This document shows positions 1 to 64,000 of a DNA stretch of 64,000 nucleotides, one piece after another. The number at the start of each line of letters is the position of its first letter. Within the stretch, counting starts at the first letter, position 1. The stretch covers positions 192,001-256,000 of the forward strand of contig JAOPTX010000007.1 in the NCBI GenBank assembly GCA_051532055.1. Direction: 5' to 3'. The position numbers and the translations under genes are program-made. The notes beneath the pieces are model-generated. The model made no database searches and had not been told where the DNA came from. It worked only from the letters and a program-made list of their open reading frames with translations. Source of the DNA: Fibrobacterales bacterium (GTDB lineage Bacteria > Fibrobacterota > Fibrobacteria > Fibrobacterales > JAOPTW01).

Positions 1-1456
1 ATCCAAGCTCCCATTCAAAACTTGTTTCAGATTTGAGAGTGTCATTAGCAAGGATGCCATTTTTTGTGCCATATCGCTCTTCAAGTGAAGCTATTCGATA
101 ATTTTTTCCTACAACGCCAAATAGAACCATAGTATTACTATTGTTAGAAAGCATAGTGTAATGCAATCCTCCGCTATAACCTAAATGCCAATCAAGCTCT
201 TCCTGTTTCAACTCTCGCTTATCCCACATCAAATCAGCGAGACATCGACCATGTACTTTGATTGATTCTATTGGGTAAAAGGTTATTTCTGTGCTATTCT
301 TCACTGCTTGTCTACTTGCCATAAAGGCCTGATCGATAGTATCTCCTATCAAATGTTGAGGCTTAAGCAACTCATGCTCGTACGCTAATTTATGATAGAG
401 CAACCACTGTTCACTCGGAAGTATTCTGAATGAGACAAACGGTTTCCATGAATAGCTTACACGCTGGGATTCAGTATCTTGATTAACATACAGCGGATAA
501 TCTTCTTTAAAAATAAAATGCTTAATGCTTCCAATACTATTTTTTGATCCTAAAACCATTTCAGGATAAGTACGTATATTCCAACGTTTTTTATACTGTC
601 CGAAGACACTTCCACTCATAGAAGATATTGTAGAGCGATTGGTCACTTTATACTCATTCCCCGAAAGCTCTTTCGAGTTGTAATCTGCCTCTACCTTTAT
701 AAACAGCTCCCCTTTCAACACCTTCCCCGTAATCACCTCTATGCCACTCGCTGAAGTATAACCATCGTTACTTTTTTGCATTACACTATCATCTGTCGTA
801 TTGTACGTAGTCCCATTTCGATTAAGAAACTTAAAATCATTATCACTATGAATTACACTTACGATACTTTGACTGTTAAACCCGACTCCAATTTTTTGGT
901 TATAGCTTACAGTATTATGAAATGTCTGAAAACTCCCTAAAGAGAGATCAGCTCGCACACTCTCCTTCATCTTCTTTTTTGAAATAAGGTTAATGACACC
1001 ACCAACTGAGCTCACTCCAAACTTAGCAGGTATAAAGCTTTTGTAAATTTCTATACGCTCATAAAGAGAGAGATCAATCTTTCCAAGGTCAACAGTACTC
1101 CCTGAGGCGCGGTTAATAGGAATATCATCAATACAAACCACTACTCGTGATCCACTCTGTCCTCGTATAGTAACACTTTGAACACCACCAACACCTCCAA
1201 ACTGCCTTGTTTGAATAGCGGTCTGCCGTGCAAGAATATTAGCTAGGTTGTTCTCTTTACCTAACCACTCTGCCTCGTTAATTATTACAGTAGACTGATT
1301 TTTGTAAAGAGTCGAGGCTGTAGGGAGCTTTTCAGATACTATGATGGTATCGCTCGGCAGAGCAAAGCCGCTCGTGCAAAGAGAAAACAACAGTATCACC
1401 ACATAAGTATATGTGTTCCACAAAAAAGAGTTGGAGTGCCAAACGCAAAAAGCCAT
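1..1456 (-). CDS. TonB-dependent receptor, probably a cobalamin (BtuB-like) transporter; truncated at the left window edge
   Basis: Absent from the ORF track. Manual translation of both ends in one frame from ATG 1456 gives a signal peptide, plug motifs (SVTIRGQSGSRVVVCIDDIPIN; ERIEIYKS...GGVINLIS) and a barrel motif near base 1 (YRIASLEERYG...LKSETS). Lies directly downstream of a cobalamin riboswitch. Confidence 0.88.
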   Translation of the reverse strand, partial: MAFCVWHSNSFLWNTYTYVVILLFSLCTSGFALPSDTIIVSEKLPTASTLYKNQSTVIINEAEWLGKENNLANILARQTAIQTRQFGGVGGVQSVTIRGQSGSRVVVCIDDIPINRASGSTVDLGKIDLSLYERIEIYKSFIPAKFGVSSVGGVINLISKKKMKESVRADLSLGSFQTFHNTVSYNQKIGVGFNSQSIVSVIHSDNDFKFLNRNGTTYNTTDDSVMQKSNDGYTSASGIEVITGKVLKGELFIKVEADYNSKELSGNEYKVTNRSTISSMSGSVFGQYKKRWNIRTYPEMVLGSKNSIGSIKHFIFKEDYPLYVNQDTESQRVSYSWKPFVSFRILPSEQWLLYHKLAYEHELLKPQHLIGDTIDQAFMASRQAVKNSTEITFYPIESIKVHGRCLADLMWDKRELKQEELDWHLGYSGGLHYTMLSNNSNTMVLFGVVGKNYRIASLEERYGTKNGILANDTLKSETSFEWELG

Positions 1457-1494
1457 ATCTCGTACTTTGACCCGAAGATCGAGATTAAAGGGTT

Positions 1495-1657
1495 GTATAT
1501 GGCAGGTCTTCTGACTTAAGCTTCATCCTACTCCCGATGCCTTCCCACACTATAGGTGTAGTGGCTTTAAGTATTCGGTTTCATCAGCTTTTACAGCGGC
1601 GGGACCGTTTGCGAGTTTCACGCAATTCCCTGTTAGGCCCTTCCGGGCACCATAATT
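1495..1657 (-). ncRNA. Cobalamin riboswitch
   Basis: Minus strand carries the hallmark elements in order: GGTGCC...AACAGGGAA...GTGAAA...CGGTCCCGCCGCTGTAA...GCCACT...GGGAAGG...AAGTCAGAAGACCTGCC; upstream of a TonB-dependent receptor. Confidence 0.95.
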
Positions 1658-1757
1658 TCAGAGCAATGGTAACTATATTGACAAGCAATGTAAAGTGACC
1701 CTCGTGATATTTGAGGTAAATAGGTATATTTAGGGTACCACCCACTCAGGAGATGAG

Positions 1758-2621
1758 ATGACCTTTTTTGACTCGTTGGAACAGCGTATTACTACCGTAG
1801 GCAATCCTATTTGCATGGGAATGGACCCTGTACTCAGTAAAATTCCTTTCGAAGGAAGCTCCCCAGAAGAGACAATTAAGACATTTTACATGACCCTTCT
1901 TGAAGCAATGGATGCTCAAAACATCTATCCTGCCGCGGTTAAACCCAATAGCGCCTATTACGAGGCAATTTCAGTTTCTGCTATGCAAGTACTCTATGAC
2001 CTCATCGAAGCATATTCTGAACGGGGAATCCATATTTGTCTCGATGCAAAACGTGGAGATATTGGCAAATCATCTGCCGCCTATGCAAAAGCCGCATTTG
2101 ACGTCTATAAAGCTGATTCTGTTACGGTATCACCCTATATGGGGGAAGACTCAGTAAAGCCTTTCTCAGAGTACGCTGAGGGGAAAGGGGTCTATATGCT
2201 CCTCAGAACATCGAACAAAGGTGCACAGGACATACAAGACATTCTTACCACAGATGAAACACAACTGTTTTATTCAGTAGGTAAAAAGCTCCTTAGTTGG
2301 AACGAGAATAACGCAATTGGCGCAGTAGTAGGCGCAACTAATACTCAAGAAATGGAAAACATTACACGCTTTTTTGTTGAAGCCGGTAAAGAAATTCCTT
2401 TTCTCATTCCCGGTATTTCAGTAAGTGGTGTCCCTGGACAGCAGGGAGGTGATATTCAAAGTACTCTCACTGCTCTAAAAAATGGTGGCAGCACTCACAA
2501 TTTTCACCTCCTCAATAGCTCGAGCGGACTCAATTACGCCTATCAAGCATTCACCGACCTTTCATATGATCAAGCATTTATTAAAGCTCTACAGCAACTT
2601 GTTGCTGATTGTACGCTTTAG
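1758..2621 (+). CDS. pyrF: Orotidine-5'-phosphate decarboxylase
   Basis: CMGMDP, KPNSAYYE, DAKRGDIG catalytic motif, TVSPYMG, GAVVGAT; AGGAG RBS. Confidence 0.93.
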   Translation: MTFFDSLEQRITTVGNPICMGMDPVLSKIPFEGSSPEETIKTFYMTLLEAMDAQNIYPAAVKPNSAYYEAISVSAMQVLYDLIEAYSERGIHICLDAKRGDIGKSSAAYAKAAFDVYKADSVTVSPYMGEDSVKPFSEYAEGKGVYMLLRTSNKGAQDIQDILTTDETQLFYSVGKKLLSWNENNAIGAVVGATNTQEMENITRFFVEAGKEIPFLIPGISVSGVPGQQGGDIQSTLTALKNGGSTHNFHLLNSSSGLNYAYQAFTDLSYDQAFIKALQQLVADCTL

Positions 2622-2689
2622 AGCAAGAATATATAGCCTTTTTAGAATAATATGATATAATAGAACAAATTATTCATGAGTCTTTTCGT

Positions 2690-3913
2690 ATGGGCGATAA
2701 GCCAACTATTCTCTACGTCGATGATGAACTAGAAAACATCACCGTTTTTAAAGCAACCTTCAAAAGGCATTATAAAATTATATCTGCCCTCTCTGGTAAT
2801 GAAGGCCTCAATAAGCTTAAAGAGAATGACGTCCAACTTATTATATCCGACCAAAAAATGCCCGAGATGACTGGTGTTGAGTTTTTCCAAACATCCATTA
2901 AGGACAATCCCGACACTCCCCGTATTTTGCTAACCGGCTATACCGATATTGAGTCGCTTATTGATGCCATCAATAAAGGGTACATCTTTCAATATGTATC
3001 AAAACCTTGGAAATTCGAAGACCTAAAAATGATTATTGATAGGGGCCTCGAGCAAGATGCATTAAAAAAGGAAAACAAATCACTCATTAACCGGTTAAGC
3101 AAACACAATGAAGAACTTGAACAGCTTGTAGAAGACCGTGTAGGCGATCTACGAAAATCATATCAAGAACTTATCATTGCCAAAGAAATTGCTGAAGAGT
3201 CGAACCAAGCAAAAAGTGTATTCCTTGCAAACATGTCTCATGAGCTGCGTACTCCATTGAGTGCCATTCTTGGATACAGCGAACTCATTACAGAGGATCT
3301 TGAGGATTCTGAAAATGAAATTGCCGACACAATAATTCCTGACTTAGAAAAAATTCATCTTTCAGCGGAACACCTTTTAACCATTATTAATGAGATCCTC
3401 GATTTTTCAAAAATTGAATCGGGTAAAATGGAAATCAATATTGCTGAAATAGAAATTAAAATTTTGATAGATGAGATAGTGAATAACGTGCAACCCCTTA
3501 TAGCTAAAAACAGTAATACATTATCTGTTGAGCTTGCAGCCGAACATACAACCCTCATCTCTGATTACCAAAAAGTAAAACAAAGTATTATCAATCTTTT
3601 AAGTAATGCAGCTAAATTTACCAAGCAAGGCACTATTACTCTGAAGGTTTCTCTCTTAGATCCTGGCATGCTTCGAATCAGTGTGACCGACACAGGTATT
3701 GGTATTAACGCCGACACTCTCGAATCAATCTTTACCCCCTTTACCCAAGCAAATGCCAACATTTCCACACAATATGGAGGCACAGGACTCGGCCTCAGCC
3801 TCACTCGCAAAATTTCAGAACTTCTTGGTGGTTCACTTACAGTAGAAAGTGTTGAGAATGAAGGATCGACATTTCACTTTACTATACCTCAACACGGGGT
3901 TATCCCAACATAA
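2690..3913 (+). CDS. Hybrid signalling protein: N-terminal receiver + HisKA + HATPase
   Basis: LYVDDE...ISDQKMP...LLTGY receiver; [34 protein letters not shown]. Confidence 0.93.
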
Positions 3914-3935
3914 CATTAAAATATTAGTAGTGATA

Positions 3936-4307
3936 TTACTCAATGCGATTTAATTGTTTTTCAATTTTCTCGAGTAGAGATTTTATTACTATAGGCTTAG
4001 TCTCAAAATCATCACACCCCGCATTCATCGCTTTTTGTCTATCTGACTCCTGAGCATAAGCAGTAAGAGCCACAATTGGGGTTTTCCCAACCTCATCATG
4101 CTCTCTAATAGTTTTTGTTGCTTCATAGCCATCGATTTCAGGGAGCCCCAAATCCATTAAGATAAGGTCAGGTTTTTCGGATATTGCTAAATCAATAGCT
4201 TCTCGGCCGTTAAATGCAGGAACAACATCAAAGCCTTGACGCGTAAGTCTGCGTTGAAGCATCTCACTATTGATTTTAACATCTTCGACTAATAGTATTT
4301 TAGCCAA
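3936..4307 (-). CDS. Single-domain response regulator (DivK/CheY-like)
   Basis: ILLVED, LILMDLGLP, ALTAYA, AGCDDFETKP; TTG start. Confidence 0.92.
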   Translation of the reverse strand: MAKILLVEDVKINSEMLQRRLTRQGFDVVPAFNGREAIDLAISEKPDLILMDLGLPEIDGYEATKTIREHDEVGKTPIVALTAYAQESDRQKAMNAGCDDFETKPIVIKSLLEKIEKQLNRIE

Positions 4308-4500
4308 ACTAACCTCAACTATTGGATTTGTTCCTACTTCTGATATTACAACTAATCTCTATTAATTGCACAGGTTTTTTACGCAAACAATAATCCTATC
4401 CCTTTTCACTTTTTACGGTTAAAAATCTCGCAATTTATGCTGTTATTCGATATACTCAGAGCAAGTACCACAGACGTGAATACCATTGAATTGGGTCTCT

Positions 4501-4935
4501 ATGAAACCACTTTTATATAATTATGTGAAATGCCTTCTCTTAGTAGTATTACTCATTGGATCAGCTCACGGCTCAGATGATGATATAATTATCGTTGTTT
4601 CTATTAAAAGTGCCGTTGACTCAATATCCAAGTCTGAAATAAAAAAACTCTACATGGGTAAACAAGCAACCCTCGATACTCAATTTACTTCACCAACTAT
4701 TTTAAAAATAAAATCCACCCATAAAAAGTTCCTCGATACCTTTCTCAAAATTAACACCCGACAATTCGCCCGCATTTGGCAGAAGCTGGTATTTACTGGT
4801 AAAGCCCAAATGCCTAAGCAGTATACCTCTGAGCATGAACTCATCGAGATGCTCGAAAATAGCCCCAATAAAGTAGGATACATTCAGCGTAAAAACATTA
4901 CTGAGACCCTCAAAGAATTAGAGGTGACTCAATGA
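4501..4935 (+). CDS. Small secreted periplasmic-binding-protein-like (PstS-like single-lobe) protein, paralog 1
   Basis: Signal peptide; IIIVVS...ISKSEIKKLYMGK...W.KLVFTGKAQMP...VGYI pattern; paralog of 7654..8118. Start uncertain (ORF track 4486). Confidence 0.75.
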   Translation: MKPLLYNYVKCLLLVVLLIGSAHGSDDDIIIVVSIKSAVDSISKSEIKKLYMGKQATLDTQFTSPTILKIKSTHKKFLDTFLKINTRQFARIWQKLVFTGKAQMPKQYTSEHELIEMLENSPNKVGYIQRKNITETLKELEVTQ

Positions 4936-6263
4936 TCTATTTAACCTCACTTCTATTGATTCTATGGTGCGCAAGCTCCCTCTATGCTAAAGGACTCGCT
5001 ATCCACGGTAGCGTATCGCAAAGCTATGTACATTCAATAGATAATAATTTTGTATTCTCCGGAACCGAAGGCGGCTCTCTCAATTACTCAGAAGCGTACA
5101 TCAACTTTACCCAACAATATGATGAACAGCTCCGTTTTGGAATTCAACTTGCTGCTCGTAGTTTTGGAGACGAAGAAAACTTTGAACCAACGGTTGACTG
5201 GGCCTATGGTGATTACCGGCTGCATGAATTATTAGGCATTCAAGTAGGAAGTATAAAGGTCCCCTTTGGTATCTACAATGAAGTAAGAGATATCGACTTT
5301 GCCCGCCCCAACATTTTACTCGATCAAGGCATCTACCCCGAAAGCTTTAGAATGGCACTTGACTCGTATACAGGGGGTTCACTCTATGGCTCTCTTGAAC
5401 TCTCACACTCCATTTTTGATTATTGCCTCTACATGGGAGCCACAGACATTCCTGATACCTACACCAGTATTCAAACAGTAAAAACCCTTTATAACGCGCC
5501 CAACACAACAATCAGTGATGGCTATATGGGAGGCTCTCATTTAAAAATGCTCATCGGTGATCATCTCTCCCTGGGGCATACCTATCTGTTTCTTCAAGCA
5601 TACGATAATTTAGAGTCCGAAAACCTTGGGCGTAATTTCGATCAAATAGAATCAGTGAATTCCGAGGAAGCCACACTCATTCAAGCAACCCTCGACGGAC
5701 CCTTAAGCTACACACCTCACGCACATCGGTTTACCATGCAGGTAAACATTGCAAGCGTAGAGCTTCGTTTTGAAAAACTGACTCTTGCTGCAGAATATGA
5801 ATACTTTACCCTCAAAACCTTTGCTTCAGATGCACTCGTAGCAAAAGTAATTGGCATTGGCCAAGAGAGCCCATTTATACAATACAACCCAGCCAATTTA
5901 CCCCCAGAAACCATTGAAGTCATTCCCTATCAAGTTGCTTCGCTGTTAATCAACAATGATGTTGTTACCAAACAAGCAGGATATCTTCACCTCTTTTACC
6001 AATGGCATGACCGTTTTGGCACCCATGCTGGCGTTGGTTATGTAACTCAAGAGAACAACAACAGTAACAACCCCGATCAAAATTTTAGAAACAGCAAACA
6101 ATGGAGTTATGTTGCTGGTTTACACTTTTATATCAATGACAACTTTATGGTAAAAGGCGAGTACCACTATTTCGATGGTGACTACAGTTCTTATACCAAA
6201 CCAGGAAATAACCCACAATCAGATGGGCACCTCGTAATAGCGCGCGGGTCCTATCTATTTTAA
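4932..6263 (+). CDS. Porin-like outer-membrane beta-barrel, paralog 1
   Basis: Signal peptide; IHGSVSQ, DWAYGDY, G.IKVPFGIYNE.RD motifs; amphipathic strands; C-terminal ARGSYLF beta-signal. Confidence 0.8.
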   Translation: MIYLTSLLLILWCASSLYAKGLAIHGSVSQSYVHSIDNNFVFSGTEGGSLNYSEAYINFTQQYDEQLRFGIQLAARSFGDEENFEPTVDWAYGDYRLHELLGIQVGSIKVPFGIYNEVRDIDFARPNILLDQGIYPESFRMALDSYTGGSLYGSLELSHSIFDYCLYMGATDIPDTYTSIQTVKTLYNAPNTTISDGYMGGSHLKMLIGDHLSLGHTYLFLQAYDNLESENLGRNFDQIESVNSEEATLIQATLDGPLSYTPHAHRFTMQVNIASVELRFEKLTLAAEYEYFTLKTFASDALVAKVIGIGQESPFIQYNPANLPPETIEVIPYQVASLLINNDVVTKQAGYLHLFYQWHDRFGTHAGVGYVTQENNNSNNPDQNFRNSKQWSYVAGLHFYINDNFMVKGEYHYFDGDYSSYTKPGNNPQSDGHLVIARGSYLF

Positions 6264-6272
6264 GGAGATACT

Positions 6273-7646
6273 ATGAAGCATGGTGGGAAACTACTCTTAC
6301 TCCTTCTAACCACACTCTATATGTCAGGGTGGTCAGATGATGAGAGTATCGAAATACATGGTGCTATTTCTCAGAGTTTTATCTACTCTAAGAATAACCA
6401 CTACATCTTTCAAGGATCCAAAGGTGGGTCGCTTGACTTCTCTGAAGCTTATATTAACTTCTCAAGACAGTTTGGAAGTGATCTCCGAGTTGGACTTCAG
6501 ATTGCATCACGCAACTTTGGGACCCAAGAAGACTTTACCCCTAAACTCGACTGGGCCTATGGAGATTATCGTCTCCATAGAGCCATAGGGCTTAGGCTTG
6601 GCAAAGTTAAACTACCCTTTGGGATATATAATGAAGCGCGAGATATAGATTTTGCTAAAGCATCAATCATACTCGATCAAGGCATCTACCCCGAAAACTT
6701 TAGACTGGTCATTAATTCCTACTCGGGAGGGAGTCTCTATGGGACATTTACTATAAGTGAGAAAAATAATGCAGAGTTCGATTATGAAGTGTATTATGGT
6801 ACGACGAGTATCCCAGAAAGCTATCGAAGTATTCAATTCACCCGACGTAATTTCAATTCACCTACCACTGGCATGAATAATGTTACCCTTTGGGGGACCT
6901 CCGCTCAACTGCGCCCCTTCGACAACCTCCTTCTTGGGCACTCCTTCATGTACAACACTACCTATCTCAGTATCAACAGCTCTACTTTGAAAGACTTAGA
7001 CGAAAATGAGACTGGCTTTTTCGACTTCCCCGTTCCCTTTATAGAGAAAGCAGTTAAATCAAAATACACTGCCCATGTATTCAGTGCTGAAATACGTATA
7101 AAAGATTTTACCCTGATCAGTGAATATGAATCAAGCACCTTAAACTCAACTAATACCCAAGATTTTTCTAATGCCATATATAGCGGGATTTCTAAAAATT
7201 TTGAAAACACTGCATTTAGGGACGCAGTCCTTACAAGTCTCGGAATTCCTGTTGCAAGCCTAGACTCACTCACACTAGATCAAATGGCAGCTGGTGTGGC
7301 TCAAACATTTACCTCTGAATTCTCTACACCAATTGTTGCGGATAAATCATCATGGTACATACAAGCACTCTATCAATTGAATGATGACCTTGGGCTTTTC
7401 ACCGGGTATGGATATACCACCCAGACCAACAGTGCTGACATTAAACGGCTCCAAGAAGAACAAAACACCAGAAATGCGAAGCAAAAAGATTATTCGCTTG
7501 GTATAAACTACTATGTCAGTGATAACTTCTTGTTAAAAGGAGAGTATCACTATATTGATGGACTCTATGGCGTATATAACCCCTCGACTGATGTGATGAT
7601 TGAAGATGGTAACCTTTGGCTTGCTCGCGCATCCTATTCATTCTGA
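6273..7646 (+). CDS. Porin-like outer-membrane beta-barrel, paralog 2
   Basis: Same motifs as paralog 1; ends ARASYSF; AAGGAG RBS. Confidence 0.8.
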   Translation: MKHGGKLLLLLLTTLYMSGWSDDESIEIHGAISQSFIYSKNNHYIFQGSKGGSLDFSEAYINFSRQFGSDLRVGLQIASRNFGTQEDFTPKLDWAYGDYRLHRAIGLRLGKVKLPFGIYNEARDIDFAKASIILDQGIYPENFRLVINSYSGGSLYGTFTISEKNNAEFDYEVYYGTTSIPESYRSIQFTRRNFNSPTTGMNNVTLWGTSAQLRPFDNLLLGHSFMYNTTYLSINSSTLKDLDENETGFFDFPVPFIEKAVKSKYTAHVFSAEIRIKDFTLISEYESSTLNSTNTQDFSNAIYSGISKNFENTAFRDAVLTSLGIPVASLDSLTLDQMAAGVAQTFTSEFSTPIVADKSSWYIQALYQLNDDLGLFTGYGYTTQTNSADIKRLQEEQNTRNAKQKDYSLGINYYVSDNFLLKGEYHYIDGLYGVYNPSTDVMIEDGNLWLARASYSF

Positions 7647-7653
7647 GGTTATT

Positions 7654-8118
7654 ATGATACATTACTCCTCTATCATGCGAAAAAGGTCACTATTTCAAGC
7701 AGTATGCAGTCTACTATTAGTCTTGTTATTCTGTATTACTCCAACAGCCAGTTATGGTAATGACATCGTTATTGTTGTCTCTAAAAATAGTACTCTTACC
7801 AGTATTGAAGTGAGCGCTCTTAAGAAACTCTATATTGGAAAAAATACCACAATAGAGAATACCTTTACCTCACCAATTCTCCAGAAAAATAAAACGCAAC
7901 ATAAACAATTTTTAGAGAAATTTTTAAACATGAATACCCGACAATTTGCTCGAACATGGCAAAAGTTAGTATTTACAGGTAAAGCACAAATGCCTCAAAA
8001 GGCTGACTCATATCAAGAGCTCATTAAATACCTTACAGAAAACTCACAAAGTATTGGCTACATGCTTGAGAGTCACGTTACCCCTGAAGTTAAAATTATA
8101 CCCATAAAAGGAATGTAA
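7654..8118 (+). CDS. Small secreted periplasmic-binding-protein-like protein, paralog 2
   Basis: Shares NTRQFAR.WQKLVFTGKAQMP with paralog 1; start moved to ATG 7654 after GAGG. Confidence 0.75.
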   Translation: MIHYSSIMRKRSLFQAVCSLLLVLLFCITPTASYGNDIVIVVSKNSTLTSIEVSALKKLYIGKNTTIENTFTSPILQKNKTQHKQFLEKFLNMNTRQFARTWQKLVFTGKAQMPQKADSYQELIKYLTENSQSIGYMLESHVTPEVKIIPIKGM

Positions 8119-8119
8119 A

Positions 8120-9445
8120 TTGCGAACCCTTGTTCTCACCATACTTTTCTTAGCGAGCGTCTATGGGAACCCGCCCCCTGTTGATATCCATGGAACTATT
8201 TCTCAAACAGCTATCTACGCAGTAGATAATCACTATCTCTACAGTGGCACCAAGGATGGCTCATTTGATTTCACCGAAATCTACATCAACTTTAGTTCTC
8301 AATTATCTGATAGACTCCGCATGGGGATGCAACTCTCATCTAGGAACTTTGGAGAACTTGAAAATTTCGAACCCAAAATAGACTGGGCTTTTGGTGATTA
8401 TCGCCTTGTTCCCGAATTTGGCTTTAGAATTGGACAAGTGAAACTCCCTTTTGGCATCTATAATGAAAGTCGCGATGTTGACCTTGCAAAACAGACGATT
8501 GTCCTCGACCAGGGTGTCTATCCCGAAGACCTCAGATTACTCATCACCTCTGTTAGTGGTGGATCACTATATGGGATTGCAACCCTTGGAAATTTTGACT
8601 TCGACTACCAAGCTTATGGCGGTATCAGCAAAATAAATGAGACCTATTACTGGACCAATGTTTCAGCACATAATAACAATTCTCCTAATTCAAAAATTAA
8701 CAACATGAAACTCTATGGAGCGACAGGAAGTATCACCTATAATTCCCTCTACAAAGTTGGTGCATCATATACTCACAACTCAAATGATCTTACTCTAGAG
8801 AGTTCTGACATACTCGCAAACATTCCTGGTAAAGCCGGTATTGATTTACAACTTCAATCAATACTCCCTTTTGTTTTTCCTCTTGGACTCCCTGCGGTCC
8901 CTATGCCCTACATTAAAAATGGCTTGGAAAATGAACTAAACACCTACACCTTTTCAAGTGAAATCGCTCTCCATGACCGCCTCACCCTCGTAAGTGAATT
9001 TCAACTACTCACAATGAAATTCACCTATAGTAATGATGCACAGGACCTTATTTTAAAAGCATTTGAAGATGCGGGTATACAAGGTCAATTCCTTACGATG
9101 CCTATTGTTAATGGTGCATCACTTATTTCCCAATATACCACCCCCATTTCACCTCGTAATTACTCGCTGTACACCAATGCCCATCTACAATTGACCGAAA
9201 ACCTAGGTAGCTCTTTGGGATATGCGTATAGAATCCTGAAGCTAAATTCATCATTTGAATCCTATCGTAACACCGAGATGGACTATCTTATTGGACTCAA
9301 CTATTTTCTTACCGACAACATTCTCATTAAGGCTGAGTACCACTATATTGATGGAAACATAAGTGCCTACCCTCCTATTGGTACAGATGAAACTTCCAAA
9401 TCTAGAGGTCAGCTGATAATGGGCCGGATATCTTTTACCTTTTAA
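8120..9445 (+). CDS. Porin-like outer-membrane beta-barrel, paralog 3
   Basis: Same motifs (DWAFGDY, KLPFGIYNESRD, LDQGVYPE, KAEYHYIDG); ends GRISFTF; TTG start. Confidence 0.8.
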   Translation: MRTLVLTILFLASVYGNPPPVDIHGTISQTAIYAVDNHYLYSGTKDGSFDFTEIYINFSSQLSDRLRMGMQLSSRNFGELENFEPKIDWAFGDYRLVPEFGFRIGQVKLPFGIYNESRDVDLAKQTIVLDQGVYPEDLRLLITSVSGGSLYGIATLGNFDFDYQAYGGISKINETYYWTNVSAHNNNSPNSKINNMKLYGATGSITYNSLYKVGASYTHNSNDLTLESSDILANIPGKAGIDLQLQSILPFVFPLGLPAVPMPYIKNGLENELNTYTFSSEIALHDRLTLVSEFQLLTMKFTYSNDAQDLILKAFEDAGIQGQFLTMPIVNGASLISQYTTPISPRNYSLYTNAHLQLTENLGSSLGYAYRILKLNSSFESYRNTEMDYLIGLNYFLTDNILIKAEYHYIDGNISAYPPIGTDETSKSRGQLIMGRISFTF

Positions 9446-9448
9446 TAA

Positions 9449-9473
9449 ACTACTCACTACTCACTACTCACTA
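9449..9473 (+). repeat. Heptanucleotide tandem repeat (ACTACTC)x3 + ACTA
   Basis: Read directly in the porin-3/kinase intergenic spacer. Confidence 0.85.
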
Positions 9474-9488
9474 TAAACCGATGAAACT

Positions 9489-11105
9489 ATGACACTACGT
9501 ACCAAATTTTTACTCGTTCTTATTCCTCTACTGGTAGTTTCACTTTCAGCAGTAATATTTGCGATCTATGGCAGTACTAATATTAAGGTCAAAACTGGGT
9601 TTGTTAAAAATGACATCTTTCCCATACTTAATAGAGCGGGCGCTCTGAACGATCATGTTAAAGCCACTAAGTCTGGTTTTGTCGATGCAATAAATGGCGA
9701 TGAATTTTTTGCAGAACAAATAGCACAGACTCAAAGTGCCTTTAATATAGACATTGATACACTCTATAGTATCACTCAAGATTATGGCCTTAAAGAGATT
9801 AAAATCAATTACAATAATTTTGTCTCCATTGCTATCACTACTGGCACTAAACTCGTAGAAAACCCAGATGAGTTTTCTGATGACATTAGTATTATTACAG
9901 AAAAAGCACAGATTCTTAGTATTCAAATTGAATCATATTTACAATCTAAAGAAAAGCAATTTGGCATAGCTCTACTCTCTATTGATGCATCTTCTGAAGA
10001 CTTTGTAAATGCATTTGCCATCGTAGGTCTTTCACTTCTTATTGTGATGGTTATTCTCACGAGAATTATTCTCTCCTCCACCCGAACTATTCGTAACCTT
10101 GCAACTGACGCTGAAGGCCTCTCAAAGGGGGACCTCAAAAAAGAGATTGAAACCACTCGATCAGATGAGTTAGGTATTCTTCAAGGGAGCTTTGAACGCA
10201 TGCGCTCATCTCTTAATGGACTTATCAATAACCTGGAGTCAAAAGTTGAAGACCGGACTAAAGATCTAAACCGAAAAAACAAAGCACTCAATGATACTCT
10301 CAGCAAACTAAAACAAGCACAAACGCAACTTATCCAGTCAGAAAAAATGGTTTCCCTAGGACAACTTACGGCCGGTATTGCTCACGAAATTAACAATCCC
10401 ATTAATTTTGTTCTCAATGGTATAACTCCCCTTGAATCAAATATTGTAGACCTCTTTGATCTCATGAAACTCTATATACAGCATCATAAAGAACCATCTG
10501 AAGCTCTGACCGAAGAGATCGCAGAACTGAAAGATGACATTGAATACGATGATCTTGAACCAGAAATCTTACAGCTCTGTAACAGTATTAAAATTGGTGC
10601 AAAACGCACTTCGGAAATTGTTAATGGTCTGCGAACCTTCTCACGTACTGACGAATCTGAGAAAAAATTAGCTGACATACACGAAGGTATTGATTCAACT
10701 CTTGCTATTCTCAATCCGAAAATGAAAGGCCGAGTTGATGTTATAAAAGAGTATGGACCTGTTCCCTGTTTGGAATGTTTCCCTGGCCAACTGAATCAAG
10801 TGTTTATGAATATTCTTGCCAATGCTCATCAAGCTATTGGCGAAAACAAAGGAACCATCACTGTAGGAACAAAAAAGGTTGATGACACCCATATTGCAGT
10901 GACTATTACTGATTCAGGCCCCGGCATGACCGAAGAGACTAAAGAGAAGATTTTTGAACCGTTCTTCACAACGAAAGATGTAGGAGAGGGGACAGGCCTC
11001 GGAATGTCAATAACTTTTGGTATTATTCAGAAACACAAAGGATCAATTACTATAGATTCGGAAATTGGTGTTGGCACAACTTTCACCATAACCCTTCCTA
11101 TGTAA
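9489..11105 (+). CDS. Membrane sensor histidine kinase (TM - helical periplasmic domain - TM - HAMP - HisKA - HATPase)
   Basis: Two hydrophobic segments; [67 protein letters not shown]. Confidence 0.93.
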
Positions 11106-11107
11106 CT

Positions 11108-12607
11108 TCAATATATAAGTGGTAGACTAAAACAGATAGTTGTCCCTCTATCTGTCCCTTCACTCTTTGCCTCTATCGTACCCTTACATTCATGCGCTAT
11201 GTTTGCTGCATTATGAAGCCCAAAACCTGCACGCTCTTTTGTTGAGTACCCGAGTCCAAAAATAGTTGTCAGCTTTTCCTGATCAATACCAACCCCATTA
11301 TCAGACACACACGTATTTATTGATGCATCTATTACTTCAATATCAATCATGATTGACTTATCATGCGCTATCCCTTCAAGTGCTTCCATAGCGTTCACAA
11401 TTAGTGCGTTCATAATCACCGTAAAGCTACTCATATTGAGAGCAACAATACCATCACTTGAACTCTCAATTCGATACGCAATATCTCTTTGCTCTAACTC
11501 AAATACATGAATATCCAGGACACTCTCCACACACTCTCGCAGTGTGATATCCTCACGAATATAGCTACTTAATCTACTTCTATCCTGCTCTTCAATAACC
11601 CCTTTCATTGTTTTAAGAAGCGACATTATTTGCTGAGTACTGTGTTGTGCAACTTGTAGTTCATCTTGTAGAGAGTCGTCAAGTGAAAGATAATACTCTG
11701 CAAGAGTTTTACTTTTGGGATTATGGAGGATAAAATCCTCCAAATTACCAGCATGAGATTTTAAAAGCTCATTTGCCTGAAACAATTTTTGCAAAGAGTT
11801 ATTGTTCAATAGATCATCAAGAGATTCAGCCCGCACCAAAAGACTATTAAGTATGTTCCCTTGGTTGTGAAGTATTGAAGTTACCACCTCATTACGTCCT
11901 TTAAAGTGTGCTGCATCTACGAGTTTTTCCTGTGCTTCTTTAAGAGCTAAGGTCCTTTGTTTAACCTTCTCTTCAAGATCCTCATTGAGGACTTGAACCT
12001 TTAATTGCTCTTCAAGTGCCTTTTCAAGTGCCCTATTGAATAACTTATAAATAGCTGTAGCAACTAGATACAACAGTACAATAGACAGTATTCCATCCCC
12101 TAAAAATTCTGCTGCAGTCCTTTCATTTAAAAAACCTTTTGTAAAAGCGTTCTTTGTATAAAGAACCAATGCACCTATGTTCGCCAAATAAAATAGTATT
12201 GAAAATAGTGCAATTGGATTTACAAAAATTGAAAGGAAAAGAAACACTAGCACAAACTGAAATGAATCTGCAGAGCTTAATATATCTGTTCCAATATTAA
12301 GCTCCATAAATATAATCAACCAAGCTACCACATTTGGAATAATGACGAACATGTATGATGTTACTTTAAATTTTCCAATCCTCAGTAACCATTGCATGAT
12401 AAGTATTGCTACAATACCATAGATAAACGGGATAAATATAGAGAGATCAGGGCTATTAGATACAATGGAATAATAAATTACAATAAGCGGTGTAACAACA
12501 AACAGGCCCAAAGAAAAAATATTTATCAACCGCGCTAAATGCCGCGTCCGATAATCTGCCCCATCATACACCCGAGGCACGCCAAAGAGTCGTTTATTCC
12601 ATTTCAT
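11108..12607 (-). CDS. Multi-TM sensor histidine kinase
   Basis: Several N-terminal TM segments; SILHNQGNILNS H-box; NALIVNAMEA, DNGVGI, GFGLH. Confidence 0.88.
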   Translation of the reverse strand: MKWNKRLFGVPRVYDGADYRTRHLARLINIFSLGLFVVTPLIVIYYSIVSNSPDLSIFIPFIYGIVAILIMQWLLRIGKFKVTSYMFVIIPNVVAWLIIFMELNIGTDILSSADSFQFVLVFLFLSIFVNPIALFSILFYLANIGALVLYTKNAFTKGFLNERTAAEFLGDGILSIVLLYLVATAIYKLFNRALEKALEEQLKVQVLNEDLEEKVKQRTLALKEAQEKLVDAAHFKGRNEVVTSILHNQGNILNSLLVRAESLDDLLNNNSLQKLFQANELLKSHAGNLEDFILHNPKSKTLAEYYLSLDDSLQDELQVAQHSTQQIMSLLKTMKGVIEEQDRSRLSSYIREDITLRECVESVLDIHVFELEQRDIAYRIESSSDGIVALNMSSFTVIMNALIVNAMEALEGIAHDKSIMIDIEVIDASINTCVSDNGVGIDQEKLTTIFGLGYSTKERAGFGLHNAANIAHECKGTIEAKSEGTDRGTTICFSLPLIY

Positions 12608-12737
12608 TCAATCTCAATTACAACACACTATTATATCATAAAAACAAAATGAATGCAAAAGCCACCCAGCTATGTTTAACTAAAATGTTAATGAATAATC
12701 AAGTAAAAGTAATGTCTGCCCATAGGGCAAACGAACA

Positions 12738-12852
12738 AATACAAATTTCGACAAAGAGTAGGTAGATTCAAGGCGGAGCAACCGCAGGCGTACAAATGGT
12801 ACATCAAGAGAACTCCAACATCTAAGATGCCTGCTCTTTGCCGAAATGTATT
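12738..12852. repeat. Palindromic intergenic element, copy A
   Basis: Outer arms TTTCGACAAAGAGTAGG / CCTGCTCTTTGCCGAAA around an AGGCG...GCGTAC-AAATG-GTAC...AAC core. Confidence 0.7.
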
Positions 12853-13987
12853 AGAAGGCTTCGCGGATGTAGACCGTCAAGCTCAGACCTGATTTTTGTA
12901 CATACGAAATATCAGCCCGTACATTGAACTTATTTTGAGGGTTGAGCGCCACCCGCCCCCCAAGGCCAATTGAGTAGAGGGTCTCACCCATTTTAAAATC
13001 TGACTCTTGCCCCCACACCTGAAAGGCTTCGGCAAAGGTAACCATCCCCAGGCGCCACCAAAGTTCGCGTCGATATTCAGCTCCAACACTTATGAGATTA
13101 TTATCACGATAGCGCCCTGATTCAACGCCTCTCATCTCATACACACCATCAGGTGTGGCAAGGCTCCGAAACGGGATCGCATCTCCATAATTAACATGAT
13201 TATGTACCATTGTTGCAATTGCTCCCGAAGAACCAACAGGAAAATATTTAGACGCTTTAAATCGGTATTTAAAGAAATTGAATTCACTACCAAAATTTTT
13301 ATGGTACCCAAAGGTTTCTAGTTTGACATATTCACCTTCAGTAGCCCAATATTGATGATTTTTATTATCATACGTCATAATAAAACCAAAACCATTAGTA
13401 CGGGCACCATGGCCACCAACTGTTGTTGGGTTATCAAGAATGCTCCCACTCTCTTTGGGGGTAATATCTTCCTCTGTGAACTCCATAGTTACTCCAGCAT
13501 ATAAACCGGGAAAAAATTCTTTTTCAAGTAAAAACTGAACACCATAATTGGTTGCATCAAAAGCAGTGGAATCTTCTTTGCCACTCATCCCTATGCCATA
13601 ATAATTTGCAGGCCAGATGCTATAAAAGAAATATGTCTGCATGTGGTATGTTCCCCAATACATATCGGGCTTTGCAGAAACTTCCATCTGATTTTTTAGA
13701 GTGTAAAATGCAGCAGTCTCAACTGATGACGCATTATCATTCGGCTGTTCTGGTTTAAAAAAGTGTGCTGCAAAAACTCCTAACCGCCATGAGGTTTCTG
13801 TTGAAGAGACTATTATTGGGAGGAGTGCCCATTTTTGAAATTCCTCCTCACTCTTCTCAAGTACTGAGTCTTCTTCACTCTCTTGTAGATTTACTTCAAT
13901 AGTAACTCTAGTAGTATCATTTGTGGTTTGCGACCACCCCATTGAAATGAGACCCAGAATTACTCCGATACACCATTGATTCTTCAT
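12851..13987 (-). CDS. Omp85/BamA-family beta-barrel without POTRA domains
   Basis: Signal peptide; MRGVESGRYRD loop-6-type motif; AEYRRELWWRLG; ends YIREAF. Confidence 0.8.
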   Translation of the reverse strand: MKNQWCIGVILGLISMGWSQTTNDTTRVTIEVNLQESEEDSVLEKSEEEFQKWALLPIIVSSTETSWRLGVFAAHFFKPEQPNDNASSVETAAFYTLKNQMEVSAKPDMYWGTYHMQTYFFYSIWPANYYGIGMSGKEDSTAFDATNYGVQFLLEKEFFPGLYAGVTMEFTEEDITPKESGSILDNPTTVGGHGARTNGFGFIMTYDNKNHQYWATEGEYVKLETFGYHKNFGSEFNFFKYRFKASKYFPVGSSGAIATMVHNHVNYGDAIPFRSLATPDGVYEMRGVESGRYRDNNLISVGAEYRRELWWRLGMVTFAEAFQVWGQESDFKMGETLYSIGLGGRVALNPQNKFNVRADISYVQKSGLSLTVYIREAF

Positions 13988-13990
13988 CTC

Positions 13991-15010
13991 TTAATCCTCA
14001 GTCTCATCAGGAAATTGTTCACGTAATTTATACAAACAATCTTGGAGTGAAGAACGAATCTCACCCACAGTTTTTTTCATAACCATACTTGCTGTTTGTT
14101 CAGGTTCTTCATTGCGAAGTCCTTGACGTATTTTGCCATAGATCATATCATAGAGCTTATTGATCCGACTCTTCCAGTCACCGGTATAACTCCACTTCAC
14201 TTTCAGCAAATTCATATCTGACTTTTTCCATAATTTAACTGCTGTAGGAAAGGCAATATCAAGGATTGCCGAAATCAAAACAATATTTGGGTCATTAAAC
14301 CCATTCTTCCGTTCACCAGAGTTTATATAAAACTCACATTCATCGCGGGTAAAGTATTTTTCAAGTAGGCCAAGCGCTTCCGCAGTCTCTTCCACATCAC
14401 TTGAAAACACAGTAAAACCAGCGTCACAGTTACTATCCCAATCATTGGCAAAACGGGGTAACAATATACCCAGTTGTTGATGCATCAATTTAAAATGAGT
14501 AAACAAACAGAATCTTCCATCAACAAATCGATCGAGGGTAAAAAACAGTCCATCAAGTTTCACATGCATCGACGAAGGTAAATCCCTCCCATGTTCTTGT
14601 TCATGAGATTTTTGTAGAAAAGCAAGAGCTCCCTTCCAATCAAACTCAGTTCGATCATGTGCGAATGAAGGAGCGCCAATCTCTTCATTACAGATAACAC
14701 ATACTTGAGGTGCTTCTGATGAGATATCAACTGAAAATGAATGACCACACTTCCGGCAGACAATATAAAATGAGTCCATGTTCCTATTGAGAAGCTTTGC
14801 ATCATGCTCTAATCTGAGTGCCGAATTACCCAGTGTGCGATACGCATCATTTATCAAAAGCATTTTACTCGATGCAATTTGCTTAATCTCAACACCCAGT
14901 GTTGCAACTTTGTCAGGGTGATACTGTTTGCTTTTATTTCGATAAGCTGTATGTATCTCATCCTGAATAGCATCAGACGCTATTCCCAATAGTTTATAGT
15001 AATCTACCAT
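13991..15010 (-). CDS. J-domain (DnaJ-like) protein with a CxxC...CxxC zinc ribbon
   Basis: DYYKLLGI...YHPDK...INDAYRTL; CRKC and CVIC; start moved to MVDYY. Confidence 0.8.
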   Translation of the reverse strand: MVDYYKLLGIASDAIQDEIHTAYRNKSKQYHPDKVATLGVEIKQIASSKMLLINDAYRTLGNSALRLEHDAKLLNRNMDSFYIVCRKCGHSFSVDISSEAPQVCVICNEEIGAPSFAHDRTEFDWKGALAFLQKSHEQEHGRDLPSSMHVKLDGLFFTLDRFVDGRFCLFTHFKLMHQQLGILLPRFANDWDSNCDAGFTVFSSDVEETAEALGLLEKYFTRDECEFYINSGERKNGFNDPNIVLISAILDIAFPTAVKLWKKSDMNLLKVKWSYTGDWKSRINKLYDMIYGKIRQGLRNEEPEQTASMVMKKTVGEIRSSLQDCLYKLREQFPDETED

Positions 15011-15015
15011 AGTAC

Positions 15016-16011
15016 TCACGTATTTTTTACCACTCCATTTGCCAAGTATGCATTCCAAGTAGATTCTAAAAGAGTCTTCACATCACTACACTCTGCCTTC
15101 CAACCAAGAAGATCAAATGCTTTCTGAGACGAAGCATACAGATCTGCAGGGTCGCCCGCGCGCCTTCCCACAATATCATAAGCAATATCTCGGCCTGTAA
15201 TCTCTTTTGCGGTATTGATCATCTCAAGTACACTGACACCATTTCCAGTACCTAAATTTACCGTCAAACTTTTATTCTCTTTTTCAATATATTGAAGACT
15301 CATAACATGGGCACGAGCTAGGTCTGTTACATGGATATAATCACGAACACCAGTCCCATCAACCGTATCATAGTCATCACCAAATACCATTAATTTCTCA
15401 CGCATACCCGCTGCAGCCTCCATCACCACAGGGAGTAAATTTGCGGGTCCTTTTTCAAGACCACTACATTCACCGGTCACATCATATCCTGCGGCATTAA
15501 AATAGCGGAGTGCTGCAAACCTCACCCCTTTAAGTTCGTCATACCACTTCATGAAACGTTCAATTTCGAGTTTCGTAAAACCGTAATAATTCTCAGGATT
15601 AGTAGGATGATTTTCATCCATAGGGAGGTACTCAGGTGCACCATAAGTCGCTGCTGAAGATGAGAAAACAATCGCCTTAATACCACATTCAGAACAAGCA
15701 TTTAAAATATTGACTGAACCTGTAATATTATTCACTGAATATTTTTCCGGAGCCTCCATTGACTCACCAGCAGCTTTCAATGCTGCAAGATGTATCACTG
15801 CATCAATTTTTTTACTCTTCATTGTCTCAACGAGTGTATCATAATCAAGAATATCAGCTTCAACGAGAGTTGAGTCACGAAGAATATTTGACTTAAAACC
15901 CGATGATAAATTGTCGTATACTACAACGTTATATTCATTATCAAGAAGTTCTTTTGAAACATGTGAGCCAATATATCCTGCTCCGCCAATTACTAATACG
16001 TTTTTCATCAC
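15016..16011 (-). CDS. galE: UDP-glucose 4-epimerase
   Basis: GGAGYIGSH, FSSSAATYG, YGFTK, LRYFNAAG, DGTGVRDYIHV. Confidence 0.96.
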   Translation of the reverse strand: MMKNVLVIGGAGYIGSHVSKELLDNEYNVVVYDNLSSGFKSNILRDSTLVEADILDYDTLVETMKSKKIDAVIHLAALKAAGESMEAPEKYSVNNITGSVNILNACSECGIKAIVFSSSAATYGAPEYLPMDENHPTNPENYYGFTKLEIERFMKWYDELKGVRFAALRYFNAAGYDVTGECSGLEKGPANLLPVVMEAAAGMREKLMVFGDDYDTVDGTGVRDYIHVTDLARAHVMSLQYIEKENKSLTVNLGTGNGVSVLEMINTAKEITGRDIAYDIVGRRAGDPADLYASSQKAFDLLGWKAECSDVKTLLESTWNAYLANGVVKNT

Positions 16012-16071
16012 TTACCTTATTGAGAGTAAGTTATACGCTATGTTACTTACCCATTTGGTTACATTTATACT

Positions 16072-17199
16072 ATGCAGTGTCCAAAATGTCATACTCAACA
16101 AACACAGAAGAGTCAAACCTGCTCATGCTGTGGTGCTCCACTCAATCCCTATCGTACCCTCATTGGGATAGTGGGGTTGGTAATTGCACTTGTCACCGCA
16201 CTCTTTCTCTTAAATATGCATAATTCTATAGAGGAATACCCCAAATTTGCCCAAAAATTGCCTGATTCGGCAACAATTGACACAATTGATATGCACCAAG
16301 AGAGCATGACCAGGCTCTGGAATGCAGGAAATTATGAAGAAGCTTTTCAGCATGCACTCGCGGTACATCGTCACGATTCACTCAATGCTACTTCTCGCTA
16401 CATTCAAGCACTTTTTTGGTTTAAAACAGGGAATATTGATCGTTCCCTCAGAATATTCTCAACCATACAATCCGATACTATCTATAGTGACAATGCGCTC
16501 ACTTGGATCAATAAAATTAAACTTAAACAGGCTGAACGTGACAGACTCAGCCACTGTGCCTCTGAACATTTCTTTATCCGTTATGAGGGGTCAACTGCTT
16601 TTACCTATTGTGACACCCTTATCATTCTTTTTGAAAAGGCAGCAGCAACCCTTTCACAGGCCCTCAACTATTACCCTATGGATCCCTTTGAAGTGGTACT
16701 CTTTAATGATCCTATATTTAAAGGGCTGCACACTATTCCCGAGTGGGCTGCCGCTCACTTTGATGGAACCATTCGAATCCCCATCCAATCTCTCAATACC
16801 TATCCATCACTCAATACATTAGTCACTCACGAACTCACCCATGCTTATCTTTCACATATAAACCCTCTTATTCCCTCATGGATTCACGAAGGAACGGCTC
16901 AATATTTTGATCAATCCGAGAGAGACTCAACAGTATTGACCACAATGACTTGGCCCACACCATCTACGATACAATTCTCATTTTCTACAGTGACTAAACA
17001 TTCACCCATCTCCCTTCGGTACCACATCGCGGCCCAATTAATCACCACACTTTTTATTGACAACCCTATCCAACTCTTTAAGCCATTTCTCAAGGAGTAC
17101 GATAAGGACGCCCCCAATGACGCCCTCAAAAAGCACTATGATATTACCTTTGAAAAGCTATATTCTGTAACACACGCTCGTTGGAGACTTAAAGAATGA
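16072..17199 (+). CDS. Membrane-anchored zinc-ribbon/TPR protein with a gluzincin (peptidase MA-like) domain
   Basis: CPKC...CSCC, one TM segment, TPR-like helices, LVTHELTH...PSWIHEGTAQY; ATGA overlap with asnS. Confidence 0.75.
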   Translation: MQCPKCHTQQTQKSQTCSCCGAPLNPYRTLIGIVGLVIALVTALFLLNMHNSIEEYPKFAQKLPDSATIDTIDMHQESMTRLWNAGNYEEAFQHALAVHRHDSLNATSRYIQALFWFKTGNIDRSLRIFSTIQSDTIYSDNALTWINKIKLKQAERDRLSHCASEHFFIRYEGSTAFTYCDTLIILFEKAAATLSQALNYYPMDPFEVVLFNDPIFKGLHTIPEWAAAHFDGTIRIPIQSLNTYPSLNTLVTHELTHAYLSHINPLIPSWIHEGTAQYFDQSERDSTVLTTMTWPTPSTIQFSFSTVTKHSPISLRYHIAAQLITTLFIDNPIQLFKPFLKEYDKDAPNDALKKHYDITFEKLYSVTHARWRLKE

Positions 17200-18488
17200 C
17201 TGAAACAACTATTGCAAAACTTCCCGAACATATCGACACCGAAATAACATTATTTGGTTGGGCATGGCATCAGCGCGGAAGTGGCAAAGTCCGATTCATA
17301 AAGGTTCGCGATGGAAGCGGCTTTGTTCAAGCTGTCATTGGGAAAGAGGATGTGGGCGAAGCACTTTTTGAAGTTGCACGACATATTTCTCAGGAATCTT
17401 CTATTAAAGTTGTCGCTACTGTCGTTGCAAATGACCGAGACCCTCTTGGTGTTGAACTTCTCGTTTCACATATTGAAGTAATTAGCGAGTCCAAAGACTA
17501 CCCTATTACCCCTAAAGAGCATGGTACCGATTTTTTAATGGACAATCGCCACCTTTGGCTCAGGTCTCCTCGTCAGCATGCCATCCTCCAAGTACGTCAT
17601 CAGATTATCACTTCAATTCGGAGCTATTTTGATACTGATGGATTCACCTTAGTTGATGCCCCTATTTTCACTCCAAATGCCTGTGAAGGAACCAGTACAC
17701 TCTTCGAAACTGACTATTTTGGACAATCAGCCTACCTCTCTCAGAGCGGACAACTCTACATGGAAGCTGCAGCAATGGCAGTGGGAAAAGCTTATTGCCT
17801 TGGCCCAACCTTTAGAGCAGAAAATTCAAATACACGTCGTCACCTCACTGAATTCTGGATGGTTGAACCTGAAGTTGCCCATCTCGAGCTTGATGGCGAT
17901 ATGGATCTAGCTGAAGGTCTTTTACAAAAAATCATTACTGATGTTTTAGCCAACTGTGCCATCCAACTTGACACTCTTAAGCGAGACACTGATCTACTTA
18001 AAAAGAGCCTCACCCCCTTTGCCCGTATCTCCTACGACGATGCAGTCGCCATTTTAAAAGCAGAAGGGATCGATTTTACTTGGGGCGCTGATTTTGGTGG
18101 CGGTGATGAAACTGTTATCTCAAGTAAATTTGACACTCCTGTCATTGTACACCGCTACCCTGTGGACATCAAACCATTTTATATGAAAAAAGACCCTGAG
18201 AACTCTAAAGTATGCCTTAATATGGATATCCTTGCGCCAGAAGGATATGGTGAAATTATCGGAGGTAGTGAACGTGAAGCATCTCTCGATGTACTTCTTG
18301 AAGGTATCAAAAAACATGATCTTGATCCTCAACTATTTGACTGGTATCTTGACCTCCGGAAATATGGTTCAGTCCCTCATGCCGGATTTGGCTTAGGAAT
18401 TGAGCGTACCGTCGCATGGGTATGTGGCCTTTCTCATGTGAGAGAAACCATCCCCTTTCCTCGACTACCTCGAAGAATTCGCCCTTAA
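17196..18488 (+). CDS. asnS: Asparagine--tRNA ligase
   Basis: RHLWLRS, LSQSGQLY, GPTFRAE, RRHLTEFWM, GEIIGGSERE, PHAGFGLGIER. Confidence 0.96.
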   Translation: MTETTIAKLPEHIDTEITLFGWAWHQRGSGKVRFIKVRDGSGFVQAVIGKEDVGEALFEVARHISQESSIKVVATVVANDRDPLGVELLVSHIEVISESKDYPITPKEHGTDFLMDNRHLWLRSPRQHAILQVRHQIITSIRSYFDTDGFTLVDAPIFTPNACEGTSTLFETDYFGQSAYLSQSGQLYMEAAAMAVGKAYCLGPTFRAENSNTRRHLTEFWMVEPEVAHLELDGDMDLAEGLLQKIITDVLANCAIQLDTLKRDTDLLKKSLTPFARISYDDAVAILKAEGIDFTWGADFGGGDETVISSKFDTPVIVHRYPVDIKPFYMKKDPENSKVCLNMDILAPEGYGEIIGGSEREASLDVLLEGIKKHDLDPQLFDWYLDLRKYGSVPHAGFGLGIERTVAWVCGLSHVRETIPFPRLPRRIRP

Positions 18489-18590
18489 ATTTCACATAAA
18501 AGTGGTTAATGTAAGCCATTTTTGAGCAATACAAGGCAATTAATAGCCTCTTTTCATTCATTTTGTTATTTTATATCCAACAGAATAACC

Positions 18591-19130
18591 ATGGTAAATC
18601 CAATGAAATTTATTGTACTCCTTATTGCGGCACTCCTTACAACTACCGTGAGTGCACAACGTCTCCCTGTAGAAGTTACTGGACCTATTCCAGAAATTGA
18701 TAAAAACGGCATTGAGCAGGTAATGAATTTTAAAGTACCCCTTGCAGGTATTTCCGATCAAGGTCTCAAATTTGATACCTTCAAAAACCGCCCTCTCTTT
18801 ATCTTCTACTTCTCAGCAAAATGTCCTCACTGTGTTAAAACATTCCCAAAAATTCAAAAAGTTTCTGACGAGTTTACCGCTAAAGGCCTTACTACTATTG
18901 CTGTAGCCGTATCGGGTAATAAAAAGTCAGACATTAGATCATTCATGAGAGATGTTGGTGTACGCGTTCCTATGCTCCAAGATAAAGATCGTAAATTTTC
19001 TGATGCTTATGGAACAGGAAGTGTTCCTCTTGGTGTATTGGTACTCCCTGATGGACACTATATCCGCTACAAAAATATGGGCGCTGAAATCGAGCATTTG
19101 AAAAACAAACTCAACGACATTTTGAAATAA
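18591..19130 (+). CDS. Secreted TlpA/ResA-like thioredoxin-fold protein
   Basis: Signal peptide; FSAKCPHC; start uncertain (18591 or 18603). Confidence 0.82.
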   Translation: MVNPMKFIVLLIAALLTTTVSAQRLPVEVTGPIPEIDKNGIEQVMNFKVPLAGISDQGLKFDTFKNRPLFIFYFSAKCPHCVKTFPKIQKVSDEFTAKGLTTIAVAVSGNKKSDIRSFMRDVGVRVPMLQDKDRKFSDAYGTGSVPLGVLVLPDGHYIRYKNMGAEIEHLKNKLNDILK

Positions 19131-19151
19131 CACTCCCACGAATTTTATCAT

Positions 19152-19180
19152 AAAATGCTGCTCTCAAAGGCGGCATTTTT
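19152..19180 (+). terminator. Rho-independent terminator
   Basis: AAAATGCTGC-loop-GCGGCATTTTT. Confidence 0.75.
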
Positions 19181-19194
19181 TGTACCTGCACTTT

Positions 19195-20193
19195 ATGATC
19201 GTCAATACAACATTTACTAATCGAGTTTATCAACACCACCGTGGACTCTCCTTTGTCGAGATGCTCACCCTCCGTTTTACCTATCGAGATCGCGAATCAT
19301 GGCTCGCACTGATACATGACGAAATCGTTCTTCTCAATAACATACCTACCTCTCCCGACGCTATCGTTGCAACCGACGACTCGATCACCTACATTGTAAA
19401 AGACTACAATGAACCTGACGTCCCCACTGATTATGAAAAAATTTATGAAAATAATGATGTTGTACTTGTATGCAAGCCGCCGCAAGTACCCGTTCAACAA
19501 ACCGGACGTATTATCTATAATACCATGACTAATATATTGAGAAGGGATTTATCTAACAATGCAATTGTTCCCTTTCATCGCATAGATAGAGAAACCAGTG
19601 GCCTTATTCTTTTTGCCAAAAACAACCCTTTTTGTAAAGCACATCAAAAACATTTGAGTTCAATTCTCCACCGAAAATTTTATCTTGCCCTTGTTTCTGG
19701 CTCTATTAACTACACTCATGAAAATATTTCACTTCCCCTGGGAATGCGTACCGATTCACCTATTCGCACCAAGATGTATCCCAATAGCGGCAAACAACAG
19801 ATATCAGAAAGCACCTTTCACACCATTGCTCAATCTGATACCCACTCGTTACTTCTCGTTGAAATTAAGACAGGGAGAAAGCATCAAATCAGAGCACAAT
19901 GTGAATATCTTGGGCATTCTATAATTGGTGATAAAATATATTCACACAATGGATCGTACTATCTCAATTATGTAAATCGTGACTTAGAACAAGACGAGAT
20001 AGAGACCCTGGGAAGTAGCAGACTCTTACTCCATTCATTTGCACTCGATCTCCATCTACCTTATCTCGAACCACAACTTTTCACCTCTACTAAAACCTGC
20101 AGTGAATTTGAAAAGTACTGTGATTCATTTAATAACTGGAAAGAGATCGCAACACAACGAGTCTTAGAGTTGTGTTCAGATAACGAGTGTTGA
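19195..20193 (+). CDS. RluA-family RNA pseudouridine synthase
   Basis: CKPP, HRIDRETSG, TGRKHQIR, IIGDKIY, LLHS; start uncertain. Confidence 0.92.
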   Translation: MIVNTTFTNRVYQHHRGLSFVEMLTLRFTYRDRESWLALIHDEIVLLNNIPTSPDAIVATDDSITYIVKDYNEPDVPTDYEKIYENNDVVLVCKPPQVPVQQTGRIIYNTMTNILRRDLSNNAIVPFHRIDRETSGLILFAKNNPFCKAHQKHLSSILHRKFYLALVSGSINYTHENISLPLGMRTDSPIRTKMYPNSGKQQISESTFHTIAQSDTHSLLLVEIKTGRKHQIRAQCEYLGHSIIGDKIYSHNGSYYLNYVNRDLEQDEIETLGSSRLLLHSFALDLHLPYLEPQLFTSTKTCSEFEKYCDSFNNWKEIATQRVLELCSDNEC

Positions 20194-20194
20194 T

Positions 20195-22027
20195 CTATTT
20201 TTTAAAATTGCCTTCATCTGTTATGAGATAATACCCCGGCTCATCAATCTCAATTGATTGAACGTCACCCTTATCAAATTGATAACCACGCATTTTTACC
20301 GATTCAGGTGCAATAGCACATTCTGAGTCAGAAAGAGAACGTATTGAATACCCATTATTTGAAATAGTCAAATCTTTTATCTCAACCTCAGCGCCTTCTA
20401 CTGCGCGCACTACTAACGCCGCACCACTCTCAATTGTTACATTATCAAGCGTCACTCCACTTCCCTCGACCACGAGGGTTGCATCCGAAGCGATAGTACA
20501 CTGCTTAAACTTTTTAACAACCTCACTGACGGAAAGTGCAGTAGACGGTTTAATAACAACTTGTGGCCCCTGATAAGGAAGCCCTAAAAACAGTTGCACC
20601 ATGCCCTTCTCCGCTGAGGAGCCAGCAAAGCGAAGTTTTTCACTGTTGCCTACATAATAATCACGTTCTGCAGTTGAAGCACATTCTGGATTACTCCCTC
20701 CATCAAACTTAGCTGCAGCGTCTTGTGCATTATTTTTATTACCACTAAAACTCCACGCTCTATCAAAAAGAGTCACACCAGCTTTGTGCTGGGGTTCAAG
20801 TAACTTAGGATAATCTTGCATCATAGTTTCGAGACGCGTAGGCTTTTTAAAAGTCTCTTTTGACGCATCTGCATATTTAGGATTTACAAATTCTGCAATA
20901 ATGCCTTGAGACTTATCAAGGATTTCAATATAACTCGAAAGCTTAATAATAAGTGCATTGGTATTACCCGGATACAGAGACAATCCATTTTCATCTGCTA
21001 CATCGCCTTCTGGGCTAATAGTAGCTCTCAAAAGGGGGTCAAGTTGATTGTACTCAACATTAAGAGAAAGTGAGTGGTCGCCTTTTACCAATTTAGTTAA
21101 TGCACCAACAGCCTCTCCAGGAATCCTTGTTGCCCCAGCGATATTAAAATCATAATCATGCTTTATTGAGGCGCCTAAAAAAGCAGGTGCCGCATTCATT
21201 ATTTGACCATTGGTATCTTGAATAAAGAGGAGATACTCTGTCCCTCCTCCATGGAGTTTCTTTGCCAGACCACTACTGTGAATGAGCATATGTACATCAC
21301 CATGACCATGAGGCTTCATATCAAGGTCATACCGCTCATTCAACGCAAGACCCCCATCATTATTTACAATGGCAGGGACAAGTTCTTGCATGAGCAAATG
21401 TATCTGTTCCTGCTTAAGGCCAAAATAATTATGTCGTTCTAACGATGCGACAGTCTGTTCATGAGTATCTTTTGAAGTCATGATTATAAAAGGTATTGAA
21501 CACACCTCTACAGAACGTTGTTCCATTGCTTTAATCGTTTCACAATAATACTGGAGATACGTCTGACCCGTGATTCCCTCAAAAGGAATATCAATCTTAA
21601 TTCCACCGTATCCTAAGCGCTCTCCAAGACCTCCAGCAACCAGCACAAAGCCCACTTTATCATATGCCGATTCAGCATATGATTCATATTCAAGATATGT
21701 CTCATTAAGTTCTCTAAGATCTACTCCATCAGGTTTTTCGGGTACATACCCTTCAAATGGGTTTGCACCACTTTTAGATGCGGCCAATAATCGCTGAGCA
21801 TTAGCAATATACTGAGTAAGGCCACCTGAATATGAGCCATTAACTCGTACCAATGTCTGTATAAAAGCTTTTTTCTTGTCGTCGCTTATACCCAAATCAT
21901 CCCAATCGGAAAAAAGGTGCACATTGCTATTACTACAAAGAAAAGCGATCAAATCCAACTCACTCTTGCTAAAGAGTGAAGCGTTAGTACCAAGTACCGT
22001 TGTAGCAATAGTGTTGTCTGACGACAT
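20195..22027 (-). CDS. UDP-sugar pyrophosphorylase (USP, plant/protist type)
   Basis: VLVAGGLGERLGY, KPHGHGDVH, QDTN, NVEYNQLDPLLR, FVNPKY, PTRLETMMQDYP; C-terminal beta-helix-like region. Confidence 0.88.
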   Translation of the reverse strand: MSSDNTIATTVLGTNASLFSKSELDLIAFLCSNSNVHLFSDWDDLGISDDKKKAFIQTLVRVNGSYSGGLTQYIANAQRLLAASKSGANPFEGYVPEKPDGVDLRELNETYLEYESYAESAYDKVGFVLVAGGLGERLGYGGIKIDIPFEGITGQTYLQYYCETIKAMEQRSVEVCSIPFIIMTSKDTHEQTVASLERHNYFGLKQEQIHLLMQELVPAIVNNDGGLALNERYDLDMKPHGHGDVHMLIHSSGLAKKLHGGGTEYLLFIQDTNGQIMNAAPAFLGASIKHDYDFNIAGATRIPGEAVGALTKLVKGDHSLSLNVEYNQLDPLLRATISPEGDVADENGLSLYPGNTNALIIKLSSYIEILDKSQGIIAEFVNPKYADASKETFKKPTRLETMMQDYPKLLEPQHKAGVTLFDRAWSFSGNKNNAQDAAAKFDGGSNPECASTAERDYYVGNSEKLRFAGSSAEKGMVQLFLGLPYQGPQVVIKPSTALSVSEVVKKFKQCTIASDATLVVEGSGVTLDNVTIESGAALVVRAVEGAEVEIKDLTISNNGYSIRSLSDSECAIAPESVKMRGYQFDKGDVQSIEIDEPGYYLITDEGNFKK

Positions 22028-22212
22028 AAGGTTCCTCACTACTCAAAATGAGCTTCTGGGACTGTATATTAGCGAATAGGAGAAATATAGTTCTCCTCAC
22101 TCCAAGAGACAAGAAGAGTTGCCGATGAAAAGGACTTTTTACAATGAGAATTACAGAGTTTGGCTTCCTGGAAACGTGTAAACAACTAATAATATTAAAA
22201 AAGTCCAATCAA

Positions 22213-22701
22213 CTACTTCATAAGCGTATCTACTGCACCGAGAAGCTTTTTCTTATCATCATCTTCAAAACCTTCAACTTTGAGTACCAGCTCACCCTTT
22301 GCATCAAAAATAAAGATCGAGGGAAGTGAAAACACCTCAAGCTCTTCTGCTAACCGGCTTCCTTGCCCTGCAAGAAGAGTCGGGTATTCAATATTATTTT
22401 TGATCATATAACTGATCACTTTATTACGTCTCTTTTTCTCAGTATTAATACCAATTGCCGCAAACGCTTTATTCTCATACTTTTTCTGTAATTCGTTGAG
22501 CACAGGAATCACTTTTTTACAGCTCAAACACCATGTTGCCCAGAAGTCAATTATTAAAACCTTCCCCTCAAACTCCTTTGAAGAGACCACCATATCATCA
22601 ATATCCTTAAAGGCAAACTTCGGCATCATCTGCTTCTCTTGAGCAGACAAAGAGGTCCCTATAAAGAGACAAAACAATAGAACTATTTTAATCACCGACA
22701 A
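22213..22701 (-). CDS. TlpA-family thiol:disulfide oxidoreductase
   Basis: Signal peptide; DFWATWCLSC. Confidence 0.9.
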   Translation of the reverse strand: MSVIKIVLLFCLFIGTSLSAQEKQMMPKFAFKDIDDMVVSSKEFEGKVLIIDFWATWCLSCKKVIPVLNELQKKYENKAFAAIGINTEKKRRNKVISYMIKNNIEYPTLLAGQGSRLAEELEVFSLPSIFIFDAKGELVLKVEGFEDDDKKKLLGAVDTLMK

Positions 22702-22950
22702 CTCCTTAATCGATAAAATTCAACCTCAATAATATATACTCTATTGCTATTTCTCATTCATAAAGAATTACATATATTGCTGATTTTGGGTACAAAAACG
22801 AACTTGTTACAGCTTGTAATATTAACAAAGCCTAATAGTCATTTCTCTTTTATTACCTGATAATTAGGGCAATATTACTATTATAGGGGTTAACGTGATA
22901 TTCAGGGAGTCTGACTCTCCCGACAGAGTGTAAAGGGTTAAAATTTATCA

Positions 22951-24222
22951 ATGAATGTTACTCCCGAAAGACATACATGTATTCTTGGTATGAATCATTC
23001 AACCGCATCAATTGATAAGCGGGACAGTCTCCTTTTTGCCCAAGGTGAACGTTCAGAAGTACTCGACCGATTTGCCTCAATTACCGGGGTAAAAGAGGTC
23101 ATCCTCATATCCACGTGTAATAGAACTGAAGTCTATGTAATAGTAGACCGCGACCCAAACCTACTCTATGAACGTTTTCTCAACTGTTGGCTCGATTTCA
23201 AATCCCTTGATCGCACCATTTTTGAAGAGTGTTACTATTTTCATGCACACGAAAAAGCTATTGAGCACCTCTTTAGAGTTGCCTGTTCACTGGATAGCCT
23301 TATTGTAGGTGAAGTACAAATTCTTGGCCAAATCAAACAAGCCTACCACTTTTCAAAAGCTGAGAAAACCACTGACCTTTACCTTAATCGTCTCTTCCAG
23401 GAAGCTATTAAAATCGGTAAACGAGCAAGAACTGAGACCGGAATCAGCAAAGGTGCCGTATCTATAAGTTACGCCGCTGTTGAACTTCTCCGTAAAAAAA
23501 TACCGCAATTAAGTTCATCACGAGTCGGTATTATTGGTACAGGCAAAATGGGTGAACTCTCTGTGAAGTCACTCATTGACAATGGAGTTACCTCCATGCA
23601 TTTTATCAATAGAACATACTCCAGGGCAGAAGAAATGGCCGAAGTATACAATGGCCATGCATGGCCATTAGAAGACCTTACAAAAGCTATAAAACACCTC
23701 GACATTGTCATTAGTAGCGTCGGTTCCAAAGAGCCGATTATTACAAATGAAACTATTACCGCAGCCAATCCAGATAAAGAACTGATTATTGTTGATATCG
23801 CTGCACCACGAAACGTTGCTGCAACTGTCAACGACCTTGATGGCATTTCTGTCTATGACATCGATGACCTCAAACTCATAGTTGATGAAAACATTGGCAA
23901 ACGTCAAACTGAAATCGACCAAGTCGAAGTAATCATCCAAGAAGAGCTTGAAGGCTTCTATGCCTGGTATAGTGCTCAAGAGATTGTTCCTGTTCTTAAA
24001 GCAATGCGCCTCCACATTCAGGATATCGCCCACAACGAACTCAAATCACTCGAGAATCAACTCGACGACAAAGAGTACGATGCTGTCAAACAGGCAATCC
24101 ACACCCTCACCAACAAAATCCTCCACACTCCTTCCCGCGCTCTCAAGCAGATGTGCACCGAAGGCCGCACCGAAGAAGCGGCACGCTACGCCAAAGAACT
24201 CTTCGGCCTCAAAGTAGACTAA
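22951..24222 (+). CDS. hemA: Glutamyl-tRNA reductase
   Basis: STCNRTE, LDSLIVGEVQILGQ, GTGKMG, DIAAPRNV. Confidence 0.96.
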   Translation: MNVTPERHTCILGMNHSTASIDKRDSLLFAQGERSEVLDRFASITGVKEVILISTCNRTEVYVIVDRDPNLLYERFLNCWLDFKSLDRTIFEECYYFHAHEKAIEHLFRVACSLDSLIVGEVQILGQIKQAYHFSKAEKTTDLYLNRLFQEAIKIGKRARTETGISKGAVSISYAAVELLRKKIPQLSSSRVGIIGTGKMGELSVKSLIDNGVTSMHFINRTYSRAEEMAEVYNGHAWPLEDLTKAIKHLDIVISSVGSKEPIITNETITAANPDKELIIVDIAAPRNVAATVNDLDGISVYDIDDLKLIVDENIGKRQTEIDQVEVIIQEELEGFYAWYSAQEIVPVLKAMRLHIQDIAHNELKSLENQLDDKEYDAVKQAIHTLTNKILHTPSRALKQMCTEGRTEEAARYAKELFGLKVD

Positions 24223-24405
24223 ATAAAAAATTGAGAATACAAAATTTTACTTAAATAGAAAAAGTGAAATTTTCAAATAGCATTTCCAACAAATATTTCA
24301 ATCTTTAGACAAGATATCGCCCAAGTAAGCAAAGCGATAAAAACCGAGCTATTCTCGGAAGTATGCTGAAAATCAGACAAAGAATTATATCTGAATTCAC
24401 TCATG

Positions 24406-24510
24406 CCTCGAAGGATAAGAGGGAATTCAGATGAGGCGTTTTGTTTGAATGCGTACACTAGTACGTCGAAGGCAAAAGAACGAAATATGAATCGCTCTTA
24501 TCCTTCGAGG
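24406..24510. repeat. Palindromic element, copy B, overlapping the thiH stop codon
   Basis: Perfect 16-bp arms CCTCGAAGGATAAGAG / CTCTTATCCTTCGAGG; core AGGCG...GCGTAC-ACTA-GTACGT...AACG. Confidence 0.8.
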
Positions 24511-25622
24511 GCGATGTCCCAGTCCTTCCAAACTACATCATACCCTTGCGATTTGATAACACTCTCTATCTCAGCAGGAGTCCGCTCATCAGAAATAGAG
24601 AACTGTTCAACTGCCTCCTCATCAAGAGCATAGCCACCTGGATCTGTTTTAGAACCCGCACTAACTGTGGTAACACCAAGCTTAAAGGTATTATCTCTAA
24701 AGAAGGGCTTTTCTCGTGTAGACATTGAGAGTTCTACATCTTCATTAAAGATCCGATAGGCACAAAGGAGCTGGAGAAATTGCCGATCATCAAGCTGTGA
24801 TGCAGGAGATTGCAATCCTTCCGCTGGCCTCAATCTCGGAAACGAAAGCGAGTAACGGGTTCGCCAATATGTTTTCTCTAAGTAATCTAAATGAAGTGCA
24901 GTAAAAAACGAGTCAGTACGCCAATCTTTTTCGAGCCCAAGAAGTGCACCAATACCGATTTTTCTCACATGGGCACGCCCCAATCTATCAGGCGTATCAA
25001 GACGATACTCAAAATCTGTCTTTTTTCCCTTAAGATGATAGAGTGAATAATTTTCTTTATGATAAGTTTCTTGATAGACCATTACCGCACTGACACCTAG
25101 TGCAATCAACTGTTCATACTCGCCCTGATCCATGGGTTGTACTTCAATTGATATATGTGAAAAGTACGGACGAATCAAACGAATCACATCTTTAAAGTAA
25201 TCAACGCCTACTTTCTTTTTTGACTCACCGGTAACCAAAAGAACATGGTCGAAACCAAGGCTTTTAATGACTGAAACCTCTTGCATAATTTGATCATGAT
25301 TCAAAGTCAGTCTATCCAATTTGTTATTACTACTAAAACCACAGTACGAACAGGCATTACTACACTCATTTGAGAGATAAAGGGGAATATACATCTGTAT
25401 GGTTTTCCCAAAGCGCTTTTGCGTCAATTTATTACTCAGTTGAGCCATCTGTTCAAGATACGGTGCTGCAGCTGGCGAAATAAGAGCCATAAAATCTTCA
25501 AGTGTTCCACGACCTGCACGAGACAACGCCCCTCGTACATCTGCGTCACTTTTTGATTCAATTTTTTCTGTTACTGCATCCCAATCATACTGTGCATGGG
25601 TCTCTATAAATGATCTATTCAT
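24498..25622 (-). CDS. thiH: 2-iminoacetate synthase (radical SAM)
   Basis: PLYLSNECSNACSYCGF, YQETY, SFPRLRP, SAGSKTDPGGY; thi operon context. Confidence 0.95.
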   Translation of the reverse strand: MNRSFIETHAQYDWDAVTEKIESKSDADVRGALSRAGRGTLEDFMALISPAAAPYLEQMAQLSNKLTQKRFGKTIQMYIPLYLSNECSNACSYCGFSSNNKLDRLTLNHDQIMQEVSVIKSLGFDHVLLVTGESKKKVGVDYFKDVIRLIRPYFSHISIEVQPMDQGEYEQLIALGVSAVMVYQETYHKENYSLYHLKGKKTDFEYRLDTPDRLGRAHVRKIGIGALLGLEKDWRTDSFFTALHLDYLEKTYWRTRYSLSFPRLRPAEGLQSPASQLDDRQFLQLLCAYRIFNEDVELSMSTREKPFFRDNTFKLGVTTVSAGSKTDPGGYALDEEAVEQFSISDERTPAEIESVIKSQGYDVVWKDWDIALEG

Positions 25623-25656
25623 GTTCTCTCTCTAGCGATTTTAGTAGTGACAATTC

Positions 25657-26436
25657 TTAACCTAAAAAACCTGTTAACGATTCCATTGGGCTGGTAGCAT
25701 GGGCGACATCTTGAACTTCACCAAGACCAGCTTCATAGGCAGTACGCCCTGCTTCAATTGCCAAAGCAAAAGCGCGGCCCATCTTAACAGGGTCGCTCGC
25801 AACAGCTATAGCGGTATTAACCAAACATGCATCTGCACCCATCTCCATCGCCTCTGCAGCATGAGAAGGGGCACCAATTCCTGCGTCCACAATAACGGGT
25901 ACTCTACTCTGTTCTATAATAATTTTCAAAAATTCTTTTGATGCAAGGCCTTTATTAGTACCAATAGGTGCACCGAGGGGCATTACTGCTTGAGCCCCCA
26001 CCTCTTCGAGTCGTTTTGCAAGGACAGGGTCGGCATGCATATAGGGAAGTACAATAAACCCCTCTTTTACCAATTGCTCTGTCGCAATAAGGGTCTCTAC
26101 CGGATCGGGCATGAGGTATTTAGGATCAGGATGTATTTCAAGTTTAATCCAGTTAGTCTCAAGAGCTTCTCTTGCAAGCTTCGCTGAGAAAAGTGCCTCT
26201 TTCGCATTCCTGACCCCTGATGTATTAGGGAGAAGGTTGAATTGAGGATGCTTGATTAAATGTTCCAAGATCGGGTCTTTTTTACCTTGTACATCAACGC
26301 GTTTTAGGGCAACGGTAACGAGCTCCGACCCACTTGCTAATAGGGCTTCTTCCATGTTCTCTGCACTACTAAACTTACCAGTTCCGGTAAAAAGCCTTGA
26401 TTGTAATGTCTTATTTCCAATATATAATGGTTCCAT
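25657..26436 (-). CDS. thiG: Thiazole synthase
   Basis: [34 protein letters not shown]; start moved to ATG 26436 after GGAGG. Confidence 0.96.
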
Positions 26437-26505
26437 TGTATAACCTCCGGTTACTTGAACATTTAAAAAATTAAGGGTCGAGCAATTGCACATCCCTCAC
26501 ATATT

Positions 26506-27126
26506 TTATTGATCAACCTTCTTAATAATTTCTTTCATAATTCCCACTCTATCTTCTGCGGTATTGACTACTGAACAGAGTGCAAATCCATAAGCGCCTG
26601 TTGCCAATACATCAGAAATGTCATCAGGAACAATTCCGCCAATAGCTATAACCGGTATTTCCGGTAGTGCCCAAGCAATTTCTTTGACACCTTCTGCACC
26701 CATCACTGGGGCAAGGTTCTCTTTTGTTGTCGTAAATTTATAAGGGCCAATACCCAAATAATCAATATCAAATTCAGCCATCGCTTTAGCATCTGCTAAA
26801 GAATTTGCTGTTGCCCCAATAATTGCATGAGGCCCAAGCTCATTTCGAGCAAGGTCGGGGCGCATATCGTTTTTACCAATATGCACTCCATCAGCACCTA
26901 TCTCTTTTGCGAGAGGGACATTATCATTGATTATAAAGGTTGCACCGTATTTTTTACAGACCACCTGAACTGCCAAAGCTGTTTCAGTCTGTTCTGACTC
27001 AGGTACTTTTTTCATACGGATCTGTACCCAAGTTGCCCCACCTTTACACGCCTCTTCTGCTAGAGCTGCATGGGTCATGCCAACTATTCCGTCTTGAGTT
27101 AGGTAGTGTACTTTTGCTATTTCCAT
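26506..27126 (-). CDS. thiE: Thiamine-phosphate synthase
   Basis: VQIRMK, FIIND, ADGVHIG, TTTK, AIGGI. Confidence 0.93.
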   Translation of the reverse strand: MEIAKVHYLTQDGIVGMTHAALAEEACKGGATWVQIRMKKVPESEQTETALAVQVVCKKYGATFIINDNVPLAKEIGADGVHIGKNDMRPDLARNELGPHAIIGATANSLADAKAMAEFDIDYLGIGPYKFTTTKENLAPVMGAEGVKEIAWALPEIPVIAIGGIVPDDISDVLATGAYGFALCSVVNTAEDRVGIMKEIIKKVDQ

Positions 27127-27896
27127 TTATGATACCCCAACATACTTTCATTTGAAGCAAGGAGTTCTTCAACATACTCCTTGGCCATTTTACATGCATC
27201 ATTTAATTCTGCGCCCAGTGCAAGATGTGCCAATACTGCTGAAGAGTAGACACACCCCGAACCATGTTTCGGACTCAGCTTTTCGCCACTGCCAGAAATT
27301 TGATATATCTGCTCTAACCGAATCAATCGGTCACAATAATTATCACTTTCTATATGCCCCCCTTTCAGGAGAACATTCGTGTGTTTACTTAACTCTTTGG
27401 CATACCCAAGGGCATCACTCCCTGCAATATGTTCCATCTCAGTCCAATTTGGAGTAATAGCATACAGGGATTTGCAAGTGGACTCTAAAGCCCCTTTATG
27501 AAAAGCAGAATGTATTTCAAAACCAGCACTCGCTTTAATTATCGGATCCCAAATGATATGCACTCGTGGATTTTTTTCGTACAAGTGGTCAATTATGAGA
27601 TTCAATACTTCAATATTTTGTACTAACCCAATTTTTACATACTCAAAAGCGAAGTCCAACACATCTATTTGACGCTTAATTTCTTTTGAACTATACCAAG
27701 TCAAATCGTTAAACTCAGTATCGTTTTGATAGGTCATTGCAGTCACCACAGAAAAGCCATAGACACCATGTGCTTCATAGGTTTTTATATCAGCAAGTGC
27801 ACCTGCGCCGCTAGAGGGGTCAAAACCCGCAATGGAAAGTACTTTAGGTCGATGTAAACCATTATATCGAGCCACTAAGTACCTCCGCTGTATCAA
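27117..27896 (-). CDS. thiD: Hydroxymethylpyrimidine/phosphomethylpyrimidine kinase
   Basis: LSIAGFDPSSGAG..ADIKT, TPN, LKGGH, HGSGC; start uncertain. Confidence 0.92.
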   Translation of the reverse strand: MIQRRYLVARYNGLHRPKVLSIAGFDPSSGAGALADIKTYEAHGVYGFSVVTAMTYQNDTEFNDLTWYSSKEIKRQIDVLDFAFEYVKIGLVQNIEVLNLIIDHLYEKNPRVHIIWDPIIKASAGFEIHSAFHKGALESTCKSLYAITPNWTEMEHIAGSDALGYAKELSKHTNVLLKGGHIESDNYCDRLIRLEQIYQISGSGEKLSPKHGSGCVYSSAVLAHLALGAELNDACKMAKEYVEELLASNESMLGYHKWK

Positions 27897-28449
27897 TTAT
27901 TTTTGCCATCTCTGCTACCGGCTTTTTACTACCCCAAAGAGCGCCAAGCACTGCCGCACCTTTAAAGCCATACCCATAAACATCTTCAAGCCTTTCAACC
28001 GAAACACCACCAAGAGCATATACCTTTTTAAGATTTGGCTTACGAAGACACTCATCATTGAACTGCGCCTTATATCCCTCTTTTGATATACTATCAAAAA
28101 TGGGACTTAAGAACATATAGTCTAACTCATTACCAAATTTTTCAATCTCTATGAGACTATGACAAGAACGGCTTAACGAGCGAACTGACTTCTTTAATGC
28201 AAAATTAGTCTGCTTGCTTTTAAGATGTACCCCACCAAACAGTTCGGTAAAAGGCCAGTGCTTGAGGTCGTGTAACACCAATTTCTTACGGTACGATTTT
28301 TGAAATGACTCCAAAAAAGGTACCAACTGTTTTGGGGTCCAGTTCGGCTTTCGGATATGAAACTTATAGGCCCCAAGATCCAGCATCTCTTCAATTAAAG
28401 AGACTTCATTTTCAATTGTGGCGGGCGATGTTATTCCTATTATATTCAT
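27862..28449 (-). CDS. ThiE/TenI-family protein (second ThiE-like gene)
   Basis: HIRKP, GVHL, SRSCHS, FLSPIFDSISKEGY, YALGGV. Confidence 0.85.
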   Translation of the reverse strand: MNIIGITSPATIENEVSLIEEMLDLGAYKFHIRKPNWTPKQLVPFLESFQKSYRKKLVLHDLKHWPFTELFGGVHLKSKQTNFALKKSVRSLSRSCHSLIEIEKFGNELDYMFLSPIFDSISKEGYKAQFNDECLRKPNLKKVYALGGVSVERLEDVYGYGFKGAAVLGALWGSKKPVAEMAKIIDTAEVLSGSI

Positions 28450-28533
28450 ATGGTATTGGCGCTTTCAAAACGAAATGCTATAGATCTGGTTCTTAAAGCA
28501 CAATGCACTCTAAGAGCCAGATCTTTTCAATTA

Positions 28534-30387
<1,854 letters not shown>

Positions 30388-30407
30388 TTATGGGTTTAAA
30401 ATTCTGG

Positions 30408-30611
30408 TTATCCACCCTGTGTTGCTTGAATAAGCAATACAGAATCACTCTCATTTAACTGAGCTGTTGCCCAGTCAGAGCGGGATATAATTTCTTCGTT
30501 CACCGCAATCGCCGTACCGTTAAGTGCATCAGCTCTATGTTCTTTGAGCAGATCAAGCACTGTAGCACCATCGGCTAGAGTATACGGATTTTCATTGAGT
30601 GAGATAATCAT
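30408..30611 (-). CDS. thiS: Sulfur carrier protein
   Basis: 67 aa; AIAVN; C-terminal QGG. Confidence 0.93.
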   Translation of the reverse strand: MIISLNENPYTLADGATVLDLLKEHRADALNGTAIAVNEEIISRSDWATAQLNESDSVLLIQATQGG

Positions 30612-30612
30612 T

Positions 30613-30698
30613 GTCCTCCCTTCGTCTTCATTACAAGCATCAGGTTATAAGGGTCTGTTCTCAGCCATCTTGACAACGTCAGTAGGCACCCCTGGTTT
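30613..30698 (-). ncRNA. TPP riboswitch
   Basis: Minus strand GGGGTGCC...GGCTGAGA...ACCCTT..AACCTGAT...TAATG...CGAAGGGA immediately 5' of thiS. Confidence 0.93.
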
Positions 30699-30854
30699 TG
30701 ATGGATAAAAGATAGTCAAACCCCACTGATTTTTCACCAGCTAAGCCACTTAGACCCCTAATTTACACGTTTGTGTATCAAAACACCCTTTTTAGCCTAA
30801 AACAGTAGAATGCTAGAAATGAACACCATTTCATACTATCTTTGAGGCTTAATT

Positions 30855-30928
30855 GCTCTCGTGGCTTAGCTGGATAAAGCGTTGGCCTCCGAAGCCGAAG
30901 ACCACAGGTTCGAATCCTGTCGGGAGCA
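30855..30928 (+). tRNA. tRNA-Arg(CCG)
   Basis: Acceptor GCTCTCG/CGGGAGC, D arm GCTT/AAGC, anticodon loop CTCCGAA, T arm ACAGG-TTCGAAT-CCTGT; CCA not encoded. Confidence 0.96.
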
Positions 30929-30933
30929 TTTAT

Positions 30934-30960
30934 AAAAGGTGTCCCAACGGGATGCCTTTT
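30934..30960 (+). terminator. Rho-independent terminator after the tRNA
   Basis: AAAAGGTGTCCC-AAC-GGGATGCCTTTT. Confidence 0.8.
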
Positions 30961-31197
30961 CTTATACACTCTTGTAGGAGAGAAACTGTATGATTCGATA
31001 TAACTGCGAGCTAGTGAGTAGTTATCGCACGACCCAAAGGGCGTGTCCGAAAAATATACGCTTTTTCTATTATAGTTTTGAATGAAAGAAACTGAGAACT
31101 GGCGAGCAGCTTGGGCTTAACCATAGAAACATTTTTTATTTTCAAATATTTATCCACCCTAACGAATACATTCTGACAACAAATACTTTAACTACAA

Positions 31198-31229
31198 CAA
31201 AAAAGGCCCCGGTTTTCACCAGAGCCTTT
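31198..31229 (-). terminator. Rho-independent terminator of flgM
   Basis: Minus strand AAAGGCTCTGGT-GAAA-ACCGGGGCCTTTTTT. Confidence 0.85.
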
Positions 31230-31259
31230 AAAAAAATCGAGCAATGTCCTTTTAATATC

Positions 31260-31541
31260 CTACGCAGCAACCTCTTCTAAAAATTTATTCTGGGCATAAT
31301 AACCCGCTGCAATTTTCTCTTCTACCGACTGTATCTTTCCCTCACGAATATCAGGAAGCGAATCTATTCTCTTTCTGATACTTTCAATCTCCTGATTGAG
31401 AATTGACATTTTACGTCCAGAGTCAGAAATCTCTGCTGAGTCCTGCACTTCCAACGGAGAGTTACTACTGCTCTTCCCTGCCCTCTCATCAAAATAAGAG
31501 GGCTTGTTTACAGAAGAAGCGCCTACATTTGATATATCCAT
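31260..31541 (-). CDS. flgM: Anti-sigma-28 factor FlgM
   Basis: DSAEISD...LPDIREGKIQSVEEKIAAGYY matches the FlgM C-terminal pattern; 93 aa. Confidence 0.82.
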   Translation of the reverse strand: MDISNVGASSVNKPSYFDERAGKSSSNSPLEVQDSAEISDSGRKMSILNQEIESIRKRIDSLPDIREGKIQSVEEKIAAGYYAQNKFLEEVAA

Positions 31542-31576
31542 GGTAATGAATCCTTGTTTCTCACTATTTACTTATA

Positions 31577-31604
31577 TTTTCGACAGAAAATTAGGCAAAC
31601 TTGA
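31577..31604 (-). promoter_or_regulatory. Putative sigma-28 (FliA) promoter of flgM
   Basis: TCAAG-N15-GTCGAAAA, compared with the consensus TAAA-N15-GCCGATAA. Confidence 0.55.
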
Positions 31605-31650
31605 TTGCTTAAATGAAAACCCTGTATGTTAACTACTATTTTACATTACT

Positions 31651-32439
31651 ATGAATAAATTCCTCCAAAAAGCCATCGACCTTGCCCGTGAAGCAGGAGC
31701 CCTCGCCCTTGCAAAACAGCGACATCTCACAGAGATTCACTACAAAGATCCCAAAGACATTGTCACTGATGCCGATATCGCCTGTGACCAATTGATCCGT
31801 AGGGGCCTCATTGAAGCTTTCCCCGAACATAATATTCTTACCGAAGAACATGGCCTCATTGACAATCAATCAGAGTACACTTGGGTAATCGACCCTATAG
31901 ACGGCACTGTGAACTATTCACGAGGCATGCCACTTTGGGGCATATCCATTGGACTTCTCCATAAAGGCATTCCCATTCTTGGTGTCGTAAACCATGCAGC
32001 TCTAGACGACCTTTATACTGCAATTCAAGGAGAAGGCGCATTCTGTAATGGAAGAGCCATATCGGTGAGTACCGTAACTGATACCCATCAGTGTATTATC
32101 AATAACGGTGACTTCAATGTAGGATCCGGACATAACCCCGAAGCGATCCAAGAGCACACCTTCAAGAACTATCACAACCAAGCCCCTCACTTTCAACGCA
32201 TGAAAACCTTTGGATCTGCGGTACTTGAAGCTGGATGGGTTGCATGCGGAAGACTCGACGCCTACTGTATGACTATGTCATTCCCTTGGGATATTGTGGC
32301 AATTACCGTAATTGTCCAAGAAGCTGGCGGTACGGTAACCAACATGGATGGCTCTCCACTCACAATTGTCGATGGCGCAAAAGTTATTTTTAGCAACAGC
32401 CACATCCACAATGAAATAGTGAGCATTCTCAATAATTGA
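31651..32439 (+). CDS. suhB: Inositol monophosphatase family protein
   Basis: DIVTDAD, ILTEE, WVIDPIDGTVNY, WDIVA..VIVQEAGG. Confidence 0.88.
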   Translation: MNKFLQKAIDLAREAGALALAKQRHLTEIHYKDPKDIVTDADIACDQLIRRGLIEAFPEHNILTEEHGLIDNQSEYTWVIDPIDGTVNYSRGMPLWGISIGLLHKGIPILGVVNHAALDDLYTAIQGEGAFCNGRAISVSTVTDTHQCIINNGDFNVGSGHNPEAIQEHTFKNYHNQAPHFQRMKTFGSAVLEAGWVACGRLDAYCMTMSFPWDIVAITVIVQEAGGTVTNMDGSPLTIVDGAKVIFSNSHIHNEIVSILNN

Positions 32440-32528
32440 CAATTTAAGCAATTAAAGTAAGCATAAAAATCCCCCAAAACCCAATTAAATTCAGTATACT
32501 GTATCTACATATTTGAATTGGGTCTACT

Positions 32529-35084
32529 ATGTTTTTCCGGAAATTTATTCTCCCTGTAGTGAGCATCTTTATTTTTTGCGCTACCATTCTCACCGCTATT
32601 CCTCTTTTTTTACCAGAAACAGGCATCAACCTTTTTCTAATCCTTACCCAAAGTATCTGTATCTCACTAGGCGCCGTAGTTACCCTAACCATTTTTGGCT
32701 TCATACGGCAGAAATACCCTAAGAATCAATCAAACAATCAAACAATCACGAAACCATTTCGCAAAATCACCTCTATTCAATATCAATCAGCATCCATTTT
32801 TATTCTTCTTTCAATACTCCCCATGATTGTCATTGGGTTCTTTTTCAACACCCATCTTGAGTCCACATTTAAAGATGAAACCCTTCGCAGCAAACAAGAG
32901 AGCCTTCAGTGGTCCCAACTTGAATTAACCAATACACTGTACACTCTACAACGAACACTTCTCCAGTCAGCGCAGTCCAATGAAGTGAAAAAACTGTTTA
33001 CCAGAACCCTAGCTGGAGGCCGGCCCCTCTCGAAGACCGAAATTACAGCCCAGCAAAGTCAAATTTACAACAGCACCTATATCGACCTCTTTACAATACC
33101 TATCATTCGCACCGATTTTATAAAACCAAATGGTTCGCTCATCTTTAGTTTCGATCACTCCAACTACACCTTTGTACATCAATACTCCTTTAAGCAGACA
33201 AACAAAAACATAGCTCTTCAGGGCCGCAAACGATCAGCAGGTGAAATCATCCTCCATCAAGAACACCCATCCTCTAATGCCACTCTAAAAGAAAACACCC
33301 TGCTACTGCATATCGCTACCCCTGTAGTGAGTAATAAAAAAATTAGCGGTTATATCGTACAACACCTCTCTGTTTATGCACTCCTTTCATCCATTGCAAC
33401 CATCGCAAACGAATCCTTCATCATGCTCTCAGATCAAAACTACAACTACTATTATTCTCAATTCAACACAGAGGCATCACAAAAACTCTGGAAAAAATTT
33501 TTTGAATGGCCCCAACAAATACTTCACAACCAAAACAGCTCACTCCAACCAACCGACAATTCAACTTATATCTTTCACGCAACCACTCATATTAATCTGA
33601 AAGATCAAAAACAAAAATGGCTCATAAGCAGTACCATTAACGCCAATGCCCACATGAAAAAAGCATCACTTTTTAGCACAGTGCTGGTCTCATTTATTAT
33701 CGGCATGGGATGTATTGTCTTTGGACTTTCGATCCTTGTCGCCCACTACTGGAGTACGCCCCTGCTGCAACTATCAGGCGTGGCAGAAAAACTAAAACGA
33801 GGCGATTACACAGTGCGCTCTTCAATAAATCGGAGTGATGAAATCGGTCTTCTCTCAACGACGTTCAATAGCATGGCCGAAAAGGTTGAGCACTATACCA
33901 CTGATCTCGAGAGTACCGTAGCTGAAAGAACGAATCAATATAATCATGCCCGTGAAAAAGCAGAGGCTATTAGTGCAGCAAAAAGTCGGTTCCTCGCTCA
34001 TATTTCTCAAGAAATCAGAACACCAATGAACAGCATTGTTGGCTCATCTTCACTCCTTAAAGAGGTACATTTAGATAAGGAGCACAACGGCTATGTTTCT
34101 ATAATAAACGACTCAACTCAAGCGCTTCTCAATGTTGTCAATGACATTATTGACTTTTCGAGAATTGAAAACAATACCCTTGAGATCGAATCCATTCCTT
34201 TTCAACTCAATACGATCTTGGAACTCGTCCATGCACATTTTATGCCTCTTGCAGAAGAGAAAGGACTGGCCTTCGTATTACAGACCCCAGAGAAAAACCC
34301 AGTAACCCTCATTGGTGATGCAACCCGCATAAAACAAGTCCTCTTTAACCTCGTTTCAAATGCCATCAAATTTACTCATACAGGTAGTGTAATATTAGCC
34401 GCTGAACACACTTTTATTAATGACCACTATATCATTACCTTCATGGTTACCGACACCGGTATTGGTATTCCAGAAAAATATAGAGAAAACATCTTTTTTA
34501 GCTTCACTCAGGCGGAGCCTACCACCGATGAACAATATGGTGGTATCGGACTTGGACTTTCCCTCTGCAAACATCTTACAGAACTGATGGGAGGCACTCT
34601 TTCTATCAAAAGTAAAGAGCAGAGCGGATCAACCTTTACCGTATCCTTAACCTTAAAAGCATCAGATACACAGCTTTCAGAAATGCCGTCACCAGCAATG
34701 GATAAGAATCGTAATTATCAGAAATCAATACTCCTTGTTGAAGACAACAAAGTCAACCAAGTTGTAACCCAAAAGAGCCTCGTACAAATGGGGCTCACCG
34801 TCACCATTGCCGAACAGGGTGAACACGCGCTCGACCTTTTACAAACACACAACTACGATCTCATTTTTATGGACATACAAATGCCTATCATGGACGGACT
34901 TACCGCGACACGAGCCATACGAGCACAACTAAAACTCACAACACCCATTGTCGCAATGACCGCCCTTGCCCTCAAAGAAAACCGCCTCAAATGCTTTGAA
35001 GCGGGGATGGATGGCTTTATATCAAAACCACTCACCAAAGAAGATATCATTATTGAATTAGACCGCTGGTTTCATACACAATAA
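32529..35084 (+). CDS. Hybrid sensor kinase (TM, Cache-like domain, HAMP, HisKA, HATPase, receiver) with a degenerate H-box
   Basis: DEIGLLSTTFNSM; AHISQEIRTPMN; NLVSNAIKF; DTGIG; LLVEDN...FMDIQMP. Confidence 0.9.
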   Translation: MFFRKFILPVVSIFIFCATILTAIPLFLPETGINLFLILTQSICISLGAVVTLTIFGFIRQKYPKNQSNNQTITKPFRKITSIQYQSASIFILLSILPMIVIGFFFNTHLESTFKDETLRSKQESLQWSQLELTNTLYTLQRTLLQSAQSNEVKKLFTRTLAGGRPLSKTEITAQQSQIYNSTYIDLFTIPIIRTDFIKPNGSLIFSFDHSNYTFVHQYSFKQTNKNIALQGRKRSAGEIILHQEHPSSNATLKENTLLLHIATPVVSNKKISGYIVQHLSVYALLSSIATIANESFIMLSDQNYNYYYSQFNTEASQKLWKKFFEWPQQILHNQNSSLQPTDNSTYIFHATTHINLKDQKQKWLISSTINANAHMKKASLFSTVLVSFIIGMGCIVFGLSILVAHYWSTPLLQLSGVAEKLKRGDYTVRSSINRSDEIGLLSTTFNSMAEKVEHYTTDLESTVAERTNQYNHAREKAEAISAAKSRFLAHISQEIRTPMNSIVGSSSLLKEVHLDKEHNGYVSIINDSTQALLNVVNDIIDFSRIENNTLEIESIPFQLNTILELVHAHFMPLAEEKGLAFVLQTPEKNPVTLIGDATRIKQVLFNLVSNAIKFTHTGSVILAAEHTFINDHYIITFMVTDTGIGIPEKYRENIFFSFTQAEPTTDEQYGGIGLGLSLCKHLTELMGGTLSIKSKEQSGSTFTVSLTLKASDTQLSEMPSPAMDKNRNYQKSILLVEDNKVNQVVTQKSLVQMGLTVTIAEQGEHALDLLQTHNYDLIFMDIQMPIMDGLTATRAIRAQLKLTTPIVAMTALALKENRLKCFEAGMDGFISKPLTKEDIIIELDRWFHTQ

Positions 35085-35091
35085 CTGAGTA

Positions 35092-36342
35092 CTATGTATT
35101 TAACACCTCTTCACCCTCTGTTTTTGCAATAAGTACTGCACCGCACGAATCACTCCACACATTAACAGAGGTTCTACACATATCTAATATTCTATCCACT
35201 GCGAGAATCAATCCTATTCCTTCAGCCGGAAGCCCTATTGCCCCAAGAATAATCACAATAGCTACAAGGCTCGCCGAAGGAATGCCCGCAACACCAATAG
35301 AAGTGAGGAGCGCCACCAAAACAATAATAAACTGAGTAGCTATGTCAATTTCAAGCCCATAGGCCTGTGCGATAAACATTGCTGCCACACATTCATAAAG
35401 CGCTGTTCCATCCATATTAACTGTAGCACCGAGCGGGAGTACAAAACTAGTTACCTTTTTTGAGGCGCCAGATCTTTTCACACACTCCATAGTCTCAGGT
35501 AGCGTAGCCGATGAAGAACTTGTAGAAAATGCAGTTAACAGTGCTGGACTCATATTGCGAAAATGCAATTTTGGACTGAGACCAAAAAACTTCAACATTA
35601 CAGGCATACTCACAAACATATGAACAAGTAGTGCACCAAGCACGGTAAAAAAGAAGAGTGTGAGAGGTTCAATTGCATCAAGTCCCGTTTTTGAAACCGT
35701 CTTCGCGATAAGTCCAAATACTCCCAAAGGCGCAAAACGCATAACTAAATGGGTCATCTTGAGCATCACTTCATAGATACCATTCCAAAAGGTGAGCTGT
35801 AAATCACTATACTCCTTTTTGATACGCATCATAAAGAAGCCAAATAAGAGACTAAATGTTATAAGACCAAGCATCTGACCCTTGGCAGCAGCGCTCACTA
35901 TATTGGGCGGGACCATCCTCAGAAAAATTGCAACGATATCAGAAGCACCTTTACCTTCAACTGCCTGTACCTTCGAAGCTGTCATTTCACTAAATCCCAA
36001 TATTTCTTTGGCAGGCACCCCATCAATGATACCTGGTTGCGTAATATTGACTATAATTAAGCCCGTTACAATTGCAATAAAACTGGTAAAGGCATAATAA
36101 CCAACAGTCTTTAACCCCAATCGTGCAAACCCTTTCTCGGTTCCAATATTCGATATCCCCGATATAATTGCTGACACAATAAGGGGCACTATGAGCATTT
36201 TAAGGGCATTTATGAAAAATGTGCCTAAGAATTCAAAAGTTGCCAACAAAGCAACAGATTCAATCTCTTTATACAGAAACCCAAAAGGCACCGCCAAGAC
36301 AATTGCAATTAAGATCTGCCAATGTAATTTTAACTTTAACAT
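35092..36342 (-). CDS. DAACS-family dicarboxylate/amino acid:cation symporter
   Basis: AFSTSSSSATLP, PLGATVNMDGTALY, DRILDMCRTSVNV. Confidence 0.94.
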   Translation of the reverse strand: MLKLKLHWQILIAIVLAVPFGFLYKEIESVALLATFEFLGTFFINALKMLIVPLIVSAIISGISNIGTEKGFARLGLKTVGYYAFTSFIAIVTGLIIVNITQPGIIDGVPAKEILGFSEMTASKVQAVEGKGASDIVAIFLRMVPPNIVSAAAKGQMLGLITFSLLFGFFMMRIKKEYSDLQLTFWNGIYEVMLKMTHLVMRFAPLGVFGLIAKTVSKTGLDAIEPLTLFFFTVLGALLVHMFVSMPVMLKFFGLSPKLHFRNMSPALLTAFSTSSSSATLPETMECVKRSGASKKVTSFVLPLGATVNMDGTALYECVAAMFIAQAYGLEIDIATQFIIVLVALLTSIGVAGIPSASLVAIVIILGAIGLPAEGIGLILAVDRILDMCRTSVNVWSDSCGAVLIAKTEGEEVLNT

Positions 36343-36491
36343 AGATTACCGCTCACTCTGATATATGTTCATTTTAAATAGTATAGTTTAATCAACCCTA
36401 TCACTTTGGAAAAATAGTGCTCTGCCCCTTAAGGATAGAGAGTTATTTGCTACATTGAAATCCATACTACCCCATGCAGATCAGGTATATA

Positions 36492-38393
36492 ATGAAAATA
36501 TTCATACAAATCTCCTTAGTATGTATCGCCCTATTCTTCACCACCCACTGTAATCTCTTTGAATCATTCGTTGAAACTGAAGAGAGCAACTATGACAATT
36601 TACTGATTAAAGGTAATGATGCGTTTAGTTCCGGAAAATATGAGTCAGCCTCTCAATATTACGTCGAAGCTCAATCAGCCGATCCTTCACGATCAGAAGC
36701 ATGGGTCTTCCATGCAAAGGCCGTGATGCGCCTCTATGGCCTTGAATACAGCACTATCAATGATGAAATCAAAAGAAAATCTGATGGAGAACTCGGGCTC
36801 CCATTTATCAATAAGTGTGATGCTTCAAATCTAGACTGTATTGATAGCATCTTTTATCCTATCGCCTTAACCGTTCGAAACTTAGAATACGTTACCAAAG
36901 GCACAGACACTGCAAGCCAAGGAATGATTGGTGAAGAAGTAGTAGTACTAGACGTAGCCCTTCTTCAAGGGATGGCCTCTATGCTTAACCCACTTGATCT
37001 TGATAATAATTTACATATCGACACCCTCTGCGGCTATGACATCTGTGGCTCAAATGCATCTGGTTGTTCCAATAATCCCGCTGGTCTCATGGACTACACA
37101 TCAAAATGCCCCTACGGAGCAAAGAGTGAACTCAAGCGATATCAATCATTTAGAACCCTTACCGAAGCACTGAATATTGATGACCTCCAATCAGATGCTA
37201 TCGAAGCAAAAGACATTTCACGAAACCCCAATGAGATAAATCAGTTTATCGATGACATAGCACTCCCTGCTAAATCTTCCCGTGATAACCTCGGAAAAGT
37301 AAACTCTGCAATTGATCAACATGCTGATGATAAATCACTTGGGGAACAACTGAGTGATGTAACCGAGATCATTGATAACCTCGTCTCATTCGTTCAGTAT
37401 TACAAAAACAACGATACCCTCGATAATGATTTCGATTACCCCTCAGAAAATACTCCTGATAGCATAATGACCTGGCATGACTTTGACGGCGACAATAGCA
37501 TTCGTTATGACTACACTGACTCTCTGAGAAACATAGTAGGCGTAACGTCCTTTAAATCTCGGATGGGGTCAATAGGACACCCGGTTCACCGACATGCTCA
37601 TCCAAGCCTCTATTATACTATGGAGGAGTTCGGAGCACAACTCGAATCTAAAACAGATTCCACAACACAGTTTAATCGCACTAAAAACATGGTCGACCAC
37701 TGTAAATCAGTCACTCGATCTCAATCGGGTATCAGCAATGACCTTGAAGATCTCATAAAAGACTCAACCTGTACACAAATTTCATCGGTTCTTAAAGAAG
37801 GTACGACTCCCCCAAGCCAAAGTGACTGGATCTCTGGCCCCTTTGGTATTGATGAAGAAATCCTCGATGATTATGATAATGATTTTGATGGTATTAAAAA
37901 TGAAGATAGCCGCCTCGCCATTGGAATGGACGACGATACTGACGCTCTATTCGCTACTCAGTCTCCTCACCCTGTTACTCCTATGGTATGGATTGATGGC
38001 AATGGCAATAATTGCATCGACATCGACACCACCGTGGCACAAGCAAGTACCGAACGAACATTCTGTATCGGCACCCTTGAACACCGCCTCTACCTTGCTC
38101 AAAACGTTCCTGATTCACTCGACGTCTACTACAAACCTTTTGATCTTGATGATCACCCCGATTTTCAAGATGAATGCATGGCAGATGTACTCTTTTTTGA
38201 ACTCTCTGCACTGTTTAGTACAGAGATCATTACCTTAGCCTGCACCGTGGGACATCACTGGGCACTTGATCGGCCGGCGCTATCTGAATGGACCAGTGGC
38301 ACCTTCGGTATTGATGAAGAAAAAATCGATGGCATCGATAATGATGGTGATGGATATATTGATGAAGACGTTTCTGCACTGGAGGTTAACTAA
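36492..38393 (+). CDS. Acidic, Cys-rich probable lipoprotein with an N-terminal TPR and DxDxDG Ca-binding repeats
   Basis: Signal ending in Cys; TPR-like helix pair; repeated W.SG.FGIDEE..D..DND.DG...ED. Confidence 0.65.
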   Translation: MKIFIQISLVCIALFFTTHCNLFESFVETEESNYDNLLIKGNDAFSSGKYESASQYYVEAQSADPSRSEAWVFHAKAVMRLYGLEYSTINDEIKRKSDGELGLPFINKCDASNLDCIDSIFYPIALTVRNLEYVTKGTDTASQGMIGEEVVVLDVALLQGMASMLNPLDLDNNLHIDTLCGYDICGSNASGCSNNPAGLMDYTSKCPYGAKSELKRYQSFRTLTEALNIDDLQSDAIEAKDISRNPNEINQFIDDIALPAKSSRDNLGKVNSAIDQHADDKSLGEQLSDVTEIIDNLVSFVQYYKNNDTLDNDFDYPSENTPDSIMTWHDFDGDNSIRYDYTDSLRNIVGVTSFKSRMGSIGHPVHRHAHPSLYYTMEEFGAQLESKTDSTTQFNRTKNMVDHCKSVTRSQSGISNDLEDLIKDSTCTQISSVLKEGTTPPSQSDWISGPFGIDEEILDDYDNDFDGIKNEDSRLAIGMDDDTDALFATQSPHPVTPMVWIDGNGNNCIDIDTTVAQASTERTFCIGTLEHRLYLAQNVPDSLDVYYKPFDLDDHPDFQDECMADVLFFELSALFSTEIITLACTVGHHWALDRPALSEWTSGTFGIDEEKIDGIDNDGDGYIDEDVSALEVN

Positions 38394-39466
38394 TGCGTAT
38401 TACAATAATGACCCTTATACTTTTTGCTCAACTCGCTTTGGCAAACCCAATTGACTACTACCGTGGTGAGAAATCTCAGGCGATGGGACAAACTGGGGTC
38501 GCCTCTCTGAGCGGTCACCACTCTCTCTCACTTAACCCTGCACTTCTCGCCAACTATACAAGCTGGAATGTAGATCTCTTCTCTACAATTGGAGTAAATG
38601 GCGTCTTAGTCGACTACGCAGATTGGCTCGTCGATAATTCGAGTAACATTTCAGACTTTGATACACTCATGACCAAACTCGACCCAATTGACAACAAATG
38701 GGCCCCTTTTCTGGTACATGGTGGATTAGGTGTACAAATTAAACAATTTGCCCTTAACTTCACTTGGAATACCTATACACGAGTAGCCATGACCAAAGCT
38801 CCTATTACACCAGTACTCGGCGTTGGAGCGCGCACCAACTTCAAACTTATTTCTGGATATGGCTTAGAGATCAATCCAGGACTCTCTCTAGGTGTTGCAC
38901 TCTATGGTAAATACTCTATCATCTATAAAGATCGCTATCTTGGCACCACCAGTGAAGACTTTTGGACAGTGTACAATACCATGAATAGTGATGATAAAAG
39001 TACTTGGTCAAAAATCACCGTCGCAGAAGAAATCGCCGATACCAAAATGAACTTTGGCGGCAACATAGGAGTCACTAAAGAGATTGGCTCATACATGACT
39101 ACTGCTTTTTCTTTGATAGACATTGGAGAGAGTGCCTCTCCAAATCTCGCCTTTAATGCCCACTATCAACTCGGTAAAAGCGACACATTTCACACACTAT
39201 TTGACGGCAATATTGATTGGCAACAGATGTTTATCAGTGACCATATCTATCAACAATTTAAACTTGGTACGTCAGCATCATTGAGTAATGGCAACAGAAG
39301 AGTAGGGTATATTGCTGCAGGTTTAAATGATGGGTACCCAACCTTTGGCATTCAAGCAGGATACGGCTTTTATGTAACCTATACCTATTTCACTCAAGAA
39401 ACAGGAACGTATCCAGGGCAGCGCCCACTGACGTTTCACAAACTGACATTAGAAATAGGGATTTAA
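38393..39466 (+). CDS. Outer-membrane beta-barrel (FadL/PorV/TraF-like)
   Basis: Signal peptide; AMGQTGVA...LNPALLA N-terminal motif; GLNDGYPTFG; start overlaps the upstream stop. Confidence 0.65.
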   Translation: MRITIMTLILFAQLALANPIDYYRGEKSQAMGQTGVASLSGHHSLSLNPALLANYTSWNVDLFSTIGVNGVLVDYADWLVDNSSNISDFDTLMTKLDPIDNKWAPFLVHGGLGVQIKQFALNFTWNTYTRVAMTKAPITPVLGVGARTNFKLISGYGLEINPGLSLGVALYGKYSIIYKDRYLGTTSEDFWTVYNTMNSDDKSTWSKITVAEEIADTKMNFGGNIGVTKEIGSYMTTAFSLIDIGESASPNLAFNAHYQLGKSDTFHTLFDGNIDWQQMFISDHIYQQFKLGTSASLSNGNRRVGYIAAGLNDGYPTFGIQAGYGFYVTYTYFTQETGTYPGQRPLTFHKLTLEIGI

Positions 39467-39948
39467 AGTTCTGGCGGAATGTAGGGTACGGTTCTCAAGC
39501 AAAGCCTTGCCACTTCTTCCCAGTCTAGATCTTTAGGTTGATTCCCGTTTTTAAGCATTCTCAATTTTGGCAAAAACCGGTTATGTCGGAGTGACTCGAG
39601 TACCACCTGTTTCTCTTTAAAAGGGAGAAAACTGAAATTTTCGATAATATCAGGATGTACCTTTTTCAGGAACTTAAACTGATAGGGTACAGGAAAGTGG
39701 TATTTCCAACAGTCTGTAAGTCCTTGTAAATAAGCATGCCAGTTGATGCCGCCCCGTACGAAAAAAAGCCGTGGCTCTATTGATAACGCATCTGTTGCAT
39801 CAATCAATGCAATATCACTCAGGTACAGGTACTTTATAACCCCTTGTCGCTGAGTAACTGAGCCATCTTCTTCTAACACATCGAGAGTCACCGTTGGCCC
39901 ATTATAGTAAATGGGAGTGCGCTTGGTTTTATTGTTAGAGTGACTCAT
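39463..39948 (-). CDS. Hypothetical protein
   Basis: 161-aa ORF filling the gap; no recognised motif. Confidence 0.6.
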   Translation of the reverse strand: MSHSNNKTKRTPIYYNGPTVTLDVLEEDGSVTQRQGVIKYLYLSDIALIDATDALSIEPRLFFVRGGINWHAYLQGLTDCWKYHFPVPYQFKFLKKVHPDIIENFSFLPFKEKQVVLESLRHNRFLPKLRMLKNGNQPKDLDWEEVARLCLRTVPYIPPEL

Positions 39949-39970
39949 ATCTGCTTAGTTTAAAGGAGTG

Positions 39971-40117
39971 TTACGCCGCCTGTGTCGTAATGCGATTCTT
40001 TACAATTCTTTCATACTCATAAGAAGTTATTGAGACGGCCTTACATACTGCCCCCTTCTCGATGCCAGCTCGAATGAGCGCAGCAGCTAACCCCTCATTA
40101 TCTCTCACTTTATACAT
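39971..40117 (-). CDS. Small protein (48 aa), possibly HTH-like
   Basis: Below the ORF-track cutoff: MYKVRDNEGLAAALIRAGIEKGAVCKAVSITSYEYERIVKNRITTQAA; GAGGT RBS upstream. Confidence 0.6.
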   Translation of the reverse strand: MYKVRDNEGLAAALIRAGIEKGAVCKAVSITSYEYERIVKNRITTQAA

Positions 40118-40188
40118 ATGCACCTCACTATAGATTCTATGACACAATATAGATTAGTGCACAAGTGTTCACTATCAATTTTTAGTAC

Positions 40189-40848
40189 TTAACTCATTTT
40201 TTCACAAAAATCTTTACACGCTTGAACAACATCCTCTTGTCCAAAAACCGCGGAACCTGCCACAAAAATATTTGCTCCTGCATCTTGGACCTCTTTAATG
40301 TTTTCAAGTTTGATCCCGCCATCAACTTCGATATCAAGATCAGGTTTCAGGGCGCGAATCGCTTTCACCTTTTCTAAGGTGTAAGGAATAAGTTTTTGAC
40401 CACCAAAACCAGGATTCACCGACATGATTAACACCATATCAACAATATCTAAAATCGGTTCAATCGCAGAGATAGGTGTGCCAGGATTGATTGAAACACC
40501 AGCCTTTGCACCGAGTTCTTTAATAAGATTTATCGTTCTGTCTGCGTGGTTGGTGCTCTCAATTTGAAAGGTGACAATATCGGCTCCAGCCTTTATAAAT
40601 TCAGGGATGTATCGACTTGGCTCATCAATCATTAAATGACAATCAAACGGCAAATCAGTTACTTTTCTTAACCCTTTAATAACAACAGGACCAAAAGAAA
40701 TATTCGGTACAAAATGTCCATCCATAATATCGAGATGAATAAAACCGGCACCCCCAAGCTCTGCTTCCTTGATGTCTTTTGCAAGGTTAGAAAAGTCGGC
40801 ACTTAAAATACTGGGTGATAATACAGGAGTTAGTGGCATATTGTACAC
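40189..40848 (-). CDS. rpe: Ribulose-phosphate 3-epimerase
   Basis: PSILSADF, HLDIMDGHFVPN, DCHLM, MSVNPGFGGQ, EVDGG. Confidence 0.97.
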   Translation of the reverse strand: MYNMPLTPVLSPSILSADFSNLAKDIKEAELGGAGFIHLDIMDGHFVPNISFGPVVIKGLRKVTDLPFDCHLMIDEPSRYIPEFIKAGADIVTFQIESTNHADRTINLIKELGAKAGVSINPGTPISAIEPILDIVDMVLIMSVNPGFGGQKLIPYTLEKVKAIRALKPDLDIEVDGGIKLENIKEVQDAGANIFVAGSAVFGQEDVVQACKDFCEKMS

Positions 40849-40962
40849 TTTGGGTTATAAATTTATGTGACACAAAAATAAAAAATTCACACTTTTTTTG
40901 CCCAACCCAATCGCCATCTATAGTATGTTTTACTTATTAGCACTTCATTTTAGGATATAACC

Positions 40963-41352
40963 ATGGCTACAGCAACTAAAAAAGCTGCTCCAAAAGCAGC
41001 TGCAAAAACAACAACGACAAAAGCTCCTGTAAAAGTAGCTGCAAAAGCAACTGCGAAAGCGGTTCCAAAAGCGGCAACAGTAAAAGCTCCTGCAAAAACT
41101 GCTTCTAAATCAGATGCATCTTTTGAATATTTTTCACCAGAGTCTTCTTCAGTCTACATAGCTGGATCATTCAGTAACTGGGAAATGAAAAAAATGAAAA
41201 AAGACAAAACGGGTAACTGGAAGTACAAAGCAAAAGTACCTAAAGGCGAGCATCAGTATAAATATGTATTCGAAGGTGTTTCTTGGGAAATTGACAATTC
41301 TGCCCCGACAGTGAACACAGAGCTTGGACTTAATAATATTATTAAGGTATAA
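40963..41352 (+). CDS. Lys/Ala-rich histone-H1-like tail fused to a CBM48 (AMPK-beta-type) glycogen-binding domain
   Basis: About 50 aa of A/K/P/T low complexity, then VYIAGSFSNW...GNW...GEHQYKYV...WEID...NNII. Confidence 0.85.
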   Translation: MATATKKAAPKAAAKTTTTKAPVKVAAKATAKAVPKAATVKAPAKTASKSDASFEYFSPESSSVYIAGSFSNWEMKKMKKDKTGNWKYKAKVPKGEHQYKYVFEGVSWEIDNSAPTVNTELGLNNIIKV

Positions 41353-41368
41353 TGGCTTAGAATTAAGA

Positions 41369-41403
41369 AACAAAAAATGCCCGACATAAGTCGGGCATTT
41401 TTT
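41369..41403. terminator. Bidirectional terminator; left copy of a 35-bp direct repeat
   Basis: AACAAAAAATGCCCGAC-ATAA-GTCGGGCATTTTTT. Confidence 0.9.
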
Positions 41404-41460
41404 GTTTGATAGTAAATATGATTATCTACCTTTAGTAAAAACCTATCCCAATATACTCCC

Positions 41461-43203
41461 ATGTACAAAATTCTCTTCATCATCCTATTTTTAGGCACAC
41501 CTCTCATATACCTTGACTCATTGATCGATCCCGTCTTAACGTCAAGGCACTTTTTTATCTCTGCCTCTCTAAGCATAATGCTGCTATTCCTAATTAAGCA
41601 CTATCGAAATAATTCAATCAAAGTACACATTGGCATTCCTCATTTTCTCTGGACAGGATATATACTCTTTTCAGCAATCTCCGTCACAAATGCCTACAAC
41701 ACTACTGATGCACTTTTTGAGCTCACGAAACTTCTATTAGTATTTGCACTACTCCTCACCTTTCAGTCAATTTTTGCGACACAATCTATCTCTGCTCATT
41801 TCATTTCAAGAATTATCACCCTCGTGACTTCATTTCAGGTACTCATCGGATACATTCAAAAATTAACCACACTCAACCTCTTTAATTCAAACCTAAATCA
41901 ACTAGGCACTCTTACCCACCCAAACCAATACTCAGTACATCTCTTACTTGCTCTCCCTTTCGTTATTTTTAATACCATACAATCTAAAGGAAAAGAAAAA
42001 ATAGCGAGCTCACTCATACTATCCTTCATGACAATAATGTTTCTATTGTCCAAAACTCGGTCTGTTTGGGTAGCTCTTGCGATCATGTTACTTTGCACTA
42101 TTATATACATTGTAAGAAACAAGAATATTACAGCCTCTCTATCCCGCTACTTAAAACTCCACTCTAGAGCTATATCCCTCTGGATACTTTTTACTATTAC
42201 TTTAGGGGCAATATCCATTGCATCTGACATTAAAGATATATCTCAACATGTAACAGATTTAGCAGAAGCTCAATCATCGGGTCGATTTATGCTCTGGGGC
42301 TATAGCTGGAACATGATTCAAGAACACCCCTTTCTTGGTGTTGGAATTGGAAACTGGAAACTCAATATTCCCGTTCACGGATCCACCTTTTATCAAAGAC
42401 CCCATAACGACTTTCTCTGGATACTTTCTGAATCAGGGCCCTTTGCACTACTGTCCTATATCTTCTTTATAGGTTACCTTCTCAAATCACTCTATCACTC
42501 AATTAGAAATAAGGCCCAAGTATTGACCAATCTTGAAATTCCTATTATGCTCATGCTCATAGGATTTATTAGCGTTTCTCAATTTACTTTTCCAAAGGAA
42601 CGTATACTTCACCTACTCTATTTTTCTTTAGCCACTTCTTATGTATTAAGTAAGAATAATTCGAAGTTTTCACTCACAATTAAAGCCTCTCACATATTGA
42701 TATTTTCATTCATACTCACTGCTGGTATCACTTGGTTTGGATATAACCGATTGATGAATGAATATTCATTTAAGAACATCAACCCCGACACGACTTCCTG
42801 TGAATCCTATAGCAACATCAATCATTTTTTTTATAACATGGACCAAACATCAACACCCATAGACTTCTATACGGGGTTATGCTACCTCAATCAAAAAAAA
42901 ATGCGAAAGGCAAATAAACATTTTTTAATAGCTCATACACTTTACCCAATGCACATAGACAACCATTTGAACTTGGCTACCAGTTATGGCTTTCTGAAAG
43001 AATATCAGTCGGGTGTTAATTCTTTTATAAAGCTTCTAGATATTTATCCCCATTCCAATAAAGCTTTGATTAACCTAGCTGTACTCAATTATCATTTGAA
43101 TGAAGTACAAAAAATTAGGTCTACTCTTGAGAGAGTAGACCTAAGCAAACTAAGTGGTGACTTAAAAAGCACGTATGATATGTTACTGAGCATTACTCAT
43201 TAG
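41461..43203 (+). CDS. O-antigen ligase / oligosaccharyltransferase (Wzy_C) family membrane protein with C-terminal TPR
   Basis: Many TM segments; GTLTHPN; SKTRS; R..LW...W.MI.EHPFLGVGIGNW; PHNDFLWILSESG. Confidence 0.88.
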   Translation: MYKILFIILFLGTPLIYLDSLIDPVLTSRHFFISASLSIMLLFLIKHYRNNSIKVHIGIPHFLWTGYILFSAISVTNAYNTTDALFELTKLLLVFALLLTFQSIFATQSISAHFISRIITLVTSFQVLIGYIQKLTTLNLFNSNLNQLGTLTHPNQYSVHLLLALPFVIFNTIQSKGKEKIASSLILSFMTIMFLLSKTRSVWVALAIMLLCTIIYIVRNKNITASLSRYLKLHSRAISLWILFTITLGAISIASDIKDISQHVTDLAEAQSSGRFMLWGYSWNMIQEHPFLGVGIGNWKLNIPVHGSTFYQRPHNDFLWILSESGPFALLSYIFFIGYLLKSLYHSIRNKAQVLTNLEIPIMLMLIGFISVSQFTFPKERILHLLYFSLATSYVLSKNNSKFSLTIKASHILIFSFILTAGITWFGYNRLMNEYSFKNINPDTTSCESYSNINHFFYNMDQTSTPIDFYTGLCYLNQKKMRKANKHFLIAHTLYPMHIDNHLNLATSYGFLKEYQSGVNSFIKLLDIYPHSNKALINLAVLNYHLNEVQKIRSTLERVDLSKLSGDLKSTYDMLLSITH

Positions 43204-45755
43204 GGAATTTTAAAACCTTTCATAACTCTTTTATTATCCCAATCATCATAAGTATAGAGAAAATATTCATCTGTAACAGCGATACTACCCCCGCTATATG
43301 TTGAACTTATCTTATCAATTGTTGTTTCAAGAAGATAAGAAGGAACAGTATTCCAGATAAGTCCATCCAAAGTATATTTTATATTTGACTGTCGCGAAAT
43401 CTCATCATAATAGATGACTATCGATCTTTGACCATTCGTAGCAATCGTTGTTAATTGATCTGGGAACTCCGCATAATCTGCATCCCACAATGGTATATCT
43501 TCCCAAATCATATTAACCAAACACTTCCTTGCTTTTTGATAAGAATAACAGAAATTGCCTTGATACTCAAACATATCTATCATTCCCCATGATGAACCAA
43601 TTTCAATATCTATAAATTTATCCCAAGACACTCCATCAATTGTTTTTTGAATATGGATTGTGCTATCTACATTTTGGGCTAAAAATATTGTATTCAGAAG
43701 ATTAACAAATTTGCCCCCATTAGAAACATACCTTTTTAATACTGTAGAATCCTCAAATATTGGCTCTATTATCTCCCAATTTTTTCCACCATCTGATCGC
43801 CACCCTTTAGCAATTTTACAGTATACCGCACTAGAGTCATTCCAGTTACATGTATCACTAATCACATATGCTATAATTTCATCATTAATAAAATTTAGCC
43901 CTGCAGACTTTCCTTCAAATAGATCATGCGACTCCAAAGTCCAGGTCTTCAGGCCTTCAGATGACCAAACCCCAACATCATCATAGGTCACCCTACCTGT
44001 CACATATTTTTTCCCTGTAGTAATCTGACTAAAATTTGTTGCAGATCCTTGTGAATACTGCATGTCAGGTAGACTAAAGCTTAACAGCTCTACTTCTTTT
44101 CTCACAGAAACATATTTACTTGCAGTATCCCCAATGCTATTTACTGCCCTAAAATGACATAAAACAGTTTCACGGTCTAGGCCAGGTCCTGTAATAAAAG
44201 TCGCTGTTAACCCTTCAACCCATTCACCATTGCCAATTTTCCACTCATTACTTACAACACCTTTCAAGCTCGTTGCATTGGCCGTAACTGTGACAGATGT
44301 ATTAGGGGCAACAACAGTATCACCACTCACCGTTACGATTGGATTAAAAATTGATGGTGGCGCTGTATTGATAGTATTAGACTCTGTACTCCGCCCTGTA
44401 ATTGGTAATTCTCCACTTGATGGAATTAAAACCTGAGCACTCACTCGATAAGCATAGGTTGGATAGCTCACATCTAGAGCTGTTAACTCCTGCATCTTCT
44501 GAACTTCATATAAATATTGCCAATCATATGATGCTGTATCCACGGTAACACTCTCATTTGTCTGATAAAGAATATCTATCATAGTCGTTCCAGAAAAACT
44601 TTCAACAATAGTATCAGAAGAATCCCACTGATTTATAGAGTCATTCATCTCAACCCTCTCCACCATATAAGACACCACTAACGAATCAGGAATAGAGTCC
44701 CAAGTAATAGTGGCTACCCCTAAAAGAGTATCATATACTGCTACCACATTAACCGGAACCGGGATAAGTACTTTCGGGCTTTGTACAGCCAGAATACTCT
44801 TCCCATAAGCACTCCCATCCATAGATGACCCATCGAGATTACTATAGCTACTTCTTACTCGTACTCTATATTCCAAACTGTGTGATGTAGTATCAGATAG
44901 CGTAAATATTGTATCCCCAGTGGCCCCATATACTACGTCATTAAACTGTGGCTCTATAGTCCTGCCAACTAAAATCCACTGAGGCTCTAAGTTACTCCCA
45001 AGATTACGCTCTACAAGATACTCTTGAAAGTGCTCATAACTAACTGGAGTCCAAGTCACCGTTACTCCACCCGATGCTCCATTATACACCGCCTCAACAT
45101 TTTCTGGAATAGGAATGCTGTTATACTGAAGCTCTATAGGTTCAGCTATTATTGTAGGTAATCCCGATTGAACTTGAACGGTAAGAACCGTATTACTAAA
45201 ATACTCTTGATTTGGAATCAACATCAATGTGTAGGTACCTTCAGGGACATCAGTAATTGCAAAAGTACCCGTATCTGATAAGTTCACATACATTGACGTA
45301 CCAACAAGATAGGCCATTACAGCACTCGGCTTGAGAAGTTCAACTCTTTTTCGAATTTCACCACTAATAGAACCTGGAATTTTTAATCCAATATCTCTAC
45401 GAAGGTCTGTATCAGGAGAGATAATAAGAGAATCTACAAAAGCCGATTCTGTAAGTGATTTTGCTACGATAGTGTACGTATTTTGCTCAGTAACATTAAA
45501 TGAGTAATTACCATTTGCATCGGTAAGAGTTTGTTGTACCGGTACGGGAGGTGCACCAAGACTATCAACTCCCCGCTTTGCTACAAACAATTGTACTTCT
45601 GCACCTGCAACGGTAATATTGTCTGAGGCAATAATTTTACCCCCCATATTACCTGTTTCTGTGCCACCGCCAGCACTATCATCACCATTAATCGCACTAC
45701 ACGATGTAACAACAACACTTATAAACATTAAAAAGATCCATTTTAAATTAAGCAT
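43200..45755 (-). CDS. Large surface lipoprotein (carboxypeptidase-regulatory-like and FN3-like domains, beta-rich C-terminus)
   Basis: VTSC lipobox then SAGGGTETGN; TDANGNYSF; GTFAITDVPEGTY; P.NV.AVY...TW repeated twice; start moved to 45755 after GGAGG. Confidence 0.78.
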   Translation of the reverse strand: MLNLKWIFLMFISVVVTSCSAINGDDSAGGGTETGNMGGKIIASDNITVAGAEVQLFVAKRGVDSLGAPPVPVQQTLTDANGNYSFNVTEQNTYTIVAKSLTESAFVDSLIISPDTDLRRDIGLKIPGSISGEIRKRVELLKPSAVMAYLVGTSMYVNLSDTGTFAITDVPEGTYTLMLIPNQEYFSNTVLTVQVQSGLPTIIAEPIELQYNSIPIPENVEAVYNGASGGVTVTWTPVSYEHFQEYLVERNLGSNLEPQWILVGRTIEPQFNDVVYGATGDTIFTLSDTTSHSLEYRVRVRSSYSNLDGSSMDGSAYGKSILAVQSPKVLIPVPVNVVAVYDTLLGVATITWDSIPDSLVVSYMVERVEMNDSINQWDSSDTIVESFSGTTMIDILYQTNESVTVDTASYDWQYLYEVQKMQELTALDVSYPTYAYRVSAQVLIPSSGELPITGRSTESNTINTAPPSIFNPIVTVSGDTVVAPNTSVTVTANATSLKGVVSNEWKIGNGEWVEGLTATFITGPGLDRETVLCHFRAVNSIGDTASKYVSVRKEVELLSFSLPDMQYSQGSATNFSQITTGKKYVTGRVTYDDVGVWSSEGLKTWTLESHDLFEGKSAGLNFINDEIIAYVISDTCNWNDSSAVYCKIAKGWRSDGGKNWEIIEPIFEDSTVLKRYVSNGGKFVNLLNTIFLAQNVDSTIHIQKTIDGVSWDKFIDIEIGSSWGMIDMFEYQGNFCYSYQKARKCLVNMIWEDIPLWDADYAEFPDQLTTIATNGQRSIVIYYDEISRQSNIKYTLDGLIWNTVPSYLLETTIDKISSTYSGGSIAVTDEYFLYTYDDWDNKRVMKGFKIP

Positions 45756-46605
45756 GTTTGCCTCCCTCATATTTTTTACTCAGTGGAAAAAGTTGAAAAT
45801 TAATTTGATAGACTCGTTCTTCATCAGAATCAGATTGAGCCTCTTTTAAAAGTTGTTTACGAGTATCTTGTAGAACTTGTTTCGCTTTACTAAACCCTTT
45901 CTTGGATAAACTCAATGAAAGGGTAGATATATCTCTCTGATCTGCGGGAAAGGTATCTAATGCTCTTTTAGCAAGCTCCATAGTCTCTAACTGAAAATTT
46001 TCTAGTTCTAAATTGTGAAATGTTTCATTACCGGTAGTAAGAGTATTAGATGTTTGATTAAACACTCCCTCTTCATTTTCAGAAATAATATTGAGGCGTT
46101 GTTGAAGCTCAACAGACTCTTTGGCCTCTTTTTCTGTAATAGCAGGAACCAACTGCTTAGATAGGTCACGATAATTTCCATCGAATGGAAAATAGTAGAG
46201 CATTTCACGTATGGCTATATGGTACCACTTCGAAAAATACTCATACATGTTTTTGTTAATCAGATTCATATTAACCTTCTTGTTATTGAGTAATCGTTTG
46301 TAATACCGGTTTTTCTCATCGACAGTCTTCGCCTGATTAAAGAAAACGAGGTTTTCGAAATAATCTGCTTCGAATTTATCAAAAGAAAGTGCAGTTACAC
46401 ATCCATCTAAATGTTTAGATGATATATTTCTGCGACCAGAAATGATGTCAGAGAGGAATCCATGCGATTTTAGACCTAATTTAAGTGCAAAATAGCGCTG
46501 AGAAAACTTTTTGTTCTCTTTTTTCATCATTTCGTAGTAATCCTTTATGTAAAGGCGAAAGTCTGCGTAATTAAAAATTGATATTACTGTATTGTTCATA
46601 CCCAT
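45748..46605 (-). CDS. TIGR02147/DUF4423-type protein with an N-terminal HTH
   Basis: IFNYADFR..IKDYY...FSQRYFA..LG..S...DIISGRR; W.H.AIRE; RDISTLSLS; VYQINFQLFPLS. Confidence 0.88.
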   Translation of the reverse strand: MGMNNTVISIFNYADFRLYIKDYYEMMKKENKKFSQRYFALKLGLKSHGFLSDIISGRRNISSKHLDGCVTALSFDKFEADYFENLVFFNQAKTVDEKNRYYKRLLNNKKVNMNLINKNMYEYFSKWYHIAIREMLYYFPFDGNYRDLSKQLVPAITEKEAKESVELQQRLNIISENEEGVFNQTSNTLTTGNETFHNLELENFQLETMELAKRALDTFPADQRDISTLSLSLSKKGFSKAKQVLQDTRKQLLKEAQSDSDEERVYQINFQLFPLSKKYEGGKHA

Positions 46606-46825
46606 AGTATAGGTTTCTCACAATGTGTTTTACATGATCTGGTCGTAAATGTAGAATCTTCTTCACTCAATTTGCGACCACTTTTTAACATATCAATTAG
46701 ACGAGTATAATGAATGAACGGTGCCAGAATGAACGAATTTTATCAGATTACTGAATCTTTTTAGCTTTTTTAGCGCATCCATGATCTCATAATACATAAT
46801 CACGACATTCAACTAAATGGTTCAC

Positions 46826-46860
46826 AACAAAAAATGCCCGACATAAGTCGGGCATTTTTT
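46826..46860. terminator. Terminator of lysA; right copy of the 35-bp direct repeat
   Basis: Identical in sequence and orientation to 41369..41403. Confidence 0.9.
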
Positions 46861-46880
46861 AATCTCTATTTTTAGTAATT

Positions 46881-48137
46881 CTAAACTTCAGAAAAGTCCA
46901 AAGTCGCAAAGTGATCTTCAATAGTCTCTGCACGACGAATCAATTTCACCGACCCATCATCTTGAAGCAACAACTCAGCAGAACGAAGTTTTGCATTGTA
47001 GTTAAAGCCCATCGAATGTCCATGAGCACCCGTATCATGAATCACTACTAGGTCACCCGATTCAATCTCAGGAAGCTTACGGTCAATGGCAAACTTATCA
47101 TTATTCTCACACAGTGAACCCGTCACATCATATGTTACAGTCGCTTCATCATTTTCTTTACCAGCTACAGTGACATGGTGATACGAACCATAGAGCGCTG
47201 GGCGCATAAGGTTTGTCATGCATGAATCAAGCCCTGCATAGGTTTTATACGTCTTCTTAATATGAAGACACTCAGATACCAAATAGCCATAAGGGCCTGT
47301 AACCATACGACCACATTCCATCACTATTTTAAATGGGTTAATACCATTGGCAATAATTTTTTCATCATAATATGCTTTAATCTTATCAGATATTTCTTGA
47401 AGTGATGGCTGTTTTTCTTCTGGCTTATAAGCCACACCGATGCCACCACCAAGGTTTGCAAATTCAAATTCAATACCAACTTCTTTATGCACGCGAACAA
47501 CCATATCAAATAAGATACCTGCAGTCTCTGCAAAATAGTCAGGGTTAATTTCGTTTGACGCAACCATCGTATGGAGACCAAAACGCTTAACTCCTTTCTC
47601 TTTTAAGACCTTAAAGCCTTCAACAATTTGATCGGCAGTAAACCCATATTTTGCATCCTCAGGTTTACCAATAATATCGTTCCCTTCTTTTAATGAACCA
47701 GGGTTATAACGAAAGCATACAAGATCAGGAAGACCACCACACTCTTTTTCTAAAAAGTCGATATGAGTAATATCATCAAGGTTAATGATCGCTCCCGCTT
47801 TTTTCGCCTCAACATACTCATACACCGGGGTATCATTAGAAGTAAAAATGATGTCTTCACCAGTTATACCTGACTTCTCAGAAAGAAGAATCTCAGGGTA
47901 TGAAGAACAATCTGCCCCCATACCTTCCTCTTTAAGGATTTTTAAAATGTATGGATTTGGAAGTGCTTTAACTGCATAAAAGTTCTTAAACCCACCAGGA
48001 ACCCAATCAAATGCCTTTTTAAACTCTTGCGCGTTTGTACGAATCGCCTTCTCATCATAAATATGAAAAGGTGTTGGATGTTCAGCAACAATATCGTTAA
48101 GCTGCTGAGCGCTAAAGGGGAGAGTTTTTTGAGACAT
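46881..48137 (-). CDS. lysA: Diaminopimelate decarboxylase
   Basis: PTPFHIYDE, YAVKALPN, NLGGGIG, ECGR, RPALYG, GSLCENND, HDTGAHG; start after GGAGG. Confidence 0.92.
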   Translation of the reverse strand: MSQKTLPFSAQQLNDIVAEHPTPFHIYDEKAIRTNAQEFKKAFDWVPGGFKNFYAVKALPNPYILKILKEEGMGADCSSYPEILLSEKSGITGEDIIFTSNDTPVYEYVEAKKAGAIINLDDITHIDFLEKECGGLPDLVCFRYNPGSLKEGNDIIGKPEDAKYGFTADQIVEGFKVLKEKGVKRFGLHTMVASNEINPDYFAETAGILFDMVVRVHKEVGIEFEFANLGGGIGVAYKPEEKQPSLQEISDKIKAYYDEKIIANGINPFKIVMECGRMVTGPYGYLVSECLHIKKTYKTYAGLDSCMTNLMRPALYGSYHHVTVAGKENDEATVTYDVTGSLCENNDKFAIDRKLPEIESGDLVVIHDTGAHGHSMGFNYNAKLRSAELLLQDDGSVKLIRRAETIEDHFATLDFSEV

Positions 48138-48297
48138 AGGTCCTCCAAGGTTCAATGGGGTATAAAGATACTTACCATACGCCCATTAGTCAATTACCCG
48201 CGGACTCTAGCCTCAATTGATGACGGAATTGTACAAATAGTACAAGATTGTCACATGCTCAATTTTCTCAATACTAAACCGATTTGGAGAGCGTATC

Positions 48298-49062
48298 TTA
48301 AAATATATAAGAGTAATGACAACTCACATTTTGTTCTAGCTGTGCTTTCTCATTAAGATGATGCCGTGAATAAGAGTGTTGATACTGAACGCTCATTTCA
48401 TGATGGCTAAAAATTCTATACCGAATAGCTCCAAATCCATAGATTTTATCAGATTCCGGTGAACGCCAAATATCTTTTGGGTCATCATACCGGTAGAGAT
48501 AATAGTACCCTACTCCGCTTTCAAATGAAAAGCCTTGGTCTAACTGGTACCCTACTTTGAGAGTAACGTCAGTAGGGTGATAATCAATGTCTTGTGAAAA
48601 TTGCGGTGTATACTCCATCAACCCTTCACCCCAAATCCTCTCTGAAAAACGATATTTCACCCTCGGCGCCACAGTATATTGATGCCAAAAGTCATCCTTT
48701 TGGCTATAGCCTATTGCCGTCATCCCTAATAATATACTCCAATGAAGCTTCTCTTTAATTAAGGCCCCTTCCTCATCCAACTGTGGGTCAGTTAAAAGAA
48801 CACGCCATAACAATGGCCATAAATGACGCTCCCATCGAGGGGAAACATCATTCCACACATCCAGTCCAGATAAAGGATCGACATCTATATTTTTACTATT
48901 AAGAAGGCCAGAAGAGTCTATTGGTATTGTCAAGCTGGTTGTAATCCTTGAATAATCACCAACATTTTTAACGGGACGATCAATTTCATTTTGAAAATTA
49001 TTGTGACTGGTCATACTACATGCACTTAATGTAATGATACACCAGAGTAGAAAAGCTTTCAT
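48298..49062 (-). CDS. Hypothetical exported protein with a lipobox and a beta-barrel-like C-terminus
   Basis: LSAC lipobox; aromatic amphipathic strands; ends YSYIF. Confidence 0.6.
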   Translation of the reverse strand: MKAFLLWCIITLSACSMTSHNNFQNEIDRPVKNVGDYSRITTSLTIPIDSSGLLNSKNIDVDPLSGLDVWNDVSPRWERHLWPLLWRVLLTDPQLDEEGALIKEKLHWSILLGMTAIGYSQKDDFWHQYTVAPRVKYRFSERIWGEGLMEYTPQFSQDIDYHPTDVTLKVGYQLDQGFSFESGVGYYYLYRYDDPKDIWRSPESDKIYGFGAIRYRIFSHHEMSVQYQHSYSRHHLNEKAQLEQNVSCHYSYIF

Positions 49063-49097
49063 TCTATAGCCCTTAAATTACTAAACAGGGAGAATAT

Positions 49098-49123
49098 AAA
49101 AAAAGCCTTCAAAAGAAGGCTTT
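49098..49123 (-). terminator. Rho-independent terminator
   Basis: Minus strand AAAGCCTTC-TTTT-GAAGGCTTTTTTT. Confidence 0.8.
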
Positions 49124-49141
49124 AAGACTGAATTGAGAACA

Positions 49142-51001
49142 TTAGAATTCTGTTAAAAACTTCTTAATCTTCTCTTCAATATTCGAAATTTTTTCATCAA
49201 ACCGAGTCACATTCTCTTCAAACTGTGCATAGATCGAATCGAACCGCTCCTCTTCTCTTTTGATTATTGTCGAGATTGATGCGAGGTTTTCATCTTTATA
49301 CGCTGTTGCGTTGAGCGCCATTTCTTTACAGTATTCAAGGCCCGCTTTTAAGTTATTCTTAAAGGCAACCAATGTCCGAACCTCTTCTGACGTATGAGCA
49401 CAATCACGAACTTGCTCTCCGAAGTAATCAACATACATAGTCACCTCTTTCGCAAACATATGAGGACGTTCTGGAGATACTAAAGAATCTATTTTACCAT
49501 AAATATGTTCAATCATCTCTTGTAGTGAGTAGTCGCGTGTAAACCATGCGGCATTTGGTCCAGGACAAATTGATTGTGGGGCCTTAGCTTCATTCGCCTC
49601 GCCAAGTAATATAAGCGCACCGTTACCAAGGTTATGGCAGATACACTGCTTTGCATGAACATTTGATACTGCTTTCTCTTTCTCTTCTACAGTTAACGTA
49701 CCTGTTTCAATCTGTTCAAGCTTCTCTTTTTGATATTTTTTCGAAGCAGTACAAATAGGCTTTTCGCTAAACTCGCTATTAAATTTAATGAAGCCCTTAG
49801 GGCAACCAGAACCAGGTGTTCCTTTGTCAATATTACTCTGTGTCCAAAGACCAGATCCTGAGCCAACAATATTGTTAAATGGTACTCCAAGTGGTGATGC
49901 AGGACTGAGATAGAAATCCTTTTCAGTCCCGTTCTTTAAAAGCGTTCTCGTCGTATCGTCAATTGGTGTCGCTTCTGGTACGAATAAAAATGGGCTCGCC
50001 CAACCAACCTTATCCATATTATATTCATTGAGAAGACGTTGATTTTCACCAGCAGTACCAATACCACCCTGTACAGTTATCAGCGGTGAATTCTCTTCGC
50101 CAACAAATGGCCAATCCATCTTTTTATAAAACTTTTTCACCATAGGCATTACTTTTGAAGCAAGCTGTTCACGGTTATCTTTAAACTCCTGCATAATTAC
50201 AGGGAGTAGGTATCCATTAGAGGCAAATGCATGTCCACCACAGTTTAACCCCGATTCTATACGATACTCTGATACTTCAATACCTTTACGTGCTATAAAC
50301 TTTCCTTGAATCAGTGATGAGCGATAATCACTTACCTTAATGACAACACGTTTTTTAATATGACCCGTCGCATCTCTAAAAAAGTCTTTAAACGTACTCA
50401 TGTAGCTAAAGAGACGTTGATTCATACCTGCTGAAAAGATGATGGCCGAGTCAAGCTTCGATTCAGCATAGCCTCTGAGGGCCGCATTTGCGTCACTATA
50501 CTCATCAGGAAGCATATCACCATTAGAATCGTAATTACTCTTATCGAGTTTTACCATGATATTAACATCTATTGAGCCTGCAACCATACGTTCCGTAATT
50601 TCATTCTCTAATGCAGAACGTTCATTACCTGTAGACATTGTCAACATTCTGATATAATCAATCTTGAGAGGGGCGGTTTCCGGCAAAAGATCAAAGTATT
50701 TTTTCTTCTCATTATCTTCACCAAAGGGGAGCTCTTTTATCCCATTGAATTTAATAGCAACCACATCATCAACAACATTCAGATAGGCCGTTATTCTCTT
50801 TGCCCTACCATCCACTGTTGCATTTCCAATCTTTTCATACGGCAATCCAAATTCTTCACAGTAGTGTTTTCTCACCTGCTCACACAGCTTATCATCAACC
50901 AATGAAATTACTGATGAGATACCAAAGGGTGCTACTCGAATAGGGGTATCTAATGAGTGTCCTGTTCCCATAACGGGAATATGAAATAAGTGCTGATACA
51001 T
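49142..51001 (-). CDS. Conserved hypothetical protein; putative FMN-linked TIM-barrel oxidoreductase with a Cys cluster
   Basis: HIPVMG, FSAG, ESGLNCGGH, VQGGIG, SPLGVPF resemble nitronate monooxygenase/FabK-like folds; GCPKG...ICT...CIC...ICPGP. Confidence 0.6.
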   Translation of the reverse strand: MYQHLFHIPVMGTGHSLDTPIRVAPFGISSVISLVDDKLCEQVRKHYCEEFGLPYEKIGNATVDGRAKRITAYLNVVDDVVAIKFNGIKELPFGEDNEKKKYFDLLPETAPLKIDYIRMLTMSTGNERSALENEITERMVAGSIDVNIMVKLDKSNYDSNGDMLPDEYSDANAALRGYAESKLDSAIIFSAGMNQRLFSYMSTFKDFFRDATGHIKKRVVIKVSDYRSSLIQGKFIARKGIEVSEYRIESGLNCGGHAFASNGYLLPVIMQEFKDNREQLASKVMPMVKKFYKKMDWPFVGEENSPLITVQGGIGTAGENQRLLNEYNMDKVGWASPFLFVPEATPIDDTTRTLLKNGTEKDFYLSPASPLGVPFNNIVGSGSGLWTQSNIDKGTPGSGCPKGFIKFNSEFSEKPICTASKKYQKEKLEQIETGTLTVEEKEKAVSNVHAKQCICHNLGNGALILLGEANEAKAPQSICPGPNAAWFTRDYSLQEMIEHIYGKIDSLVSPERPHMFAKEVTMYVDYFGEQVRDCAHTSEEVRTLVAFKNNLKAGLEYCKEMALNATAYKDENLASISTIIKREEERFDSIYAQFEENVTRFDEKISNIEEKIKKFLTEF

Positions 51002-51280
51002 AGTGTTCCTTTCTGCTTATCTGAGTACAAAGATACCACATTACTTCCCATAATTCTTGATTTTCACCCCAAAATGACCCTATTTGACAATAACAGAAAT
51101 TACCTGACAATTGATGACAAATAGCTTTTTTCGCTGCCTCCCAACCACATACTCATCTATGCCACTCTCTTTTCGAATTTTTAGCATATAAGCTCAATAT
51201 ACAAGATTAGAGTGGCCCTTTTCGTAAAAACGTACTATCATAAGAATCATAAACAGTTAAAAGTATTTAAAGGTAGTTCT

Positions 51281-52135
51281 ATGAAAAACCAAATCATAGA
51301 AGATAGAATTGGTGGTATTGAAGAGCTTCCAACACTTCCTCTTGTCATTAGACAAGTCCAAAAAGTGATGCGTGATCCCAATAGTAATATGGCAAATATT
51401 GCATCTATTATCACTAAAGACCAATCTCTCTCGACCAAGGTTCTCCGTCTCGTTAATTCTGCGCATTATGGCCTCAGAAGCCGTGTTACCTCTGTGTCTC
51501 AAGCAATTGTTATTCTAGGGCTCAATACTGTAAATAACATTATGCTTGGTCTGAGCGTTATCAACATGTTTGATGAAAGCTCTGATTCGCTCTTTAACTA
51601 TGATAAATTTTGGGAACACTCCTTTGGCTGTGCTCTCATGGCAAAACACCTCAGTTCAGCTATGAACTACCCAGACCCAGAAATATGCTTTATCACCGGC
51701 CTACTCCATGATATTGGAAAATTAATTCAAGAGCAGTTCATGCATAAAGATTTTGTTAAATGCCTCACCTTAACCCATTCAACCAAAAAACCTCTTGTAG
51801 AAAATGAGGAGAATATTTTTGGTTTTAACCATTCAGATCTTGGTTCTTACATTACTAACAAATGGGAGATTCCAGAAAACATATGTATCGCAATTCAATA
51901 TCATCACAACCCACAAGACCTACCAGCAAATCTTGAAGATAACAGAGATATAGTCAATATACTTGCTGCAGCAAACCAACTCTGTCAACTTGAAGGCCTC
52001 GGTGATCTCTCTGAAGAATATAAGCCCGTATTTGGAGAAGTGCTTCCTATTGACATTCCCCAAAATAAGCTTGACGAAATAATTGAAAAGACCAAAGAAG
52101 AGATTAAAATTACTCTCAAAGAATGGAATGCCTAA
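51281..52135 (+). CDS. HDOD-domain protein
   Basis: LPTLP, DQSLSTKVLRLVNSA, FWEHS, GLLHDIGK, W.IP...AIQYHH. Confidence 0.92.
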   Translation: MKNQIIEDRIGGIEELPTLPLVIRQVQKVMRDPNSNMANIASIITKDQSLSTKVLRLVNSAHYGLRSRVTSVSQAIVILGLNTVNNIMLGLSVINMFDESSDSLFNYDKFWEHSFGCALMAKHLSSAMNYPDPEICFITGLLHDIGKLIQEQFMHKDFVKCLTLTHSTKKPLVENEENIFGFNHSDLGSYITNKWEIPENICIAIQYHHNPQDLPANLEDNRDIVNILAAANQLCQLEGLGDLSEEYKPVFGEVLPIDIPQNKLDEIIEKTKEEIKITLKEWNA

Positions 52136-52160
52136 ATAATTCCCTTTTTCTTCTACTGCT

Positions 52161-52841
52161 CTACAACAACTTTCGTTCATCCAATAGCGACACTACCATT
52201 GCAACTATTTCATCAGGGCTTAAGGTTTTACAATTGAAAACCAAATCAAAAATTGAACGATCGGATTTTTTACCTTCAAAAAAGTCACGCAAATGCATTC
52301 GTTGTTCATCAATTTCCTTAACCTTCTTTTTAGCATCCTCTTCCGAGATAGAGAAGGTTTCACGAGTGATATCAACACGCCAATTATAGGGCGCCTGTAG
52401 TCGAATATGAATTGCATTCAAATGATCTTGAAGAAGCGTCACACCACCACGACCAACAATGATAACATGCCCCTCATCAGCTACACCATGTAACACTTCA
52501 GCAATGGTATTTCTAATTTTCATGTCACTTACTGGGAGTGGACTAAAGGAGGTTAGTATATCGCTCAACCCACCACTTTTCGCTTTAGCTACTGATTCTA
52601 CAAACACTGGGTCTAGTTCCAATTTCTTCGCAGTATCTTCAATTATTTGTTTATCAACCCATCGCCATTGCACACCATACTTTCCATCTGGATTTCTTGC
52701 CTCAAGTGCCGCAGTTAATTTTTCTGCAACAAGTTTAGAAGGACACCCACACTCACGTGATATGGTAATCACCGGTTTGACATTCATATGCTCATCAAAC
52801 TTTTGTCTTCTGAGAAGATAGTCTATGAATTCCTTTTTCAT
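52161..52841 (-). CDS. Cytidylate kinase-like family protein
   Basis: VITISRECG, VIIVGRGG, HIRLQAP, FDLVFN. Confidence 0.85.
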   Translation of the reverse strand: MKKEFIDYLLRRQKFDEHMNVKPVITISRECGCPSKLVAEKLTAALEARNPDGKYGVQWRWVDKQIIEDTAKKLELDPVFVESVAKAKSGGLSDILTSFSPLPVSDMKIRNTIAEVLHGVADEGHVIIVGRGGVTLLQDHLNAIHIRLQAPYNWRVDITRETFSISEEDAKKKVKEIDEQRMHLRDFFEGKKSDRSIFDLVFNCKTLSPDEIVAMVVSLLDERKLL

Positions 52842-52970
52842 GATAGAGCCCCTATTAAAAGCCTTACCACTATTATATCACAGAATAACTATTAAAAGAG
52901 GTCTTTTAGAAAAACTTGAACCTTTTGAGTAAGTTGAGGGTTAAAAGCTAGAATTGAGGCACATCACCTA

Positions 52971-53723
52971 TTAGTGAATCACACCTACCCCTGCATTCTG
53001 AATGTAGCCCATTTTGCCTGTACCCAAATTTATAGAGAGCCAACCATCATTAGTTTCTAAAATTTCAAAGGTTGTACCTTCATGAATTTCAAACAAAATT
53101 TCAGAACTCTTACGAGGTTCACTTAACACAGAAGTACCATCAGTTAAAAGCACGCCATGAGATAACGTATTAATCTGATACATTCTAAAAGAGATAGAAA
53201 CACCAACAATAACCAATAAAAAAACAGTTCCAATAATGACAGGATACAGTGTAAAACGAGCCGGCCCCCGTATCAGAAAAACAGCAGCAATAGTTACAAA
53301 AAGAATAAAGAGCAAGGCAATTACTACCAAGTGGGAGGTGTTCATATTCATGTACCGATACCACTTTGTAAGAATACCCGCTCCTGTCAAAACCTCTTCT
53401 TGTTTATCTTGAATCAGTGCACGCGCAAACTCTAGGTTTGCCTCTACATCTGGTTCTCCTGGATTCAACAGCAAGGATTTTTCATAATAGAGAATCGCCT
53501 TTCCAAGTTTTGCTTGACGATACCATGCATTACCTAAATTGTAGTAGAGCACCCAACTATTAACACCTTCATTTGTGCAACTTTCAAAAAATTGCACCGC
53601 TTGAGCATACTTATCTGACTCATAGGCTTCAATACCTTTAACATAATAATCAGTGCATTTCTCAATAGTATCATCTGCAAATAAGGTACTCACCAATAAA
53701 ACCATCACTATCAAATATTTCAT
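52971..53723 (-). CDS. batE: BatE-like TPR/SH3 protein
   Basis: YYNLGNAWY...KAILYYEK; two TM segments; FEIHEGT SH3-like end. Confidence 0.85.
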   Translation of the reverse strand: MKYLIVMVLLVSTLFADDTIEKCTDYYVKGIEAYESDKYAQAVQFFESCTNEGVNSWVLYYNLGNAWYRQAKLGKAILYYEKSLLLNPGEPDVEANLEFARALIQDKQEEVLTGAGILTKWYRYMNMNTSHLVVIALLFILFVTIAAVFLIRGPARFTLYPVIIGTVFLLVIVGVSISFRMYQINTLSHGVLLTDGTSVLSEPRKSSEILFEIHEGTTFEILETNDGWLSINLGTGKMGYIQNAGVGVIH

Positions 53724-55498
53724 ACTTTTTTCTCCAGTGATTTCAAAAGTGTTTCTGCTCTATCAAAGTCGGATTGCATCTCTGTTGCTGACATCTGTAG
53801 CGCTGCGAATTGTGCTTTATCACACTGCAACATAAGGGCGCGATATTGACTAATCTGATCATCAGATACTTTTTTATCAGTCAGAACCTCAATAGCACTT
53901 TCAATAGTCAATCCTATGAACTCTACGGAAAGTTTGTCACTTAAATACTTTGTCACAGCAGTATTGAGTTCTGAGTAAAAAAGTGCTACGTCATTACTAT
54001 TCAAAGCATTCTGTGCTTCTCTTAATCGTTTAAGTGCTTGAGACCGTGCTTTACCACGACGCCTTTTGTCACTACTGAGTCCTGCTGAACCCCTCATTTT
54101 TTTTAATATCAATACCAAAAAGAGCGGCAATGATGTTGCACAGATCAAAATCCAGTACCACACTTGAGAATGAATAGAAACGCCATCATTTTGTAATAAC
54201 TCAATCTCCTTCTTAATAAAACGAATGTCAGACCCAAGAGAGCGAATCCTATCTTGAGATTGAACGAGCACTTGTTGCCCCGCAACAGATCCTGCCACCA
54301 CTGTACCTTTTTTAACAGTAATACGTATTGGCCCCGAGGAACGACTCTTATACGTACCCGACTTTGGGTCAAAATAATTAAAAACAATAGGCTCAAGCTC
54401 AAAGGTTCCGGGAAGTTTTGGATACAAAAAGTACTTTGCTGTTTTAGTAGTACGAATCAACCCTCCTACCTCTCTCTTCGATGTGTTCACTTCAGGAGGA
54501 ACTGTTCTAAATTGAGAGAAGTCAGGCAACTGAGGATTAGGAATTGCACCAGGCCTACCATTACCACTCATCTTCATTGTCAAGGTAATAGCATCCCCCA
54601 TCTCAATCTCTTTTTTATCAAAGGCCGCTGAAAAACTATACTGCCCTACTAAACCACTAAAGGTCTTAGGTTTTCCTTTAGTGGGAAGTGGTTTAACATT
54701 AATCTCTACTTGAGGAGTCTTGGCTATTGCATCAATTGATTTTGACTGAGTTGAACTAAAAAAGAACGATGAATTTCCCCGCTTTTCTTTTTTCTCTTCA
54801 CGCTGTACTTGACCCTCTTTAGTATAACTCATCTCAATTGTTGGAAGAGATATTTTACCCGACTTCGTTGGAGATAAATAAGCATACTTCAAAATAGCCT
54901 GATCAACATAGGGAGCCTTTGCTCGTTTTTTCTCTAATTTCAATTCTTTGTTTTTGTGAGCCCAAAAACCTGTTCCAAAATCTTCTTTGCTAAAAGCAAG
55001 GTTGCCTTGATAGTTATCATAAAAGCCCATATTAATGGTATATCTAAATTGCTCACCTACAAACAGTGATTTTTTAGAAAGAGTTGGGTAGATGGAGAGA
55101 CCTTGTGCACTGTATCCTCGTTTGACATTAATACGAAGGTTCGCTTCTATATGCATAGGATTGTTATTTACCAACCAGGTAAAATTCTTAATAGTTTTAA
55201 TACCTGAAGATTTCGCTTTTAGAGTGAACTTATAAACGGTAAACTTACTCACTCTCCCAAAGAAATCACGCTGGCTCTTATCTTCCCATTTTCTATTGAG
55301 AATCGTAATATCAGATTGTTTAAAATCAATTGAACCCTTTTTGGCATTAGGTACATTCTGAAAAAGAATGTTGAGAGTAAATTCACTGCCAACCCTTGGC
55401 TCGCGAGGATTAACCTCTACCGATATTCCAGCAAAAAGACCCGTCACATTAAAAAGCATTGCTAAAATTATAAGCCGCTTAATCCATCCTATCATCAA
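53720..55498 (-). CDS. batD: BatD-family protein
   Basis: VKPLP...FSGLVGQY, GNG, FNYFDP, DIRFIK, C-terminal TM; operon position. Confidence 0.85.
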   Translation of the reverse strand: MMIGWIKRLIILAMLFNVTGLFAGISVEVNPREPRVGSEFTLNILFQNVPNAKKGSIDFKQSDITILNRKWEDKSQRDFFGRVSKFTVYKFTLKAKSSGIKTIKNFTWLVNNNPMHIEANLRINVKRGYSAQGLSIYPTLSKKSLFVGEQFRYTINMGFYDNYQGNLAFSKEDFGTGFWAHKNKELKLEKKRAKAPYVDQAILKYAYLSPTKSGKISLPTIEMSYTKEGQVQREEKKEKRGNSSFFFSSTQSKSIDAIAKTPQVEINVKPLPTKGKPKTFSGLVGQYSFSAAFDKKEIEMGDAITLTMKMSGNGRPGAIPNPQLPDFSQFRTVPPEVNTSKREVGGLIRTTKTAKYFLYPKLPGTFELEPIVFNYFDPKSGTYKSRSSGPIRITVKKGTVVAGSVAGQQVLVQSQDRIRSLGSDIRFIKKEIELLQNDGVSIHSQVWYWILICATSLPLFLVLILKKMRGSAGLSSDKRRRGKARSQALKRLREAQNALNSNDVALFYSELNTAVTKYLSDKLSVEFIGLTIESAIEVLTDKKVSDDQISQYRALMLQCDKAQFAALQMSATEMQSDFDRAETLLKSLEKKV

Positions 55499-56074
55499 TT
55501 ACCAATCCTTCACAGGTCTACCCTGGCCCTTGCCCCGTTTCCACTTCTCAGGGTCCTCTTTCGTCTCTTCTTCATTATAATTTTGAAGAAGTTCCTCTGC
55601 CTGTTCTGGTGTTAATTCACCCTCTTGCACTTCTGGCGGAGGAGTCTCAGTCGAATCAGCCTCAGTAGATTTATCTTCTTGAGGATCAGATTTTTCACTA
55701 CTTGTATCGCTCGAAGAACTGCTCTCTTGACTAGACGATACTCCCGATTTATTTTTTTGATTTTGTTCTTCTTCTTGGTCCTGCTTATTTTCTTCTTGAT
55801 TTTCTTGATCTTCTTGCTGCTCTTGGTCTTGATTTTGTTGCTGCTGCTGATCTTTCTTCTGTTCTTCTTGCTGCTCTTTGATCTCTTCGATACGTTCTTT
55901 GAGCATTTGCAGTTTTTCATTTTGCGGATGTCGACTGAGGCCCTCTTCTGCCTCAAGCAGGGCTTGATCAACTTTTGATCCAATATATAAAAAAGATGCC
56001 TTCTTAAAATAATCGTGTGCACTCTGAGCTGATGCGAGTCCAATTACAGTCAATATCATAGCGAGTAGTTTCAT
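55499..56074 (-). CDS. BatC C-terminal-like secreted protein with a Q/E-rich linker
   Basis: LTPEQAEELL...KDW terminus as in BatC. Confidence 0.7.
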   Translation of the reverse strand: MKLLAMILTVIGLASAQSAHDYFKKASFLYIGSKVDQALLEAEEGLSRHPQNEKLQMLKERIEEIKEQQEEQKKDQQQQQNQDQEQQEDQENQEENKQDQEEEQNQKNKSGVSSSQESSSSSDTSSEKSDPQEDKSTEADSTETPPPEVQEGELTPEQAEELLQNYNEEETKEDPEKWKRGKGQGRPVKDW

Positions 56075-56075
56075 A

Positions 56076-56816
56076 TTAAATTACCCCTATTTCGTTATCA
56101 CCAGGATTATTCTCCAATGGTGTTTCTGGTTTACGCCCTTCATTAATATCAATCACATCCTGTAATCGCTGTACATAGGTCTTATATGAGCCAGCTGTTT
56201 CATCTTTGCTCATTACATCCTCTAGAACACCTTTAGCATCATGATAGAGCTCTTGGGACGCTAGCTGTAATGCTTTTGCGAGTGCGGCCTTTGCATCTTT
56301 ACTTGGAGGAGGTGGTGGTGGTTGATTAGGGTCTTGCTGCTGATCTTGTTGGTCTTTATGTTTATCAAGTTCTTCTTTTAGTTTAATTTGTATAAACTCT
56401 ATATTCCGCTTTGCTTTTTCATAAGAGTCATCCTCTTCGAGAGATTTCTTAAGAGATGCAATCGCTTCTTTATACTTATCGATCTTTGCTTTAGGCTCTT
56501 GTTGCTGATTCCCCTCGCGAAAGGCAGTATTACCCATATTAAAATAGGCATTGCGTGCAATAATACTATCCTCACCTAACGCTGATTTCCTCAGACTTTC
56601 CGTGGCTTTATCATACTTTTTTAGTCGATAATAACTGGTCCCTATATTATACTCAAGTATTTGTGAATCAGGCATATCAACTTGAGCTTGTAAATAAAGC
56701 TGGAGTGCCTCTTGATACTCCCCATCATCATACGCTTTATTCCCATCATCAACAATTGAGCTGATGGCAGGAATCGTTAAAAGCAAAAAGGCAGAAAAAA
56801 ACATTTTAAACGACAT
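56076..56816 (-). CDS. batC: BatC-like TPR protein
   Basis: GNKAY...YNIGTSYY...AYFNMGNTAF...AKRNIE. Confidence 0.75.
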   Translation of the reverse strand: MSFKMFFSAFLLLTIPAISSIVDDGNKAYDDGEYQEALQLYLQAQVDMPDSQILEYNIGTSYYRLKKYDKATESLRKSALGEDSIIARNAYFNMGNTAFREGNQQQEPKAKIDKYKEAIASLKKSLEEDDSYEKAKRNIEFIQIKLKEELDKHKDQQDQQQDPNQPPPPPPSKDAKAALAKALQLASQELYHDAKGVLEDVMSKDETAGSYKTYVQRLQDVIDINEGRKPETPLENNPGDNEIGVI

Positions 56817-57871
56817 TATACAAATCTCCCTTCCCATTTCTTCTTTTTCTTATGGCGATATGGTGTTGTTTTCTCAAGAATCGTAATACCTAGTGCAAGT
56901 AATTCGGGAAACAAAAGTAGCAATAATGCAAGGGCTAGAGGAATTTGAAAACGATCGACATACTGCTCCACATTTTCTCCCTCAACTTCTCGTTTTTCTC
57001 GCTGTTCAATTTCTTCAAGTATTTTAACGAGCTCAAATTCACCCGGACCTGCATGGTAATATTTCCCATCAGTAAGGAGTGCAATTTTTTGTAACGTTTG
57101 TTGATCTAACTTGGTAGTCACAATATTGCCGCGACGATCTTTTTTGTATTGAGGACTCCCATTTTTTCGCCCCACAGGTATGGGCACGCCCGCTGTAGAA
57201 CCTATACCCACTGTGTATATCACTATTCCCTCTTCAGCTGCTTTCTTTGCCACTTCAAGCACTTTAGGGTCGTGTTCTTCTCCATCAGTAAGTAAAACAA
57301 TAACTTGATACTTACGTTGTTTGGTATCAAAGGTTTCAATAGCCTTTTCCATTGCCGCCCCAATATTTGTACCAGGCATCAGCATATTTGGATTAAGCTC
57401 ATCCAAAAACATTCTCACCGCTGAATAATCGAGAGTCAAAGGACATTGTAGTTGTGGTTCTCCAGAAAAGGCGATCAATCCGATGCGATCTCCAGAAGAG
57501 CGTTCAAGAAAGCTACTAATCTCATGCTTTGAACGGGTCAGCCTATTTGGCTTTATATCTTCAGCAAGCATAGAAAGAGAAATATCTTGAACGAGAAGAA
57601 CATCAAGTCCCTCCTGTTTCATGATTTCCATCTTAGTGCCCCACTGGGGCCGGATCATAGCAAGTACTAAAAATATGAAAGCGATAGCAACAAGAGTCGC
57701 CCTCAACATAAAGTTTCCATAGACGGCCGTGTTAGTAAGTTTTTCGACCATGCCCGCAGATGCAAACCTACGGAGTAACTGTTTTTTTCGTAAGAGCCCG
57801 TAGGAAAAAAGTATCACTAAAAGTGGTACGACAAAGAGAGCCCAAAAATATTCCGGTGATGCAATTTTCAT
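56816..57871 (-). CDS. batB: BatB VWA-domain protein
   Basis: RPQWG, DISLSM.AED.KPNRL, PLTLDY, LLTDGE. Confidence 0.88.
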   Translation of the reverse strand: MKIASPEYFWALFVVPLLVILFSYGLLRKKQLLRRFASAGMVEKLTNTAVYGNFMLRATLVAIAFIFLVLAMIRPQWGTKMEIMKQEGLDVLLVQDISLSMLAEDIKPNRLTRSKHEISSFLERSSGDRIGLIAFSGEPQLQCPLTLDYSAVRMFLDELNPNMLMPGTNIGAAMEKAIETFDTKQRKYQVIVLLTDGEEHDPKVLEVAKKAAEEGIVIYTVGIGSTAGVPIPVGRKNGSPQYKKDRRGNIVTTKLDQQTLQKIALLTDGKYYHAGPGEFELVKILEEIEQREKREVEGENVEQYVDRFQIPLALALLLLLFPELLALGITILEKTTPYRHKKKKKWEGRFV

Positions 57872-58962
57872 GGTATTTTTATAAACCTCGTGTTAGCAAG
57901 AGTGATCTCTAATAGCAACAGCAGCGCTCCCGCAATTAAAAACCAGTAGAACTCTTCTTTATATTTTGTATAACTATGGGATTCGATCTCCGTTTTTTCA
58001 AGAGCATCGATTTCATCATAAATTGTAGCAAGCTCAGACTTATTATTGGCATAGAAAAATTTACCATCAGTTTTTTCAGCAATAGATTTCAACAGTCCTA
58101 CATCTGCACCCTGATTTTTATCTATAGCTGCTTCACCCCAAGACATTTCGCCGGTCCAAGGATTTTGACGCGAAACCAACATTGATCCTGACTTTTTACC
58201 TACGCCAACAGTATAAACCTTGACCCCCATAGTTTGTGCTACATTTGCAGCCTGAAGAGGGGTAATTGATCCTGCATTATTTGCACCATCCGTGAGTAAT
58301 ATAATCACTTTACTTTTCGCCTTAGAGTCTTTTAATCGACTCGTCCCCGACATTATGGCATTGCCTATTGCGGTGCCATCTACAGAAACTGATTTATTAT
58401 TAACGGTACTCAGAAATTGTTTCAGTATACCATAATCCATGGTTAATGGACACTGTGTATAACTACGTCCCGCATAGATCACCAATCCCAGTCTATCAGT
58501 TTTACGTTTATCAACAAACTCACCGATAACATTTTTTGCAGCACCGAGTCTTGTGTAACGCTCATGTTGGCTTGAGTTATAGAATTTTTCCGCATCCATT
58601 CGTCCAATTTTAGCCATTTCCTTTGTAGTGAGCATATCAAGTGCTCCCATCGAACCAGAAACATCAAGAGCGAGTACAATATCAATTCCTTCTGAATTAA
58701 TATATTCGAGAGCCTCACCACTTTGCGGACGAGCCAGAGCAACAATGAGTGCCATAACTGCTAAACACTTAATTACCAGCAACATATGTCGTAACTTGAG
58801 CGCCATACTCGTTTTAATGGTTTTAAGTTTTTGAATTCCCGAAAAGCGAATCGTGTATTTTTGACTATTCTGGGTTCGCACATAATTCCAAACCATAATC
58901 GGAATAATAACCAACAACCATAAATATTCAGGATTGTGAAGATTATAAAAAACCTCTTTCAT
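57868..58962 (-). CDS. batA: BatA VWA-domain protein
   Basis: ALARPQ, DVSGSM, DGTAIG, LLTDGANN, IDALEK. Confidence 0.9.
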   Translation of the reverse strand: MKEVFYNLHNPEYLWLLVIIPIMVWNYVRTQNSQKYTIRFSGIQKLKTIKTSMALKLRHMLLVIKCLAVMALIVALARPQSGEALEYINSEGIDIVLALDVSGSMGALDMLTTKEMAKIGRMDAEKFYNSSQHERYTRLGAAKNVIGEFVDKRKTDRLGLVIYAGRSYTQCPLTMDYGILKQFLSTVNNKSVSVDGTAIGNAIMSGTSRLKDSKAKSKVIILLTDGANNAGSITPLQAANVAQTMGVKVYTVGVGKKSGSMLVSRQNPWTGEMSWGEAAIDKNQGADVGLLKSIAEKTDGKFFYANNKSELATIYDEIDALEKTEIESHSYTKYKEEFYWFLIAGALLLLLEITLANTRFIKIP

Positions 58963-59909
58963 TATACTGCCCCCTTAGTTGAATCAATAGGACCATTCAC
59001 TGAGAGCTCTTCCGAAGGTTTTGTTTGTTCTACAAACCCTTCAACATACTCATTCAGCATCGTATTACTTGTATCATCTAAGGTCATTTTAGCAAACTTA
59101 ATAAGATCCGTTTTTTCACAAAACTGAGGAAGCGCTTCTTTGAGTTCTCCTTCAATTTCAGAAATGAGTGTCACTCGCTCTAGAAGCTCTGCCGTTGTTG
59201 CTTCAGATGCATCAACATTAAAACGTCGAGATATATAATGCTTCAAAATTTCAGTTAACTCAAAGAAATGATCTTTATAAGCACCCGTCTCCATGAGATT
59301 ACGGTGTTTCAACTCATTCAATTGTTTTTTCGCCTCTTCATAAGGGGGGAGAACAATAGCACTCTCCTTATTTCTTTTACGGCGAATCAGTACAATAATC
59401 AGAACTAGCAGAGCGAAACAGATACTACCGACAATAATTAATATTGTTTGAAGTGCCATGGGTGCACCAACAACGCCTTCAACTTCTAAAATATCTGTGA
59501 CATCTTCACTATTTCTATTGAGGACAGTGATTTTTATGGGTTCAGTAAAAAGCTGAACTTTTGTCGTATCTCCTTTTGGCAAGAATTCTACAACTTGTGG
59601 GGGAACAACATATTCTCCCGATAAAAAGGTCGACAATAGGAGTGTCCACTTTTGAGTTGTCACTCCTTTTCCAGAAACCGATTCGCTCACTTGATGCTCA
59701 CGCACCTCAAAGGTACCAAGATTACCAATAAGGCCCGGTAACTCAATAACTGATGAATCTGGGTAGGCTATGGTAATCATATATTCAAAACGATCACCAA
59801 TATAAATTTCAGACCGACTCACTGTACTGTTAAGAGTAACTTCCTGCGCTATCAGGCTCCCTACGCAGAGCAACATCAAAACCATAATTATTCTATACTG
59901 TTTCATCAT
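58962..59909 (-). CDS. Bat-operon exported single-TM protein (BatD-like Ig domain)
   Basis: Signal peptide, beta-rich domain, TM, then LPPYEEA...DLIKFA; usual position upstream of batA. Confidence 0.72.
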   Translation of the reverse strand: MMKQYRIIMVLMLLCVGSLIAQEVTLNSTVSRSEIYIGDRFEYMITIAYPDSSVIELPGLIGNLGTFEVREHQVSESVSGKGVTTQKWTLLLSTFLSGEYVVPPQVVEFLPKGDTTKVQLFTEPIKITVLNRNSEDVTDILEVEGVVGAPMALQTILIIVGSICFALLVLIIVLIRRKRNKESAIVLPPYEEAKKQLNELKHRNLMETGAYKDHFFELTEILKHYISRRFNVDASEATTAELLERVTLISEIEGELKEALPQFCEKTDLIKFAKMTLDDTSNTMLNEYVEGFVEQTKPSEELSVNGPIDSTKGAV

Positions 59910-59910
59910 A

Positions 59911-60777
59911 CTACTTAATTTTATCCATATAAAGTTTAACGTCATCTGCCTTGAGCAATTTGTCAATGTATTGACTGACAAGCACATTTTGTTTCTGCAT
60001 CATATAGTCTTGGTGGACTTTTTGCTTCACTTGATCGTAACTCACGGTATCGCCGTATTGGTCTTTATTTGCATTGTAAAAATTTACCACATCACTCTCC
60101 ACAACAGATACATCTTTTAGCTCCTCTTTAATAGTAGCTTGAGCAAGTATCTGAGTCTCCACCTGAGCCATCTGTTGTTTGATTTCGGGTGCATCTGCAA
60201 GACCTTTTCTACGTGCAGCTCGTGCAGCAAGTATTGTCCCTATATAGTTCTGAGCCATTTGCTGTTTCTTAATAGGCTCTTCTGGGAGTTTTCCAAAAAT
60301 ATTTTCTACCTCTTCAAGGGTAATTTTTTGACCTCCAATCTCAGCTACAACAGTGCCTGATACTGGTTCAACTGTTTTGTTCAGAGTAACCGCTTCAGAT
60401 ACATGCTGGCTCGCATCAAGGGAACGCCCTAACCGTTCAAGGCAGAGAACCATGTATTTATTAAGATTACCACTAAACTTTTCTTTTGGTGCAAGCGCCT
60501 TAATCATTGTATATGATGCCAATGCTCCTTTATAATCTGCGAGATTATCTTTTTGAATAGTCGCAATTTGATATAAAATGTTCGCACGCTTTTTGTTCTC
60601 TAAACTATGGTTATTCAAGAGAGACTCATATGTCTCAATTGATGCAGTATACAGCTCTTGTTGTCTCAGTGCAGATGCCATTTTTTCAAGTTCATCAACA
60701 CCGTATCCACCAGGAGTCTGACACCCTACAAGGCTCAAGACTGACATAATAATTAATAGGTTACGCACGTTTTCCAT
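59911..60777 (-). CDS. TPR lipoprotein with a SurA/PrsA N-terminal-like chaperone domain
   Basis: LVGC lipobox; TPR helices; VVAEIGGQKITLEE...ARRKGL...V..FYNANK; no parvulin domain evident. Confidence 0.68.
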   Translation of the reverse strand: MENVRNLLIIMSVLSLVGCQTPGGYGVDELEKMASALRQQELYTASIETYESLLNNHSLENKKRANILYQIATIQKDNLADYKGALASYTMIKALAPKEKFSGNLNKYMVLCLERLGRSLDASQHVSEAVTLNKTVEPVSGTVVAEIGGQKITLEEVENIFGKLPEEPIKKQQMAQNYIGTILAARAARRKGLADAPEIKQQMAQVETQILAQATIKEELKDVSVVESDVVNFYNANKDQYGDTVSYDQVKQKVHQDYMMQKQNVLVSQYIDKLLKADDVKLYMDKIK

Positions 60778-61657
60778 TCTCCTTTGAGCGCCTAATAAAA
60801 AAGTTCACTAGGGGCTTCAGGGTCTCTTTATAGCTATCTTCGATCTCGACCCGTACATAATCGACAGACATTTTCTTAAATACTTTCTCTAATTGATCTT
60901 GTTCTTTTGTTGCTCGTTTTGAAAAAGCAGCTCTAAAAGATGCGTCCCCAGAATCTACAAGTACCGTTTCACCTGTTTCGGCATCTTCTAATTCCAAAAA
61001 ACCCGCAGGAGGAAGTTCCATCTCACGAACATCACCCACATTCACAGCCAAGACATCATGACGCTGTTTAAGAAGTCTCAAACTTTTTTCAAATGACTCA
61101 TCTTGAAAGTCACTCACAATCATAACAACTGCACGTCGGCTCATCATTTTGACTAAGTGCTCAAAAGCCACAGACATTTTAGTACCACGATGTTTTGGTT
61201 CAAAATAGAGGAGCTCTCGTATCAAACGTAAAACATGCTTTCTTCCCTTTTGAGGCGGGATAAATAGCTCGACTTCTGTAGTAAATATGAGAAGCCCTAC
61301 TTTATCATTATTTTTAATGGCCGAAAATGCAAGTAATGCCGAAATTGTGGCCATTACCTCACCCTTCATCTCTTCCTTTGATCCAAAAGAGGCAGAGGCA
61401 GAAGCATCAACTACAAGCATTACCGTAAGTTCACGCTCTTCTGCAAACTTCTTTACATGTAAGTCCCCTGTACGTGCAGTCACGTTCCAGTCGATAGACC
61501 GAATATCATCACCTACTACATACTCACGTACTTCAGTAAACTCCATACCATTACCTTTAAAGGTAGAGTGGTATGCTCCAGCCATTACACTATTGATAAT
61601 CCCTTTCGTACTGATCTCAATGCGTTTTACTGTTTTTAAAATTTCTTTATTTATCAT
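60761..61657 (-). CDS. DUF58 family protein
   Basis: G.EF.EVREY..GDD.R.IDWNVTAR; DASAS; SDF. Confidence 0.93.
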   Translation of the reverse strand: MINKEILKTVKRIEISTKGIINSVMAGAYHSTFKGNGMEFTEVREYVVGDDIRSIDWNVTARTGDLHVKKFAEERELTVMLVVDASASASFGSKEEMKGEVMATISALLAFSAIKNNDKVGLLIFTTEVELFIPPQKGRKHVLRLIRELLYFEPKHRGTKMSVAFEHLVKMMSRRAVVMIVSDFQDESFEKSLRLLKQRHDVLAVNVGDVREMELPPAGFLELEDAETGETVLVDSGDASFRAAFSKRATKEQDQLEKVFKKMSVDYVRVEIEDSYKETLKPLVNFFIRRSKENGKRA

Positions 61658-61798
61658 TTTATTTTCTCAGAATGACACAATAATCGTTCAATGTTACGCA
61701 ACTCTGCACTGCTTGAAATAGAATATACAAGTTCTTGAACCCTATACCCAATGGGTGAAAGAGTCTATTCCCTCGTAATTCATAACTTCAGCTAATCC

Positions 61799-62791
61799 TT
61801 AAGGGACCTCTACTGAATCAAAAATCTTCTGAACAATCATTTCACTTGAAATTTCTTCCGCTTCAGCTTCATAACTTAAAATCATTCGGTGACGAAGAAC
61901 ATCCATACCGATTGATTTAATATCTTCAGGGGTCACATAGGCACGACCTTTCAAAAACGCATGCGCTTTCGAAGCTACTGCAAGATTAATTGAAGCACGT
62001 GGTGACGCCCCTACCTCAATCATCTCAGTGAGATCTTTAATACCAAAGGCCATAGGATCACGGGTTGCTGCAACAATCGAAACAATATAATCTTTAATAC
62101 GATCATCCATATACACTTCACGAACGACCTCTCTACATTTTAAGAGTTGCTCAGCAGATACAACAGGTTGCGCTTTCTTTAATCCAGCCCCTGATACGAC
62201 ATCGAGAATTTCTCTCTCCTCAGACTGTGTCGGATAATCAACATGAAGTTTGAACATAAAACGGTCAACTTGGGCTTCAGGGAGAGGATAGGTACCTTCC
62301 TGTTCAATAGGATTTTGCGTTGCAAGAACAACAAAGGGTTCATCAAGTTTATACGTTGTATCACCAATAGTTATTTGACGCTCTTGCATTGACTCTAGAA
62401 GTGCTGATTGCACTTTTGATGGTGCACGATTAATCTCATCAGCCAAAATAATATTACTAAACAATGGGCCTTTTTTAACTTCAAACTCACCTGTTTTTGC
62501 ATTATATATTTGCGTACCCAAGAGGTCAGCAGGGAGCAAATCTGGCGTAAACTGAATACGACTAAAATCAAGGGTTATTGCATCTGCAAATGCCTGAACC
62601 ATAGTTGTTTTAGCAAGCCCTGGTAAGCCTTCTAATAAAATGTGTCCATTGGAAAGCATGCCGATGAGAATTTTTTCAAGCATCGCTTTTTGCCCAATCA
62701 CCACAGTACTCACTTCATTGAGCAATGCTGTACCGAAGCCACTATTTTCATTTACTTTTTCTGTAATTTGATTGATGTCTACAGAGCTCAT
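61799..62791 (-). CDS. moxR: MoxR-family AAA+ ATPase
   Basis: GLPGLAKT, RIQFTPDLLP, DEINRA, ATQNP.EQEGTYPLPEAQ.DRF, GASPR. Confidence 0.96.
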   Translation of the reverse strand: MSSVDINQITEKVNENSGFGTALLNEVSTVVIGQKAMLEKILIGMLSNGHILLEGLPGLAKTTMVQAFADAITLDFSRIQFTPDLLPADLLGTQIYNAKTGEFEVKKGPLFSNIILADEINRAPSKVQSALLESMQERQITIGDTTYKLDEPFVVLATQNPIEQEGTYPLPEAQVDRFMFKLHVDYPTQSEEREILDVVSGAGLKKAQPVVSAEQLLKCREVVREVYMDDRIKDYIVSIVAATRDPMAFGIKDLTEMIEVGASPRASINLAVASKAHAFLKGRAYVTPEDIKSIGMDVLRHRMILSYEAEAEEISSEMIVQKIFDSVEVP

Positions 62792-63681
62792 TATTCTTCC
62801 TCTTTTATTTCTAAGCATACACTCAATATGTGTATGCTTTTCATTAATTCAAATTCTTCACGTTTACCACCACCAAACTTAAGGTGATTACATTCATTCA
62901 ATATATGCTTCCACTCAGACTCACTTTCAACAATTTCTTCGCTATAGCGTTGATAGAGTTCATGGATACTTAATTCTTCCTCAGATGAACCAAGCTGCTG
63001 TTTCAACCACTCAATTGCTAAATATTCAATCTGAGTGAGTACCTGTTTTGAATCAGCTTTTTTTATTCTCTTTTTTAATAGGGCAATCTCATCGAAAAAT
63101 TGAATCGCACTCTCATCAGTTTCAGCTACTCGAGCACTTCTTTTCTTCTTGAAAACTAACCCACAAATTATGATGAGTATTATAGCAAATCCAAACATAA
63201 GATATGTCACAGTTGTATCACGCATCGGTAAAATCTCGATAGTATGAGCAGGAACTTCCAATTCAAATTTTTTGCCCATATGCTCATAGCCAATGGTATA
63301 GAGGTTATTCCCTGCAATACCCGGCCCCTGAGTTATCAATTTAAAATGATATGTAGTAATATTGAGGTACCCTTGTACCGAGTATACCTTCTTCTGATCA
63401 ATATTTACCGATGCCAGTTCTAAATTATTAAACTGTGACCCTTCACTTGGCTGGAAAAGAAGGGGATGGCGTGCTTCAGAATAACTTAGAACAACAGTGA
63501 ATAAAGCAGTATCTCCAAGAGTTACTTCATCAATTAAAAAGGCCGACTTTAGAGTGACAACTGGAGACAATTTTTGTTCATCTGGCAATTTGGTAGCCAA
63601 AGAGTCACTCTCTAAAAGCTGAGCTGTAGCGGGAAGAACTAACGCGATAATGAAAATAAGAAAATAACGAAATAGTTTCAT
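62791..63681 (-). CDS. Exported single-TM protein (BatD-like), first gene of the Bat operon
   Basis: Signal peptide, beta-rich domain, TM plus basic stretch; stop overlaps the moxR start. Confidence 0.65.
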   Translation of the reverse strand: MKLFRYFLIFIIALVLPATAQLLESDSLATKLPDEQKLSPVVTLKSAFLIDEVTLGDTALFTVVLSYSEARHPLLFQPSEGSQFNNLELASVNIDQKKVYSVQGYLNITTYHFKLITQGPGIAGNNLYTIGYEHMGKKFELEVPAHTIEILPMRDTTVTYLMFGFAIILIIICGLVFKKKRSARVAETDESAIQFFDEIALLKKRIKKADSKQVLTQIEYLAIEWLKQQLGSSEEELSIHELYQRYSEEIVESESEWKHILNECNHLKFGGGKREEFELMKSIHILSVCLEIKEEE

Positions 63682-63747
63682 GGTTCTAACACTATGTTAT
63701 AAGGTTTATTGAGAAGAAAAATAATATTTTTTAGCAAAAAATAGAAG

Positions 63748-63772
63748 AAAAAGCCCAGTTTGACTGGGCTTT
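63748..63772 (-). terminator. Rho-independent terminator
   Basis: Minus strand AAAGCCCAGT-CAA-ACTGGGCTTTTT. Confidence 0.75.
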
Positions 63773-64000
63773 AGATAAGCGTAAGAAATAAAAAACATGA
63801 GTACTAATCTATTTGACACAAAATTGGCTGCCTGCCTTACTGATTAAATGGAGAAGTATCATAAAGTGATACCATAAATTCCAAACTTTAACTTTTTCTT
63901 TTATTTTTATTTCCCCAACGAGATTTTGTGAGCCCTTCCCCATTATTTGCTACTTTTGTCCTTATATATGCTAATACCCGAATCACTTGAGAATCTCATA

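Follow-up and report, generated by a model that had tools for sequence, protein, structure and literature searches.

The window, a stretch of 64,000 nucleotides from a Fibrobacterales bacterium (contig JAOPTX010000007.1, positions 192,001 to 256,000), carries at 4501..11105 a cassette of six co-directional open reading frames, all on the + strand. An earlier note on this DNA had described six tightly packed genes in the order adaptor-barrel-barrel-adaptor-barrel-kinase, and the coordinates agree: small protein A1, barrels B1 and B2, small protein A2, barrel B3 and a histidine kinase are joined by an ATGA overlap (-4 bp) and then by gaps of 9, 7, 1 and 43 bp. The cassette is conserved in a sister genome at 71-92% identity. 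Because it is kept there and the small-protein family comprises 2558 clusters at 50% identity, it is not a chance arrangement. Scans for promoters and terminators returned counts at shuffle level (18 vs 21.3 and 5 vs 4.6, respectively), and one RNA run (share 0.06) yielded short contigs alone; among those listed, none spans a cassette junction.

No response regulator is encoded inside the operon. Divergent from the cassette lies a single-domain receiver of 123 aa (3936..4307, - strand), 95% identical and in the same position in the sister genome, which is a candidate phospho-acceptor of the kinase. A receiver-histidine kinase hybrid of 407 aa (2690..3913, +) is a candidate downstream relay, and similar hybrids flank the kinase-type cassettes L042, L059 and L203. 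Neither an ABC permease, nor an ABC ATPase, nor a TonB gene was found in 4501-11105 or among the flanking genes scanned with Pfam, as had been claimed for the cassette. About 3 kb upstream, beyond three unrelated genes, are a TonB-dependent receptor and an ABC set, which to judge from their translations may serve cobalamin uptake.

The small periplasmic protein A1 (4501..4935, +; 144 aa) has a signal-peptide-like N-terminus and consists of a single PstS-type lobe II with a family-specific plug helix; in A2 (7654..8118, +; 154 aa) the mature protein spans about residues 34-154. The mature size, previously put at about 130 aa, is corrected here to about 120 aa. A1 and A2 are 47% identical overall and have the stretch WQKLVFTGKAQMP in common, and A1 matches the family profile at E 8e-42. 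Pfam and NCBIfam hold no model for either protein. Homology to the PstS or class II solute-binding protein fold (PBP_like_2) is seen between the family profile and PstS (E 1e-11), in the Foldseek match of the A2 model (pLDDT 92; E 1e-6) and in its superposition on 1twy residues 102-221 (Z 14.2, rmsd 2.1, 108 aligned). The two lobes enclosing a cleft that characterize PBP_like_2 are not present, the A2 model covering one lobe alone (1twy 102-221, 4gd5 107-220); these alignments uphold the earlier description of roughly half a two-lobed binding protein and specify the half as lobe II. Among the best 50 fold matches listed are PstS lobes and LysR-type domains, and YfiR is not one of those listed.

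Across 150 aligned family members the small proteins measure 118-179 aa (median 142), and a lipobox-like motif occurs in two of the 150. The lobe II phosphate motif R-x-x-G-S-G-T-R is found in none of 149 rows of the family alignment, the profile reading 'lkeesalh' where the PstS motif aligns. The family has instead its own helix, Q-x4-W-x4-F-T-G-K, which is absent from PstS. Three genomes have the small domain joined by a long linker to a lytic transglycosylase (SLT+LysM enzymes), a use outside signalling.

Barrels B1 (4932..6263, +; 443 aa, C-terminal Phe), B2 (6273..7646, +; 457 aa) and B3 (8120..9445, +; 441 aa, TTG start) are 16-stranded porin-fold paralogues with pairwise identities of 32-41%. 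Loop 3 is kept among them (69% identity) and loop 6 is variable (15-24%). The predicted structure of B2 (pLDDT 93) has 16 strands, the conserved loop 3 and helical inserts in loops that are probably extracellular, and its closest solved barrel is OprP (Z 27.0, rmsd 2.8, 300 aligned). B2 alone exceeds the Porin_O_P cut-off (27.3 vs 20.9 bits), with a match confined to residues 358-457, the last 100 residues, rather than extending over the whole protein; B1 and B3 fall below the cut-off. NCBIfam has no model for the three barrels, and the barrel profile matched no solved structure by sequence at E<0.001. In the sister genome B3 is deleted, leaving 5' and 3' remnants. Recent duplication of the barrels was considered and rejected because identity is about 40% at best and B3 has an orthologue of its own. 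A sixth barrel-like gene of the genome (C32) lacks a small partner and was left out.

The interface between barrel and adaptor that the earlier note had proposed for structure prediction is predicted for B2 and A2, with a complex score of 0.84 against 0.01 for the best control, on a scale whose mark was reached by 116 of 157 solved pairs and two of 215 mismatched pairs. At least 96% of contacts recur between runs, and the partners have a pLDDT of 87 or more. In the model, A2 residues 92-113 lie inside the periplasmic mouth of the barrel against loop 3; the contact is predicted to be made by the family-specific helix without counterpart in PstS, and this inserted helix, the most conserved surface of the small proteins, is buried in the porin. 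A1 and A2 are identical at 24 of 29 predicted interface residues, and the paralogous barrels share 21-24 of 41. Three barrels on one pathway would fit these shared residues, as the earlier idea of several converging receptors supposes. In the other two cassettes of the same genome, five of the 41 are shared and the plug helix differs. Mutual information between small protein and barrel (116-117 paired rows, with top pairs near loop 3) was rejected as evidence because within-clade shuffles scored equally high.

The inner-membrane histidine kinase (9489..11105, +; 538 aa) has transmembrane helices at residues 8-26 and 172-190 enclosing a helical periplasmic sensor of ~145 aa (DNA 9567-10001), followed by HAMP, a HisKA region with His299, and HATPase_c, rather than a periplasmic PAS domain and a GGDEF output. 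Its sensor resembles the 4HB_MCP_1, CHASE3 and TarH clusters, with an Atlas placement near them at 0.92-0.93. Periplasmic domains from cassette-adjacent kinases and MCPs, 41 in all, form one linked four-helix family that is common to kinases, MCPs and a GGDEF protein; none of the 41 matches the Pfam models 4HB_MCP_1, TarH, CHASE3 or HBM at E<=0.01, and at E<0.001 the family profile finds only designed helical proteins among solved structures. Other cassette receptors carry dCache sensors. The conserved residue of the family is the Gly of an A-V-x-x-G-D motif, which may mark a docking site at the tip of the helices and not a ligand-binding pocket. The kinase of the window may itself belong to this family: its match is weak at 11 bits, although first of 137 receptors, and with hhalign its sensor reaches 15% by itself, ranking first of 28, and 72% together with two relatives.

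A cut-off of E<=1e-6 was adopted for the sensor family because a match at E 6e-5 proved to be FlgK. At this cut-off the family occurs in 12 of 160 random Gammaproteobacteria genomes, all 12 of which also encode the small protein, at a distance of about 3 kb or less in 10. The small protein is far commoner, being present in 45 of the 160, and the sensor family is absent from 11 of 36 chosen genomes. Most genomes with a stand-alone pair of porin and small protein keep one sensor-family receptor elsewhere.

The gene neighbourhoods of the small protein in several phyla favor signalling over uptake. Most loci carry one small gene, and a co-directional barrel adjoins 124 of 133 copies. Among 76 loci selected by the motif WxKxxFTGK, a set rich in Pseudoalteromonas, a kinase, chemoreceptor or GGDEF/EAL receptor is adjacent in 51 (28 of 39 genus-level groups) and not in the other 25. 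Adjacent receptors were likewise found in 27 of 44 fetched genomes of the random Gammaproteobacteria sample (by hand tally) and in 45 of 80 metagenome loci. Signalling genes make up 57 of 142 cassette-adjacent genes vs 18 of 300 genes located three or more genes away. The same front end stands elsewhere beside chemoreceptors, GGDEF/EAL proteins or sigma-54 systems, and the swappable HK, MCP and GGDEF outputs that had been anticipated all occur next to the pair of barrel and small protein. In many Pseudoalteromonas the MCP gene is convergent to the cassette and therefore not co-transcribed with it. Homologs are not mostly placed with transport permeases: no PstCAB or BPD_transp permease occurs in 4501-11105 or among the scanned neighbours at other loci, and a crude screen for an ABC-ATPase motif gave a hit within 3.5 kb for only 11 of 270 small ORFs, mostly in UvrA, ABC-F or exporters. 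The small protein is present in 17 of 150 sampled Fibrobacterota; a metagenome scan with two proteins of the window as queries returned no relative.

These observations probably reflect signalling across the envelope from porin to plug to receptor, a scheme that follows the logic of YfiBNR with unrelated parts. The small protein, one PstS-type lobe with an extra helix, would sit on the periplasmic side of each 16-stranded porin, its plug helix docking in the pore against loop 3 as predicted. An external signal reaching the variable loops and loop 3 would alter or displace the plug, which may then act on the kinase at the latter's four-helix periplasmic domain and thereby change the phosphorylation of the nearby receivers. 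With three barrels that differ in their outer loops and share a plug-binding face, one kinase could receive several kinds of outside cue, probably other than phosphate. The earlier interpretation is supported in part, in preferring signalling to uptake and in its contact between barrel and adaptor, which is now predicted. The module is not peculiar to this locus: it occurs widely, with outputs that can be exchanged, and the locus is a local three-barrel expansion of it. A more general proposal, which we put forward tentatively, is that such modules are energy-independent outer-membrane receptors, in which ordinary-looking porins are gated periplasmically by a plug evolved from half a binding protein. 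Ligand at loop 3 would eject the plug, leaving it to dock on a four-helix sensor that is dedicated to it in kinases, chemoreceptors or cyclases; barrels with differing outer loops would be interchangeable input channels, and the plug could also be reused as a tether, e.g. of lytic transglycosylases.

The strong predicted interface, the near-universal adjacency of the barrel and the fusions to SLT+LysM enzymes would also be expected if the small protein were a permanent accessory of the porin, serving as gate, as assembly aid or as periplasmic tether, with the receptor sensing a pore-passed solute directly and making no contact with the small protein. Because a third of loci have no adjacent receptor and the plug is fused to cell-wall enzymes, this role retains some probability, yet it appears unlikely: a distinct sensor family is common to several receptor types (kinases, MCPs and a GGDEF protein) and, in the random sample, never occurred in a genome lacking the small protein, most genomes with a solitary pair hold one such receptor elsewhere, and the conserved Gly would suit a docking site.

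Classical solute-binding-protein sensing, in which the porin is a mere channel and half-lobe proteins, perhaps A1/A2 or homo-dimers rebuilding a two-lobed cleft, bind ligand and activate the kinase as GltB does GtrS, draws on the class II lobe fold, the two small-protein copies in the cassette and the well-known dependence of some kinases and chemoreceptors on binding proteins (as treated in PMC8050422 and PMC7927077). We consider it improbable, however, given that there is one lobe only, the PstS ligand motif is missing from every aligned row, the most conserved surface is buried in the porin by the model, and at most loci there is just one small gene. Uptake of phosphate or another oxyanion by an OprP-like porin and a PstS-like protein is what RefSeq names suggest, relatives being annotated 'phosphate ABC transporter substrate-binding protein', and OprP as the closest solved barrel and the Porin_O_P match of B2 point the same way. 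However, the small proteins lack both lobe I and the R-x-x-G-S-G-T motif, and the scarcity of transport genes noted above further reduces this explanation to a very slight chance.

Porin-plug-receptor signalling, if real, would add a porin-based route to signalling across the envelope and would assign partners to an unnamed sensor family of chemoreceptors and kinases. Database names that place relatives of the small protein in phosphate uptake would mislead readings of transcriptomes and of the phosphorus cycle, and the module is common, to judge from the family clusters and from the samples of Gammaproteobacteria and Fibrobacterota. If gating by a half-lobe plug is true, it could allow bacteria to sense cues that do not build up in the periplasm, perhaps polymers or surfaces. 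The sensing of large polymers by marine bacteria is called surprising in PMC10700628, and one may speculate that the module is a candidate answer to it.

No description of the module was found in the literature searched, in keeping with the earlier note, according to which no characterised example is known. Outer-membrane proteins pass signals across the envelope in Rcs (RcsF-IgaA) and in TonB-dependent cell-surface signalling (FecA-FecR); unlike these, the cassette is without lipoprotein sensor, TonB plug, TonB box, signalling domain and anti-sigma factor. In YfiBNR of Pseudomonas aeruginosa, as described in PMC4655355, an outer-membrane protein, the lipoprotein YfiB, retains a small periplasmic regulator of an inner-membrane signalling enzyme, the diguanylate cyclase YfiN with its periplasmic PAS domain. 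The likeness lies in a mediator that binds the outer-membrane component, here by prediction; the cassette differs in having an integral 16-stranded porin as that component, a PstS-type half lobe as mediator, a helical receptor sensor and interchangeable outputs. The solute-binding-protein-dependent receptors GltB-GtrS with OprB (PMC7927077) and PstS-CtpL (PMC4926252, PMC8050422) similarly tie a periplasmic binding-protein fold to kinases, chemoreceptors or GGDEF/EAL proteins, possibly with a porin gene in the cluster. As these sources present them, however, they use complete two-lobed ligand-binding proteins that often serve an ABC transporter, whereas in the cassette there is a single lobe that lacks the ligand motif, a transporter is absent, and the small protein is predicted to touch the porin directly. 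The CarRS-OmpV-VirK operon of Vibrio cholerae encodes a kinase together with a beta-barrel and a protein that may mediate between them in the periplasm, and signalling from barrel to kinase has been proposed (PMC12012098); its barrel and mediator belong to other families, and in that account the mediator role is hypothetical and the distribution narrow. PMC10734462 and PMC11493405, in the portions concerned, deal with other porins. OprP and OprO (PDB 2o4v, 4rjw) have the same 16-stranded barrel and give the best structural match; unlike them, the cassette barrel, at 16% identity, has long helical inserts in its outer loops and is predicted to bind a plug on its periplasmic side.

The six-gene order proposed in the earlier note was recovered in full, with two small periplasmic proteins, A1 (4501-4935) and A2 (7654-8118), the barrels B1 (4932-6263), B2 (6273-7646) and B3 (8120-9445), and a kinase (9489-11105) all found as open reading frames at the places claimed. 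The junctions consist of an ATGA overlap followed by gaps of 9, 7, 1 and 43 bp, and the GC content of the cluster is similar to that of the surrounding region. The nearest named relatives come from a Fibrobacterales MAG, and the sole RNA run containing any of the window is a marine metagenome, at a small share. A sister genome carries the same cluster at 71-92% identity without B3; because its A2-kinase spacer retains remnants from both B3 ends, this barrel was deleted there. The 7-bp unit CTACTCA occurs three times in the B3-kinase spacer (9449-9472), and no such repeat is present in the sister genome.

The predicted structure of B2 is a 16-stranded barrel (pLDDT 93) whose closest fold is OprP (Z 27.0, rmsd 2.8, 300 aligned, 16% identity), with general porins also matched. 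By standard porin topology, residues 114-148 would be loop 3, folded into the barrel, and the inserted helices would be extracellular. Identity among the paralogous barrels is 69% in loop 3, 53-57% in strands 1-5 and 15-24% in loop 6. A quick tree built from 68 of the 149 rows in the alignment places B1-B3 in one 11-row clade (SH-aLRT 100) amid mostly Desulfobacterota-type barrels, B3 with its own orthologue, and the two other partnered barrels of this genome in a separate clade; the single B1-B3 clade and the separate orthologue of B3 show that the triplication is old. Elsewhere in the genome under study (G000:C32:140983-142703) lies a distant porin-like gene that has no small partner and precedes the gene for a 197-aa protein of exported appearance.

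No model for A1 and A2 was found in Pfam or NCBIfam, and A2 is matched by 2558 clusters at the 50% identity level. Their size, noted earlier as roughly half that of a two-lobed binding protein, is natural, since 150 aligned members span 118-179 aa. The predicted structure of A2 (pLDDT 92) superposes on lobe II only of the PstS-type fold (1twy residues 102-221; Z 14.2, rmsd 2.1, 108 aligned). The phosphate site is lost: the lobe II motif (REDGSGTR in 4q8r) aligns with residues that are not conserved, and none of the 149 aligned rows has it. The most conserved stretch is an insertion missing from PstS, in which Q97, W102, F107, G109 and P114 are each found in 127-148 of 149 rows.

Prediction of a complex between B2 (24-457) and A2 (34-154), with a 149-row alignment for each, yielded the barrel-adaptor interface anticipated in the earlier note, at a score of 0.84 (0.83-0.85) against 0.01 for the best control, with at least 96% contact agreement between runs and a partner pLDDT of at least 87. 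Among solved complexes 116 of 157 attain this mark, as do 2 of 215 mismatched pairs, counts only roughly valid for our own alignments. The model supports B2-A2 binding, and because no relative of the barrel by sequence was found among solved structures, it is less likely that the score reflects complexes already known to the predictor. In the model, A2 residues 92-113 go into the periplasmic mouth of the barrel, where F107 contacts H29, A31, N62, Q76 and A128 of B2, and Q103 contacts loop 3 residues 125-128. A1 is identical to A2 at 24 of 29 interface residues versus 34 of 92 elsewhere; B1 and B3 have 24 and 21 of 41 interface residues in common with B2, versus about 135 of 393 elsewhere. The two other cassettes of this genome have only 4-6 of 29 (small protein) and 5 of 41 (barrel) in common. 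Since the interface is kept within the cluster and little kept outside it, A1 and A2 could each serve all three barrels while being insulated from other cassettes.

This genome has three loci with four small genes in all, the other two loci being a barrel-small-MCP (chemoreceptor) cassette (L002, G000:C24:33730-37333) and a barrel-small-membrane sensor cassette cut by the contig end (L001, G000:C93:1-2698). Their plug helix differs (W-x-x-Q-M-I-K-G-K-G), and so do the interface residues of their barrels. The module is real and widespread. A co-directional barrel adjoins 124 of 133 small copies at surveyed loci and the small gene at 76 of 80 metagenome loci. The small protein occurs in 45 of 160 randomly sampled Gammaproteobacteria, including one unpublished genome (G113), and by hand tally 27 of 44 fetched genomes have a receptor adjacent to at least one copy. 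In Fibrobacterota it occurs in 17 of 150 genomes (none of the 56 from the largest sampled family), with an adjacent MCP or kinase at 11 of 20 fetched loci. Independent multi-copy barrel/small arrays, in which one genome can have as many as 8 small genes, were seen in Gammaproteobacteria (L144, L063, L072, L081, L143).

Of the periplasmic domains of adjacent receptors (about 150-165 aa), 41, from kinases and MCPs of several phyla and including this kinase, link into one family, with 10 others outside; it resembles four-helix bundles, has no sensor match in Pfam, and bears a motif of roughly P-x20-A-V-x-x-G-D (IFP...AINGDE in this kinase). Placement of this kinase is weak in non-circular tests: it ranks first of 137 receptors at 11 bits, and by hhalign first of 28 at 15%, or 72% with two relatives added. 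In the random sample, 12 of 160 genomes have the family at E<=1e-6; each of the 12 also has the small protein, and in 10 the sensor is within about 3 kb of the small gene (Fisher p 7e-8, overstated since kin are not independent); at E<=1e-4 the small protein accompanies 14 of 15, one match being a false positive. Among 36 selected genomes, the majority of which lack an adjacent receptor, 25 have the family, usually once, and it was not found in 11 (six Oxalobacteraceae and five others). Receptors adjoining the small gene at L140, L141, L147, L154, L160, L163 and L168 have dCache_1 or dCache_3 sensors in place of the four-helix family, so the front end of the cassette is not restricted to a single sensor. 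Some of these dCache receptors are paired with sigma-54 activators.

Signalling across the envelope by porin, plug and receptor is the reading we consider probable. An outside ligand would alter or free the plug, the plug would touch the receptor's sensor, and the kinase might phosphorylate a divergent receiver (3936-4307) or a receiver-kinase hybrid (2690-3913); such genes also adjoin the kinase-type cassettes L042, L059 and L203, at a generic similarity (32%). Plug and four-helix sensor together are shorter than a typical periplasm, which would favour shuttling over a fixed bridge. However, a third of the loci have no receptor, the MCP is convergent in many Pseudoalteromonas, and in three genomes the small domain is fused to an SLT-LysM enzyme. 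In these fusions (L131:3979-6378, L132:3962-6550, L134:3877-5535) it stands N-terminal to a lytic transglycosylase (SLT; LysM in two), with linkers that are long and Lys/Ala-rich or shorter, and the L131 and L132 genes lie directly behind a barrel gene; the small domain may hold an enzyme of the cell wall at the porin. A porin-accessory role of the small protein would accommodate the loci without a receptor and the fusions, and is regarded as unlikely. At 76 genome loci, picked by motif and rich in Pseudoalteromonas, kinases, MCPs and GGDEF/EAL proteins account for 57 of 142 adjacent genes versus 18 of 300 genes at least three away, and a signalling neighbour is present at 51 of 76 loci and in 28 of 39 hand-labelled genus-level groups.

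Classical binding-protein sensing, which we hold to be quite unlikely, follows a similar logic, but the module is not a member of the binding-protein-dependent receptors (PMC7927077, PMC8050422); 'porin' and 'outer membrane' appear nowhere in the main text of the latter. Phosphate uptake, very improbable here, is what the RefSeq label on relatives of the small proteins ('phosphate ABC transporter substrate-binding protein') implies, a name that the fold and motif results do not support. No BPD_transp-type ABC-importer permease occurs among scanned cassette neighbours. Of 270 small ORFs, 11 have an ABC-ATPase motif no more than 3.5 kb away; the cases that were checked comprise exporters, UvrA, ABC-F, three unassigned ATPases and one ABC-3 metal importer. 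The earlier claim of signalling rather than uptake is thus supported in this survey, in which homologues do not mostly sit beside permeases.

Trans-envelope signalling of a new variant is, on balance, the likely identity of the module. YfiBNR (PMC4655355) is similar in logic without including it as a member, and CarRS-OmpV-VirK (PMC12012098) is a proposed barrel-mediator-kinase relay built from other parts. The module is apparently undescribed, no description having been found in the literature searched, the supplements of which may hold such genes under a phosphate label. New here are a barrel-plug model backed by controls, a sensor family dependent on its partner, the fusion proteins, and a three-barrel expansion with one barrel lost in the sister genome.

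Several further arrangements were observed. A DnaJ-domain protein with the small domain C-terminal adjoins a barrel gene (L133:3984-5723). A megaplasmid of Pseudomonas aeruginosa (L288, NZ_CP093017.1) carries an MCP-porin-small cassette upstream of a gene whose annotation is 3-(methylthio)propionyl-CoA ligase, and three P. aeruginosa plasmid records match. In the window, the cassette is followed by a convergent multi-TM histidine kinase (11108-12607, minus strand) with an atypical H-box, LHNQGN, which is missing from the corresponding place in the sister genome, and, at 12851-15058 on the minus strand, by an Omp85-family barrel and a protein that, as read from its translation, is J-domain-like and has a CxxC pair. 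Genes that, to judge by their translations, are for a TonB-dependent receptor, a lipoprotein-like product and an ABC set occur at 1-1522 and at G000:C7:185363-193522, adjoining genes apparently of cobalamin type.
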